64,000 nucleotides of DNA, from NCBI GenBank assembly GCA_964187785.1, contig OZ076409.1, positions 78,060,001 to 78,124,000 on the forward strand, in the 5' to 3' direction. The notes beneath the pieces are model-generated. The model worked only from the letters and a program-made list of their open reading frames with translations, had not been told where the DNA came from and did not search any database. The stretch is from Amphiscolops sp. MND2022. Its lineage: Eukaryota. Below, piece after piece: positions 1-64,000 of this stretch. A program made the position numbers and the translations under genes. How positions within the stretch are numbered: position 1 is the stretch's first letter; each line of letters begins with the position of its first letter.

Positions 1-615
1 CGAGACTCCAACCCACGTACTCCTGCTTCTCCGACCTCGTGTAAGATCCGAGTTAACCTACCGACTGCTATAGTCGGTTCTTTTCTTCGGAAAGCGCCGA
101 CTAAAAATTTTAGAAGTATTGACATTGACTGAGTATTGATTTGGCTTATTGTTTTCAGTCCAGCCGAAAGCGGCACGATTCGGGCCCCGCTTAAGGCTCA
201 GAAACTAACGAGGGGAGAAATGCTCTAGATTTTCTCCAAATTTTCATGGTTTGCACTTGCCCAGATTTGACATGCAAGCCTCCTACCAGTAGGCTTTTTG
301 ATATCGCTTTTTTGTAGAACTTTTGGGAGGGAAAATGAATCGGAATAGGAATCCATTATGAGAGCCAGTTCTATTTTTAGGTTGAGTCACAAATGCTGAA
401 GTGATGAGAAAAGCTTTGAAATTTTGTGATAAATTTGTCATCCTAATGTATTGAAATTTTCCACGACCGTGGAAACAAAGCTTATTTTTACAAACAGAAT
501 GCCCGTCGTTGCTTTTTGCAGCCAATTTGTTGAGGTCTCAGTTTGACTTGTTGTAAATTGTTGGTTTTTTTTCTCGGTAGTTGATTACATTAAATTAATC
601 TGAGTTGTATGCGAA

Positions 616-1389
616 CAGTGATGTCCCTTTGTAATTTTTTAAACGATTTTTTATACTAAAGGATCGGCCTTGAAATTTAAAGGACCCTTTAAAGGATTCG
701 AAAAAAAAACATATTTCAACAAATACTTTAAGGGGAACGTCATACAGACATTAAGTAATACACATCTAATTTTCAAACAGCAGAATATTCATGTTGTAAT
801 CTTACTGGCTGAAATTTGGAATCGCATTGAATTCACTATGCTGAAAACGCGTCTGTTTCGTCGGAATTATTAGGAGTCGGAAAAAAATTTTGACTACTTA
901 TGCAATCGTGTCGTTTTTTTCTCCCGACTTTTCAATGAAAATTCAAATTTCTCAAGAACTGTTCATACGATTCTCTATAATATTTGGCACAGTCATCCTA
1001 CGCCCAAAATGCTCCTGCGTGCGCAAAGGCATCAAAATCGTATGATCGCGATGTGAGAAACAGTAAAAATTACCCCAAAAATGGCATTTTTCGACTTTTT
1101 TCGATTTTCTCAAAAACTCTCCATACGATTCGAACGAAATTTTCTACAGTCATTCTACACCATATTAGATATCTTGCTTCGATTATTATGTGTCGCACCA
1201 AAAAACATCAGCAAAAAACAAATCGATTGGTTCGACCCATTATGGTAAGCAGCTGCATCGAAAAATCCAGAATAGATTCATAGAATAATTTTCTCACCGT
1301 GCTATTCGTATTTATAATTGCTGTCAAATTTCCTGTTTATTTTGCTTAAAGGAAAAAGAATCCTTTAAAGGAAAAAAGGGACATCACTG
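616..1389. mobile_element. hAT-type MITE
   Basis: TIRs CAGTGATGTCCCTTT (616) / AAAGGGACATCACTG (ends 1389); flanking 8-mers TATGCGAA / TATACGAA (8-bp TSD, 1 mismatch); no coding capacity. Confidence 0.8.
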
Positions 1390-1587
1390 TATACGAAAGA
1401 ATATATTTGAATCGACAAGAAATGTCCAGGAATAAGTGCCATTTATGATATCAACGGCTAAAACTTAAAGCGTATTTCATCAAGAGAGCTAAAAACCTTT
1501 GAAGCCAATCCACTTCTAATATTTTTTCTCTGTAGTTCTATTGGAAACTTGAATTCATACTATAATAAACGATACCGGCTTTTGGAG

Positions 1588-2167
1588 GTGCAAATTGAAA
1601 CTTGTTCATTCTCAAGAAATGTCATCGCCCGTCAAGGCATCGTGTTCATCATATTTCGACCACTCGGTTTCAGAAGCCAAACTCGTCTACGCCTCTGTGA
1701 GTGAAGACGACCATCTCACAATCTGGATCATTGACACGAAAGTTCTGGAAATCGAGAGTTTTATTCAACGAGAAGCGCCATCGTTTGCATGCTGTCTTCG
1801 GATATTCCATGAATCTGTTCAATATCTCTCCAACGATTACGCAATCTCAGAATATGACTATGTAGCCTCGGCATTCGTTTCCAAATCGCAAGTTCCTCGT
1901 AATTTGAACCCATTCCGAACCCTGCACAGATTTTTGGGCACGTCAGGGCTGATTGCGTCATCTTGTCCTACCAGCAGTGAAGTTTTGATCTGGGATTCAG
2001 TGAGCCAGGGATTTTGTGCCAGCCTAAATAGCAAAATGACGACTGGAATGCGTTCCTTGCCGGGCGCAGAGAACATACAGAGTGAATTAGCAGAAGACGC
2101 TATCATGGATATAAAAGTCATTCCCGAGTTTTGCATCATTCTTGTTGGCTTTAACAGATACTTAGAT
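1588..2167 (+). CDS. Penultimate exon of an unidentified protein (possibly beta-propeller/WD-like); 5' boundary uncertain
   Basis: Long open frame (ORF 1595-2197) ending at donor GAT|GTGAGT (2168); in-frame stop at 1550-1552 puts the acceptor or start downstream of it (candidate AG 1586-1587); joins in phase 0 to the exon at 2327. Confidence 0.55.
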
Positions 2168-2326
2168 GTGAGTGATTGTTTGTTCGCTTCAAATTGACTA
2201 CTAAAATAATTTTTTCAAGTGTTTTTTTCGAAACTAGCTGAAGTTTTGCAACACGTCAATCTCCACGCTACAAGGTTGTATTGATATCAATCATGTGCTC
2301 AAACCATATCTTTTGTTTGATTCCAG

Positions 2327-2644
2327 GTGTGGGTTTACAATGAAGAAGCCTTGCTATTGCACAACGAGGACACAAGCTTGAGCCGCAGTCGAGATCACGA
2401 CATCTCATCTACGTCGACCTTAGATAGCAGTGAGACAACGGCGGCATCCTTGAAATCCTCCAAAAAAGTGGCTCGTTTGGATCTCATGGTCTCCTTGAAA
2501 TCTATTGTTGTATCTGATAACCATTCCTTGATCGCTGTGATTGATTCTTCTGGAAAGTACCATTTGATTGAACTCTACAACCGAAAACTGTTCAACAAAA
2601 GCGCCAATGCTAGAATTTCTCACTATGAAAAATTTATGAATTAG
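2327..2644 (+). CDS. Terminal exon of the same unidentified protein
   Basis: Acceptor TTTGATTCCAG|GTG at 2326/2327; reads RYLD|VWVYNEE...; stop TAG 2642-2644. Confidence 0.6.
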   Translation: MWVYNEEALLLHNEDTSLSRSRDHDISSTSTLDSSETTAASLKSSKKVARLDLMVSLKSIVVSDNHSLIAVIDSSGKYHLIELYNRKLFNKSANARISHYEKFMN

Positions 2645-2672
2645 TAGATCAGTTTATAGAATGAATTTAATA

Positions 2673-2856
2673 CAGTCGGACCTCGGTTTACCGCACGTCT
2701 TAGGGAGTATCTCATTGATTACGTTAAAAGGAGTTTACTCTGTTCCGAATACTTTTTTGTACCTGTGTGTGTACTTGATTTTCATTGGTTTAGAAATCAA
2801 ATTGCGTTATAATGAGTTACGTTGTATCGATGGTTCGTTATATCGAGGTCCGATTG
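2673..2856. mobile_element. Tc1/pogo-type MITE just after the stop codon (putative 3' UTR)
   Basis: TIRs CAGTCGGACCTCG / CGAGGTCCGATTG flanked by TA on both sides. Confidence 0.75.
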
Positions 2857-5158
2857 TATTTTTGCTTGCAAATTGAAATTATGTAATTATTCTTGAATGT
2901 ATGGCAGAGTTTGATTGCCGTGTTTTTTAAGATGCACCATTGCATTGCATTGTTGATTTTAGCTAAGATTTTCATTGATTGATGAAATATAATTTGTATT
3001 TACAAAGCTCGTTTTTTTTTCTATTTCTTTCATGTTTCATGTTTCCTTAGTGTTGATGGTTCCCAATAAGTGAGCTATAAATATCTAGTGTGAAGTTTGC
3101 TGTGGAAAGCATTTTCACTCAAAGTGTGCGAAGCTTTTTTTGTGCAGCTATTTAGATTCATTTAAAGGAAATATTTTCGCAGCTGATGAATGATCAACTC
3201 TTAATTTGCTCAGTGACCACGAAATAAGTTTTTTAAAGTCTTGAATGATACTTTTAACATTGAAAGAAGACTTTTCGACCGTTTTGTGAACTACAGGTTG
3301 TGCTTGTCGATCAGCTTTTTGATCCCATTCTTCGTTATGAACGTCACAGATCATGAATCAGTCAGCTCGGCTCAGAAATGACCTCTGAGCCCGAAATGAA
3401 TGATATATATGATCCGCAACATTTATCACGGAGAATGGATGAAATCGTTGATCGACAACCTTGAAACAATGTACTTCACAAAACGATCGAAAAGTCTTCT
3501 TAAGCATTTTTTATACATTGTAGATTTATTGTTGATTATTTGGGAATATTATTCATATTCATAACGTTATACACACATGTTTAACATTGCATTTTTGACT
3601 AATCTTGAAATCGAAACTCTTGAAATAATGCATTACGCCGTTAATGAAGTATTTACTATTTTACATTCTTTATTGGCTCTTCATGCAATTTGAATCTAAC
3701 TATCATTTTTGATCATCACGTTTTACTGTATGAAGGTTGCACTCGGCGTCGAGAGCACGAACCACACCGACAGGGGGAACTCCAGAAGTTTCACTCAACG
3801 AAATCAGGCCCGGAGCAATTAAAACATCCTTAACTATTTCCAAAGTTCGCTAATCACTTGTACTGCGGACCACGACGTCGAAAGTTTTTATCCGAGTCGT
3901 AGCCCACCTCCTGAAGCCTCGCAATGCTCTAACATGTCGAGCAGGTAATTTACCTTCAGTCGTTAATCCACAGACGATCCCTCAAAATTAAAACCGAGTG
4001 GTGACCCTTTTTCTTAAGGCAAGCCTATACTCCCTAGCTTACAAACGTTTCACCTATTGATCCGAAGCATAATGTTCAAGCCACTTCCTAACCGATCCCT
4101 TGGTAGCACCACTGAGGAATTGTCAAAAAACACGATTAGGTGACATTTGCCTTTTCCGACTCATGAACGAGTGCCCATTGAACAGTTTCATCAGGGTTGA
4201 AAGAACGCACTGGGTGCACAAAGGTGAGTCTGAGTCCAGGCTCAGCGAAAACGTTGTGCAAACCAGGTACCAGCTTTCGTTCCTTCCTGTTGTACAGATT
4301 TTTCGGCGCGGTCAAAAAGTTGTACAGTGCTAATTGCCTAAAAACAACCCTCTCAGTGACTTTTTCTGAGTTGTGTTTAACCAATGTTGTTTTTAAGGGA
4401 TAGTGCATAATAACAACTTTATCAGCCGGTGCATCCACTCAGAGTTGTTATTAAGCAAACATAGTTATTAGAGCAAGTGTTATTATCCAATTAGCACTGT
4501 ACACCTTTTCAAAAGTTTGGATGCCCATGAAAAATCCGCACTAGGCAGCGTTGAGCTATTATCCAAATTTTGTGACCCTAGCTTTGCAACCCTATCGTCC
4601 ACACCATTCAATATGAGCATTTGTGAACCAAGGTCTCGCAGCAACAAAAGTCTTGGAACGAAGGACATTGTTCGGCGGAGGCATGCAAAGAATAAACCTG
4701 TCAAACACCTTTAGAAGCCAGGATTATCATCACATACACTCGATCTATAAAGTTGCCTTCTTTTTATTGCGAAAGGTTGCACCCCTGTTCCACGCAGACT
4801 TGGCATCTGAACGGCAACTTTTTTGCCGCGGTACCCCGAACAACGAAGTGTCACATCTTCGAACTCTCCATATAGTATTCGCGTTGACCACCAGCAGAAT
4901 AATCCTCTTCTTCCCAGGCGAACCTCTCCGTTGTTCAGTGATGCCGAAAAACTCTTCTACCCTCCCTTTAGTGTTCTGCAAAAGGTCTTGGAGGCACTTT
5001 CACCTCTCCATCCACACCTGCAGCAAACTTCTATCATACCAATGTCTCTGAAAATATTGAAAATTCTCCTTCATGGCTGGTGGAATGATAAAGACTGAAA
5101 GTTTCGTTCATCAGTGCATGTAGAACTCGTCAATAAACACGTTATTGTTTGATATACT

Positions 5159-5722
5159 TATTAGACGGCGCTTTGTAGTAAAAAGTGCACGACTCTTACA
5201 GTGGCAAATCGTTTCCTCAGTCAATGTGGAACGTCCTCTTTCATAAATTGTCAAGTTTCAAAACCTTTACCTGACAACGCCAACGACCACTTGACGTAGT
5301 GGAGGAGTGCGTGGCTGTAACAGAAGGGTGCGTTGGTTCGAATCCCAGGGTGGACTTAAGTCCTTTGAGTTTTTTCGGTGCTGTGCGACCGACTTTTTTG
5401 TGAAATTTTTCATTCCATTAAAGTATGCCACCTTGAGCTTTTTTGTAGTTTTCGGTTGAGAAAAAGCGTTCAACAAGCCTCTTCTGGGTTCTTCGGCAGT
5501 ATTGCGACGTTTTTTGAAAATTTTTCGAAATTCTCGGTTTTTCTAATGTTTTCAGTTTTTCTAATGAAAAACTGTTTGAGTTTGAAAGATACGCCTCCTT
5601 CGGGTATTTTTTGGCATAGTAAAATTGAAATGTTTCACAATAGTTGTTCTTTCAGTATTTCGAACACTTTGCGTTTTTTGAACCTTGAACGGGGCGCCAA
5701 TTTGGGCTGTTCCTGGCTTGTT
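5159..5722 (+). mobile_element. Diverged copy of Helentron-like family A with an internal tRNA-like module
   Basis: 5' TTAGACGGCGCTTT hairpin end, 3' GGCGCCAATTTGGGCTGTTCCTGGCTTGTT end; A-box/B-box-like TGACGTAGTGG...GGTTCGAATCC at ~5292-5345. Confidence 0.6.
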
Positions 5723-6585
5723 CATTCTGGTTCACTCTGACCTTTCCGGAATCTTTTTGAAAACAAATAGGATCTTACTTGTTTACGCCCATTCAACTTC
5801 ATATTTACTTTAGAAAATACTTCGGCTGTTTGAAATTATGATTTCTGTCATTCGTGTGAATGTTATATTTCTTTTCTATCTCTTATGATGATTACACCTG
5901 CTATAATGTCCGTATTCGCCGGGGTGTCCCGCGTAACTTAAGACGATCGAAATCGTCGACCCTCCCTCATAGACTGGTGACGTCACAATGTATTAGTAGA
6001 CCCCGCGTAATGTCCCAAATTGTTCAATCATCCCCCTCTGTACTTAGTACCCAGTGATGTATATAGGGACACCAAAGTAAGTTAACACCTATCGCTTGAG
6101 TGTAAATTGTATTGGCCATGCCGGCGCCTGTATATGGCACCCCGTAGGGCCCAGCAATGAAACTTGATGGACAGGACTGACGCCGACTAGTCCTGATAAA
6201 GGTGATAAAGATGTCCCTTAAGGTAGAAAAACTTCAGCGACTCAGATGCAAAATTGTTAGATTACGGTTATAACTGGTTATTTAAAAATCAGCCATTTAG
6301 ACAATCGTCTACAGTTCTGTAGTGTAAATGGACTGTTTGAAGGTTTTACTATTCCATCACTCAGATAGTAGCGCCTTTTGCTTCTAAACTTGGCGGGCTT
6401 TCCTCCCAATGTACTTGGGTCATGAATTTTTTCTCTCCACTAAAATCTTGATGCCTTGTGTAATCTTCCGCCTAATGTATTTGCGTCATGAATTTCTCGC
6501 TTCACTTAAATCTTGAGTGAACGAAGTCTATCTAAACTCAAAACATGTCCACAAACGCATCTTAAATCTACATCTTGGTTGAAAT

Positions 6586-8131
6586 CAGGGATGTTAAAAT
6601 TATTGTGTGGTACGGTCAGGGATGTTAAAATGATAATTTATTTTTAAATAATTGCAATAATATTAAATTTATGAGACTCCAATAATTTATTGTTTTGCAA
6701 ATCAGTATTTAACTAATTGTTTCTAGAAAACACAAGAATTTAATTTTGCGACCCTTTACTAAACCCCCAGAGATGTTACAATTATGAGGCGTATAATCCC
6801 GCACAATTCCGCATAATCTGACGCAATTTTCGTCGCGCACAAATTGCCGCATAATTGCGTTATATTGCCAGGTGTTGCCGCATATTTCTGAGAAATATAA
6901 AACAAAATATAAGCTATTATTCAAAAATGCATGATTCTGATAATTTTTATAAGGAATTAATCATGTCCAGCCCTGTTAAAGGTTACAATCGGTCGTTTCT
7001 TTTACTGGAGAAAACAGAGAAACGAAAAAGAGGTCATTCTTCATCTGTGAATGCCCAAACGCGCAAAAATGTTCCAAAACTCAGACTTTCTTCCCGAAAA
7101 AGCTTATTATTTTGCAGATTGAGTTGAAATTCAGTTTTGACGAACTTATTTTTCCCCGCATAATTCCTCAGATTAGCGCATATTTCACAGTTTTGTACCA
7201 TTCAAATAAAATTCCGCATCACATAATTCTGAGCAAATCCCCGCACTAAAGTAACATCTCACTAAAATGCAGAAGCGAAGCCATGCCTCAATGTTGTTAC
7301 TTGGCGAAGGGAGCGAAGCGACCGAGCCATACAACAAATATGCTAACCTCTTCAAATAATAACTTGAAAATAATCGCTGTTATGGAATTCTTTCGACGCT
7401 TTGAGTAGCCCTAATTTTTTTGACGTTTTGAATATTCAACGATTTGAATAGTCACCGGTACGGCCAATACAAGCGACGCCATGACATGCAACGCGCGAAC
7501 CAATTCACATTGCAATTTTACGACGAGTTAAAGGTGTCTAAGTAAAGACAAAGAACAAATATTTTGTCTCCACAATAATTTTCAATTGTTTAAACACTAT
7601 TTAGATACAATATTTAACATCCCTGGGTACAGTAATTGCAATTAAATTGTGTAAATTATAATTGGCCTCTTTTGAAAATTTGAAAAGTACACAATGTTCG
7701 AATGGAACATTCGCTTCGGTTTAATCGCTGATTGTCAAACTCTCAACTTTATAACAGTCTGCAAGGCTCTTACCCATTACCATTAAAAGTATCATGTTTC
7801 TACGGTCTAACAGAGAACTATGGACAGCCACAAATTTCCAAAATAGGAAAATACGCTTGTGTTTTTTTATGGTTACACTGTCTCTATATTTGTTCTAATA
7901 ATATATTTTCTATATGAAAGGGGACCGTGCGCATCGAAACCAAAAAGGTAATGGTCTACGTATGTATGGCCCAGGTTACAGAGGAGGCTTGTCAAAAAGG
8001 CGAGGAATGTGTCGATACGCTGCAAGCTGCAGAGCGTATATTTGTTCTAATAAGTGTATTTATTTCAAAAATTGCAATATGAAGTGGTATTCATTACAAT
8101 TTAATTGTCCTAGTATTTTTTAATATCCCTG
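6586..8131. mobile_element. hAT-type MITE (outer) with a same-family MITE nested inside
   Basis: TIR CAGGGATGTTAAAA (6586) / TTTTAATATCCCTG (ends 8131); flanks GTTGAAAT / CTTGATAT (degenerate 8-bp TSD). Confidence 0.6.
6617..7625. mobile_element. hAT-type MITE (inner)
   Basis: TIR CAGGGATGTTAAA / TTTAACATCCCTG; TSD GGTACGGT / GGTACAGT; contains a further probable element 6768-7260 (GAGATGTTAC / GTAACATCTC). Confidence 0.75.
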
Positions 8132-8531
8132 CTTGATATTAGGTTTTTGTTCATTTATTAAAGATTCGAAAATTGGTATATTCCTTATATTTGATGCAGC
8201 CAATCATTTTCATTTAATGCTTGATCGAAGAAAGACTCGGTATCTGAATTTTTGAAAGGTTGCGTCTGTGAAATTATAAAGGTATTAGCTTATGAATATG
8301 GCATCGTATGTCTGGTATATTCAAGTTTATAGGGGCTTGACTATTGCAACAAAGTTCATGGAACCAATGTAGTCATCAGCTTGGAACTTCAGCTTCAAAT
8401 GTATAAACTTATCTGTGATAATTTAACCTCAGTTGAACATTTTCAAGTGACGGAAGTCATCTTCACTTTATCTTGACTTGATAAATTGACTTCCTATTTG
8501 GATTTGAATCATACCCATACTCAAGTTTACA

Positions 8532-8605
8532 ATGTTTCTTGCCCCAAACGAGAATTTGTTTACAATTGAACTTGAGGATGCGGATAGAAAGCCTCGTAAA
8601 CAGAT
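8532..8605 (+). CDS. Rab exon 1 (putative)
   Basis: ATG 8532; phase-2 donor AT|GTACGA matches phase-2 acceptor AAACAG|T at 9058/9059; intron ends are complementary like the other two Rab introns. Confidence 0.55.
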
Positions 8606-11600
8606 GTACGAATTAGTTCACACAGCAAAAGTTCTACTTAAAGCATGGTTTTGACATGACTCATTTCAAATTAACTATTCCATAAATCACCAAATTGAAG
8701 TATATTGTTTTACAAAGGTAAGAGTGGAATTTTTCGGCATTGTGAAACCCCGTGATTTGAAAGATTCTGAATAAATTTTGATTTTGGACATTCCTTAATT
8801 TTTCGCTAATTTGAATCGCTGAAAATTTCCTGCGCGACCTCTATTTCGCTGAATCTTTTACTAGTGGGAACTCTAACTCAAAGTTAGACAAAAAGTGTTA
8901 GCTTAAGTTATGTTATTTGCTTTGCCTATATTTTGTTATATATGAGCTCTGCGTTCTTGAAAATGTTCTTATTGAAGTTCATAAATCAATTTTGGAATTT
9001 TTGATAGTTTTTTCACTTCTGGTCTTTATTGTTGTTTGATGTGTGATTACTGAAACAGTGACGGTAAAGCCCCTCTTAAAATAATCACGTTGGGCAATTC
9101 TGGTGTGGGCAAAAGCACTCTTTTAGAACGTTTCTCTACTGGTCAGTTTCGCCAACGTTTCTGCTCAACGAGATTGCCCGAACTGGTGAAACTGAAAGCC
9201 AAACTTGATCAAGAAATGAGCATCTATGTTGATATTTGGGACACTGCGGGTCAAGAAAAGTTCAACTCTCTCACTAATTCCTATTACAGGAACAGCTTTT
9301 CTGCCCCTTATTTTTGAAAAATTTTGGAATTTTTAACTCAATATTCCATATGAAATGTTTTTCTAGTTCTGGTATGCAACGAGAAGTTAATTTCATGTGT
9401 AGTAAGATTTTCGACTATGAATTAGACCAAAATAATTTTTGTTTGGCTCAAAAGATAGTCATAACTTTTTTTCATGACTTTTTTTTAAAGTATTACTTCA
9501 CATCAAAATACAATGACTTCTGTCTATAAACGGATTCGTATGTTGGAATAATAGTGTTTAGACAGTTTGAGTTTAATCCATTTTCAGAAATTTTGAAATG
9601 AAATCTTTTAACAAATGCATGTGGGGCTGGGGGACAGAAAAGAACCACAGGAACTGCCATGCTGTCGTTTTCGTCTTCAGTATATGTTCCGAAAGATCCT
9701 TTCTAGATCTGGCTAATTGGTTTGCACGTGCCAAACAACATCACATTAACCTCAAATCTCAGGAAATGATTTAGTTAACGGGTTTGAAAAAACGCTAGTA
9801 TTTCAAAAGTTATAAACTCGTGCGATATTGTGTTTGCGAAGATTTTGGTCAATCCCCGTTATGGTCTATCGTATACTACTAACATGTTTCTCCTCGTTCT
9901 TATACTTCTGCCTGATCTGGCTGAAGTTGAAGTTTCGAGAAAATTAGCTCAAGATATTTTACTTCGAGAAGTTCATGAGAAGAATGATTCACGTATTAAA
10001 AATTTCAAGAAATATTCGAAGCCTCAGAAATATCACTTCTGAGACTTCGTCTCGGTATCTTGGCATTTGTGGAATTGGTTTGTTTTTGTACGCAAGATCT
10101 ATATTTGCTTCAGACACAACCCCTCGGTTGAAGCAACTAGTTCGCAATTCTTGAGACATGTAGTTGATTTTCCATGCAGTAAATCAGCGCTTTTTGTATG
10201 AAACGTGCCCAAGGTGTCCGCTTCAGAATTTTTTGAAAGGTCCCCCGTTTCGATTTTTGGCCCTGATATTTATCAGCTCCTTAGCATTTTTAAAAGGTTC
10301 GGTAATTTTCAAGCCTTGAGCAGGGCGCTGCCTTGGGTAATTCCCGGCTACTGTTTTTTTTAAATCTTTAAATAGTGCTTTGCGCCACTTGTACCTGTTT
10401 TGATACAGTCGTTCCCAGCGCAATATAGAACTGATGCAATCAAATAAAAACTATTGCATTTCAAATATCAAACCGCTTTTCATGTACAAATTTGTTGCAT
10501 TCCTAATATAAAAGTTGCACGTCAAATATCAATTTGCCATTCAAATAAAAAATTGTACCTTTTGAAATTTGAAAATTGCGCTCTAAATATTGGGCCGACC
10601 AATTACAGATTTGTTGCATTTCAATACAAAACTATATCAAACCAACATTAAATTATTAGAAGGAACTTGATAATTACAAAAAGGTTTATGCATACATGTA
10701 TATAAATTCTTTTAATATAAATATACGTACAATTCTTTTAGTTTAGCGGCAACTCTTCACCGGCGAGAACTATCATCACTTTTGTTTTCATCCGTTCATA
10801 AATGTTGCTAATTGATTCCTCCTTGATTTCAATTGCCGCTTCATGTATAGCTCTATCTAGTTCAAGCGGAGATGTTGGATTTTTAGCTCTAACTCGGCCT
10901 TTCCAACATGCATGTTCTATTGGATTAAGAGCTGGCGAATAACGGGGAGGAAATCTCAATTGCGCTCCAAACTCGTTTGCAATCTCTCTAGCACCCGCAT
11001 TGTGATGAAATGCTACGTTATCCGCGATAAAAAAGAATGATACTAAACCTTCCCTTCGTGCATATTGGCACAGTCGACGCAGGAAATCATTGTAAAGTTC
11101 AGAATTACAAGTTCCATTCAGAACATCATAGACATAAATGCTCTCACGTGTAACAGCAGAAAGAATTGTAAAATTTTTCCGACGCAATGTTGGTGTTCGA
11201 GTAATTGCTGGTTTGGCTCGGCGACTGCGTCCGTATAGTCTGCGCATGTTAACGTTTAATCCCGTTTAATCCACAAAAAACAAAAGATTTCCATCGAGAT
11301 GCGGCCTTGTAGATGGGCAATAGGTTATTCGTTCTCTTGATAATTCTTCCATAGGTGGTCCATACACCCGATGCACTCGTTTAAACCCGAGCTCGAGATA
11401 GTGTAGAGGTTGTAAATGTACGACCAGGAAATTGATGATTCCCAAGTAAACAAAGTTCTTTAAGCGATCGGGTGCAATCCTCGTGCAATGCACCGTGAAA
11501 GAATTGCAGATGCTCTTCATTAATTGAGGAGCGACAATTACTCCCACCACGTGGCAAAATTGTCTGGCGACCTCTTCTTATAATTGCATACACAGTGGAA

Positions 11601-12848
11601 TACTTCAAATTTACCATTTGGCATATTTCTATTACTGAACGACCTTTAATGTGGTTCATTATCAAAGCACCCACATCGTTACCAACTTTAGCATAACTGC
11701 TGCGCCTCGATGAGCGCAACTCCTCAACGGAGATTTCAGAATTTTCCCTTTGTCCTTCGTCCATATGAGTATATTCATCGGAAAACTCGTTTGAATAACC
11801 ATCCGAATTGTCGAGGTAACTGTTTTGTTGAAATTCTTGTTATATCCGATCCAAACTTGGAAGTTCTAGCTCTATCAAGAGACGCGCATTTGGAATATCC
11901 ATTAGGTTAATAGTTGTTCACACTAGTTTAACAGTTTAACTGCAAAGCAAATTGTCAAAACCAAAACGGATGTTTCTGAAAAGTTTACATATTTGGCTGC
12001 AACTGTTTGCTTCGTATTGATAATGTTCATATTTGAAATGCAACAATAACATTCGGTGTGCAACTATGTTATATTTGAATGGCAAATTGATATTTGAAGT
12101 GCAACTTTTATAATAGGAATGCAACAAATTTTTACATGAAAAACGGTTTGATATTTGAAATGCAATGGTTCATATTTGATTGTGTCAATTCTACATTGCG
12201 CTGGGAACGACTGTATTGCATCAAAAAATATTTTTATTGCATTGTAAAATAATCTGTTACTTCAGTTGAGCGCTCACCCTTGCGGCTAATTTTACTAATT
12301 CGATCCCAAGCTCCATATCATTAGTTGGATCCCGGATGTCTCGGTTTTGGTTTCTGCAGTTTCACAGTTTTTAATGGAACTCTACATAGACGTGTTTCAA
12401 AGAAATTTCTTCAGTTACTTCACTGGCATGAACTATTGTTTGCCCCAAGAACTAAAATCACAAATGCAAGTGTTTGCTCCGCTACATTGTCAAATACTGG
12501 TCTGAAAGTTCTCAGTATGGTAATCATTTCCTTCAGGGTGGCCACGTAGTGTCTATTCTTCTGGGCAACAAAGTAGATTTATGTCCTTTTGAACGACAGG
12601 TAGATCAGAGAGATGCTTTGACTTTGGCTAGAAACTTCGGAATGGAGTACTTTGAAACTTCTGCTCTCACAAAAGAGCGAGTTACCGATGCTTTCAACTT
12701 CCTCATTTATCGAGCTTGGATCGAAAAGCTGATGATGGACGAGCTGAAAGGGGACTCTTCCTCGGAATTATCTTCGGGTTTCAGTTTGACGGATGATGGC
12801 AAATTCCTTTCTAAATTGAGACGAAATTCTGCTAATTGCTGCTTGTGA
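8532..12848 (+). CDS. Rab-family small GTPase (divergent), 4 exons: 8532-8605, 9059-9289, 9651-9762, 12537-12848; 242 aa
   Basis: Spliced product has G1 GNSGVGKS, G3 WDTAGQE, SLTNSYYRNCHAVVFVF, G4 GNKVD, G5 ETSAL and a C-terminal CCL prenylation motif. Exon 1 is less certain; introns 2 and 3 need GA donors. Confidence 0.85.
9059..9289 (+). CDS. Rab exon 2 (G1-G3 motifs)
   Basis: KAPLKIITLGNSGVGKST...DIWDTAGQEKFNSLTNSYYR. Confidence 0.9.
9651..9762 (+). CDS. Rab exon 3 (beta4-alpha3); absent from the ORF track
   Basis: (R)NCHAVVFVFSICSERSFLDLANWFARAKQHHINLKSQ fills the missing Rab segment. Confidence 0.85.
10406..12213 (-). mobile_element. IS630/Tc1/mariner-superfamily DNA transposon with long TIRs, in Rab intron 3
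   Basis: TA|CAGTCGTTCCCAGCGCAAT ... ATTGCGCTGGGAACGACTG|TA; imperfect TIRs of ~240 bp; internal transposase remnants. Confidence 0.92.
10738..11764 (-). pseudogene. DD34E transposase, frameshifted with a premature stop
   Basis: HTH-like N-terminus (ORF 11381-11764), FFVD*TGLN, DNVAFH...SPALNPIE with 34 residues between the second D and E; split over frames. Confidence 0.85.
12537..12848 (+). CDS. Rab exon 4 (G4, G5, CCL tail)
   Basis: CTTCAG|GGT; GGHVVSILLGNKVDL...ETSAL...NCCL, stop TGA. Confidence 0.9.
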   Translation, partial: GGHVVSILLGNKVDLCPFERQVDQRDALTLARNFGMEYFETSALTKERVTDAFNFLIYRAWIEKLMMDELKGDSSSELSSGFSLTDDGKFLSKLRRNSANCCL

Positions 12849-14082
12849 AATTAAAGCTTGATCATTGAGTGGAAGTTCGCGTATTTAAGCGGAAAGAGTT
12901 GTCATTCTTTTGGCGTTTCTTTTTATTCTCGGCTTTCTTTTGCAGAAGCATTCCATATCTTATAAATTGGGTAAATCAGCAAGTAAAGGGGTATTTCATT
13001 AACATGGAACCCCCAAAACTGGAGAATCATCCAAAATACGTTTCACAACCAACTCTTTGAATAATACCCGGAACGCTTATCATCTAAATTGAAGGCAATC
13101 TTTCACAATCAAGGTACATGTCAAAAACCAAAAGCTCTTTTTTGAATACCGAAGTTAATTCTTCGCAATGATCATGCATCCTTTCGAGTTTTTACGATTT
13201 GGATTATTAAATTTTTATAACAGCTTTTCAACCAATATACACGTTAAAAAGTTTCGTGCTTTTTTTTAGGTGGCGCGTTACAGTCGCAAGTTTTTTTGTA
13301 GAATAACAGTTTCCACTCTGAAAGCGCCATTTTTTGCCCAATTCTAGCCTAAGTTCTGCAGGGTATTAAAAGAAGCCAAGTTTTTACATGATCTATGAAA
13401 CAAGAGGCCAAAGTCTCCCTTGCAGTTTTTCAGCAGTTACCTTTTGATTTTTTTTCATTCCACCAAAGGGCCTTTCCTTTGCTTTTGTGATATTGTGAGT
13501 CGAGAAAAAACTTTGGATTTTTTTGTGAAAACAGCTTTCTAGTATTATTGACTAGCGCTTTTTGAGCCTTGAACGAGGCGCGACGTTAGATGTTTGTCTT
13601 ATTTAACCACACACTGGTACATGAGGAATGAGGTTTGTGATTTTCAACTAGGAAGTAATATCAGATGGTAAGTTGTATTCCGTGTCTCGTTGGTGTTTGG
13701 GGCTATTGGTTGAAATTATTGGGCGAAAACTACCACTGACTAATCTTGATTAGTTTTCCTACACACATTTAGATTGGATCTCTCAACATAGGTCGCTTTC
13801 AACAGTGATCTCCAGTTTTTTCCTTCGGAATAGGTCGTAACTGCTTGCTTTCATTTTTCAAGCCGCCTGTTTCAACGCTTTCTAACTCGATTGCAATTTT
13901 TCATTAAGTTTAAACTCATTGAAAATAAATTAACCCTATTTAAATTTCGTTTGCCAGCTTGTAGACTTCCTAATATTAGTTTCGATTTCAGATAGGTAGT
14001 GTACGCGCTGTAAATAGTTTAAATATGTGAAGCTCTCCTTTATTCTGCAATCGGTTATCAGTGAGGAAAAGAGTGATCGGTC

Positions 14083-14282
14083 ATGTTTGAATTCGACCCA
14101 TTGGAGACCACGGACATCAAGAAGAAGGAGGTCATCTGGAATGAATGGATGTACGGGGGAGGTGGTGATAGTGCCGAGGGGGGAGGTGACCCTTCTGACC
14201 CTGCTGTTAGACCAGTGCCCCTGGATTTACACACTGCCGCGTCTTTGGGACTGTACGATACAGTGCGAGATCTACTGGCTGA
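14083..14282 (+). CDS. ANKS3: ANKS3 exon 1
   Basis: MFEFDP...VPLDLHTAASLGLYDTVRDLLA; donor GA|GTGCGT. Confidence 0.85.
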
Positions 14283-17200
14283 GTGCGTCATTTCTTAAAA
14301 GCTTTTTTTTAAAAAAAAAGACTGCGCATCTTGAAGGGAAGACTTTTGTTATTTTCCGCCCACATATAATGGGGGAGAAAAATCATAATTGGTGTTGCGT
14401 TTTTTTCAAATTCTGCCAAATCTCCCAGTTTCTTCGACCTCACCTATAGTTACTTGACTATTTTAGTTACTAAAATAGTCAAGTAAATAAAACAGATTAG
14501 AGGAAGAATAATATCTAAAGTCAAAAATGGTGGGAATAAGATCTAAAATTTCAGGGCGGGAAAAATATCTAAAGGAAATAACATCTAAAATCACTAAACT
14601 TTAGTTCTTATACTTTAAATCTTATTCCCACTTCCAAAGTTTGGTTCCATAGCTTTGGCTCAGTTGATGAAGGCGAAGAAGACGGAAAATATCCCGGTGC
14701 TTAGCGGGCGTCTTGTTCTTCTTGTAGGGTGGCTTCTTCTGCTGATCTAGTGGGGGAATTCGAAAAGTTTTCGTCGTTCAGTTCCATTTAATATTTACCC
14801 ACTATTCAACCCCGGTATTCGCTCGGAGTTTCCATCGCTTAATGTGTCAATTAGGAGTATGCAACAAGCGCTCTTGCTACATCAGGCTTGCTGCAGTGGT
14901 TGTGAACGGCTCGTTGAAATTGTTGCAGGGCATTAGGATATAAAAAGTTCTTTGCAGCACCAGTCTTGTTTCAATGCTATGGTTCTGTGCAAGTTGTATA
15001 TATACCCTAATCTAATTGCAGTTGGTTTGCTGCGTTCACTTTTTGAAAATTGCACTTCATTCGTTTTTTGTCAGAGTCAATAGTTATTGGGAATTAATTT
15101 ATAAAATGAATGCACTAGTAGTTTCTGGAATGTTTTATAGATTCCATGATAATTGAGGCATAGGTATAATCAAGCATGAACATGAATAATCCGAAGTTGG
15201 AAATGAGTTGAATTTATAAGTCTTACCGAGTAATTTCTAATGTGTGAATTTAATCAATTATGATGTGCGGAAGAGTGAACCTAATTAGAAATTCGGTGCG
15301 GAAGTGTGTTGTTTGTTCTGTGTTGTGTTTTCATGTGTTGCGTTCTGTATAAAAATGAATTTTCTGCTTTGAATTTGTGGTGAGTTCATTACGATACATT
15401 TGCCGCAACGAACTACGAGATCTTGCTAGTTCGATTAATCGCCAATAAAAACGCGTTCTTATTTCAGGTACGCGTTACGAGTTTTGCTCGTTACACTGTG
15501 TGATTTGGCGTTACGCGTATTGATCAAAATACAGTAAATGACTACACTCTCTACGATTACGTATTTTGACTGGTTTCCACTTCACACGCGACGGAAGTTG
15601 ATTGTTTTACACATTAACCTGCTACACATTTTGACTGGAATCCTATTCCCCCACTCACTAAGGTTCACTCATTTAACTTTGAAGTCTTGTTCTTTCGAAC
15701 CGTTTGATGGTGATATGCGTGATTGTCATTGAATTCTTCCCCTTCTCGTCTTTTTCCCTCCCTTCATTTTCCGGGATAGTCAATTCGAACTGACGGCTAT
15801 TTAACTAATACTTCTTACGAAAAAGAAAATACTAGCTATGGCTCAGTTGTTGAAGGTGGAAACTATTGCTTAGCGGGTGTCTTATTATGTTTTTTGTCTT
15901 TTTCTGCCAGAGGTTTTCTGCACCGGAATTTTTGAGCGGAAATTTTATATATTCTATCTAGTCGACACCCCGCTTCAGTAAAAAAAATTTAAAATAGAAT
16001 TTTGATTTTTTTCATGGATTTTGAAAACAACATGTCAAGAAGTCCAAAATTTATTGAAAGAGAAGAAACCCGCAATTACGAAAACGATTGAGATGATAAA
16101 ACAAATTACATACGAAAAGAAGACCAGTAAAATCACGAACACAGAACCAATCCAAAGAATGGATCGATTTACAACAAGACCGGAGTTAAATTCAGTAGCA
16201 GTAAATCATGCAATTTCTGCAATGCATCGATTTGGAACCTAACACATCAATGCCCCGCATCGGACCAGACATGCAATAGCTGCAGGAAGAAGGGCCACTT
16301 CGCAGATCAGCAGAATAATATAAACGCAAAATACAGAACGTAGGCGAAAACGAGAACACAGCGATTGGAGATGACATGGACGAATGAGAATCGAGCATCT
16401 ACAAGATTGAAAGAATCAATAGAATACTAGACAAAAACAAATACTTGAGAACTTTGAAAATAAATGAAATGGAGAGACAATATTTAATAGATCCCGGATC
16501 ACACGTTTCAATAATGCCGACGGATTACAAAATCAAAGAAACTGAAATACAAAAGATCAAACACCGGTATGAAGCGGTATGAAGCAAAAAACACCGGTAT
16601 GAAGCAAAAATGAACTGAAATTCCACGGAAACATACTGGTAGTCACTGAATACGGAAACAAACAAGAGATGCGGATACTTATCACCGAAAGAAACGATAT
16701 AACACCACTGCTCGGAATGGACTGGTTGGAAAAATTCTAGCTAACCATTGAAAACATCCTAATCAAAGGGAACAGCCAATCAGAAACCAGAAGAATATTC
16801 AGGTTCCTGGACCTATCCAGAAACCACACCATTGCCGTGATAAGTATACAGCTAAAACCGGGACATGTCCGGTAAAACAAAACGCTAGACCGATACCACT
16901 ACATCTACAGGAAGCAGTTGGAATAGAATTGGGAAAGTTAACAAAATCGGACTACCTGGAGAGAGTGAAATAAGTAGATGATTTTAACGGCGAGCTAAAA
17001 GGGGGACCCTTTTGGTTTTTTAATATCCATTGTTGCAAAACATCAAAAAATTGATGGGACCCTTTGGGGGTCTGACAATGCCTAAAAATTGAAAGGGGGT
17101 ACCAGTTAGTCTCGCCCGGTACTGTATGTTACGCAGAAAAACAGGAAAAACTTTTTTGGTTCAGTTCGCTATGCCAAATGGTACAATTTGACACCATAAA

Positions 17201-20200
17201 ATTTCGTAGAATTTGTGTAGAACGATTTTGGCCAGTTCGTGAGCATTGAAAAAGGTCATTGTAATAGTCGCGGTCCACTTCATGAAGCGCCGACTGAAAA
17301 CGATGAATCGATGAAAGTTATTGGATTCACGAAAATTGAATGAAAGTTGTATAAAAGTCCGACCCCACAAACATGCAGAATATGGCAGAACTTCGAAATC
17401 AGGTTTTGGTAGTAATAACATGACCGTAAAAAGAATGAATGATATCGAAAATGGATTCAGATTACGCATACGGCCAGATGAAATTATCAGAAGGAACAAG
17501 TTGACAATGCTTATTTGCCGTAACCGAAGGAAATTTCAGCGAATACTACTGATTAATAAAAGGATTTCACGAGCTGGCGGATATCCCCACAGTATTGAAA
17601 AAAATTGACTAAACACTAGAACATTGTACATTGGTTTTGTTGAACGATATAATAGTCGTGACCCGGGGCGACAGATTATAACACGAGAAGAAACTATTTG
17701 ACGTACTGGGAAAACTATAAAGAGCCGGAAAGAGGGCAAACGAGAAAAAATTCTGAATTCTTTCAAAATAAAATGAGAAGGCTGGGACATTAAATTGACG
17801 AGAACGGTATAAACTTGTAGGAAGAAAGGTAAAGGCGATATTATATCTGAAACACTCGGCGAATCGAAAACAACTGAAATCATTCCTCGCAGCGATACAA
17901 TAATTAGCGAAATTTTTACCAAGTCAATCGGAACTAACCGAAATATTACGAAAACTACCATACATGAATCCAGAATGGAATTGGATGAAGAACAAGAAAG
18001 ATTTCACAACTGTAGAAAGAGTGGTATTCGAGAAACCGGGCTTGGCTCATTTTGCGAAATGCAAGGATAATATCGTAACAACTGATGCAAGCGAAACCGG
18101 TCTCGCAATAACATTGTGGCAAAAAGAGTAAGACGGAAAATTAAAACCGATAGCGTTCGGAAGTAGATTCCCAAACATCGAAAATTTTTTAATAGGAGAG
18201 TTGGAATTTGTAGCAGTTGTCTGGGGATTCGACAAGTTCCTTTTTTTTATACGGAAAGAATGTGTTTTTGTATACTGATCATCAAGCCTAAGAACTACTG
18301 ATTGAAAGAAACAGACGTACCAAATATAAGTGCTAGATGAACCAGATGCTTAGACCGGCTGGCAGATTTCGATATCGCAATACAGCACATAGCCGGCAAC
18401 AACCTAAAATTTACCGATTTCCTCAGCAGACATCCGCCAGAGGGCGCTACGACCGAGAACGTATACGATGAAAAATACGTAGTTAACTTTCTCACGGAAC
18501 AAGCCGAATTAAATTTGAAATACGGAAGAATCTTTGCAAACCAATCACAAAGCGCACCGATTACACGGTGAGAGGCGACAGCAAAATAATTGACCAATCA
18601 GAAATCAAAGAACATTCGAGAAAAACAGAAGCGTGACTAAATTAAAAGAACAAACAGAAACCAATCCGAGTACCGAGTCACAAGAGGTCAAACGCGAAAA
18701 AATTTAATTACGCGAGTCTTCATTACTACCACTGGGGGCAACTGCGGGAAAATTGGAAACAATGAGAGGCAGGAAGAAAAGCCAGAGACTACGGTTGGTG
18801 GAAAGAGACTTAAGATAGCTGGATTCATGAGATCGAGATACGCCCAGAACGTACAGAGAACAATATGGGTCCCGTATGGACCGAACAGAAAGAGTAAAAA
18901 GAAAAAATGGCGTAAATAGACGGAGGACTAATTCACCGAGGAAGCCGTTTCGCTGGACGCTACCAACCAACGGCGGCGCTCGAAAATGAACCAACTGACG
19001 AAAGTCAACATCCAGAAGAAACGCCTGAAGATCCCGGAAATGAGGGGGAAGGTCAGATCATGAGAGCGAGACAAGAAACTATATCACGGACAAAAAAGCT
19101 CATTGCATCCAAATAAAGCAGATCATCGGGACCGTAATTGAAGAAGAGGGCCACCGAGGAACCATTTAAAAAAGCCGAGATGAGATGGATTTCATGCTTG
19201 ACTTGAAACCAAAGATAGCGAAATCGGCAACCGACGGTGAGTTAAACAGTGAAACTGGCCATAACCGAAACGACCGCGACCTGGCACCGAAGATTTACAA
19301 ACAGCAGTTCAACCGCTTATTTATGAGGACTGATATTCAACAATGACAAGATTGTAGTCCCAAACAAACTCGAAGAAGCTATTGGACTACTGAACTACAA
19401 AGATGACAGTAGAAGCAAAAAATAAATCTGATAGCCAAACATTACCTGAGACTTTTAAGAAAGATTAAAAAATTGCGTATCATGCCTAGCATCTTGTAAG
19501 AACCTAAAATATCAAATACCGAAACATACTAGTAGCTGAAAATTGAAAACACTCAGCGAACCCGGACTAATTCAAATCGATTGTTCCGGGAAAATACACA
19601 AAAATTCAACGGGGAAAGCAAAACACTACTAGCGATCGATAGATATAGTAAATGGCCAACCGTAGAAAGTTGTAAATCGACTGGAACAAAAATTCAAATT
19701 TCTTAACGCAGAATTTTAATTCAGGATTTCTGGAAAAATCCAGTCGGATAAGGGTGGGTGGAACATTCATCTCCAACAAGTAAACGAATTTTGCTTATCG
19801 ATGAATATCGAAAATAAATACTGCCTATCGAGACTACATACATGTGCGAGAGCAGTTGAACGCGCGATCTAACCCATAAAGAACTTAATCACAGCCATTT
19901 TGGAAGATGATTTATGCCTGACCGAATGTGTTGATAGAGTGGTAAAAGTAATGCGATTTACAACATATACGGCATTGCAGTTGACACCATTTGCGCTACA
20001 CCACGGCAGGAAGCCGAGAATCGAATTGACCAACCTAGTCAAAAACGGTGAATCATACTTTTCTGATTGGTCCGAATCTTCTGTTTCAGCTCAAAAATAC
20101 CGATTAACATGACTAAACAAGGCGACATACTCAACTATTTGGTATTGACCAAAGCAAAAGCCGAAAAGAGGCTGAAAAGCAACCGAAAACCAAAACTTCG

Positions 20201-23200
20201 CTTAGTGAACATCTTTTTAAATTTGTATGAACTAACGAAATTCACTTGAAGGAAAATTCCAAATAAATACAAACAGCAGTAAGCGAAACGAAACACACTG
20301 TAGCTACCGAACACGGAAATTTGATTCACAGAACACATATATTGGGACCGATTTCAAAGCAACCAGAAACAAGCCGGGACCGGCCCAAGTCGGCGCCATA
20401 TCTAAGGCTCAAAAATAGCAAAAGGACTTCCAAGAGTCCATTTACAGTACTCGAAAATCGAAAAAGCAAAAAAAAATGGACCGAGTGGCGCGCCGGGGCC
20501 CGCTAGCACGAGCCCCTGGCGCGCTAAAAGCGGGACACTTCCGAAATTGTCAACATTTTTGTCGCAGTTGAAGAGGGGACCCTTTGGAGTAAAAAAAAAC
20601 AAATTTTCGAAACAATGCCGAAAAACTGAAAGGGGTACCCTTTGGGGTTTTTCAACATCCATTCTGTCGCAAAACATCAAAAAACTGAAGGGGGATTTTT
20701 ATTTTCGGAAAAATTGAAAGTATTACAAAACTGCATCCGAAAAACGGAAACCGCATCTGACAGCTGGAACGGAAAGATCGAAGATCAAGACGAAAGTGAC
20801 TTCGAAATGAAAGATCATGACACGTCCGAAACGAATGGATATAAGCCAATAATGACCAATCCCGAAGATGAGCTGAACTTGCATAACTGACGGCGAAAGT
20901 GTCTAAAAATTAAAATAAAAACTAATAACCGAAAATATATCTACAAGAAGGTCAAATCGGAAAAGGAGACAACGGGAGAGATTCGGGGTGGTACCATACA
21001 AAGAACTTCTCGACATAATAAATATGGTTGTTTAAAATTTGTTTCAGTGTTTAACGGAAGAAATCAGTAGTGAGGTTTACCGAGACTGTCAGTCTTTTGC
21101 CAGAGAGAAGAGCCCAATGCCTGGGCCGTCGAAAGTCTAGAGGAGTGCTTCCCCATGAGGGGGGATGTAATACGGTGTAATGCCGTTTCCGATTTTTTTT
21201 TGGTTCAACATCTGTCAGTCAAATTGATCTAATTGAAAAATGATGTTTTTAAATTTTGTTGGTACATATTTGTATGTTTAAATACATTGCATGTTAGAAT
21301 AGATTTTTACAGAAAATCATCAAGGTTAATTTTGATAAACGATCAGTTCGTAAAGTGACGGTCTTAGAAAATCTTTACATTCTCACAGCCCAGTCAAAAT
21401 AGAACAAATATATTTTGAGAAAACCTATTTTCAGAGAATTTTGAAAGTGTCATAGTGCTGATAACGCAAAAGAGGAGACTTTTGGGTTTTTTAAATCATC
21501 GCGTTGGTTGCAGAAGATCAAAATAGCCAAACATGGTACCCTTTGCGAATCCTTGACCTCGCGTATTTCTTCACTATCTGAATACTTTCGACTCTATTTA
21601 GCATTGATATCGCTTTTTGCAAATATTACGTGAATACTGGTATCCACACCGTCTAACAAAAAACATTCGGATAGTCAGCGTGTTCTCAAATTGTGTGTTT
21701 TCTCTCAAAATGATGAGATAATTTAAAAAAGTAAACTTGTATATTTTCAAATTTCGTATTTCCATTGTTCATTGACTACACTGGAGCCTTGAAATTGTCG
21801 TTGCTGAAACTTTCTGGGCGGAAACTATCCCGCTGGTCAGCTAGCGTCTTGTTAGCGGTAACCGTTAGTGGCAGTATTGATTTAGCGGCAACCGTTCTAT
21901 CAGTGGTTTTTCAAGAGTGCACTGGTCAATAGCCCCAGATACTGTAGCATATACGAAAGACCGTGTGAAGTTCAGGAAATGCCATTGAATTTCGGCGTGA
22001 GTTCCTTACAACGCCGAAAACTCTTCGAAATTGAACCCTAAACCGCGCTTTCTCAGCCTTGTCAGTGGTCAGTCTTGTCCCGTCACTAGCTTTTTAACTT
22101 GCTACAGAAAGTGTTCAATTTTTAGTCGGCGCTTTTCGTAGAAAAACGCAGACTATAGTGGTGACTTTTCTTTCCTTTTTTCAAGACCAACGAAGTGACA
22201 GATTTTATAAGCTTTATAAGCTGGCTTCCACTAACTGCCACACTAATGTAGCTTCTTCTGGTTCTCATTTTTTGAGGATTTTTTGAGGTCTGCCTAGCAG
22301 AAGCACGTGGGTTCGAGTCCCGCCCTTGACCGAAAATTTTTGTGCAGGTTATTGCGGCTTTGTGAGACTTTTTTTCGCAAATTTTTTTAATGTCCCCAAA
22401 GGGTCCTTCTGTTTTTTTTCTATTTAGCAAAAGAATGGATGTTCAAAAACTTCCAAAGGCCATTTTACATTTTTCGGCACTATGTGACTTACCGGAGACC
22501 AAAAAAATTTCGGAAATTTTTCTTCAGTTTTTTTCTCATGCGGGTACTGTAGAAGAAAATACTTGACACTTTGAAGTCCTTTTGCTATTTTTGAGCCTTA
22601 GATATGGCGCCGACTTGGGCCGTTCCCGGCTTGTTTCCAATTATTTGGATCTTTGTTTTTCGTGTTCCAATTTTTGAATTATTTTGATTTTTTCCTCTTG
22701 AAGACTTTCAGTTGACCGGATAATTATACTCTTTGTATGGTTCATTGTGAGGTTGAATGTCCAAGATGGTAATAAATTATAGTTGAGCAATAGCTTTGAT
22801 TTTGCGAAAATTACGAGAACTCAGTTCCTAGAGACAACTGAGTGTTTTGCACATCGCTAAAGCAGATTGTAAATCATTGGATTCGTACTAGGTCGTTTGA
22901 ACCGGTGATTACTGATTGTATATATTCGTCCATGGAGTTGATTAGCGTGGTGATAAAAGTACATCTATGTTTGAAGTATTTGAAAAATCTCAAAGAGAAA
23001 ATGGTGTTCGAAATTATCTATGCCATTAAAGCAAATGCCCAATGAAGAAATGTAAATTGCTGTTGTAAAGTAGCTGCTGTGCTTCTATTTGTTTTTCACA
23101 CCATTTTAGGTTGATTCTTTTTTCTTAGGCGATGTTTTTATGGAGAAATGAATTTCTGAAAATGGAATTTTGCTAAGAATGTGGAACATTTCATTTTGAC

Positions 23201-26200
23201 ATCAAGATCAATTGCCTCAAATTCTTTGAAAAATCAGGATTTTTCCTGGAAATAAGTAGGATATGTACTGAAAATTAATTTGGAACTTTTCGCATGAGAC
23301 GCGGTCAATTTTGTTTAGGAAAAACATAAAGTTGTAAATGTTTTTTAAATTTAGGAAAGACGTGAAACACTCTTCGCGTAACATGGGCGGATGGACCCCT
23401 CTGATGTACGCTAGCTACATTGGCCATGACACAGTTCTGGACCTGCTGCTTGCTGCTGGCGCTGACGTCACTTCCGTCAACATGAAGGGAAGAACGGCCC
23501 TCATGCTCGCTTGTTGCTGTGGAAACGAGGCTGCTGCTTACACTCTCCTTCAGGTTAATACACATGTACCGCGTTCATAGTCAAATAATGACCACTTTCA
23601 TCAGAAAAATATTATTGTTGTCAATTTTATTTTTCAATTTTTGGAGTGGAAATTTACACGTTTTGTTTTTGGGCTCTGCTACGCCATAAGAATATATGAG
23701 CCCTTTAGTTGCATCACTCAACTTAAATACTGTCTGGGTGAATTTCAGAAATGTGACAAAAATTAAGAGACCTATTGAAATTTAAATTAGTTACAAATCC
23801 GGTCTATTACCGAAATGATGGGACGGACGTTCAGCTGAAGAAAAAAACAGTGCAGTTTGAATCTCCCAGGTTAAATCGTGGTTATTTTGGCCATTTACTT
23901 CAGAAACTATTTCATTCCCTATTATTGGCTCTTATCAAAATGCCCTCTCAGCCAAGTAGAAGTGTTGATGTATAAGAGATCTGGGCTATTTGAATGTGCA
24001 AAACTTATAACTGTCAAAGTCGCAGCCTATCAGCAGCCCCGATATATTTTATACATGTATTTAAGTGTTTCACTTTGTCGTCCCCCTCTGCGATGTCCTT
24101 AAGAGCGTTTCTCTGTCCTCCCTTTTCGCTGTAGGGGGGACATAGTGAAAGATCCGATTATGCTTTTGATTCAAACTCATCTAGTTCAGAATGATTAACA
24201 TAGTAGCTCAGATACCATAATGCTGTTGTATAAATGGAACTTCTAACAGCCGGAAAGTTTTTCATATTTATAGGTGTCAGTCAATTTGTATATAATACTA
24301 AATGTAGTTTTTAGTCGGCGCTTCATGGAGTGAAACGCGACTATTATAGTGACTTTTTTCTATCCATACGAACTGACCAAAATTGTTCTTAAAAGTTCTA
24401 CAGAATATTATTGCACCAAATTCCACCATTTGGCCTAGCGAACTGAACCAAAAAGGTTTTTCCTGTTTTTCCGCGTAACATACCATACCGGGTGAGACCA
24501 AAGGGTCCCCCCTTTCAATTGTTTTCGGCACTGCGAGACTTTTTTCGGAAAATTTTTTCCCCAAAGGGCCCCCTTTAATCTTTTGCTGTTTTGCGTCAGA
24601 ATGGATGTTGGACTATCCCAAAGGGTCCCCCCTTTCAGTTTTTTCGGTACTGTGAGATTTTTTTCCGAAAATAAAAATTTTCCCCCTTCAATTTTTTGAT
24701 GTTTTGCGACAGAATGGATGTTGAAAAACCCCAAAGGGTCCCCCTTTCAGTTTTTCGGCATTGTGAGACTTCTTTTTCCAAAATTTGTGTTTTTCTCCAA
24801 AGGGTCCCCTCTTCAACTGCGACAAAAATGTTGACAATTTCGGAAGTGTCCCCCTTTTAGCGCGCCACTCGGTCCGTTTTTTTGCTTTTTCGAGTACTGT
24901 AAATGGACTCTTGGAAGTCCTTTTGCTATTTTCGAGCCTTGGATATGGCGCCGACTTGGGCCGGTCCCGGCTTGTTCAACGTTGACTTCGGGTGTCTTAC
25001 TGGAATACTTTTTTCACACATGGCGCACACTCAATGCGCAACGGGTGCTTTACCGCGAATACGCTCACTGTGCGCTATAAAATGAATTAATAGTACCATA
25101 CAATAGTGTATGAAATAAACTGAACCTTTATTTGTAAAAAAAGAATTAGTCCAAAACACAACTAGCTCTGATTTCTACTATCATCCAAGTTATTTGAAAT
25201 GCAACTAAACAAACATTCTAAGATTTTGTTGGGCTCTTGAAATGTAGGTTTACAAATAACGAAGAAACTTCCTAAAATCATTTCTCATTGGTTGTATTTA
25301 CTACTGAATTGGCAGATGGGACATCATTTTAGGCAATTTTGTAACATTTGGCAACTAATTTGTATATTTTGGTTATTTGACCGGTACTTCATTTCCTGAA
25401 GACATTGAACTGTTTTACATCAAGATAATTGGCAATATATAGTTTTCGAAATGGGTTTTCATTTCATTTACTATCCTAATACGTGAGAAACAGCTATTTT
25501 TCGCAAAGATTAGGGATTATGTTTTCGGTATCAGATTTTTCACCAATAAAATTAACATCAGGAGAATCTGCTAATTATGGCGATTGTACACATTATTATT
25601 ATTTCTGCTATAGCAGGAATAATATTGAAATCTGAACTTCAGAACTTTTTTTCAGTCAAATTTTCGTACGCGATTCGAGTACCTACTGATAAATTCAGAT
25701 ATTTTGTTCGGCAGTGAGTATAAGCGTGAGATTTGAATTTCTGAAGCTGCCGACGACAGTTCGTTTCTCGTGCGATGAAACGAGCGAGCGGTAATTATGC
25801 ATTCGTGCGCCGCATTCATTGAGATGAAGCGAGCTTGTGTTCGCGATTGTTCTTTGTTGCGCCGAATCATTGAGATGAAGCGAACGAGTGTTAATTCTTC
25901 GTACGCTGAATTCATTGAGATGAAGCGAGCGAATGTTCGTAATTATGCTTTCGTACGCCGAGTTCATGATATGAAACCAATGAGTGTTAATTATTCGTTC
26001 GCCGTGAACTTTGACTGTATTCAAATGCTAATGCGAAATTTCGTCTAGTAGTAATAACTCTTCCCTTAGTAGTTATATTTTCTTTAGTCCGAGAAGGCCG
26101 TGTGAACTGGTACAGCGACTAATGTGCGCTATATAATGATTGAACAGGAGTGTTTAGTTAATCCAAATGTTTGTCTATTAATGAACATGAAAGCCTAAAA

Positions 26201-29200
26201 AGCAGAAATAATGCTGTGCCCCGCAGGGGCTCATTTTCTTAATCCAATCCTTTAAATTCATGCGTGAAATAGAGAATGAAAGAAATCACCATATAAAATG
26301 CTAGCTTTGTTTACATGCAGTCCAAATTATTTCCTACAAAAAGGGTTCAACTCTTCTTACACTATTGTAGATCTGATGATTATTACATGTTGAACTCTTT
26401 ATTCAATAAGCAATATACACCAAAGATTCATCTGACAGTGAGGTTAAAAAAGATTCACAATTAGGTTTCAGTAAGATAACAGCACCTGTAGAATAAGGTT
26501 GCCGGTGTTTGAGATAGGTCAATCGGATCTCACCTTCGACGACCAATAAAATTTGAGGTTTCCCGTAGCTCAAAATTGTGTCTGTGGCGTTTTGAGGTAG
26601 TCGGATTGAGCAGACTGCAAATTCGTTATCGTTGGGAGGCAAATACATCTTTTTGTGTTTACCCATAATCTTTGGTTCAATTTTGAAATCAGTCTCAGAT
26701 GAAAACTTGTATCTGGTACTTTCAATTAAAGGTTGCAAGTCTATGAACTTAAACGTTAGACCTGCTCTGATTACATTGTCGCTCAGAGCCATGCATTCAA
26801 TACAGTTTCCACTGATGTAAGCATGTGGTGTCAATGCCTCCAGGTATATTGCCTCCCCAGGTTGAAGTTTGATGTAATTCAGGAGATAAATCAGAAGACA
26901 TCCTCTATCGTAGGCTAGATGATTGTGCAGATGAATCATCAACGGTTTCAATGGGGTTCTGTCATTATCAAGTAAGCTTCTAACTAATGAAGTAACATCG
27001 TTTTGTCTCATTGTCACGATATTCACAAAAGCAAGCTGTAGATCGTCTTCGTTTTCCAATTTTGTCACACCTAATAGCTTCTCAACGCTGTCATTGATTT
27101 CATTGATTGTTTTGATGAATCCATTGATTTCTTCCTTCGGACGGAAACCACACAGAGCTGTGAAGGGTGTGCACGCAATTGCCATTTCTGGTTTGTGCTT
27201 CGGTGTTTTGTAAACTTCTGGATTTTTTGCATGCAGTAGACGAGCCCATGTTTTGTCGGGGTGGATTTGCAGAGACAGCGGATGATGTATTGACAGAACT
27301 TTGAATAGAAAATCAAGGTCTGTTTCCCCGTCAAATTCATCACGCCGTTTTGACATGAAGTCAGTCAGCGTCTCGTCAGTACTGAAATTTTAAAAAGGCT
27401 ACGAAATTCTAGTTTACCAATTTGATGTTTTATTCTCTAACTTTCATTTGGCTCCGCTATGTGATGAAACAGTTGCGTGTAGAGCAAAATTTTAATTCAT
27501 TCTGATGGCCAAGTTCATTTCCGGGTGTTTGAAATTGCCGATTTTGATTCGAAAAACGATCGATTGAAAGTTTGCCGATGGACATCTTTTGTTCTCCCCT
27601 TGAAAATTTCTTGCAAAAATACGCCGCTGATTCGAAAATACCAGCAGAGATATTGGAAATCCTAAAACTTTTCGGATTTAACTGTGAGGATGAAAAGTTA
27701 CCCAAGAATGCTTGAAGGTTTGTTGGGGTGACTGCCCATCCATAGTTCCCCATATGTTTCCTCGTTGTCAATGAAGTCTATGTGTCCTCCTTTGTAGGCC
27801 AACTGCGCAACTAAACTCTCTGCGCCTTTCTTGCCCCAATGGTAATTTTGAATTCCACATTTTAACTGCTGCATCTTATAAATGTTCTAATAAATAACTT
27901 GAAAAGTCAACTGGTTATCAAAAGGTTTTGCGTTACAAAGATAACGCAATTTTGCGCTTAATTTCTATCTAGTCTATACTTTCTTGTGTGCGATTTGTCC
28001 TTGTATGCGAGTGTGGTGTACCTCTTTTCTAAAGCCACGAAAGGTTGGTAAAGTCGAGGATTAGTCACTAAATGTCATAAAGTTTAAAGTTTCAACTTGG
28101 TTGCTGTCAGCAAAAACAATCTGATTTGAAACTTGAAAATTTGCCTCTGAATTGATAAATTAATGAGTAAGCCATTACGTTTTTTATATTTACTATCATT
28201 GAACTATCTTATTTTACAATTGCTGAAGCTGGCCACGTTTCGAATTTTGCGTAAGTATCTAATTGCTGCTCTACCATGCGCAAATGACCTTGTGAAAAAT
28301 AATTGGACTCGTCGGTCGCGTTTTTGTGTCTGGCCGGTACATTTCTGACCGGTACTTGGTGACCGGCCAAATCAGTTCTGTTGACGCAGCGCCCTGTAGG
28401 TGATCAAATACTGTAATTTAATTATATGCCTATTTCACACAGTTTTCTGCTGCAACTGTCAAGAAACATTGCATGATCAGATCGGGTCGCACTCAAAAAT
28501 TCGTAACAAACCAGGTCTTTATCACGCATTGACATTTTATAGGTCAATGCGTGATAAATACCTGGCTTGGTTTGTTACGAATGTTTGAGTGCTCGTCGAC
28601 GCTTTTTCAAGCAAAACGTATTTTCCAATGGCCAGAAAGCTTTAAACTTTTTTTGGGAGAATAGGAAAGTAAAATTTCCTTTGAATCAGTCCTTCGACAA
28701 TTTAATTTCAAATTCCATAAATACGGTAACTTCATTATCAAGTGGTTTATTCATGGGTGTACTGAAAAGTTGAAGATCAAAAGTGGGGAAAACTAAGTGT
28801 ACTTCCAAAAAGTGGAATTTATCCAATTTTATACGCCAGTGCTTCTGTGAAACTGATTTTCTGGCAAAAACAAAACCGATTTTTCTGTTGATATGATTTA
28901 GCTATTGATTGTTGGCTTCTTTGGTGAAATGAGTATTATAAGTTGTCATTAGAATTGACGAACTGAAATGATTGGCAAATGCTTGTATTCAAGTTCTCTT
29001 GATCCTAGTTTTCGTGCACAGTCGTTATTGCAGCAATCAAGCCTAAAAAGTTGGCGACCGCCAGACTACAACAGAGGAAATTCTTTTCCATAAAGAAAGT
29101 GTATTCTCAGCAAGCCGGGAACGGCATAAGCCGGCAAAACCCAAAAATTGGACCGAACTGGCGCGCCCAGGGGCACTGGCGCGCTAAAAGGGGGACCCTT

Positions 29201-32200
29201 TCGGATTTTTTAACATCCATTCTGTTGCAAATTATGAAAAAATTGAAGGGGATCCTTTGGTGCAAAAGTTGGGAGATGAAAAGTCGAGAAACCCGAAGGT
29301 GTCCCTTTTTTATGAAATGCGTCGACTAAAAACCAGTTATACCAAATTTACGAGAGTTTTTTCCTTGGGAGTTCTCTCGATCAAACTTGTATGCATTTTA
29401 GGCTAGAGCCGATATAGACGCCATAGACTACCGTGGCAAGACTGCCCTGTTTCATGCAGTCTCCAATGGTCATAGCTCCCTAACTCGATTTATGCTTGAA
29501 AGCGGGGCAAACCCTAATGTGAAAGAACGTCTGCATGGCTACACGCCTCTTATTGAAGCTGCAATTGAAGACCAGCAAATGGTGGTGGAAGCACTCTTGG
29601 AGTTTGTTAGTATTATCATACCCTCAAGATTCCATTCATTTGAAGATTTTTATTATGACGGATTTTGAGAGAAGGCATATCAAAACATCATTTTTGATCA
29701 TGAAATTTTGACTTGAGTTTGTTGAGTTTGTGTTTATAATAGCGTGTTTTTTTCGTTTGAAGGGTGCTGATTGGAGAATAAAATTGGCCAATGGGCATTC
29801 AGCTAGGACCTTGGCTTTGAAACATAACCATTTGTCGGTTGTCGAGATGATCGATAGACGTATCAACGAAAGTGCCAAACGTCAAGGTTGGTTTAACGTA
29901 ATGATGAAGCAATGTAAAGAACGCCTTTGCCCTCAAAATTGATTAGATCAGGTTTTTCAGGCCAGCGAAGCTTGTAGGCCAGCAGATTTTCATAGGGGAT
30001 TTTCCATTTTTCCTATCACAAATTGGTTAAATTTTTAGGTTTCTATTTTAAAATCTTGACCCTATACGAGTTCGCTTTTTCAAATGAATTTCGGCTTCGT
30101 GCTTTTTCTTGGACTATGTAATTTGGAAAATTGAAAAAAAATGATTTTTTAGTTTGAAATCTTTCAACTCGGAACTGAGGATAGATATGTGGGAAATGGT
30201 TACCATTCAGGTAGATTTATACTCTGAGCATTAGTTTGGCTTTTTAGAAGTTTTTGCTTGTTAGTTGTTCTGAAGAAATGCAAAGAGTACAGTGCAAAAA
30301 ACCAAACCTTTGTTATTTTCCGCCTCCACAAATTTATTTGTGTATGGGACAAAAATCATCATCTGTGCTGCGTTTTTCCCCAAATTCTGCCAAATAACCA
30401 CAACCTCCATCCACTTCAGTTAGCTGCTATTTTAGTTACAGTGGAAGCCGCTTATATGGGACGCCTCGGGACCGGGTATTCTTGTCTACTATATCCTTGT
30501 CTCTTATATCAGTAGTAGAATTGACCGGACCAGGTAGTCCATGGGACCGAAATATGCATGCCAATTAAGCGTCGCCTCTTATACGCGTGTCCCATTTAAG
30601 CGGCTTCCACTGTACTATGGCTCAGTTGGTAGTGCATCCGCATTTCAGGCAGTAGATAGTAAGTGTGAATCTCGCCTTCGCCTGACTTTTTTAGAGAAGG
30701 CCGAAAATATCCCTGTGCTTAGCGGGCGTCTTGTTCTCATTTACCTGTGCGGAGATGAAAAATTATTTATCGAGTCCGGTTTTTGAACCCACGTACCCCT
30801 GCTCCCCAGTCATGCACTCTATCGACGAACCAAAATTACGTGGAATTTGAATAACAAGACGGAAACATCTAAAGTCGGCACGATATATAAGTCTCAAAAA
30901 CGCAGTTTTTAAAATATGCCCAGGACATTTTCATGAAAAACTCAGGAAAAAGTTTTGAAACACCGTAACGTTGCCTTTTGTGTTCGGAAAACGCTTCAGA
31001 AGTTCAGATATGGCGTGCTCAGTAAAACCAAATGACTTCGGATATAACGTCAAAAGTTCGGATATTGCGTGCTGAGACATTTGGGAGCGCTCGTTTCCGA
31101 ACCTCCGCCTCCTACTTAGTAAAACGCAATGTAGTTTGGATATAACGTCGGAAATTCGGATAGTATTGGAAAAAAATATTGGTGGATATCTATTGAGAAA
31201 ACCTAATTGAGATGCTGAAAAATGTAAAAAAAGGAGACCCTTTGAGCTTTTTGACACTCCAGTTTGTTGCAAAATATCAAACACTTGAAGGGGGAGCCTT
31301 TGGAGACAAAAAGATTTCAAAAAAGTCGCAGTGCCGAAAAAATGAAAGGGTGGACCCTTCAGTCTCGTCCGGTTTCGCAAATGCACGAAAAAGTTTGGCT
31401 AAAGCAAGGACTCGAACTCGCGATCGTTCGGTTCCCGCTAAACCGATTAAAGTCTGTGTTAAAAAGTGGTACATACAGGGTGAGCTCTGTGGTCTGACGA
31501 AAAAAGCTAGCCACTGTAATAGTCGGACACTTCTCTCTCAGGAAAAGCGAGTATGTATCTTGAAATATTCATGAAAGTATCTGTCAATTCACGTGGTCGG
31601 AAAAGGTTCTATGAAATTACGCCCAAAGACTTTACGCACGATAATTTGAAAGTTTGTTGTTCGTATAATTATTGGACGTAATGTAATGTCCAGACTCCCT
31701 TAAAAAAATCACTACTATAAAAGTCTCCGTTTTTAAAAACAAGCCGAGAACGGCCAAAGTCGGCACCATATCTAAGGCTCAAAATTGTAAAAGGGGGGAC
31801 CCTTTGACTTTGAAAAATTTCCCAAAAATTTTTTTGAGAAATGTGATTTTTGAACAGTGTCACAGTGCCGAAAAATGTAAAAGGGGGGACAATTTGGGAT
31901 TTTTTGACATCCATTGTGTTGCAAAATATCGAAACAAATGAAGGGGGACCTTTTGGTGCAATCCAAAAAATTTCAAAAAAAAGTCGCATAGTGCCGAAAA
32001 AAGTGGGGCTAAGGTGGGATCCTTAGTGTGTTTTTGAGGTTCTGGGCGTGTTTTGTTTTTTCTTTTCGTTTTGGACGCGCTTCTGAGGTTCGAGTGTTTT
32101 GAACCTCCATAGTTCAAGTTGTTGAACAAATGAACAAAAAAGTGGACCTTACGCGTCTAAAAAAACTACCACCACTTGAAAGAGTCGGGCACATTTTCTA

Positions 32201-35200
32201 CCAAAATGCGCCGACTAAAAAAGCGCCCGCTGAAAAATCACAATTCGACTTTCTCCTCATTCGAGAGTCTCTTTCTTGAACCTGACGATAGATACTTCGG
32301 AAAATGTTTTACTGTTTTACTAATGGTTGAGTTATACTCATTTTGGCATATAAATTTTCACTTCGCTTATAGTTTAAACTTTCGCTTGATGGGTTTTTCA
32401 AAAATGAAGTACGAATGATATTGGTTCTATTTCGTTTTTCCAATTTTGTCGCTCAAAATCTTTAAACCCAAAACAATTACATCAACCTGAACACACGCAG
32501 TACGCCAAAAAAGATCCGGTTTTATGTTTTTCCGGACATGATGATTTCCGGACAAAAATGATTTTTTTTTTGCTCGGATGTTTTATTCCATTGCTTTTTC
32601 CTGGCAGCTTTTGTGATGTTGCATCTCATTCGCTTTACTCCTTCGAGAAACTCCGCAGTCTTTTTCGAAAGCTTTTTCGCAAGCCTTGCGCTAAGCACCT
32701 TAGAGCTTATGTTTTGCACCTCATCAACTCTCGGTTTTCCGAAATAAGTTTGATTTCGTTGCTTATAGTTCTGTTGTCAGAGGAATGTCGAGGAGTCTTC
32801 ATGTTTTGTCAGTTTTCTTCCATTGTTGAGATTCAGGACTCCCGCGTCTGCAATCATCTGATGAATTTCCGAGTATTCACAAATTTCGATGAAGAAAATC
32901 ATTTTTGCTTGTGATACCATTAATTGCTTTCTCAATGACAATAGCTGTCTTTCATGATACTTTCATTCCCACTTGAGATCAATCAAAAACCAGTTTGGTA
33001 TTCAGCTTTCAGGAACACCAACGGCTCAGGGGCTGCTAAACAGAAGGATGGAGATTTGCTGCAATTACGAGGAAGTGAGATGAGAAGGAATGAGTCAATC
33101 ACAGTGAACGCCAACATGGCCCAACCTCCGTGTGCCAAATCGCCCAGCATCCACGAGGGACCCATGAGCTTCGCCAAGATACTCTCCAACTCTCTTCCAA
33201 AGGGCCAGGAGCAAAAGTTGAGATCAGGTAGAAGAATATGCAACAATTATTATATATTTTTAGTCGGCGCTTTATCCTTTTAAGGAAAAATGCCCGACTA
33301 TAGCAGTGACCTTTTTTTAGTCGGCGCTTTTCTAGTGAAAAGTGCCCGACTCTTACAAGGGCTAGTTTTTAGTCGGCGCTTTTCCATTAAGGGAAAAATG
33401 CCCGACTATAGCAGTGACTTTTTTTTCTTCAGACTATAATCCTCACACTGATCGGTCCACTTTTTAGAAACAATCCTGAAACCACCTTAGGGGCCAAGGC
33501 AAACTTAGTGCAAAGAGTCCCCCCTTTCATTTTTTACTTTTTCAAGGTAACCTACAAAACCGGACGGGACTAAAGAGTCCCCCCTTTCGATTTTTTTTCG
33601 CTTTTTTGCGCCACTGTGCGACTTTTTTCCCGAAAATTTTTTTGTCTCCAAAGGGTCCCCCCTTTCATTTTTTACTTTTTTAACGTAACCTACAAAACCG
33701 GCCGAGGCTAAAGAGTCCCCCCTTTTGATTTTTTTCGGCATTGTGCGACTTTTTTTTGAAAATTTTTTAATGTCTCAAAAGAGTCCCCCTTTCGAGTTTT
33801 TTGATATTTTGCAACAGAATTTTCGGCACTATGCGACATTTTCTGAAAGAAAAAAATTCTAAAATTTCAAGTTTTTTTTCAAAAAAAAGTCTTTTGCGCT
33901 TTTTGAGCCCTAGATATGGCGCCGACTTTAGACGTTCTCGTCTTGTTTGGCTTGAATTTGGTTCAGGTTCATTTTGACATAGAGAGAGTTGACATAGTCG
34001 AATTCTACAAGTTTACTCAGTCATGTCAGAATCTTTGTTATCATTTAAGGGTTTTGTTATTGTTTATGTTGGATAAAGGATTTAAAATGGTAGTTAGACC
34101 CACAATCGTCTTTGAATTCTTAGGAAGCAAATAAAAGACCAAAAAAGAAATAACATTACAAATTGATATAAAAATCATAAATTCTATTTAGACACCTGCG
34201 TTAGATCTCAAAAGCAGGTCATCATTGTCCACCTTATTTGTACGTGGAATTCATGAAGAGTTGAAAGTTGTCTTTTTAGCTACTTCCTTGGTCTTGACAC
34301 TCATCAATTCGAGAGGTATTTCACTTGGAATTTTCACTTATAAAATGTAGTTTGTGCTTCACTTCATTCTTGCTGTGAAAGATAATGTTGTTCTTCTGCC
34401 ATGTTGTCTCACTGTGGAAATAATTATATATGAACAGCTAGGAAAGGATTATTCCAGAGAACAACGAATAGGTTGTCCATCATAAAATTACCATACTTGG
34501 AAAAAAACTAATTGACAAAGTACTTTAGTGTTGCACAAAAAGCGTACGTTTCCTGATTTTGTTGATAAAGCTTTTTCGAAACGCCAATGCCGGACAAAAC
34601 ATGCAATTTTTCACCTTGAATTAGTTGAAAAGTCTTTATTAGAATCATTTTATAACCATAGATTTTTCGAAACGATCCGATACAGCCCTCGGTATCGTTT
34701 TAACAGTTTTTTTATAAATGGAAATGATCGTCACTGTCCAGAGGTACGAATTTTTGAAATATGAATACTGATAAATACTGACATCCTTTCATTATTGTTT
34801 CTGCGTACGTTGGAATAGTTTGTAAAAAATAAAAATCTACCTTTTTCCTTTTACCCTTGTAACAAGAATCAGTGGCAAGAGCCTCCTGGTCATTCCGCAC
34901 GTTCTGAAATTTCGCAACTCCATTGCTAACAAGCCGGGACCGGCCCAAGTCGGCGCCATATCCAAGGCTCAAAAATAGCAAAAGGACATCAAAGTTTCAA
35001 AGTATTCTTTTCTACAGCACTAATTTTTTTTGAAAAAAGTCTCACAACGCCGAAAAAAATTGAAGGAGGGGACCCTTTGGGATTTTTTTATACCCAGTCT
35101 GTCGCAAAACCCAAAAAATTGAAGGGGGACCCTTTGGTCTCGTCCGGCATTGTATGTTATGCGGGAAACTTTTTGGTTCTGTTCCCTGGGCCAACAGGTG

Positions 35201-38200
35201 AAATTTGAAATTTTGTAGAACTTTTGGTAGAACTATTTTGGTCAGTTCAGGTGGTCTTAAAAAAACACTGACGAAAAGCCATGACTATAGTCGGCTCTTT
35301 TCTCTAGAAAAGCGCCGACTAAAAATAGCAAAACTCAAAACCAAATATCTTTAAAACTCACGAAAATGGGAAATTGTCCACAAGGAAAGTTTCATGGAAT
35401 TTTCTGCAATTTCCGAAAATGTTTGTTTGAAAATTATGCGACAAAAATTACAAAGTTAATATTTGTGAATTTTGAGAAAATTTTATCAAGGGTGCCATTT
35501 TCTCAGGAATATTCATTCAAATATATGTTTTTTAGGAATATGAATATTTGGAATTTTTTTACCCGAGTATTTGCCCCCAAATCTTTTGAAGGTTGTATAA
35601 TTTGATTGAAAAACTTTTTAGATTTTAAACAATAGCCTATCTCAATACATGTTTTGCAGTGCTTATAGGCACAAAATAGAGTACTTCTTTTCTGATTCGG
35701 AATAAAATTTGAATCAAGACAATTCTCAGTAGGTGCAGGACATTGTAACGAGTCTACGAATAAGTAAATTTTCCAAAAAAAATTAAGCAACTCAAATTCG
35801 AAAAAAATGCATGCAATCTCTAACTTTCTCGATAGTTGAAACATTTTTGTAAACTAGGTAGAATTTTACGAACTTTTTGTGGCTGACAAAGTTTGTATTT
35901 GTGACAGTTTACGAAATATTTGGGTTTGAATTATACTTTTTAAGCATCGGTGTTGCAATATTTAGAACGCTACTGTAGCGAGAAAGCATGTTACTGACAC
36001 CAACCGAGCGGGTAATGACTTTTGACTAATCAATCGTTCGCTAAGAGCTTCCGCCACCGAAGGAATGAGTGCAAAAGGTCCTTATGTCTAACTAGTACTG
36101 TGCTTCTTCATGTAACAAACGTTGTCCAGGATTCAGATAGATTTTCTGGTGAGACTCATTAGGTTTGACCATCAGCAACATATTAAAATTAGGAATTGAA
36201 CACCACTACAAGTTTTTATTGAACGATATTTTTTCTATAAAATCATCTGGAAATAATAGATGTATTTTTTGGAATTTTTGCAGTTGTAGAAGTATTAGTG
36301 AGCGGCCGTATTCTTCAATAAATTCAAAGACGACGTTTTTTTTTTGAAAAATGAAAGTAGTTAGGCTTGTTTGAAATGTTGAACACTTCTCTACCGCCTA
36401 CAGCTACCAGAGGGGACTTTGGTAAGAAATGTCCTTATTACTATCGTACACAAGATGGTTTTTTTGCCCAACGATAACAAGTGTGCGGCGGAAAAGCGTT
36501 GAGATAAAAAAGACTTGGGTACATGGGCGCCCTACGCGAACAAAAACATGCCGCTTTACCCTTATGTGCCTTTAATATCGTTTGGAATGAATGCGCTCAG
36601 ATACGAGTTTCGTATCTTGCTCTGTTTATATCGTCATTCGAGTAGGTGACGAATTCCACCTATTCGAATTCGTGCTCTGTGCTGAGTGAGGTTTTATGCG
36701 GATTACGTTGTGGAGCGCATGTCTTGGGAGATGATTTCTTTTAAGTCGGTCAACGGGAAGTTCCTTTGACATATATCAACTGTACATACTTTCACAAAAC
36801 ATTTCATTAAAAAATACATTTTCAGTCAATTAAATTCTGTGAACTATCTCTTGTGACTTCCGGAATATCTCCATGATTTTACCCTCTTGAGTTTTAATCT
36901 CCGCCTAATACCTCGCTCTTTTTATGGTTATCCAATTTTGTCAATTTTTTCAGGAGCCTCAGTTGAAAATGACGATAACGATATTACCATCAGGAATGCA
37001 GACAGTAGTTGGAACAAATCGGGTTCTAAAGTTGACCCCTATGTTGGCAAGCCCCACACGCCTGCGGTCACGTGGTCTGACGGGGTCACGGGACGAGAGG
37101 AAGCAATAGACTCTGTGAAGACCCAGGGAAATGAGGCGCCTTCTGTATTTGCGTCATCCACTGATCGATTGAAAGAAGTTGTTGTACAAGGTAGTATTGC
37201 ATTTGTAGCAGAATAGATATCTGGGCTAATTGAAAATTGGTTTTGATTTATTCTGTATGACATATTACAAGGTTCTTTTAAAAAATGAAAAGCGACGCCT
37301 ATAGGATAGATAGATAGAGATCATTCTTCGTACATGTAAAATCAAGAGCGAAGCTCTTTAATTATCTTCTTTTTTAAAACATCTTTTTAAACATGTACGA
37401 GATGAGTGTGAAAGATGGATGAAAGCGATCATACATACCACTTGCGTCTGACGTGAAATGTGAATATTTTTACTGATGAGTGCTAGTCATTTCTGACGTT
37501 TCAGATTATTCCTCATGAAAGTGTTTAGGATTACCCTGTGCGAGAAGTACATGTTTTTGATCGGTGCTTTTGTAAGGAAAGACTACTTTTTGTGCCCGAC
37601 TTTTGCGAAAAGTACTTTTAGGACTTCTGAGTTTCAAGATTTTGTGTACTCTTCGGGTTACTGGTTTTTCATTATTTTTCTGTATAAACGTTTTCATCAT
37701 GCATTGAAAAGAAAAATTGAAAATTACAACGCTGGTATAGAGGCAAAGGAAAAATTTTATATCCGCGAAAATTTCAAATTTTGCGATAAAAAATTTTTCT
37801 GACTGGAAAAATTTATTGGGCTTTTTGAAGAAATTCTAAGATTTTACCTCGGGGCAATCACTCACGCCAATTAGTTTTTTAATTTTGTCGGTTTTTGTCC
37901 AATGTGACTGGCTCGTTAAACGTTCTTCCGTTTAACTGGTATCATGCAACTGTGATAGTACGTTTGAAATTTTTAGATTTTCAAGCCGAAGATCTGGAGG
38001 GCATATTTGATCCCCTTTGTTTTAATTTTTACTTGTTTTATGAAACTATAAAACCAAAGGGTTCCGCTTTAGATTTTTTCGATATTCTGCGACTTCTAAG
38101 ACTGCCTATTTTGAGGCCTGAGCGTGGCGCGACTTAAAATGTTTCCGCTTTACTAGATATTTTTTGAATAAAAAGTACCTGAAATTTCACGACGCTATCC

Positions 38201-41200
38201 GTGAAAATTGCTATTTTGAACTGAACCGAAAAGGTTTTTCCTTTTTTCCGCGTAACATACAATACCGGGCGAGACGAAAGGGCCCCCCTTTCAGTTTTTT
38301 CGGTCTTGTGACTTCTTTTCGAAAAAAGTGTTCCCCAAAGGGTCCTCCTTTCAATTTTTTTGATGATTTGCGACACAATGGATGAAAAATCTCGAAGGCT
38401 CTCCCCTGGCGCACCAATTCGGTCCAACTTCTGGATTTTTCGAATACTGTAGAAGAGAATACTTGACACTTTGAAGTCCTTTTGCTATTTTTGAGCTTTA
38501 GATATGGCGCCAACTTGGGCCGTTCCCGGTTTGTTTTCTGGGTTACAACTCTTGGTCGTAAAATAATTGTGAAACAGATGGTCTAGTTGTAACTGGCAAA
38601 GTTGTAACTTAGCTCAAATATAGCTTGTTCTATCCCTTATTTTTCTGCAATGTTCTGATGTTGAACTATACAAGCAGTATTTCGTTACTAATCTCTCACT
38701 GCTGCTGCTTTTGAAAAATTAGCTCATCAAATGCTGCCCACTGAATTGGTTGTCGGAATGAAGTTTTTAGTTCAAATATAGCCTCGTATTCTTCGACTTC
38801 TGAGCTTCTATTTTTATTTTAATCATGATTTTCAGAACAATTAACCGAATGAATATATAAAAGAATATATATTCTTTTATATATTCATTCGGTATATACC
38901 CAGGAAACATGACAGCTTTTTCCGTCAACCTCAAATTTGGTCAAAGGTTTTAGGAAATCTTTTCAATTTTCCGTCGTGCTTTCACGGGAAGAGAATGTCC
39001 CATTTTTTGAATTTCCGGGAAAGCAGAGCTTTAAAACTTGATAAAAGTTCAGTTGGGCAAATAATTAATATGCATAGAGATGAGGGCGTCATCTTCTCTC
39101 AAGAATTTCTCTTTTTAATTTCATCTTTGTGTGCAGATCCCCGTTTGAACAGAGAGCCCAAGGGCGTGAACAGGGGAAGCGAGGGGATTCAGCGCAGGTC
39201 AAGTGTGGGAAGCAATCAGCAGCTGCCACATGTGGTTGCATTCAACCCAATCGTCACTGCCCAGACGTCGTCGTCTTCAACTCCATATCCCTATCTACAC
39301 AAGTTTGTTATTTTCTCTTATGGAAGTCAAAAGAAGTACAGTCATAAAGTTAATGAAATTAATTCGATACTAGTCTGCATCTAATTCCACCTAATTATAG
39401 TTTCCAAAGAATTATTTTAAAAAAACTTATCGGACAAGTTGAAATGGATTCTAGCCAGTTAACAGGCGTCTATTTTGAAGTAGGATAACACAGGTGTTTA
39501 CATTATCCCGAACTAATAATGTTGCCGATGAACTCCGAATAATTGCATTAAATGTTTTTTGTAAAAATCTATTTCCAAAATGACTGACCGTGAAAAACGT
39601 TTGTTTTACTACTCGCGTCTTTGCGAGAAGGACGCTATCGTCGTAGTCAAATTAAATGTTATTTGATGTTGAAAGTCTTACCTTCGGATGAATCCTTTAT
39701 GAAGCTCATTGAAACGTTTTGTGCTAAAAAAGTATTAAGATCATGTAAAACCCTGACTCAATTGAGATGTAACACAAGATGACGAGCATTTCGCTCTGTG
39801 AGATTTTCGCTCGTACTGAGTTTTGAGGTTTTTTAATGCATGAGGCTTGATTTGTTATTTATAGTTTGATAAACTAAACTCTTTTCATCTCTTCAACTCA
39901 TTCAATGCTTCTTCTATGTGTAATACCTATCTTTCATTGCTCACTTTCCAATGCCCATCAACTTTTTTGACCCACTGCTAGTCTTTTCCAACTAACACTG
40001 GTCTCAATTCTTTCCGTTTGCGTGCATGATTTGTTTTTAATTGCATGGTTGGTCTTTAGTCTGCAAGTGAAAGAAACTTTGAACCAAGAGTGGCGAGAAT
40101 ATCTGCAACGTCAGAAGCAGAATGCTCCTCACACTTCCCAAGACCAAGGGGTCACAGAGGAGACGTTTGAGAAGAGGTTAGGATCTGAGACTGCTTTAAC
40201 CTTGAACCTCACCATTTATTCAACCCCACTCTAGACATCCTTTGTAATCGGGTTGAAGCGTGTTATAAGCGTCTTGTGGGTTCCATTCAACTGAATTTTT
40301 TTAAGTGCAAAATCGCCTTTCGCGGCTCTGTAGATTATGCTATATCTACTGAGGTCGGTGACCTGTTTGAAGATCATTTGCTTAATTAGCCCCCAGGCTT
40401 ACGTAAATTGTCATCCCTCAAAAATATTCTTCAGATGAACTTAACTTCTGGCTTTTTCATTTCATCGGGTGGCAATCTCTGTCGGATTAGTTTCCTCGGA
40501 GGTGATAGGAATTATGTCCAAAGCTCAGGGTGATGTTCCACTGCTTGGCTATTAGATTTTGATCTACCTTTGCCTCAGTAATCGAAAATATCCAGAGACA
40601 ATAATTCTTCAAATCCATTCTCGTGAAATCTTGTCAATGGATTTTGTTTAATTGTGCCAGTTTTGCATATAAATGAGTGAAGACTTTTGTTTAGATGTAA
40701 CATTTCAAATATAAGCTAAACTTCTTTCCAATATTTGATCTGTTGAACTTTTCAAGACATGTTAGGTGAACCTGTGCAGTGAACTGATTTTCTTCTCAAA
40801 AACATAATTGCTTCGTGGACCGAAGAGTATATCAATGATATGAAATGCTCTCTAGGCATTAGGCATATTCCTTGTCACACAAAGAGTGGGTTAAAATTAT
40901 AGAAAAAAAGAACATCAGAGAAAGTCCATCAGCTAGTCTCTTGCAGTGCTCCGACATTCAGAGTGCGGGCTTTCTACCTGGGGAGGGGAATGATTTGCAA
41001 ACGATATGCGTTTCTTCGGCGACAACTGTCCTCGACACTTGTCATTGTTAGGCCTTAGTTACAACTTGCCACGCTGTGTGAACATGTCGTCCCGTTCCAT
41101 TCTTGTTTCTTGCGTTTCGCCTCCAGTAACGAACACAGTCAGTGCACAGAAATACACTATACGTACCGTATACTCGTACAGTAATTAAACTACATATAGA

Positions 41201-44200
41201 ACCAACGAAAGGCTGTAATGAATTGTAGGTCCCTCTCCTCCCCCCCCCTTCGAACAAAGTGTGCAGCGGGACATATACCGTAGTCTAGGAAAGGTTCAGA
41301 GTGTATCTACGTGGTAGCTTATCTGTCTGTCGACTATTTGTCTCGTCTCGGGTGGTCTCATTCGTACTCGTGCCTCTTTGTTGTTCTCCATTACAAACAT
41401 GTACCCCATTACCATACCACCACAAAGGACTGAACAAGTCGTCTTGCACTCCACGTTATTTCTCTGCACAACTTGCCACACAGTTCACTTTTGCATTAGT
41501 ACATTACATTATATTTTGAACAAATGCAATGCGAAATTGTACATGAAATTAAAAGCTACATACATTTTTCGTGCCAACTTTTTACAGTCGCCGTAATTTT
41601 TTTTGTTTTCTGGACAATCGATTCAACATTGGGTCTCCATTCTCAACAGTTGAAACTTACTTCAATTTACCATTCTCACTGGTACTTCATGTTTTTGTAT
41701 TACTTCGTTCTGGAGTTACGAAATACAGTACTGTTCCAAGTACATGTAGTCAGAGAGTATTGATTGGTGTTATCCAAAATGCCCTTAGAGTTTGTTTCGA
41801 GCCAACGGGGCCAACCGAAGTTGAAGCATGAAGGTTACTTTTACTGCAAGCACCGTGAATCTAATGGTGTAACCACTTGGAGATGCGACAAGAGGTCTTG
41901 TAAGGCCACAGCCACGACTAGCGAATACGACGACACTGTTTATGTATCACGAGAACATTTTCATCCCGCCAGTTTGCCACCTGTTGAACCCCTTTCGTAA
42001 GTGCGGTAGTTTTCACCGCGACTTGAAGCTACTAATCGTTAGTCCAGCATTCTAGTAATGGGGGCAATTTCTTGCCATGAAATCAAGACTCTATTCGTTC
42101 CTACGTAGTCGTACCAGTTTTTTGGATCCTGGACAACTCGATCCTAAACAATTCGATTCTGGACAGCAATCCTGTCCGTGTGTAGTACGTATGTTGTTCT
42201 GAAACTTCTGCAAATGTATGTGATTTTCTCTGTTGAATTTCCGTACCCCCGCAAATGTGGTCTCTACAGTGTTTTTTGTCTGCGCTTTTCCTAAGAGAAA
42301 GTTTTTTCAAAATGATTTTTCGTCTTAAAGTTTGGTTCTCTCAGTGGACCAGCACGCTATATCCGAATTTTGTTTTTTTTAAGACGTTGTTTTTTCGGCT
42401 GTTATGCGACTTTTTCAATTTGTTTCAATCGAAGCCCCCTCGACTTTTACTAGAAACGAAACATTTTGCGAGCATAGAGGACTCCTTCGGGTTTTCGGCA
42501 CTGTGAAACTTTCCGAAAAAAGAAACCCGATTTTTCCCAAAAGTGGTTTTAAGGCGACGAGCGAAGCGAGATGCCTTATTGTTTCCGTCGGGTTTTTTTT
42601 CGCCAAAACGGGACATCCCTCTGCATTAGTAAAAGTTTCGGCTATTTTTCTCCAAGCCTATTTCTCCGAGACAATTCAAAATTTTAAAAACAAAACCGCA
42701 ACTGAATGCCCTTTCTGGCCATGTAAGAAGGTTCCGAAAATCTTCCGCCTGGTCGATTTTATAGCTTCGAAAACACGATTTTTGCGAAAATTTTTAGGGT
42801 TTTTTCCGAATTTGAGTAATTTTACCACTTGAACCATATCGAACCGTCTCAAAATAGGTACCAAGTGACGCAAGAGGTTGTCTTCTTTAAGGTCGTGAAA
42901 GTTTCATTATCTTACAATTATTGGGCGTTGAGAAAATGGCGAAAAAAACGGAAAATTTTTGGGGTTTTTTGCGAAATAAAATTCTAAATGTAGATTTCGC
43001 TCAATTTTACTACTTAAACGACATCCAACCGGCTCATAATTAGTACCGACCGACGCAAGAGAATGTCTTCTCTAAGCTCATGAGAGTTTCATTATTCTAC
43101 GATCATTGGTCGTTGAGAAAATGGCGAATAAAAATCTGAAAATTTTTGGGTTTTTTTGCGAAAAAAATCGTTTTTTGCGAAAAAGTGTATTTTGACGTAC
43201 CCCATGCAATTGTGGATGCTTGGGCGCACTTCCGTAGAACCCATTACTCCTGGGCCCTCTCGGAGATTTTCCGAGATTTTTAGGACGGCGCGATTTTTTA
43301 AGCTTCGGAAACATGAAATTTCTGATAAATTTAAAAGTTTTTGCCGATTTTGCCTATTTTCGGTTGATACAAATAGGAAAGTCAAAATACGCGTAAAAGT
43401 TTTTTCGCAAAAACACCCAAAAAAATTCCAATTTTAATCGCCATTTTTAAACGCCCAGTAATAACTCCTTCAGCCACAAACAGGCGTCAGCTAACGTATC
43501 AGATCAGGACCCCTCATTTCAGTGGCTGAAAGTGTTATTACTGGGCGTTGAAAAATGGCGATTAAAATAGGAATTTTTTGGCTGTTTTTGCGAAAAATTT
43601 TTTACGCGTATTTTGACATACCTATTTGTATATGCATGGGCCATTTTCCGACAAACCATTGCTCCAAAGCTATTCGAATTATCCGAAAATCTACTACCAT
43701 TGATTACGTTTCTGACAATGTAAAATTTCTACGGAAATTTTCTATCGGCGCGATTTTATTAGCTTCGGATGAATTTTCCGATTACTTTACGGTTTTCGCT
43801 GATTTTGCTAATTTCACTACTTGAACCGCATCAAGCCGGCCCAATATAAGGAACAACTGATACTGGCGGATTTTATATTCAATTTGGTGAAAGTGTCATC
43901 CTAAGATTATTCGTCATTGCGAAAACGGTTGTTAAAAATCGGAAATTTTTACGGTTTTTCACAAAAAATTCCTGAGCGTGTTCTCGCTTGTCACTTCTGA
44001 TGTATCAGCGATATTTCCACGTGATATCACACCTGAGTAGGTGTCCAAATTTGAAAATTAAAAAGTCTCGACATTTTGATGAGAAAGATATAGACCAAGA
44101 ACTTTTCGATTCTCAATTTTTTTATCAATTGTAAATTAAATGATTCCTTCCCTACTTCCAAATGGTAATCGTGTCACTAGCACCGATTCGTATTTGGGCT

Positions 44201-47200
44201 GGACAGTTTTATTGTGTAGCTGCAAAGTTTGGGTTTATGTTAAATGCTTTATTTAGCATCTACTGCCGCAGAGATTACTGTAAATCACATCGTGTCGTAC
44301 AAGTGACCTAGCCAACGCTCTTTGACATAATACAATGAAAGATCATATGATCCCTGGACACGAGCTGGAATCTAATTTTCCTTGCTGAATAATTTGAAGC
44401 CTCAAAGAGATCGTCTGCTCGGAGCCGTCGCGCAATGGCAGTTGCGCCTGTTTTTTGTTTCCAGTTGGGGAAAGTGGTTTCCTAGTTTTATGTGTATCCC
44501 TTCGGGTATTTTTGGCACTGTAAAAATGATAACATTTAAACTATCGTGTCCTTTTGCATATTTAAAAAACTTTACTTTTTTGAACCTTGAACGGAGTGCC
44601 GACTTGGGCCGTTCCCGGCTTGTTTGAGAGTTACGTGATCTAGTGAAAACGTTTATCTGGAATATGTGTACTGATATTGTAGCGTAATGGCTTTGTTTTT
44701 AACCCCGTCAAGTTAACTATACGAAACTCAATTCACTAATTCGCGCACACATCTACCAGTACTCAGTATAGTCATTGTTATAAAATATCATTTTTGATCT
44801 ACTGTAAAGTCATTTTAACAACCACTCCTTGCCAAAATATCTTGAATAAAAGGTGTGATGTAAGCATGACAATTTTAGAAACTCATCGAAAGTATCGAGA
44901 ATTTTTGGTGAAATTTATCATCTTGAAATTTGGATGTCCGGACATTACGCCCAATAATTATAGGAACGGTAAATAACGTCGAAAAAGTGTGAAAATAAAT
45001 AACGTCCAAAGATAGCAATCGTGATCTGCCACGGCCACATACGTCTAGTGTCACATACTTCCCTAAACACAGGAGCGAAGCGGAGTGATATGCCATTGCC
45101 GGTCTAGCAACTGGTTGTAATGAAGGCCGACCTGGAGGGGCGCGAAGCCCCCAGGAGGAAGGCCGAGTCATGCAACAAATTTTTAAAATGATAGGGCGTA
45201 GTGTCCTTGGGCTTGATGTCTTAGAACCGAAATTATATGGAATTTTTTTGAATTTCAAGGTATAGTAAATATGATTTACCAACCCTTTTTTAGTTACCTT
45301 GTTTATTTTGGTATTTGTTGCACCTTTGAGCTCCTTATTCTCCCCATTCTACAAGTTTGTCTAGTGAGCCCGCTGAAATCTTGTGTATGCCTAAGGTAAT
45401 GTTGGTGTTTGCCTTCTTTATGGCCTTGCATGTTGTCTCAAGTTCTTACGTAGTCTTGCTGAATGCTCGTAGGTCATTTTGTAATCTTACATGATATTTT
45501 CAACCGAAAATGAATGGGAACCAAATGAGCTGAAACAAATGGGATAAGAACTTATTGCATCCACAACAAGCAATGAGCGATAAAAAATATGTGCATGAAT
45601 GAAGTTTCTTGCTAACGAAAAACAGCTATACGTGTACACTGATACGGCAGTACAGTGTTTGAGAAGTTGAATTGAAGTGGTTAGTTTGTTCGGTGCACAG
45701 ACAAAAGGGCCACAGACAAAAAGGCTTCCAGACAAAAGGGCCAAAAAACACAGACAAAAGGGCCACCGACAAAAAAGCCGAAACAACAGACAGAAGGGCC
45801 AAAAACCAAAGTTATATTTTAATTGTTTTTTCAATAAAAAAATTGTTTTTTCAATGTAATAAAACGGATCTGGAACTTGATTTATTTGAAAAGGTTTGCA
45901 TATTTGTTGTATGGCTCGGTCGCTTCGCTCCCTTCGCCAAGTAGCAACATTGAGGCATGGCCATGTGGCACGTCGCTCCGCTTCGCTTCGCTCCTGCATT
46001 TAGGGCACTAGGGGTATGTGAACATAGCTGACTACGTTATAATAATTGAGCTTTTAATTAAAATTATTTTGGCCCTTTTGTCTGCTTTTTTGGCCTTATT
46101 GTCTGTGGCCTTTTTGTCTGGACACGAGTTTGTTCATACGCGACTGGAGGCAAACCAGTATAAGTGACTGCTGTCGTTCCACAAAGCAAAATTGCAAAAA
46201 ATGCTCATTATACGAAGAAATTCCATTGGACGAAGAATGCCAAAATTGTTCGTAAAAGTCTGTTTATTTCATACTGAAAAAAAATTGGTGGAGCATGTGA
46301 AAAGTTGATGATTTGAGTTGTTTTCTCGTGTTAAAGCCATTGAGATACAAGCTGTAGTGCTCAAAACGTGATTCATCGCATTTTCGTGGTGCTTTTAGTG
46401 TCTTTTTATTCTGTTGAATAAAAATTGTTCATTATATAATGACAATTTCAGTGATTGGATGAAAATTATAGCAGTTTAGCCTAATTATTTCATGTAGTTT
46501 CATGTTCATGCAGATCATATCCACTGTTAACAGTATTTTAAGAACCGTTTTATAACATTTTTTGATATGCTGTCATATTATGTATGTTGAGTGTAGTGGA
46601 ATCTAGGAAAACAACTGGTCGAAAATACTATGCGGAAAAGTCGTCGAAAAGCAACTCGCCAAAAAATCTTCGGCGGAAAACTCTGCGCAAGTACAGAAAA
46701 TCATCTCAGCCAAACATAGTGCCAACTTTGTGATCGTATTGTTATGGATTTCTAAATTATTATAAAGTATTACACGGTAAACTATAAAAGTGAAACATTT
46801 CAAACAACTATATAACTAAGAGCTTCATCATGAGTAAAACTGAAAATTTCACGTATCAATTGAGGAAAATAATCCCTTATTAGATTAGCACTGGGTAGTC
46901 CCTGTGGGTGATCTGAAATTATTCGACGAGTTTGCACTCAATTTTTATTCGATGAGTAAATACTCAATAAATTTTCGGCCCTTTAATTTCGACGAGTTGC
47001 ATTCGGCGAGTTAATTGGACAAGTATTCTGCATACCAGTGTAAAGTAGCGTTCTAAAATATCGCAACCTCATAGCATAAAATGGCAAAATTCAAAACCAA
47101 ATATCTCATAAACTGTCACGAATACAAAATTTTGCCAGCTAGGAAAGTTTCTTAGAATTTTATCTAGTTTACAAAAATGTTTGTTCGAAATTTCTACGAC

Positions 47201-50200
47201 CGTTACCAAAAAAGTTAGAAATTGCAAATTTTAGTAAATTTTAATTGAAATTTGAGTTTTTTCGAAAATTGAGTAACTAAGACTAATTTTTTTGGATTTT
47301 TTTTTCATTGGGAAACTTCATATAATCTCCCGAACCTACTGAATTGTTTTGATCGAGAATTTTTTTTCGAATCAGAAAAATAAACTATATTTCGTGTCTA
47401 TGAGCACTGAAGTACATGTATTAAGATAGGCTATAAGAATTGTATTTAGAAAATTGATGATTTTTATTTGAAATCGAAAAAGTTTTCCGATCAAATGATA
47501 TCAGCATCCTCAGGAGATTTGGGGGCAAATGATTGACTGAAAATTTTTCAAAAATATATTTTCAACTTTGTGAAAATCCAGAAAAAGTGCAAATTTGATT
47601 AAATTTTGTCAAAATTTTCAATTTCTAACTTTTGTAATTTTTGTCGCAGAAATTTCAAACAAACATTTTTGTAAACTAGATAAAATTCTAAGAAACTTTC
47701 CTAGCTGACACTTTTTTGTATTTGTGATAGTTTTCAAGAAATTTGGATTTGAAATTTGCAATTTTAAGCATTGGAGTTGCGATATTTTAGAACGCTACTG
47801 TAGTGATTGTTGGTCACAATTGCGCGATACTTTATTTCTGGAATTGTAATAACTCATGATTTGTTTTCAGGAACGGGGGGCAACTTGGAGATATGGGGTC
47901 AGGCATGACCAACGCCAATCAAGTGCCAATAAGCATGGTGCAACAGCAGCCACTACCACCCCCGCAGCAGCGCAATACTCCACCGGTAGAGACCACCACG
48001 CAGATAGACCTGGCCCAGCTGCTGGAGCACATCCAGTGTTCCAAGTGGCTGCCCAAATTCCAGGAACAGGATGTCGACATCAACGTCTTCTACACCATGA
48101 CCGACAACGACTTGAAGGAAATTGGCATCAAGTTAGCAAAGCTCTGATTTGTTGACTCTACTCATTCAAACTAAAACCCATTCATGTGATAAATTTAGTT
48201 GATCAGGGAGAAACCAGACGGACCAGCTAGTGGAAGGCACTATAGGCGGAAAACAAGTCGGGATCGGCATTAAATTGACGCCCGCTTAAGGCTCAATAAG
48301 CGCAAAGTACTGTGTTGAGTAACTGTTTCTGAAGAACATCCTAGCGTCAAAAATTCCGAGTAGGGCCCATCGGGATAAAAATTTATTAATTAAAAGCACC
48401 AAAAAACCAAAGCTAGGACCCTATTGAGGAATGATGTTTTTTCGAAAAACCGTAAAGTGTCAAAAAACCTAAACGGGACACTTTGGTGTCGTAAAGCTTC
48501 GCAGTTGGGATAGAAAGGCCAGGCAAAAATTATTCGAAAAGAAAGCAAGTGTCTGGAATCGAATCCCGACGATAAAGCAGTCAGTTGAAAATTCCCACCT
48601 CTGAGCGTGAAAGTTTGGATTTAGTTAGTCAGTGCCAAACGAGAGAATTTCTTATTTTGAAAAAAGCGCGCGAAGTTGGGTCAAAATTATCGTGATACGG
48701 AAGCATGAAATTTGCAGGTCCTTCAGTGTGAATTTCTGCGGATCCCAGTTCGCACTCGCTTCAGAAGTAATGAGTGCGAAAAGTCATTGTCTTCATCCAA
48801 GTGACAATTGTCAATGTTCGATAGTTGTGAAATAAAGTTGGGCTGCGATTCTGTTGCAATTTTGAAAAAATGAAGATTGTGCCTAAAGTTCTGCCTGTAA
48901 TTTAAATATGTATTTCTGTAATTATTGTAATGTCGTATATTATAATGTCGTTATAAATAATATTGTAATTATTGTAATGTAATATTAATAACTGTCGTTA
49001 TTAATTTGTAATTTCGGGAGATTTGTCTAGAAATATTGAATTGTCTGTTACTATTTTCGAGTCACAGCAGTGGTATCCCAAAGTATCCAAATGGATTCTT
49101 GGAATTCTTAACGATACTTGCTATTTGTACTGACCAGCTGATTGTTAAGTTGATGTTTCCATATTTTGACTTTTCTAGTCTTTTGGGTCCTCGGAGGAAG
49201 ATGACGACTGCAATAGCGAGACATCATCAGAACATGGCCGTGAATTTGTCCACTTTGGAGCAAACATATGCCAACAAACTGCAGAATGATATCGACGATA
49301 TTAACAAACAGCTTGTACAGGCTAGTGTTTTTGATGTGAAACTATCACTAGCATTGATCATTTTAGATACATCGCAAGTCAGTTCAAAAACTTTCTAGCC
49401 TTCGCTAATCATCAAGAGACCTTCAATGGTCCTGACTTTTATGCCAACTGTGTTCGAAAATTATAGTTGAGCATACTTTCTCGTATTTCTTTCGCGTGTT
49501 TCTCCTAACACCAGACATGCTTCGTATATGGGTTACCAGCTGTCATCGTTTTATCGTCCGATCGAATATATGGCACCTCCGAATATGAAGCGTCGTTTTC
49601 TTGGGCCTTGTGGAAGAATGAGCTGAGTCAACCATCAACAAGACGAGAACATCTTGAGACACCGCCCGCTCCAAGCTCAAAAAGCGCAGTCTCAAATATG
49701 CTTATAAATTTCAGAATAGCAATTTTTCGTAGTGGCGAGGGAAACGTAAAAAAATCCATATTGATGTTTGGGTTTGCGACACAAAAGGTCTTTTTGGCTC
49801 GCGAAACATGTTTATAATATTTCTGCATAAGCCTAAATGTTATAAAGCCGTAAATGTGATCTTTTTCCAGTCTTATTATCGACCCGTTTTCTTCGCCAAA
49901 TCTAGTAGCAGTGAGACAACGCTACTAGAAGTCTTAAGTTATTTCATTTAATTTTCGTGTCAGCTTTTTATTGCGATGAAGCGAACGAGTGTTATTTCGA
50001 GTGTCAAATACGAATGCGAAACGTCGGATACGCTTAGTAGGTGTATTTGCTTTATTCCGAAATGAATCTAAAGCGGTGTAAACTTATACAGTGAATAATT
50101 GTTCACTATATAATGAATGAATTCATAGCAGTGTTATTTCAGATACGTTGTATTAAGATTTAGATTAAGTTAATTGTTATCGTAACCTAAATCAGAAATT

Positions 50201-52151
50201 ATTACTGTGCTCCACAGGGGCCTATTTTCCGAAGTTTAATTGCGTGAAAACCGAAGGAGAGTCTTTGATGAAATAAAAAAAGTTGCACAGTGCTGAAAAC
50301 CCCTCTTGAGGACCCTTTGGCCGATCAAAGTTTGCAGACAAAAATTTTTAGCCCTGGGTGGCATTCGAACCTTAAACCGTCTGCTTGGGAAGCGTTCATC
50401 TTAACCACTAGGCCAAGCGGCGTGAACAAAGTCTGTTCAAAAAGGGGACCATTCAATGTGAGGCATTTGGTCTGATAAAAAACTTGTCATAGTAAGAGTC
50501 GGGCATAGAGCCTGGACCAGTTAAGCGATGAACTGTTAATTAGTTCTTGATGGATTAAAAATGTTCAACGTGTTAAAACAAAAAGTAGACAGTTATACCC
50601 TAGTCCAATTGGTGAACGGATCCTCTGTACAGCGGTCCAAAAATCAAACTGAAGAACAAATAGGGCCACAGCTGGTTCAGACAAAGTTTTCGAAACTTTC
50701 GGTTGTATTTTTGGTCAAATTGAAAATTCATTGAAGCTACTTTTTCGATTTAATTTTAGTTTAACGATTCATCACAGCAATTTTTTGCTCAAAATCACTT
50801 TTTTTAGATGAACGACTGTGATGGTTAACCGGTTATTTCAAATGATTAATACATTAGGGTGAAATCAACTTATCTTGTTTAGGCTAATTGCGCCATTGAC
50901 CAACTAAAGACGGCGCTTTCCAACGAGCAAGAGGCCAAAGAACTAATTTCCGCCAAACTGAACACGTGTGAAAATCTTCTTGCTAACTGCTACAAGAAAT
51001 TGGAGTCTTCCAATGCTCACAATAAGCACCTTTTGGCTGCTCTGCTTAAACTCAGGTAAGCCCCGTCTTTAGATAGATTACAGTTTCGTCGCGTTCAAAA
51101 TTTAGACATTTGATTGCCTTCATTGGTGCTCTGTCGGTAAATTGTCCGGATTTATCCTGATCAATTCTAAGCGTCAAATGAATCCATTATATTGAATTAC
51201 TTAATTTTTCTCTGCAAATGTGTTTTGTTGTAGTTTGAAACCAATTTTGAATACTTTTGGTTTTAGTGAAAACTAGATTGCTTTGAAAATTGTTGCGAAA
51301 GTTCTGAAGGAATACCCGTTCTGAAAAGTACCGATAACTAAAACGCGTTGAAAGTTGAAATTGCTTATTAAAGTTTTGATGGAATCTAGGAAAACTCGTC
51401 GAAAACAACTCGCCAAAACAACTGGTCGAAAGTACTAGGCGGAAAACTCGTCGCAAGGATAGAAAATAATCTCATAGAAATATAGCGCTAACTTTGTGAT
51501 CGTGTTATTAAGTTCCAACTTATTATGAAGTATTACACTGTTAACTATAAAAGTGAAATATTTCAAGCAATTTTATAGCTAGAAAAGCTATATTATGCGC
51601 GAAACTGAAAATCAAAGAAAAATAAGATGATGATTTGAAAGTTTTCATCTGATTATCAGCTCTAGCTATTTGGGATCTCGATTTCTTTCAGTGTGTTCTA
51701 CAGTATATAATAAGGAAAGCAGTACATAATGAGGAAAGTTTGATTGGAAAGTACTTCGTTTCCTTGATTGGTCTTAAGTTCAAGAAGCAACTTTTCTTTA
51801 TTAGATCTTGCTCAGAGTTGCCTCCAATCGGCATGTCGTATTTGCAGCCTTGAAAGCAGTTATTATTCAGAATCATCTTGATAAAGGCACTTTTTGTGCT
51901 GTGTAATAGCTCACTTTCACTTAATTATGTTCCTATGGAATTGGAGTGTCAGTTCAGACTTTGTTTGCGGCAGTTTTCAGGCAAAATTCCCATAGTGAAA
52001 AATGTATGTTAAGATATCTTTTTTTTCCAGGAGTCTTAATTCAGATTCTGCAACAACAGATCGACAAGCCTTTGGGAAGGAACTGGATAATTTATGCCAG
52101 CACTTGTCACATATTCTGACGCAAGTGAGCCCTCAAACTTCTTCAAGTTGA
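14083..52151 (+). CDS. ANKS3: ANKS3-like ankyrin repeat and SAM domain protein; exons 14083-14282, 23355-23553, 29402-29605, 29763-29886, 33006-33227, 36954-37190, 39137-39302, 40060-40176, 47871-48131, 49179-49320, 50883-51055, 52031-52151 (721 aa)
   Basis: Motifs recognised from ANKS3: VPLDLHTAASLG, GGWTPLMYASYIGHD, CGNE, SIHEGP, SAM domain (DLAQLLEHIQCSKWLPKFQEQDVD...LKEIGINLLGPRRKMTTAIAR), LEQTYANKL coiled coil; all 11 junctions are phase-consistent (2166 nt). Confidence 0.9.
14344..14717 (+). mobile_element. Helentron-like non-autonomous family B copy
   Basis: 5' TTTGTTATTTTCCGCC, 3' CGGAAAATATCCCGGTGCTTAGCGGGCGTCTTGTT; homologous copies at 30309-30735 and 59734-60098, 3' fragments at ~15836-15885 and ~21820-21853. 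Confidence 0.65.
16990..17299 (-). mobile_element. Family A fragment inserted into the gypsy RT region
   Basis: GGGGGACCCTTT subrepeats, ends GCGCCGACTGAAAA. Confidence 0.7.
20368..20710 (-). mobile_element. Family A partial copy inserted into the gypsy 3' region
   Basis: Begins ACAAGCCGGGACCGGCCCAAGTCGGCGCCATATCTAAGGCTC. Confidence 0.75.
22119..22635 (+). mobile_element. Helentron-like non-autonomous element (HINE/DINE-1-like), family A
   Basis: T-run + subTIR AGTCGGCGC with nearby inverted copy; 3' subTIR GGCGCCGACTT then stem-loop GCCG-TTCC-CGGC and TTGTT; no TSD; internal B-box-like GGTTCGAGTCC. Confidence 0.75.
23355..23553 (+). CDS. ANKS3: ANKS3 exon 2 (ankyrin repeats)
   Basis: GGWTPLMYASYIGHD...GRTALMLACCCGNE; TTTAG|G ... 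CAG|GTTAAT. Confidence 0.92.
24308..24976 (+). mobile_element. Family A Helentron-like element
   Basis: Same termini; internal AAAGGGTCCCCC subrepeats. Confidence 0.78.
25652..26240 (+). repeat. Interspersed repeat with internal ~54-bp tandem units and a 3' GC hairpin
   Basis: Repeated TCATTGAGATGAAGCGA units; hairpin GCCCC-GCA-GGGGC near 26220; related copy at ~49960-50230. Confidence 0.55.
26403..27874 (-). CDS. MPI: Mannose-6-phosphate isomerase (type I PMI), exons 27874-27702 and 27381-26403; 383 aa; nested in ANKS3 intron 2
   Basis: MQQLKCGIQNYHWGK...[68 protein letters not shown]; GT-AG intron 27701-27382, phase 2. Confidence 0.95.
29109..29332 (-). mobile_element. Family A internally deleted copy
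   Basis: CAAGCCGGGAACGGC start, GCGTCGACTAAAAA end. Confidence 0.6.
29402..29605 (+). CDS. ANKS3: ANKS3 exon 3 (ankyrin repeats)
   Basis: ARADIDAIDYRGKTALFHAVSNGH...GYTPLIEAA; donor TTT|GTTAGT. Confidence 0.9.
29763..29886 (+). CDS. ANKS3: ANKS3 exon 4
   Basis: GADWRIKLANGHSARTLALKHNHLSVVEMID; donor G|GTTGGT. Confidence 0.88.
30309..30735 (+). mobile_element. Family B copy with a tRNA-like module and a nested MITE
   Basis: Family B termini; GGCTCAGTTGGTAGTGCA...GTGTGAATCTCGCC at ~30619-30683. Confidence 0.65.
30439..30612. mobile_element. Tc1/pogo-type MITE
   Basis: TA|CAGTGGAAGCCGCTTATATGGGAC ... GTCCCATTTAAGCGGCTTCCACTG|TA. Confidence 0.88.
30852..31550 (-). mobile_element. Family A copy (diverged)
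   Basis: AACAAGACGGAAACATCTAAAGTCGGCACG start; GGAGACCCTTT subrepeats; degenerate hairpin end. Confidence 0.6.
31738..32222 (-). mobile_element. Family A Helentron-like element
   Basis: AACAAGCCGAGAACGGCCAAAGTCGGCACC ... AGTCGGGCACATTTT..AAAATGCGCCGACTAAAAAA. Confidence 0.75.
33006..33227 (+). CDS. ANKS3: ANKS3 exon 5
   Basis: Contains SIHEGP motif; phase 1/1. Confidence 0.8.
33257..33946 (+). mobile_element. Family A element with a triplicated 5' hairpin terminus
   Basis: Three tandem TTTTTAGTCGGCGCTTT...GCCCGACT modules (33257-33420) then the body, ending GGCGCCGACTTTAGACGTTCTCGTCTTGTT. Confidence 0.78.
34928..35325 (-). mobile_element. Family A Helentron-like element
   Basis: AACAAGCCGGGACCGGCCCAAGTCGGCGCC ... 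AGTCGGCTCTTTTCTCTAGAAAAGCGCCGACTAAAAA. Confidence 0.8.
35330..35975. mobile_element. Truncated copy of the long-TIR MITE at 47043-47800
   Basis: Ends GTTGCAATATTTAGAACGCTACTG|TA; internal homology to 47043-47800. Confidence 0.6.
36954..37190 (+). CDS. ANKS3: ANKS3 exon 6 (linker)
   Basis: TTTTTTCAG|GA ... CAAG|GTAGTA; phase 1/1; GC-richer open frame. Confidence 0.7.
38150..38534 (+). mobile_element. Family A copy, 5'-degenerate
   Basis: Ends GGCGCCAACTTGGGCCGTTCCCGGTTTGTT. Confidence 0.65.
38844..38893. repeat. Perfect 50-bp palindrome (25-bp arms, no spacer)
   Basis: ACCGAATGAATATATAAAAGAATAT|ATATTCTTTTATATATTCATTCGGT. Confidence 0.9.
39137..39302 (+). CDS. ANKS3: ANKS3 exon 7 (linker)
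   Basis: GTGCAG|AT ... AA|GTTTGT; phase 1/2. Confidence 0.65.
40060..40176 (+). CDS. ANKS3: ANKS3 exon 8 (linker)
   Basis: TCTTTAG|T ... AG|GTTAGG; phase 2/2. Confidence 0.65.
40800..41192 (+). mobile_element. Possible 3' remnant and LTR of a BEL/Pao-like retrotransposon
   Basis: WTEEYI-like residues ~40817, purine tract GGGGAGGGGAA followed by TG (40991), candidate LTR ending AATTAAACTACA (41192); weak. Confidence 0.3.
41779..42000 (+). CDS. FLYWCH zinc-finger ORF (MULE transposase-type N-terminal domain) in ANKS3 intron 8
   Basis: FVSSQRGQPKLKHEGYFY...TTWRCDKRSCKATATT...EHFH (W-C-C-H-x-H pattern); GTAAGT donor at 41997. Confidence 0.65.
   Translation: MPLEFVSSQRGQPKLKHEGYFYCKHRESNGVTTWRCDKRSCKATATTSEYDDTVYVSREHFHPASLPPVEPLS
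42600..44000. repeat. Complex repeat with ~180-bp subrepeats and a central fold-back
   Basis: Subrepeats at ~42830, ~43015, ~43820; inverted arms ~43370-43477 and ~43522-43630. Confidence 0.6.
45692..46126. mobile_element. MULE/Mutator-type MITE
   Basis: TIRs built of CAGACAAAAGGGCC subrepeats; perfect 9-bp TSD AGTTTGTTC (45683-45691 / 46127-46135). Confidence 0.85.
46603..47035. repeat. Interspersed repeat; related copy at ~51385-51660
   Basis: Shared CTAGGAAAAC..GTCGAAAA..CAACTCGCCAAAA and AACTTTGTGATCGT..AACTATAAAAGTGAAA blocks. Confidence 0.55.
47043..47800. mobile_element. Tc1/mariner-type MITE with long TIRs
   Basis: TA|AAGTAGCGTTCTAAAATATCGCAAC ... GTTGCGATATTTTAGAACGCTACTG|TA; inverted homology extends ~140 bp. 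Confidence 0.82.
47871..48131 (+). CDS. ANKS3: ANKS3 exon 9 (SAM domain N-part)
   Basis: TTTTCAG|G; DLAQLLEHIQCSKWLPKFQEQDVDINVFYTMTDNDLKEIGI; AA|GTTAGC. Confidence 0.9.
49179..49320 (+). CDS. ANKS3: ANKS3 exon 10 (SAM C-part, coiled coil)
   Basis: LLGPRRKMTTAIAR...; probable GC donor CAG|GCTAGT. Confidence 0.85.
50883..51055 (+). CDS. ANKS3: ANKS3 exon 11 (coiled coil)
   Basis: TTTAG|GCT AAT TGC...; donor CAG|GTAAGC. Confidence 0.8.
52031..52151 (+). CDS. ANKS3: ANKS3 exon 12 (putative last coding exon)
   Basis: TTTTCCAG|G; stop TGA 52149-52151; an internal CAA|GTGAGC (52125) could alternatively be a donor. Confidence 0.7.
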
Positions 52152-53429
52152 AATGATTGAAACACTTGTCGTTACCATCCTTTTTTGTTCATAATGTAAA
52201 AAAATCGAAATCAATCAATAAGCTACTTATTTTGTGCCTTAACTATTTGTATGAGACAATCCATCTTCTCAGGATATTTGTGGATAGTTTGTGAGCTGCA
52301 TTTTAGATTTAGATCATTTTTATTATTTCCAGTAATCAATTAATCTCTATTTATACCAATATCTTTTCTTAATTCACAAATTTCCGCTCACCATTATTTG
52401 GTTTCCAAAGCATCGACTCGGCTCTAAAGGGGCAACACTTGAGATATGCTAGGAAGTGAAGCTGATTGAATTTGTGTAACCCGACACAGCCAATAGAAAT
52501 GTGATCCCATGTGTTACTTTGAAAGGCAACTGGTTTTGTATAAAAAGTCAATTCTCCTGATTTGACATGGAAAAATGCTTTGAAACGTAATTGCATCTCC
52601 TTTACAACCTTAAGTTTTCGGACTCAGTTAATCCGGAATTACGCTTATTATCAATTCTTTACCTACCCTAGTTGAGAATGCCGTGAAGTTTTGTAAGCAC
52701 ATGAATAAAATGCAGGCTAATTTTTGATAAAACATAGAAAAATCAGGGACCCTGCATGGAAAATTTTGTAAAACTTCCCTGCATCTTGGAAAATCTTGGA
52801 AAACTTTCCTGCATTTTGCAAAAACTTGGAAAAATATCCACTAAGCCTCGACAAAAAATCTTCAGCAAAAATCCTGAAAAGGATGCAATTTTTGTATTTT
52901 TTTGATCTCTCAATCTTTTCTCACAAAAAGGTCCTCTTCTCGCAACCTAATAAGAGCTGAGAAAAAACTGAATTCCAACTAAAAGAAAATTAAAAAAACT
53001 AGTGAACATCTACAAATCAACATTATGCAAAATCAAAGTCCAAAAAAATTTAGGAGTTGTTTCGAGGAAGTCGAGACCCAGAACACTTGTATCCCATTCG
53101 GGGTTGTTTTGAGGAAGCCGAGACCCAGAACACTTGTATCCCATACAAAACATCAGGTGCCAGGGATAGCTCCTCCAATGGTTTCGTACCAGATGCCACA
53201 CAATTTTCATCTTTATCGAAGACAACGTCTGAAACAAAAACTGGTTATTCCTTGACACACCGAGGAGTTAGGAAAGACATATAAAAAAAACAACAGCGAA
53301 AAAAACTCGAGGACTAGATATTACATTTCCATGACTCTTTTTTTGAGTTTTTCAAGAACTGGGAACACTAAAACGCTAGATTTGGCAACAACGTTTTTCG
53401 AGCGAAAGGCTACGTTTTGGGAAACCACC

Positions 53430-53750
53430 GTCTAAACACTGGAATAACATTTGAAATTGATGAATACAGTAAAGTTTAGGTCTTATTTTACCGAAATGAA
53501 GGACTTTTAGGCGTTTTTCCACCACTAAAATGACGTTACCGGAATAAGGACTAAAATTGAAAATAAAAGATCCAAACACTGGAATACCGACTTAAAAAGT
53601 TGACGATACGTCTAAACACTTGAATAACAACTAAAATTGATGAATACAGTAAAATTTAGGCCTTATTTTACCGAAATGAAGGGATTTTAGGCGTTTTTCC
53701 ACCACTAAAACGATGCTACCGGAATAAGGACTAAAGTTGAAGATAAATGA
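53430..53750. repeat. ~180-bp tandem duplication
   Basis: GTCTAAACACT...AATAAGGACTAAA block repeated at 53430 and 53610. Confidence 0.75.
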
Positions 53751-54957
53751 AATACACATTGGACTGAAATTTGACTGAAATTTTTGGATTAGAATTTTTC
53801 AGTTCCAAAAATTTTGTTGAGTTGTTTTCCTGAAAAACACCAAATTTTTCATCTCATTCGAAAAACTTCAACAGAAATGCTCACAAAAAGCTGTAAAAGT
53901 CCTTTCCGTTAGTCCATCAGATTTTTTGAATTTTTTTGACGCTGAAAACGTTTCAAAAAGAATTGAAATTTCAACCAATCAAAACAGCCTTATTTTGATA
54001 TTCCGTTTCAAAGTAGTTCTCTAAAAGTGCCGTGTATAACTTTTATTTGGAAATGTTTTCGTTTTTGCAAACCCGAAAAGTGATAAATATAGCTCATTCC
54101 GACAGTTTTCATACAAAAAAAAACTTTTTCCCACTGAAAAAAAATCCAGTAATACGAATTTGTTTGCCACACTGCCACGCGTTGACTATTTGTTTACAAC
54201 TTATTGTAGCGTCTGTGCTTACAAAACTTGAGGTTTTGCCCACGCAAACCTGCAAAATTTTGCGGGGACTTTGTTCTTTGATTTTCTTGATGTTGCTCTG
54301 AAAACCCGCCAAATTGTATAGAAATCCTAATAAATACCTGAAGAAATAGCATTGCATCAGAGAATTATTTTGCATTAATGATTGTATATGAAACTCCCAA
54401 AAGCATGCTAAAAGTGCTTGGTAGCCTATGAAATCATGTAAAAGTTTCAAGCAATTTCAACTAGGGTACCATTCTTTACCTACCATTCTTTACCTACCAA
54501 TTCTTTACCATTGAAACCTGATCTGGCTTCAGGAGCAAACCAAAAGTGATGTGCCATTCAGCTCATTTTTGAATGGTTCAAAACATTGTTCGAAATGGAT
54601 GTTTAGGTATCTTTGGCATAATATGTTGGAGGTCACTTATTTCCCGGTTTGAAGCTCCAGTAGGAGAATTGATCTCAGCTGTCGCTGTCATTTTCTAATT
54701 GTAATGGATGTATTTGCAAAACTTCTACGTAAATTATCGAGCATAGACTGTAAACTCTATTACAATAGTACATTGGAACTATCATACTTCCGGAATTTGT
54801 TGCCGACATTTGACTGAAATTGTCGGATGTGATTGAGTTTATCGCCTAGGTTTTGAGAACAGTTCGAACGAAACATGTTTTCATAACATTTTTTGAAAGT
54901 CGGTGACAACAAACTTCACAAACGTGGAACTTGAGCATCTTTTGACCTGAGATACTT

Positions 54958-55731
54958 TTATTGACATGAAGCGAATGACTGACTCCGCTAATCAAGGTTC
55001 AAAAAATAAATAATATAATCGTCTCCAAGAATTGGACGTCTCCGAGCAATAGTACTGAGATTGCCATCTCGCAAGTCTCAAAAATATTATTGGCATGAAG
55101 CGAATGACTGACTCCACTAATCAAGGTTCAAAAAATAAATGATGTAATCGTCTCCAAGAATTGGACGTCTCCAAGCAATAGTACTGAGATTGCCATCTCG
55201 CAAGTCTCAAAAATATTATTGACATGAAGCGAATGACTGACTCCACTAATCAAGGTTCAAAAAATAAATGATGTAATCGTCTCCAAGAATTGGACGTCTC
55301 CAAGCAATAGTACTGAGATTGCCATCTCGCAAGTCTCAAAAATATTATTGACATGAAGCGAATGACTGACTCCACTAATCAAGGTTCAAAAAATAAATGA
55401 TGTAATCGTCTCCAAGAATTGGACGTCTCCAAGCAATAGTACTGAGATTGCCATCTCGCAAGTCTCAAAAATATTATTGACATGAAGCGAATGACTGACT
55501 CCACTAATCAAGGTTCAAAAAATAAATGATGTAATCGTCTCCAAGAATTTGACGTCTCCAAGCAATAGTGCTGAGATTGCCATCTCGCAAGTCTCAAAAA
55601 TATTATTGACATGAAGGGAATGACTGACTCCACTAATCAAGGTTCAAAAAATAAATGATGTAATCGTCTCCAAGAATTGGACGTCTCCAAGCAATAGTAC
55701 TGTGATTGCCATCTCGCAAGTCTCAAAAATA
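54958..55731. repeat. 129-bp tandem array, 6 near-identical units
   Basis: Unit starts TTGACATGAAG at 54961, 55090, 55219, 55348, 55477, 55606. Confidence 0.95.
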
Positions 55732-55805
55732 GAGATACAGTAATAATTCTATTCCGAAATTGATATTTACTGACGGAAAATTTTAGGACAAAAATTACTT
55801 CGATA

Positions 55806-55945
55806 AGTCGTTCCCACCGCAATATAGAAATGATGCAATCAAATACAAACTTTTGCATTTCATATATCAAGCCGTTTTTCCTAAACAAATTTGTTGCACT
55901 CCGATTATAAAATTTGCACGTCAAATATCAATTTGCCATTCAAAT
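55806..55945. mobile_element. TIR fragment of the 10406-12213 Tc1-like family
   Basis: AGTCGTTCCCACCGCAATATAGAAATGATGCAATCAAATA...GCACGTCAAATATCAATTTGCCATTCAAAT matches 10407-10546. Confidence 0.8.
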
Positions 55946-58446
55946 TTTGCAGCTACCTTTCCGCCATTCTGAGGGCGGTTCAGCGCGAAACCCTTCTCGT
56001 CTAATTGAAATGCATGCATGACTCATCACACAGATGATGCTGTTTCACATGTTTTATTTCAAGTTTTTACAAAAATTGAAGTCGTCCCGAAATACTTTGA
56101 GGCCGCCTGGGGCCGCTTGAAATTTCTCCGTGTGATCTCACGTTCCTGTATACCGGATTATAGAGTCAAAGAAGTTTCAGAATTACATGATGAACGTATG
56201 GTTTATTTATTGAGGGTGGTTACCGGATGAGCCGCAAAAACAGTTCCATGCGCGCCAGCAGTCGACTACATTCGTTTTGCGGTATTTTCTTTGAGGTATT
56301 ACAAATGCTGTTTTCCGTCAGCACGTGCGTTCAGTCCTGCGTACCTTGAGTAAACAATACTCCTCGCTTAATTGACCGACGACTGTAACTTCCATGTATT
56401 TTTCATAGGGTTCGTAGGTGAAGACACGTTTCATGATCATTGAATTTTCTGGTGATATACACAACATTCGAGGTTTGTTTGCAAAGAGGCAGTGCTACCC
56501 TACGCGTGTCATAGGATTCCAAAAACATACGTACGTGGCCTAATAGTCTATTGGCTGACAATTTCATACATGATATGATGATATGATGTATTCCGAGTTT
56601 TGCTGACGGGCCCGTAGGGGTCGACCCAGAGCACTTCTGGTGCTAATATCCCAAGGCCGAGAGGTGCTGTTCCCTTTGCTTAAACAAGTGCCATAACTGC
56701 CTATGTATACGTGTGCCAAGTTTCATGTCTCTACGGTTGATAGGCTCTGAGGAAAACTGTTTGGATTGGTCACACTTGGTTCTCCAGGGTAGTATCTTAT
56801 ACTGAAAAGTTAAACTTGGTAAAGCTTGCACTAAGAGATCACCTGTGTCTCAATCGATTCGCATAATCACATTGCTGACGGTAACGGAAGACCTTCTTTT
56901 TAAGTGGACGGAAGTATCGGTCCACTAAGTAAACATCAGGTTTGCCAAAAAAGCATTTACAAAACGCGCTATCGTCAGCCTTTCAATGTTACTACTAAGT
57001 CGGCCAGTCTACAAAATGGTTTGCTCTTCACTCTGGGCTTCGCGCAGAAAACTAAGATTTTTACAAAAACGCAAGAATGTAAAAATCCTACCTTTAGTCT
57101 GAGCCATCAACCCAGTTTATCGAAAACGAATTTTTCAAAGTTCACTAGTTTTCCGAGAAAGGGTTCGTTTTCACCATTGAGAGTTATGTAAGTTTTTTTA
57201 ATCTATAAATAGTTTAAATTTTTTTAATATGAGCGGAATCAGATTCGAACATCACCCAATAGAGGTTCACTGCAACATTTTGGGAAAATCAACCGATAAA
57301 GGTTTTAGCTCAAAGTGTGTTTTACGTTTTACTATTTTTCCTAAGCGCAGCAGTCCTAAGCCTGAAAACAAAGACTAACATAACTCTGCTGTATGGTTTC
57401 GTGCTGTATGGTTTCGTGTTTCGAGACAAACTGTCAGATAGTAGGATTTTCCAGGCTTAAAGCTAAGTAAATGAATCAAATTTGCCAATAACAGTGGTCG
57501 CGATAGTATCAGGCATGCTTAGAAAAACATACTGCAGCTTTGTGCGACTTTTTTGTATTACCAAAGTATCCATCTGTGAGCATTTAGATTTTTCAGTGAA
57601 TACAACGGAATTTTGCAACCCCAGGGTGTCCCTTTTTTTCGAAGTGCGACTTTTTGTAAAAAAAAGTATTTAAAAAATTCTTCAAAGTGGAGTTTTTGTT
57701 GTTCTCAGTTAAGTAACAGCTCAAAGGTGCCTTTATTTTAAGTTTTGGGGATTGATGAAAAATTTCTGACTATGAAAACTTTTTTTCTTCTGAGCCTTGG
57801 GCGGGCGCCGACTTGGACCTTTTCCGGCTTGTTTCAATCATATTTATTGAACCAATACTGAATTGTAGAGATTTTCTTTCAATTTGGTTTGGTAATGAGA
57901 AGGCGATGGAATTGTCAGTTTGAAACACCCGTCCCAGGAATTTGTTTCAGGTCTTTAGAGGTGTTCCCAATTGATTATCCCGTTACTTTTTCTTTTTCAA
58001 ACAACTGATGTGTTCAATTTTTTCGTAATAAACGAGTATCCGCTGCGCCGTTTGTTTCAAAACTTTGCGCCAATTTGAGATGTTCTCGGTCTGTTTTTAT
58101 TTCATGAAACTTGTTTCTGTCCTGCAAACTTCTCTTCTCATGATGCACAAAAGACATTGCAGCTCCACGGCTCTGCTTTATATTTCTCGCTTTTGTAAAA
58201 ACCGAGAAGACTTAGAACCAGTGAAGATTCATTTTTCGAAAATTATTGTTACCTGATTTGAACAAAATTGATAAATGGAAACGATATTGAAGGCCACTTG
58301 TTGTAATTATTGAAACCGTGACTTGGAAGGCTGAGAAGCGTGGGTTCGATTCTCACTCAGGGCGAAGTTTACTAATTATATTTTTCTGAGACATAGGCGT
58401 TATGGGGCTTAGCGTAAGGTTCACAAAAAATTTGCTTGATTATAAG

Positions 58447-58630
58447 ATTGAGAACCTTTCTCCAGGAAATTTCTGCATAAAAGACCCTGAAAAACTTTTT
58501 CTTGAGAAAGCGGTGGGGAGTTTATAACAGTGAGGAGTTTTCCCGAGGAGATGAGAAGCAAACTTCCAAGAAAAGTTTTTTTCAGGGTCTCTCCTGCAGA
58601 AATTTCTTGGAGAAAGGTTCTCGACTCAAT
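58447..58630. repeat. Fold-back/MITE-like inverted repeat
   Basis: GAGAACCTTTCTCCAGGAAATTTCTGCA..GACCCTGAAAAACTTTT / AAAAGTTTTTTTCAGGGTC..TGCAGAAATTTCTTGGAGAAAGGTTCTC. Confidence 0.7.
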
Positions 58631-59733
58631 TGTAGCCTACTCATTTTTCAAAACATAAGTACATGGTTGCTTCAACTACCTTCAGTTTGAGGATAGTAGG
58701 CAGACAAAATTGAAAAACAAAAAAAAACAACTTGTGAAGGGCGAATTGCGAAAGGAATGGCTTGCCGTAATTGTTTAGGTTAAAAAAGAACGAGAAAAGA
58801 AGCTTTTCCTAGGTATCTATCCTCACTTCCGATATAAAGGACTTCAGTGAAAAAAGTGCTCGGCAATTGAAGTGGCAAGTTTTTCTTCGTTTTCATTAGG
58901 CCACAGACCTCACACTGAATGGTTATTTTTTTGTTTACGCCGCTTGGTCGTCACTTGGCCTATACGTTGTGAGTTCGAATCCCAGTCAGGACCAAAATTG
59001 ATTGTTTAATTAACATTGGCGGGGATCAATGACCATTTTTCGGCACCATGGTTTTCTACCATTTCAGATTTTTTAATGTTTCCAGTTGAGGAAAACGCTG
59101 TCCGAGCCCAAAAGCGCCTTTCCGGTTTTTGGAACTCGGGATCTCTGATAACATCTCAAATACTACACTGAGCATATTAATGAGACTTTGCGCCTTTAAG
59201 TTTTAGGCGGAGAGCCGATTAGAGTTTTTGTAGTCTAGTTTTGTTTCAAGTTGTTTTGTCTGAAAATGCTCCAGCACCATTCTAACCCAATAATCTGGCG
59301 TCACTGATGTATGTGCATTGCTGCAGTAGCTGTCTTCAGTTTGATGATGTTAAGGTTGCGAAATTGGAAAAAGGGAAAAGAACAAATTCTTTCGAGTTTC
59401 AAACAAACAAACAGCAAAGATGCAAAACATACAAAAAAAAACAAAATATACCAAAATCATGCTGGGAGTATAGCTCAACCAGAAGTCGAACCATTACTAA
59501 TGTGTCTATTCTCAGTTCCGACATGATATATTGACGAAAACAAACAAGTTTCACTCCAAGAATTGAATGAAAAAGTTTGAGAACATTTCGACGAGCAACT
59601 TCGTTATACCAAAGGACCTGAAAAAATTGGACTTAAAACGAAGCATTTCATTGCTATACCCGAAAGTTGTCATCGCATTGAGTAAGACGGGCCTAACCCA
59701 TCCTGCTCTTTACTGTGTCTTCTGGGTTCTCCC

Positions 59734-60098
59734 TTGTTATTTTTGTTTTTCGACCCACATTTTCAATGGGGGAGGAAAATCATCATCTGTGTTGCGTTTT
59801 TTTCCAAATTCTGCCAAAACTCCTCTTTGTACAACTCCACTTACTCAGTCTCCCTGCTCAGCCTTCATCCTTCATACTGAGATGGGAATAATATCTAAAG
59901 TGAAAATGGGATTAAGATCTAAAGGGAATAAGATATATAATTTCAGGACGGAAATAAGATCTAAAGGGAATAAGATCTAAAAGCACTAAATTTCAGATCT
60001 TATTATTTAGATCCTATTCCCCTCCCAAAATAGCTATGGCTCAAGTGATGAAGGCGAAAAGGGAGGAAAATATCCCGGTGCTTAGCGGGCGTCTTGTT
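59734..60098 (+). mobile_element. Family B copy
   Basis: Same termini and internal GGGAATAAGATCTAAA repeats as 14344-14717. Confidence 0.65.
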
Positions 60099-62744
60099 AG
60101 GAACCATACGCGAAGGTACTCTGTGTACTCTTCACAAATTGGTTGCATGGTTTTCTGTGAGAGTTCCCAAAAGACACCAGGTTCACCACACAAGGCATCT
60201 GTTGCCCCTAAGTTAAAAATAAAACAAAGTGCAAAGTATCAAGCGGATCCATGCCTACTTCATTTAATTCTAAAGATAAATTTTTTAAAATGTTGACATT
60301 CCACATAGTTTTGTTTTGATGTTATGTTCTGAATTACATAATATCAGGCTTCCGTTGAGCGGGCATTTGACTGTGGATGTCTGCTCTGTTATTTGATGAT
60401 TGTACTTAATTTGTATTAGCGTGTGTTTCTTTTCATTGAATAGCAGATGAATTCACTTCAATACCCGAAGGGTAGTAGTAGTACGTGGCGTTATAGGTGG
60501 GGGGGGGGGGGGGTTGAGTGAGTAACCAAATATGGAAAACAAATCTTTCTCAAACGTTACGTAATAATTGCGGCACGAACACGACGTATCCAAACATGAA
60601 AATTTTCATCGGGAGCCGAATAAAAACTGAAAACAAAATACAGGCCCGATAATTTTTTCCATTGTTTTTCTATGCAATAAAGGAAAATTCCTTACCTTCG
60701 CGTGCTGGGCAGTAATAAAAAAGGAAGGAGTGGTTTTTTAGGAATGGAAATGGAACGCAGAGGGAGGAAAAGAAATGGAATCAATAAAACGTCTAATAAT
60801 CTAGCACCTTTGAAATGAATGTGCTCTTAGATTATATTACCTTACTTTTGAAGCGTGATTGCTGTGGAACAAGTTTCCCTAATGTTGCATTCATTCGCGT
60901 AATGGAAGAAGTCATTAGTAATTCAAATAATATTTATGGAAGTAATCTCACTTTCTTTTTACACCGAATTTTCACGTTCTCTAAAATGAAAAAAACTTTC
61001 TAAAATGTTAGAAAAAACAAAAATTTCGGGAACAAATGTTGAATTTTTAGAAGAAAAGCAAGTAACTGCTTTCTAATTTGTTTCAGAATTGCGAAGGCAA
61101 CATTTTTTGTTAATTATAATCCAAAAAACACACTGTCAATTAACAGTGTCGGTCTTTTCTTTGATTCATCACTTGGAAACTCAAAGTTGGCGGGTGCCGA
61201 ATTTCACAGGAACAAAGGTGGACCCTGGAACACTTTGAAAATAGGTTCAAAAGATAGCCGAGCCTGTAATCGAGGTCTTATGAGCCCAAAAACTGAAAAT
61301 AGTTTTTTATCCGAGTTTCCAAATGATTAGAAACGGAAATTGTGCCTGGGTTAAAATCTTTGATGTTTCCCAGATAAAAGTGAAACTGGTAAAACCAGAG
61401 GAGGTGCTTGGAGGCCTGAAAAAAGGGTTGAGCCTACCAAGCTCAAAAAATTCATTCTTTGCTCAAAACCTAAAACCAACAAGTTTGAATATGGAACAAC
61501 AATATACAATCTTTTATAACTTCAAAATGCAGGCGTGGCTGGAACTAGATGCTATTGATCACTTCGCCTGGGGCCTTGTCACCGACGCCTTGTTGTTGAT
61601 GGCCGGGGAAGAGGTAGGTTGTTCAATCTTCGTCTTCTAGAGCTTTTTGCCGTTGAAATTTCATCTCAAAAGTTAACGTTCACAAACGTCTGGCTGCAGG
61701 GAATTCAATCGTACATCGATGGGGCTAGAGTGGGGCCTGTGCTGATCTGTTCGCCTTCTGGGCGATCAGGAAGCACGAGAGCCGGCTCCTGCTCGCATAT
61801 CTGGAGGCCTGGAGGAAAGGTACCCTTGATGTGGGTATCCACCAGGCCCTCCAAAAACGTGTACTTATAACGTGACCTCCAAAAATATTATAAACTGTTT
61901 TAAATCAAGAATAATTTTAATTTAAAAATCTGCTTGTAATTTTTGTTTTTGTCTGTGCTTGCACTAGTGATTGGTCTGGCGAGACGTAATCAAATTCTTC
62001 CTGAGTTGAACCGAAGGATCGATAAAGTTTTGCAGAGACAGCTCGAAAAGTGCAAATTTTTCAACGTGCACAGAATGCTTAACGGTGGCGTCGACATTAC
62101 AGATCAATTTCACTACACTGAGCCGTTTTGGAACGAACTTTGCACGATCTTCTTCAATTGGCGTCTTCAAAAACAACTAATAGCTGAGTTGTAGTTTTCA
62201 TTTAACACAAATATTTTTCAAGACTCACTTTCTGAATATGAACCTAGTTTTGTATCTAATCAAATACGTTTTTGTTTAACGTTATAACTGTAAAGTCAAC
62301 AACCCCTTATCATGGAAAAGTAAGAAAAATTCTGAAAAGAGGTTTCATTGTCATACTCTGGTTAGAAGTTGAATTTAAACATGAATGCATGGTCTTGACT
62401 CACGGAAAAACTTTGTTTCAGCCACTTTTTGTTCAATTGTAAAACTCGAAATTTCACTTGTCAATGACTATCATGAACACGAATAGTCATTCGGAAATTA
62501 TTTCCCAAAAGGGAAAAAATCCTCCAATGAGGCAAATTTTTTGAAACGCCTTATTTGATGCAAATTTAGGTTCAGGACGAAAAATTAGACGAATTTGATG
62601 TGCCCATGTCTAGGGTTTACTCGATATTTTGTCATGAAAAACTTTTTTGCATTTTGTTTTCACATTGACTTAATGTAAGAAGACTGAGGAGAATAGCTGT
62701 TGGTTGTGGTGGTGGTTTTGGTTGTGGTGGTGGTTTTGGTTGTG

Positions 62745-63048
<304 letters not shown>

Positions 63049-63054
63049 GGTAAA

Positions 63055-63292
63055 CAACCATGGGTACTGATTCAAAATTGTTGCTTTCAGGAAATCTCCG
63101 AAATAGTGAAAACCATTGGATAAGCGAATGAATGTTATCCAATGTCCGTCAATGTCTAAAGGTGTGTACAATTTGAAAAGTGTCTCTTGGCATAGAGTAA
63201 TTGTAAGTATTGGTGTCGAAGCAACCCAAGTATCGATGTTTTAGTGCGGGAACTTTTGGAAAAAAAACTTGAAGCAAGTCTGCCCTATCCAT
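63055..63292 (-). pseudogene. Adenain-type cysteine protease remnant of a Polinton/adintovirus-like element
   Basis: ATG at 63292 overlaps the end of the capsid ORF; MDRADLLQV...LKHRYLGCF...DTFQIV, then a frameshift to GHWITF...HYFGDFL (catalytic His/Asp region); abuts the TAG array. Confidence 0.6.
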
Positions 63293-64000
63293 GTTTCAAC
63301 ACTTTTCTTGTTCGATCATTTTGAACTGTTGTAAATCCTTCTTCCAGGACAAGCAGTTCTAAAGGCGTGCTAGTGTTGGTCGAAAGTTTGAGCTCGACCC
63401 GTATTGCTGCTTCCACAAGTTCGGGATATTGAATTTTTTGATTGCACTGTTGTGTGGAGGTAAGGTCGAAAACTAAATAATAGTGATTTTCATAATTGTC
63501 CAACTTGATTAGGGAACCGTCTTCATCAAAAAGGTGGGTTTGAATAGTCTTAAAGTAAAGTTGAGTGTTGGAACTTGTGCTACATTCCACCACTGGTACA
63601 CCATTCCGTAATACTCGCACTTTCTTTAAATTGTGTTTGTGGAATGCAAGCAGAGTGTCTGTCCAACGTCCAGTAAATTGATTGTTGGGACACGTGGCCA
63701 GTACCATGCGTCTAATTGGTTCTGCATTGAAAATATCATCACGAAGAAAACGACTTTAGTCCTTTGGAATCACAAATGTCTTGATGCTGCGTACTTTAAA
63801 ATAGTTGTATATAGCAAGCTATTTGATCAGAGATTGTTGTAAATTGACGTGATAGTTTTCTGCAACAGTGTAGTAACGAACAAAATTTGACACTGGTTCA
63901 ATTTTTGGGATGAAGGCAGGGTTGAGGCAGGGTGAGAGCACTTTGCAGCAAGTATTCGGGCTTGTTTCTCGTCAGTCGAATTCGCATGGAACAATTGTGA
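63285..64000 (-). pseudogene. Polinton/adintovirus-type major capsid protein, C-terminal part, with in-frame stops; runs off the window edge
   Basis: MRIRLTRNKPEY...KTFVIPKD*SRFLRDDIFNAEPIRRMVLA...NQFTG...RNGVPVV...HYYLVFDLTSTQ...YPELV...IRVEL; recognised from recalled similarity to invertebrate Polinton MCPs. Confidence 0.75.

Follow-up and report, generated by a model that had tools for sequence, protein, structure and literature searches.

Paired ends of a predicted GA-AG intron in a Rab-like gene of the acoel Amphiscolops sp. and their possible transposon origin

The Rab-like gene and its predicted introns

The window, which is the whole 64,000-nt stretch of DNA that was analysed (Amphiscolops sp. 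MND2022, assembly GCA_964187785.1, contig OZ076409.1, positions 78,060,001 to 78,124,000), carries a Rab-like gene on its forward strand. Two introns of this gene, here called introns 2 and 3, are best read as GA-AG, and each contains a transposon. The features, in window coordinates and with a slash for the splice junction in motifs, are as follows.

9059..9289, plus strand: Rab-like coding exon with the G1-G3 boxes (Pfam Ras, E = 7e-18; spliced alignment)
9286..9293, unstranded: left copy of an 8-bp target duplication, containing the CAG/GA donor of intron 2
9290..9650, plus strand: intron 2, best read as GA-AG, 361 nt, ends pairing at -20.6 kcal/mol
9294..9646, unstranded: MITE of 353 bp, recognised by family termini, right repeat intact and left repeat eroded
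9647..9654, unstranded: right copy of the 8-bp target duplication, containing the acceptor AG of intron 2
9651..9762, plus strand: Rab-like coding exon with beta4 and alpha3 (spliced alignment)
9761..9771, plus strand: 5' arm of the intron 3 stem, i.e. the last 2 exon bases and intron positions +1 to +9, spanning the GA donor at 9763
9763..12536, plus strand: intron 3, best read as GA-AG, phase 0, 2,774 nt (homology plus splice-signal score, margin 9.1 bits)
10406..12213, minus strand: nested Tc1-like DD34E element with TA duplication, 1,808 bp, transposase broken
12514..12515, plus strand: competing in-frame acceptor AG, lying 21 nt upstream of 12536 and weaker (-0.4 versus 4.0 bits)
12522..12532, plus strand: 3' arm of the stem, positions -15 to -5
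12537..12848, plus strand: last coding exon with G4, G5, the C-terminal CCL and a TGA stop (Pfam Ras, E = 4e-10)

The predicted product has a Ras domain and a CCL end, and its nearest relatives, which are unnamed, share 34-38% identity with it; no closer paralogue or orthologue was found. Searches by donor score and by end pairing located no start-codon exon upstream of 9059, and a TGA breaks the possible N-terminus directly before the exon at 9059..9289. The 651 coding nucleotides contain no stop and no frameshift, and the G boxes and CCL end are all intact; by contrast, the MITE in intron 2 shows ~30% divergence and 8-9 gaps per 200 nt. Under neutrality, such a frame would survive in 0-9% of cases at 12% divergence, and still in 14-38% at the divergence of the Tc1 element (4.5%). 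Judged from these sequence features, the gene looks alive. An identical protein match to exon 2 (P0121) was rejected as a spliced transcript: it reads through intron 2 with TGA translated as W and is therefore a gene-caller product. The protein search with the last exon returned no spliced product, and an Rfam search of 8500-13500 returned no match.

Intron 2 is, by its sequence, a MITE whose 8-bp target duplication contains both predicted splice sites. Members of its family are ~400 bp long and have 8-bp duplications as well as terminal repeats of the form GG(C/T)TCTTTTCTG; its interior has relatives at 11 other places, with 68-75% identity in the longer matches. It shows the traits by which introners are recognised, namely membership in a family of repeats bearing terminal repeats and a target duplication, and splice sites supplied by the 8-bp copies such that predicted splicing restores the frame. 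Homology favors the GA join over the next-best join (201.5 versus 192.1 bits), the margin with splice signals included is 4.4 bits, and the p value for end pairing is 0.010. Three paralogues have a GT intron at this position. The first-pass annotation had overlooked intron 2 as a second GA-AG intron with a recognisable MITE.

For intron 3, homology alone leaves the junction undecided: the GA join scores 201.5 bits, the joins from GC donors at 9730 and 9724 to the acceptor at 12515 score 200.6 and 197.6 bits, and the GT donor within the TAG (9774), which can join 12508, scores 193.7 bits. A score that combined homology with this genome's splice signals and was blind to pairing placed the GA donor at 9763 and the AG at 12536 first, 9.1 bits ahead, as the first-pass annotation had read them. 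That annotation had also reasoned that an in-frame TAG at 9772-9774 forces a donor at or before this point and that the in-phase alternatives would delete beta4 or helix alpha3. The TAG is present; the reasoning does not hold, since other in-frame joins exist, among them those to the overlooked acceptor at 12515, and the GC joins give normal loop lengths. The alpha3-beta5 stretch has 19 (9730) and 17 (9724) residues in these joins, inside the span of 14-21 measured for 81 Ras-family proteins, whereas the GA join gives it 23, which none of them reaches. Both introns follow an exon ending in AG, start with GA, have A at +3, and end in AG. U12-type introns are defined by an RTATCCTT donor and a TCCTTAAC branch; inspection by eye found neither at the intron ends, and U12-type identity was rejected.

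The insert in intron 3 has the TA duplication, long CAG...CTG repeats and DD34E transposase of Tc1/mariner elements; the transposase is a broken DDE_3 on the minus strand, and its D-34-E spacing was counted on the translation. The 1.8-kb Tc1-like insert of the first-pass annotation therefore stands, whereas its terminal repeats of ~240 bp were a generous estimate: 154 bp align at 91% identity, and ~235 nt (left arm) are reached only with an extra 30-nt segment of 77% identity past an indel. The further proposal that these repeats fold back and usefully shorten the loop was dropped, as RNA folding gave the stem equal pair probabilities whether or not the element was present. This inner element is a passenger that joined the intron later.

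Paired ends at intron 3 and at other non-GT introns

As first annotated, 9761-9771 and 12522-12532 are perfect reverse complements of each other, and the 3' arm ends 4 nt upstream of the AG at 12535-12536; this arm would overlie the pyrimidine tract and the candidate branch A. Within 9700-12600 no other inverted pair of 11-mers occurs once pairs among the Tc1 terminal repeats, one pair within Tc1 and three self-overlapping palindromes are set aside. A match of at least 11 bp occurred in none of 4,160 cross pairings between donors and acceptors of 65 control introns, and in none of 3,000 shuffles. The 11-bp stem exceeds what chance would give and is a real feature. In duplex energy the A/T-rich stem stands out less: 3.2% of cross pairs match its stability, and p = 0.023 in a later run narrowly misses the cut of 0.02 applied to the class below. 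That the pairing is no chance event also follows from its recurrence at other non-GT donors of this genome. The controls were Rab introns, of which 77 were called and 65 kept after 12 doubtful ones, several of them later found to be paired introns, had been dropped by eye; the 65 comprise 62 GT and 3 GC donors, and the idea that GA donors are common in this genome was abandoned.

To define the class, junctions were called without a pairing term, and ends with p <= 0.02 were counted as paired. A filter on homology margin alone kept false non-GT calls adjoining real GT donors, and splice signals were added to the score. The first set yielded 364 kept introns from 398 called, and the second set 28 from 35. 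In the first set, with the window left out, paired ends were found in 13 of 29 non-GT but only 8 of 333 GT predicted introns (Fisher 4e-11); for all predicted introns outside the window the counts are 15/33 for GC, GA and GG donors and 11/357 for GT donors. The excess is also seen in loci fetched after the pattern had been noted (6/14 versus 7/110, p = 7.5e-4), while the new Ras set alone is not significant (2/4 versus 3/24, p = 0.14). Over half of the non-GT donors (18/33) are unpaired. Among the 390 kept introns outside the window, 357 are GT-AG, two have GA and three have GG donors; GC is dominant among the non-GT donors, with GA/GG at about 1% of sampled introns.

An exon AG precedes all 16 paired non-GT donors, as opposed to 151 of 324 unpaired GT donors, and the acceptors of the paired non-GT introns are weaker (median -1.5 versus 4.5 bits). 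In a second GA intron, from a myosin gene (L098+L099), the exon AG pairs with CT in the same manner as in intron 3. When donors of the same sequence class were compared in a post hoc split, AG/GTA donors were paired in 4 of 45 cases and non-GT donors in 13 of 16. Donor strength did not predict pairing within either the GT or the non-GT set, and no clustering of paired introns in genes was found (p = 0.19). Stem sequences vary from intron to intron. Positions common with paralogues were found for 5/16 paired and 124/324 GT introns. Pairing in the class spans about -3 to +14, the same length as that of repeats in free elements (about 11-14 bp), and its confinement to the ends is therefore no sign of selection. 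Among 20 of the 23 U1 matches (42 of 17,560 candidates scored), no copy was a GA-matching variant, and in the 12 U6 copies inspected, out of 19 matches, the canonical ACAGAGA is intact.

Probable transposon origin and possible role of the pairing

Because intron 2 is, as read here, a GA-AG MITE, a transposon origin of such stems is indicated. Paired non-GT introns like these probably descend from cut-and-paste transposons, and the end repeats that remain may now aid splicing. Starts of the form CAG/GNATG occur at 10 of 35 non-GT but 3 of 333 GT donors, and these introns resemble free CAG...CTG elements that have hAT-like ends and 8-bp duplications. In seven introns of this type, the expected duplication is identical at 26 of 56 positions against a background of 27% (p = 0.0014); class-wide in-register duplication tests are weak (p = 0.06 upstream and 0.67 downstream). 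The terminal repeats match at 72 of 84 positions, and the chance of 7/10 under equal decay of repeats and duplications is about 1e-4. In five of six GC introns the right repeat lacks a base to pair with the donor's C, as if the donor had changed after insertion. An intact 702-bp element provides a GT donor in a myosin gene (L088), a junction with a margin of only 2.9 bits. A genome search found no relatives for the interiors of three paired introns of one locus (L078), whose ends are near perfect.

Intron 3 itself has terminal inverted repeats at its ends (11 bp, perfect). Genome searches, which give lower bounds, matched neither of its ends to an element family, and 1.6 Mb of sampled loci held two partial look-alikes, neither with matching flanks. 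Its only exact target duplication is 2 bp, easily a chance fit, with 1 of 8 positions agreeing in the hAT register. Since no similar copies were found elsewhere, which does not prove rarity, we describe intron 3 as working like an introner and do not file it as one.

The reading we favor, to which we give about an even chance, is that intron 3 is a GA-AG intron founded by an old transposon with terminal inverted repeats, whose ends have been kept as a bridge from donor to branch point and acceptor. It is probably an old introner-type intron whose surviving terminal repeat is under selection as that bridge, as it would hold a weak donor beside the branch point and acceptor. A transposon would have inserted into an exon, and either its end or the duplicated target would have supplied the splice sites; with the ends conserved, the interior would then have decayed and, at a later time, received the Tc1 element. 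In the pre-mRNA, the helix would form across the loop and cover the U1 site and the pyrimidine tract. The ordinary spliceosome would have to open it, probably as U2AF, SF1 and U2 load on the 3' arm, and opening would free the donor beside the branch site, where pairing of the exon AG with U5 loop I, and not U1 pairing, would fix the cut. These proposed steps in the pre-mRNA rest on established spliceosome chemistry. Against the reading, a helix over a donor is expected to block U1.

A broader version of this reading appears possible, and we advance it tentatively: several thousand GC, GA and GG introns, a number extrapolated from about 4% of the sample, may descend from hAT and other transposons with 8-bp duplications, with the end-repeat helix as a required guide that replaces U1 pairing. 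It assumes, just as tentatively, an otherwise ordinary GT-AG spliceosome with no U1 variant for non-GT donors.

The same transposon origin and GA-AG junction would also be compatible with a stem that is a neutral relic, a repeat not yet decayed, with the exon AG and the A at +3 sufficing for splicing as in Eurytemora. We regard this as rather unlikely. The span of the pairing and the 18 of 33 unpaired non-GT donors favor it, as do GA donors preceded by AG and followed by A, which a copepod splices with no structure mentioned in the available text (PMC5714493). It is opposed by the better preservation of repeats than of duplications (72/84 versus 26/56), although duplications could erode faster because they lie inside the pyrimidine tract; by the three L078 introns, with near-perfect ends around interiors without genome relatives; and by the post hoc contrast between AG/GTA and non-GT donors (4/45 versus 13/16).

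A helix built by selected point changes in an older intron, with a donor drifted from GT and no transposon involved, is improbable. Intron 3 has no family and no convincing duplication, paired introns share positions with paralogues as commonly as GT introns do, and stem sequences differ; however, intron 2 is clearly a MITE, and many class members have hAT-like ends that fail to match at the donor bases. We consider it very unlikely that another junction is used (GC 9724 or 9730 to 12515, or GT 9774 to 12508), such that the arms do not lie at the ends and their match is chance. The homology scores of these joins are nearly equal to that of the GA join, the GC joins give loop lengths within the range of relatives, and GA donors are rare (2 of 390 kept introns outside the window, one probably false), but the GA join leads by 9.1 bits under this genome's splice signals, the GC sites lack pairing and the exon AG found at 27 of 31 non-GT donors, and chance is unlikely to place an 11-bp match right at the best junction and in the register of the class. 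Least probable is a dead gene, in which transposons hit an intron-poor Rab copy and stay unspliced, so that the stem is a mere insertion repeat: the poor scores of the intron 2 acceptor and both donors, the missing start exon with its upstream TGA, and the lack of close relatives are outweighed by intact G boxes and CCL over 651 nt beside a decayed MITE, and by conserved myosin, kinesin and kinase genes with the same architecture.

If the favored reading is true, intron 3 represents a late fate of introner-made introns: the element has become unrecognisable, and its end repeat persists to assist splicing in a manner linked to donor type. The way in which non-GT donors are handled by an unmodified spliceosome could then be tested directly on such introns. 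Even with a neutral helix, the locus documents introns made by transposons in a group of animals from which we found no such report. Gene models here will miss or misplace GC, GA and GG junctions unless end pairing is considered.

Comparison with known systems

We found no report of GC-AG, other non-canonical or introner introns in acoels or Xenacoelomorpha, although non-open papers and supplements may hold one. Acoels are absent from the main text and 12 of 14 supplements of PMC12130899, the supplement of PMC9860276 names Hofstenia only in a genome list, and the available text of PMC9911081 has nothing on splice-site classes.

Introners are spliceosomal introns derived from MITEs or other transposons with terminal inverted repeats, described in Micromonas, Aureococcus, Florenciella and dinoflagellates (10.1101/2022.06.06.494994; PMC11282704). 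As far as the available text of these sources goes, they share with the introns studied here the terminal repeats, a target duplication at the junction and tolerance of non-GT donors; their splice sites come from element end or target, and in intron 2 both come from the target. Introners mark a recent high-copy burst, while the introns here are old, belong to several families with unrelated interiors and make up about 4% of the sample. Here, moreover, end pairing seems to outlast the duplication, and intron 3 has no matched element.

GA and GG donors with exon AG, A at +3 and an AG acceptor are also described in the copepod Eurytemora affinis and in Oikopleura dioica (PMC5714493; PMC7072748). 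In the copepod sample such donors belong to about 12% of introns, as against about 1% here, where GC dominates. The available text of PMC5714493 mentions no end pairing and proposes a U1 variant, whereas here the ends pair and none of the 20 U1 copies is such a variant. In Fritillaria borealis, transposon-derived introns with terminal repeats occur in an animal and are removed by a U2-type spliceosome, with U2AF duplicated; 95% of introns there are non-canonical, mostly AG/AC and AG/AT, whereas 357 of 390 sampled introns here are GT-AG (PMC13326754; PMC11282704, in their available text).

Nonconventional and intermediate introns of euglenids likewise have ends joined by a helix, commonly with CAG-CTG pairs, and a proposed MITE origin (PMC4770533, available text). 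Their helix is fixed at +4..+6 with -8..-6, their borders are non-canonical and their removal mechanism is not established; in intron 3, +4..+6 pair with -10..-12, and in the introns here the helix covers the donor, the spacing between its 3' arm and the acceptor varies, and G at +1 and the AG end are kept. Long-range RNA helices also join distant splice sites in DSCAM and ATE1, where pairing spans kilobases and, in the available text, is reportedly more frequent at weak splice sites (PMC9198270); here, by contrast, the helix takes in the donor itself, and its occurrence is linked to the donor dinucleotide.

Splice junctions and end pairing in the Rab-like gene

The window lies within a 104-Mb contig of a 1.07-Gb eukaryotic assembly. 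For intron 3 of its Rab-like gene (9763..12536, +), the first-pass annotation had described an 11-bp complement linking a GA donor to the acceptor region (9761-9771 with 12522-12532), an in-frame TAG and a 1.8-kb insert, all of which are present when the sequence is read directly.

Exons of the Rab-like gene
9059-9289, + strand, exon before intron 2
9651-9762, + strand, exon between introns 2 and 3
12537-12848, + strand, exon after intron 3

Joined, these exons form a 217-residue frame in which every G box is present and which ends in CCL; a start exon was sought and not found. Judging from sequence, the gene looks constrained, because the MITE that forms intron 2 is ~30% diverged with many gaps, yet the 651 coding nucleotides are intact. 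Simulated survival of the frame was 0-9% at 12% divergence and 14-38% at 4.5%, the simulation being decisive solely at the older date (12%). For two genes, the named homologues are only 33-48% identical, which does not place the genome taxonomically.

Other features of the window
26406-27389, - strand, long exon of a mannose-6-phosphate isomerase gene
47860-48144, + strand, SAM domain in an exon
~62700-63070, long trinucleotide repeat
63288-63755, - strand, open frame with no match in Pfam, which may resemble a Polinton-type capsid fragment

Junctions were compared with a spliced aligner written without a pairing term, using a profile of 66 Rab-like proteins. For intron 3, the donor/acceptor joins GA 9763/12536, GC 9730/12515, GC 9724/12515 and GT 9774/12508 scored 201.5, 200.6, 197.6 and 193.7 bits, respectively, and homology alone does not settle the junction; under the GA join the alpha3-beta5 stretch has 23 residues, versus 14-21 among 81 relatives. 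With the addition of splice signals, scored by a model trained on 219 GT introns of this genome and penalizing GA by 6 bits, GA/12536 ranks first by a margin of 9.1 bits. An exon AG precedes 27/31 non-GT (GC, GA or GG) donors and is absent from the rival GC sites of intron 3. GA-AG is also the best reading of intron 2 (9290..9650), by 201.5 versus 192.1 bits in homology and by 4.4 bits with splice signals, and the ends of this intron also pair. All junctions are predicted.

The intron 3 stem is a real feature. No end match of 11 bp occurred among 4,160 cross pairings of 65 control introns or 3,000 shuffles; it stands out less when ranked by energy, where 3.2% of cross pairs equal it (p 0.023 in a larger intron set). 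Folding of the whole intron gave ten of the 11 pairs a probability of 0.9-1.0 and the last 0.49, with the insert present or removed. The insert is a passenger that arrived later, a disrupted Tc1-like element that is flanked by TA and carries 154-bp repeats (91%). Upstream of it, still inside intron 3, 10278-10366 is a piece of a common repeat.

End pairing at non-GT introns across sampled loci

Loci of the Ras family, kinesins, myosins and kinases were sampled in this genome; many of the Ras, kinesin and kinase paralogues align across the entire domain with no intron interrupting them. The filter retained 364 of the 398 junctions (333 GT, 24 GC, 4 GA and 3 GG, counting both window introns); a few non-GT calls, probably false, were kept in the counts. 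The end duplex of each intron was ranked among all cross pairings, and at p<=0.02, window excluded, 13/29 non-GT introns were paired versus 8/333 GT introns, the latter being the null rate. The pattern was first noticed in Ras, kinesin and myosin loci; in kinase and additional Ras loci sampled later, 6/14 non-GT versus 7/110 GT introns were paired (p 7.5e-4), the new Ras set by itself giving 2/4 versus 3/24 (p 0.14). All sets combined gave 15/33 versus 11/357. Paired introns include a further GA intron in a myosin locus and two GG introns (L193 and L197).

Most GC donors near consensus, with AG at +4/+5, were unpaired. In a post hoc split, AG/G-x-A donors (slash, junction) without AG at +4/+5 were paired in 13/16 cases, versus 1/13 others and 4/45 GT donors of this form. 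The acceptors of paired introns are weaker. When the register was picked from +3..+15 only, the exon AG was paired in 6/18 versus 9/158 (p 0.0014).

Transposable elements and the origin of paired introns

Scanning the sampled DNA for inverted ends and duplications detected free elements with 8-bp duplications. Members of one family are ~400 bp long, and over 15 nt their terminal repeat is identical to intron 2 at its right end. Intron 2 consists of a MITE of this family together with an 8-bp duplication; the left copy provides its GA donor, the one on the right its acceptor. By sequence criteria, it classes as an introner-derived intron. A second group starts with CAG and ends with CTG, the hAT pattern, and has 8-bp duplications.

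hAT-like MITEs in the window
616-1389, CAG...CTG ends, 8-bp duplications 7/8 identical
6617-7625, CAG...CTG ends, 8-bp duplications 7/8 identical

The end of the latter agrees with the GC donor of L213 at 12/13 bases. CAG/GNATG donors occur at 10/35 non-GT versus 3/333 GT introns, and seven of the ten non-GT cases have a matching right repeat 11-21 nt before the acceptor; in these seven the expected duplication agrees at 26/56 positions (p 0.0014). In 5/6 GC cases, the right repeat is not complementary to the donor C, as expected if the donor improved after insertion. In a Ras gene (L218), the first intron (GC) has a hAT-like repeat from +3 and its donor within the presumed duplication. In a myosin locus, an intact 702-bp hAT-like element (L088 2691-3392; duplication 7/8) provides at its left end the best-scoring GT donor of an intron, excluded from the counts with a margin of just 2.9 bits.

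For selection on the helix, we compared repeats and duplications in the seven hAT-like introns: repeats agree at 72/84 scored positions and expected duplications at 26/56. The chance of 7/10 such repeat matches is ~1e-4 under equal decay and 0.26 at 70% identity. Three paired introns of L078 returned no relatives in a genome search. Against selection, the pairing is as long as the repeats of free elements and 18/33 non-GT donors are unpaired; a duplication in the pyrimidine tract may also erode more quickly.

Class-wide duplication tests were weak, paired introns shared positions with paralogues no less than GT introns did, and no gene-level clustering was found, all of which count against a general claim of origin. 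For intron 3, searches of the genome and sampled loci found neither an element family nor a convincing duplication; by analogy, it probably derives from a transposon. It resembles an introner-derived intron in its working, yet not by the copy test.

Splicing machinery and known systems

U6 is canonical in the 12 copies examined; its genes L200-L207 lie in inverted pairs, with a spacing of 60 bp between two of them. A partial search found the AC that pairs with GU retained in all 20 U1 copies examined (L011-L030), whose 5' ends comprise seven canonical, six with T at position 11, three reading ATACTAACCTG, two replaced and two single variants. The ATACTAACCTG form is complementary to GTTAGT, among the commonest donors here (8/65).

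A helix over the donor and acceptor region is incompatible with an active spliceosome. That of intron 3 spans -2..+9 and -15..-5 and therefore cannot last into this stage. Most likely, it would serve as a bridge, opened while 3'-end factors load, with the donor left in place, and the invariant exon AG may be read by U5 at the non-GT donor.

For acoels, the literature searched held no report of such introns, though subscription papers and supplements may contain one. As far as the sources consulted describe them, introners, copepod GA/GG donors, euglenid end-paired introns and Fritillaria introns each resemble part of the present case. The paired-end intron class is a variant of already known phenomena, new in form.
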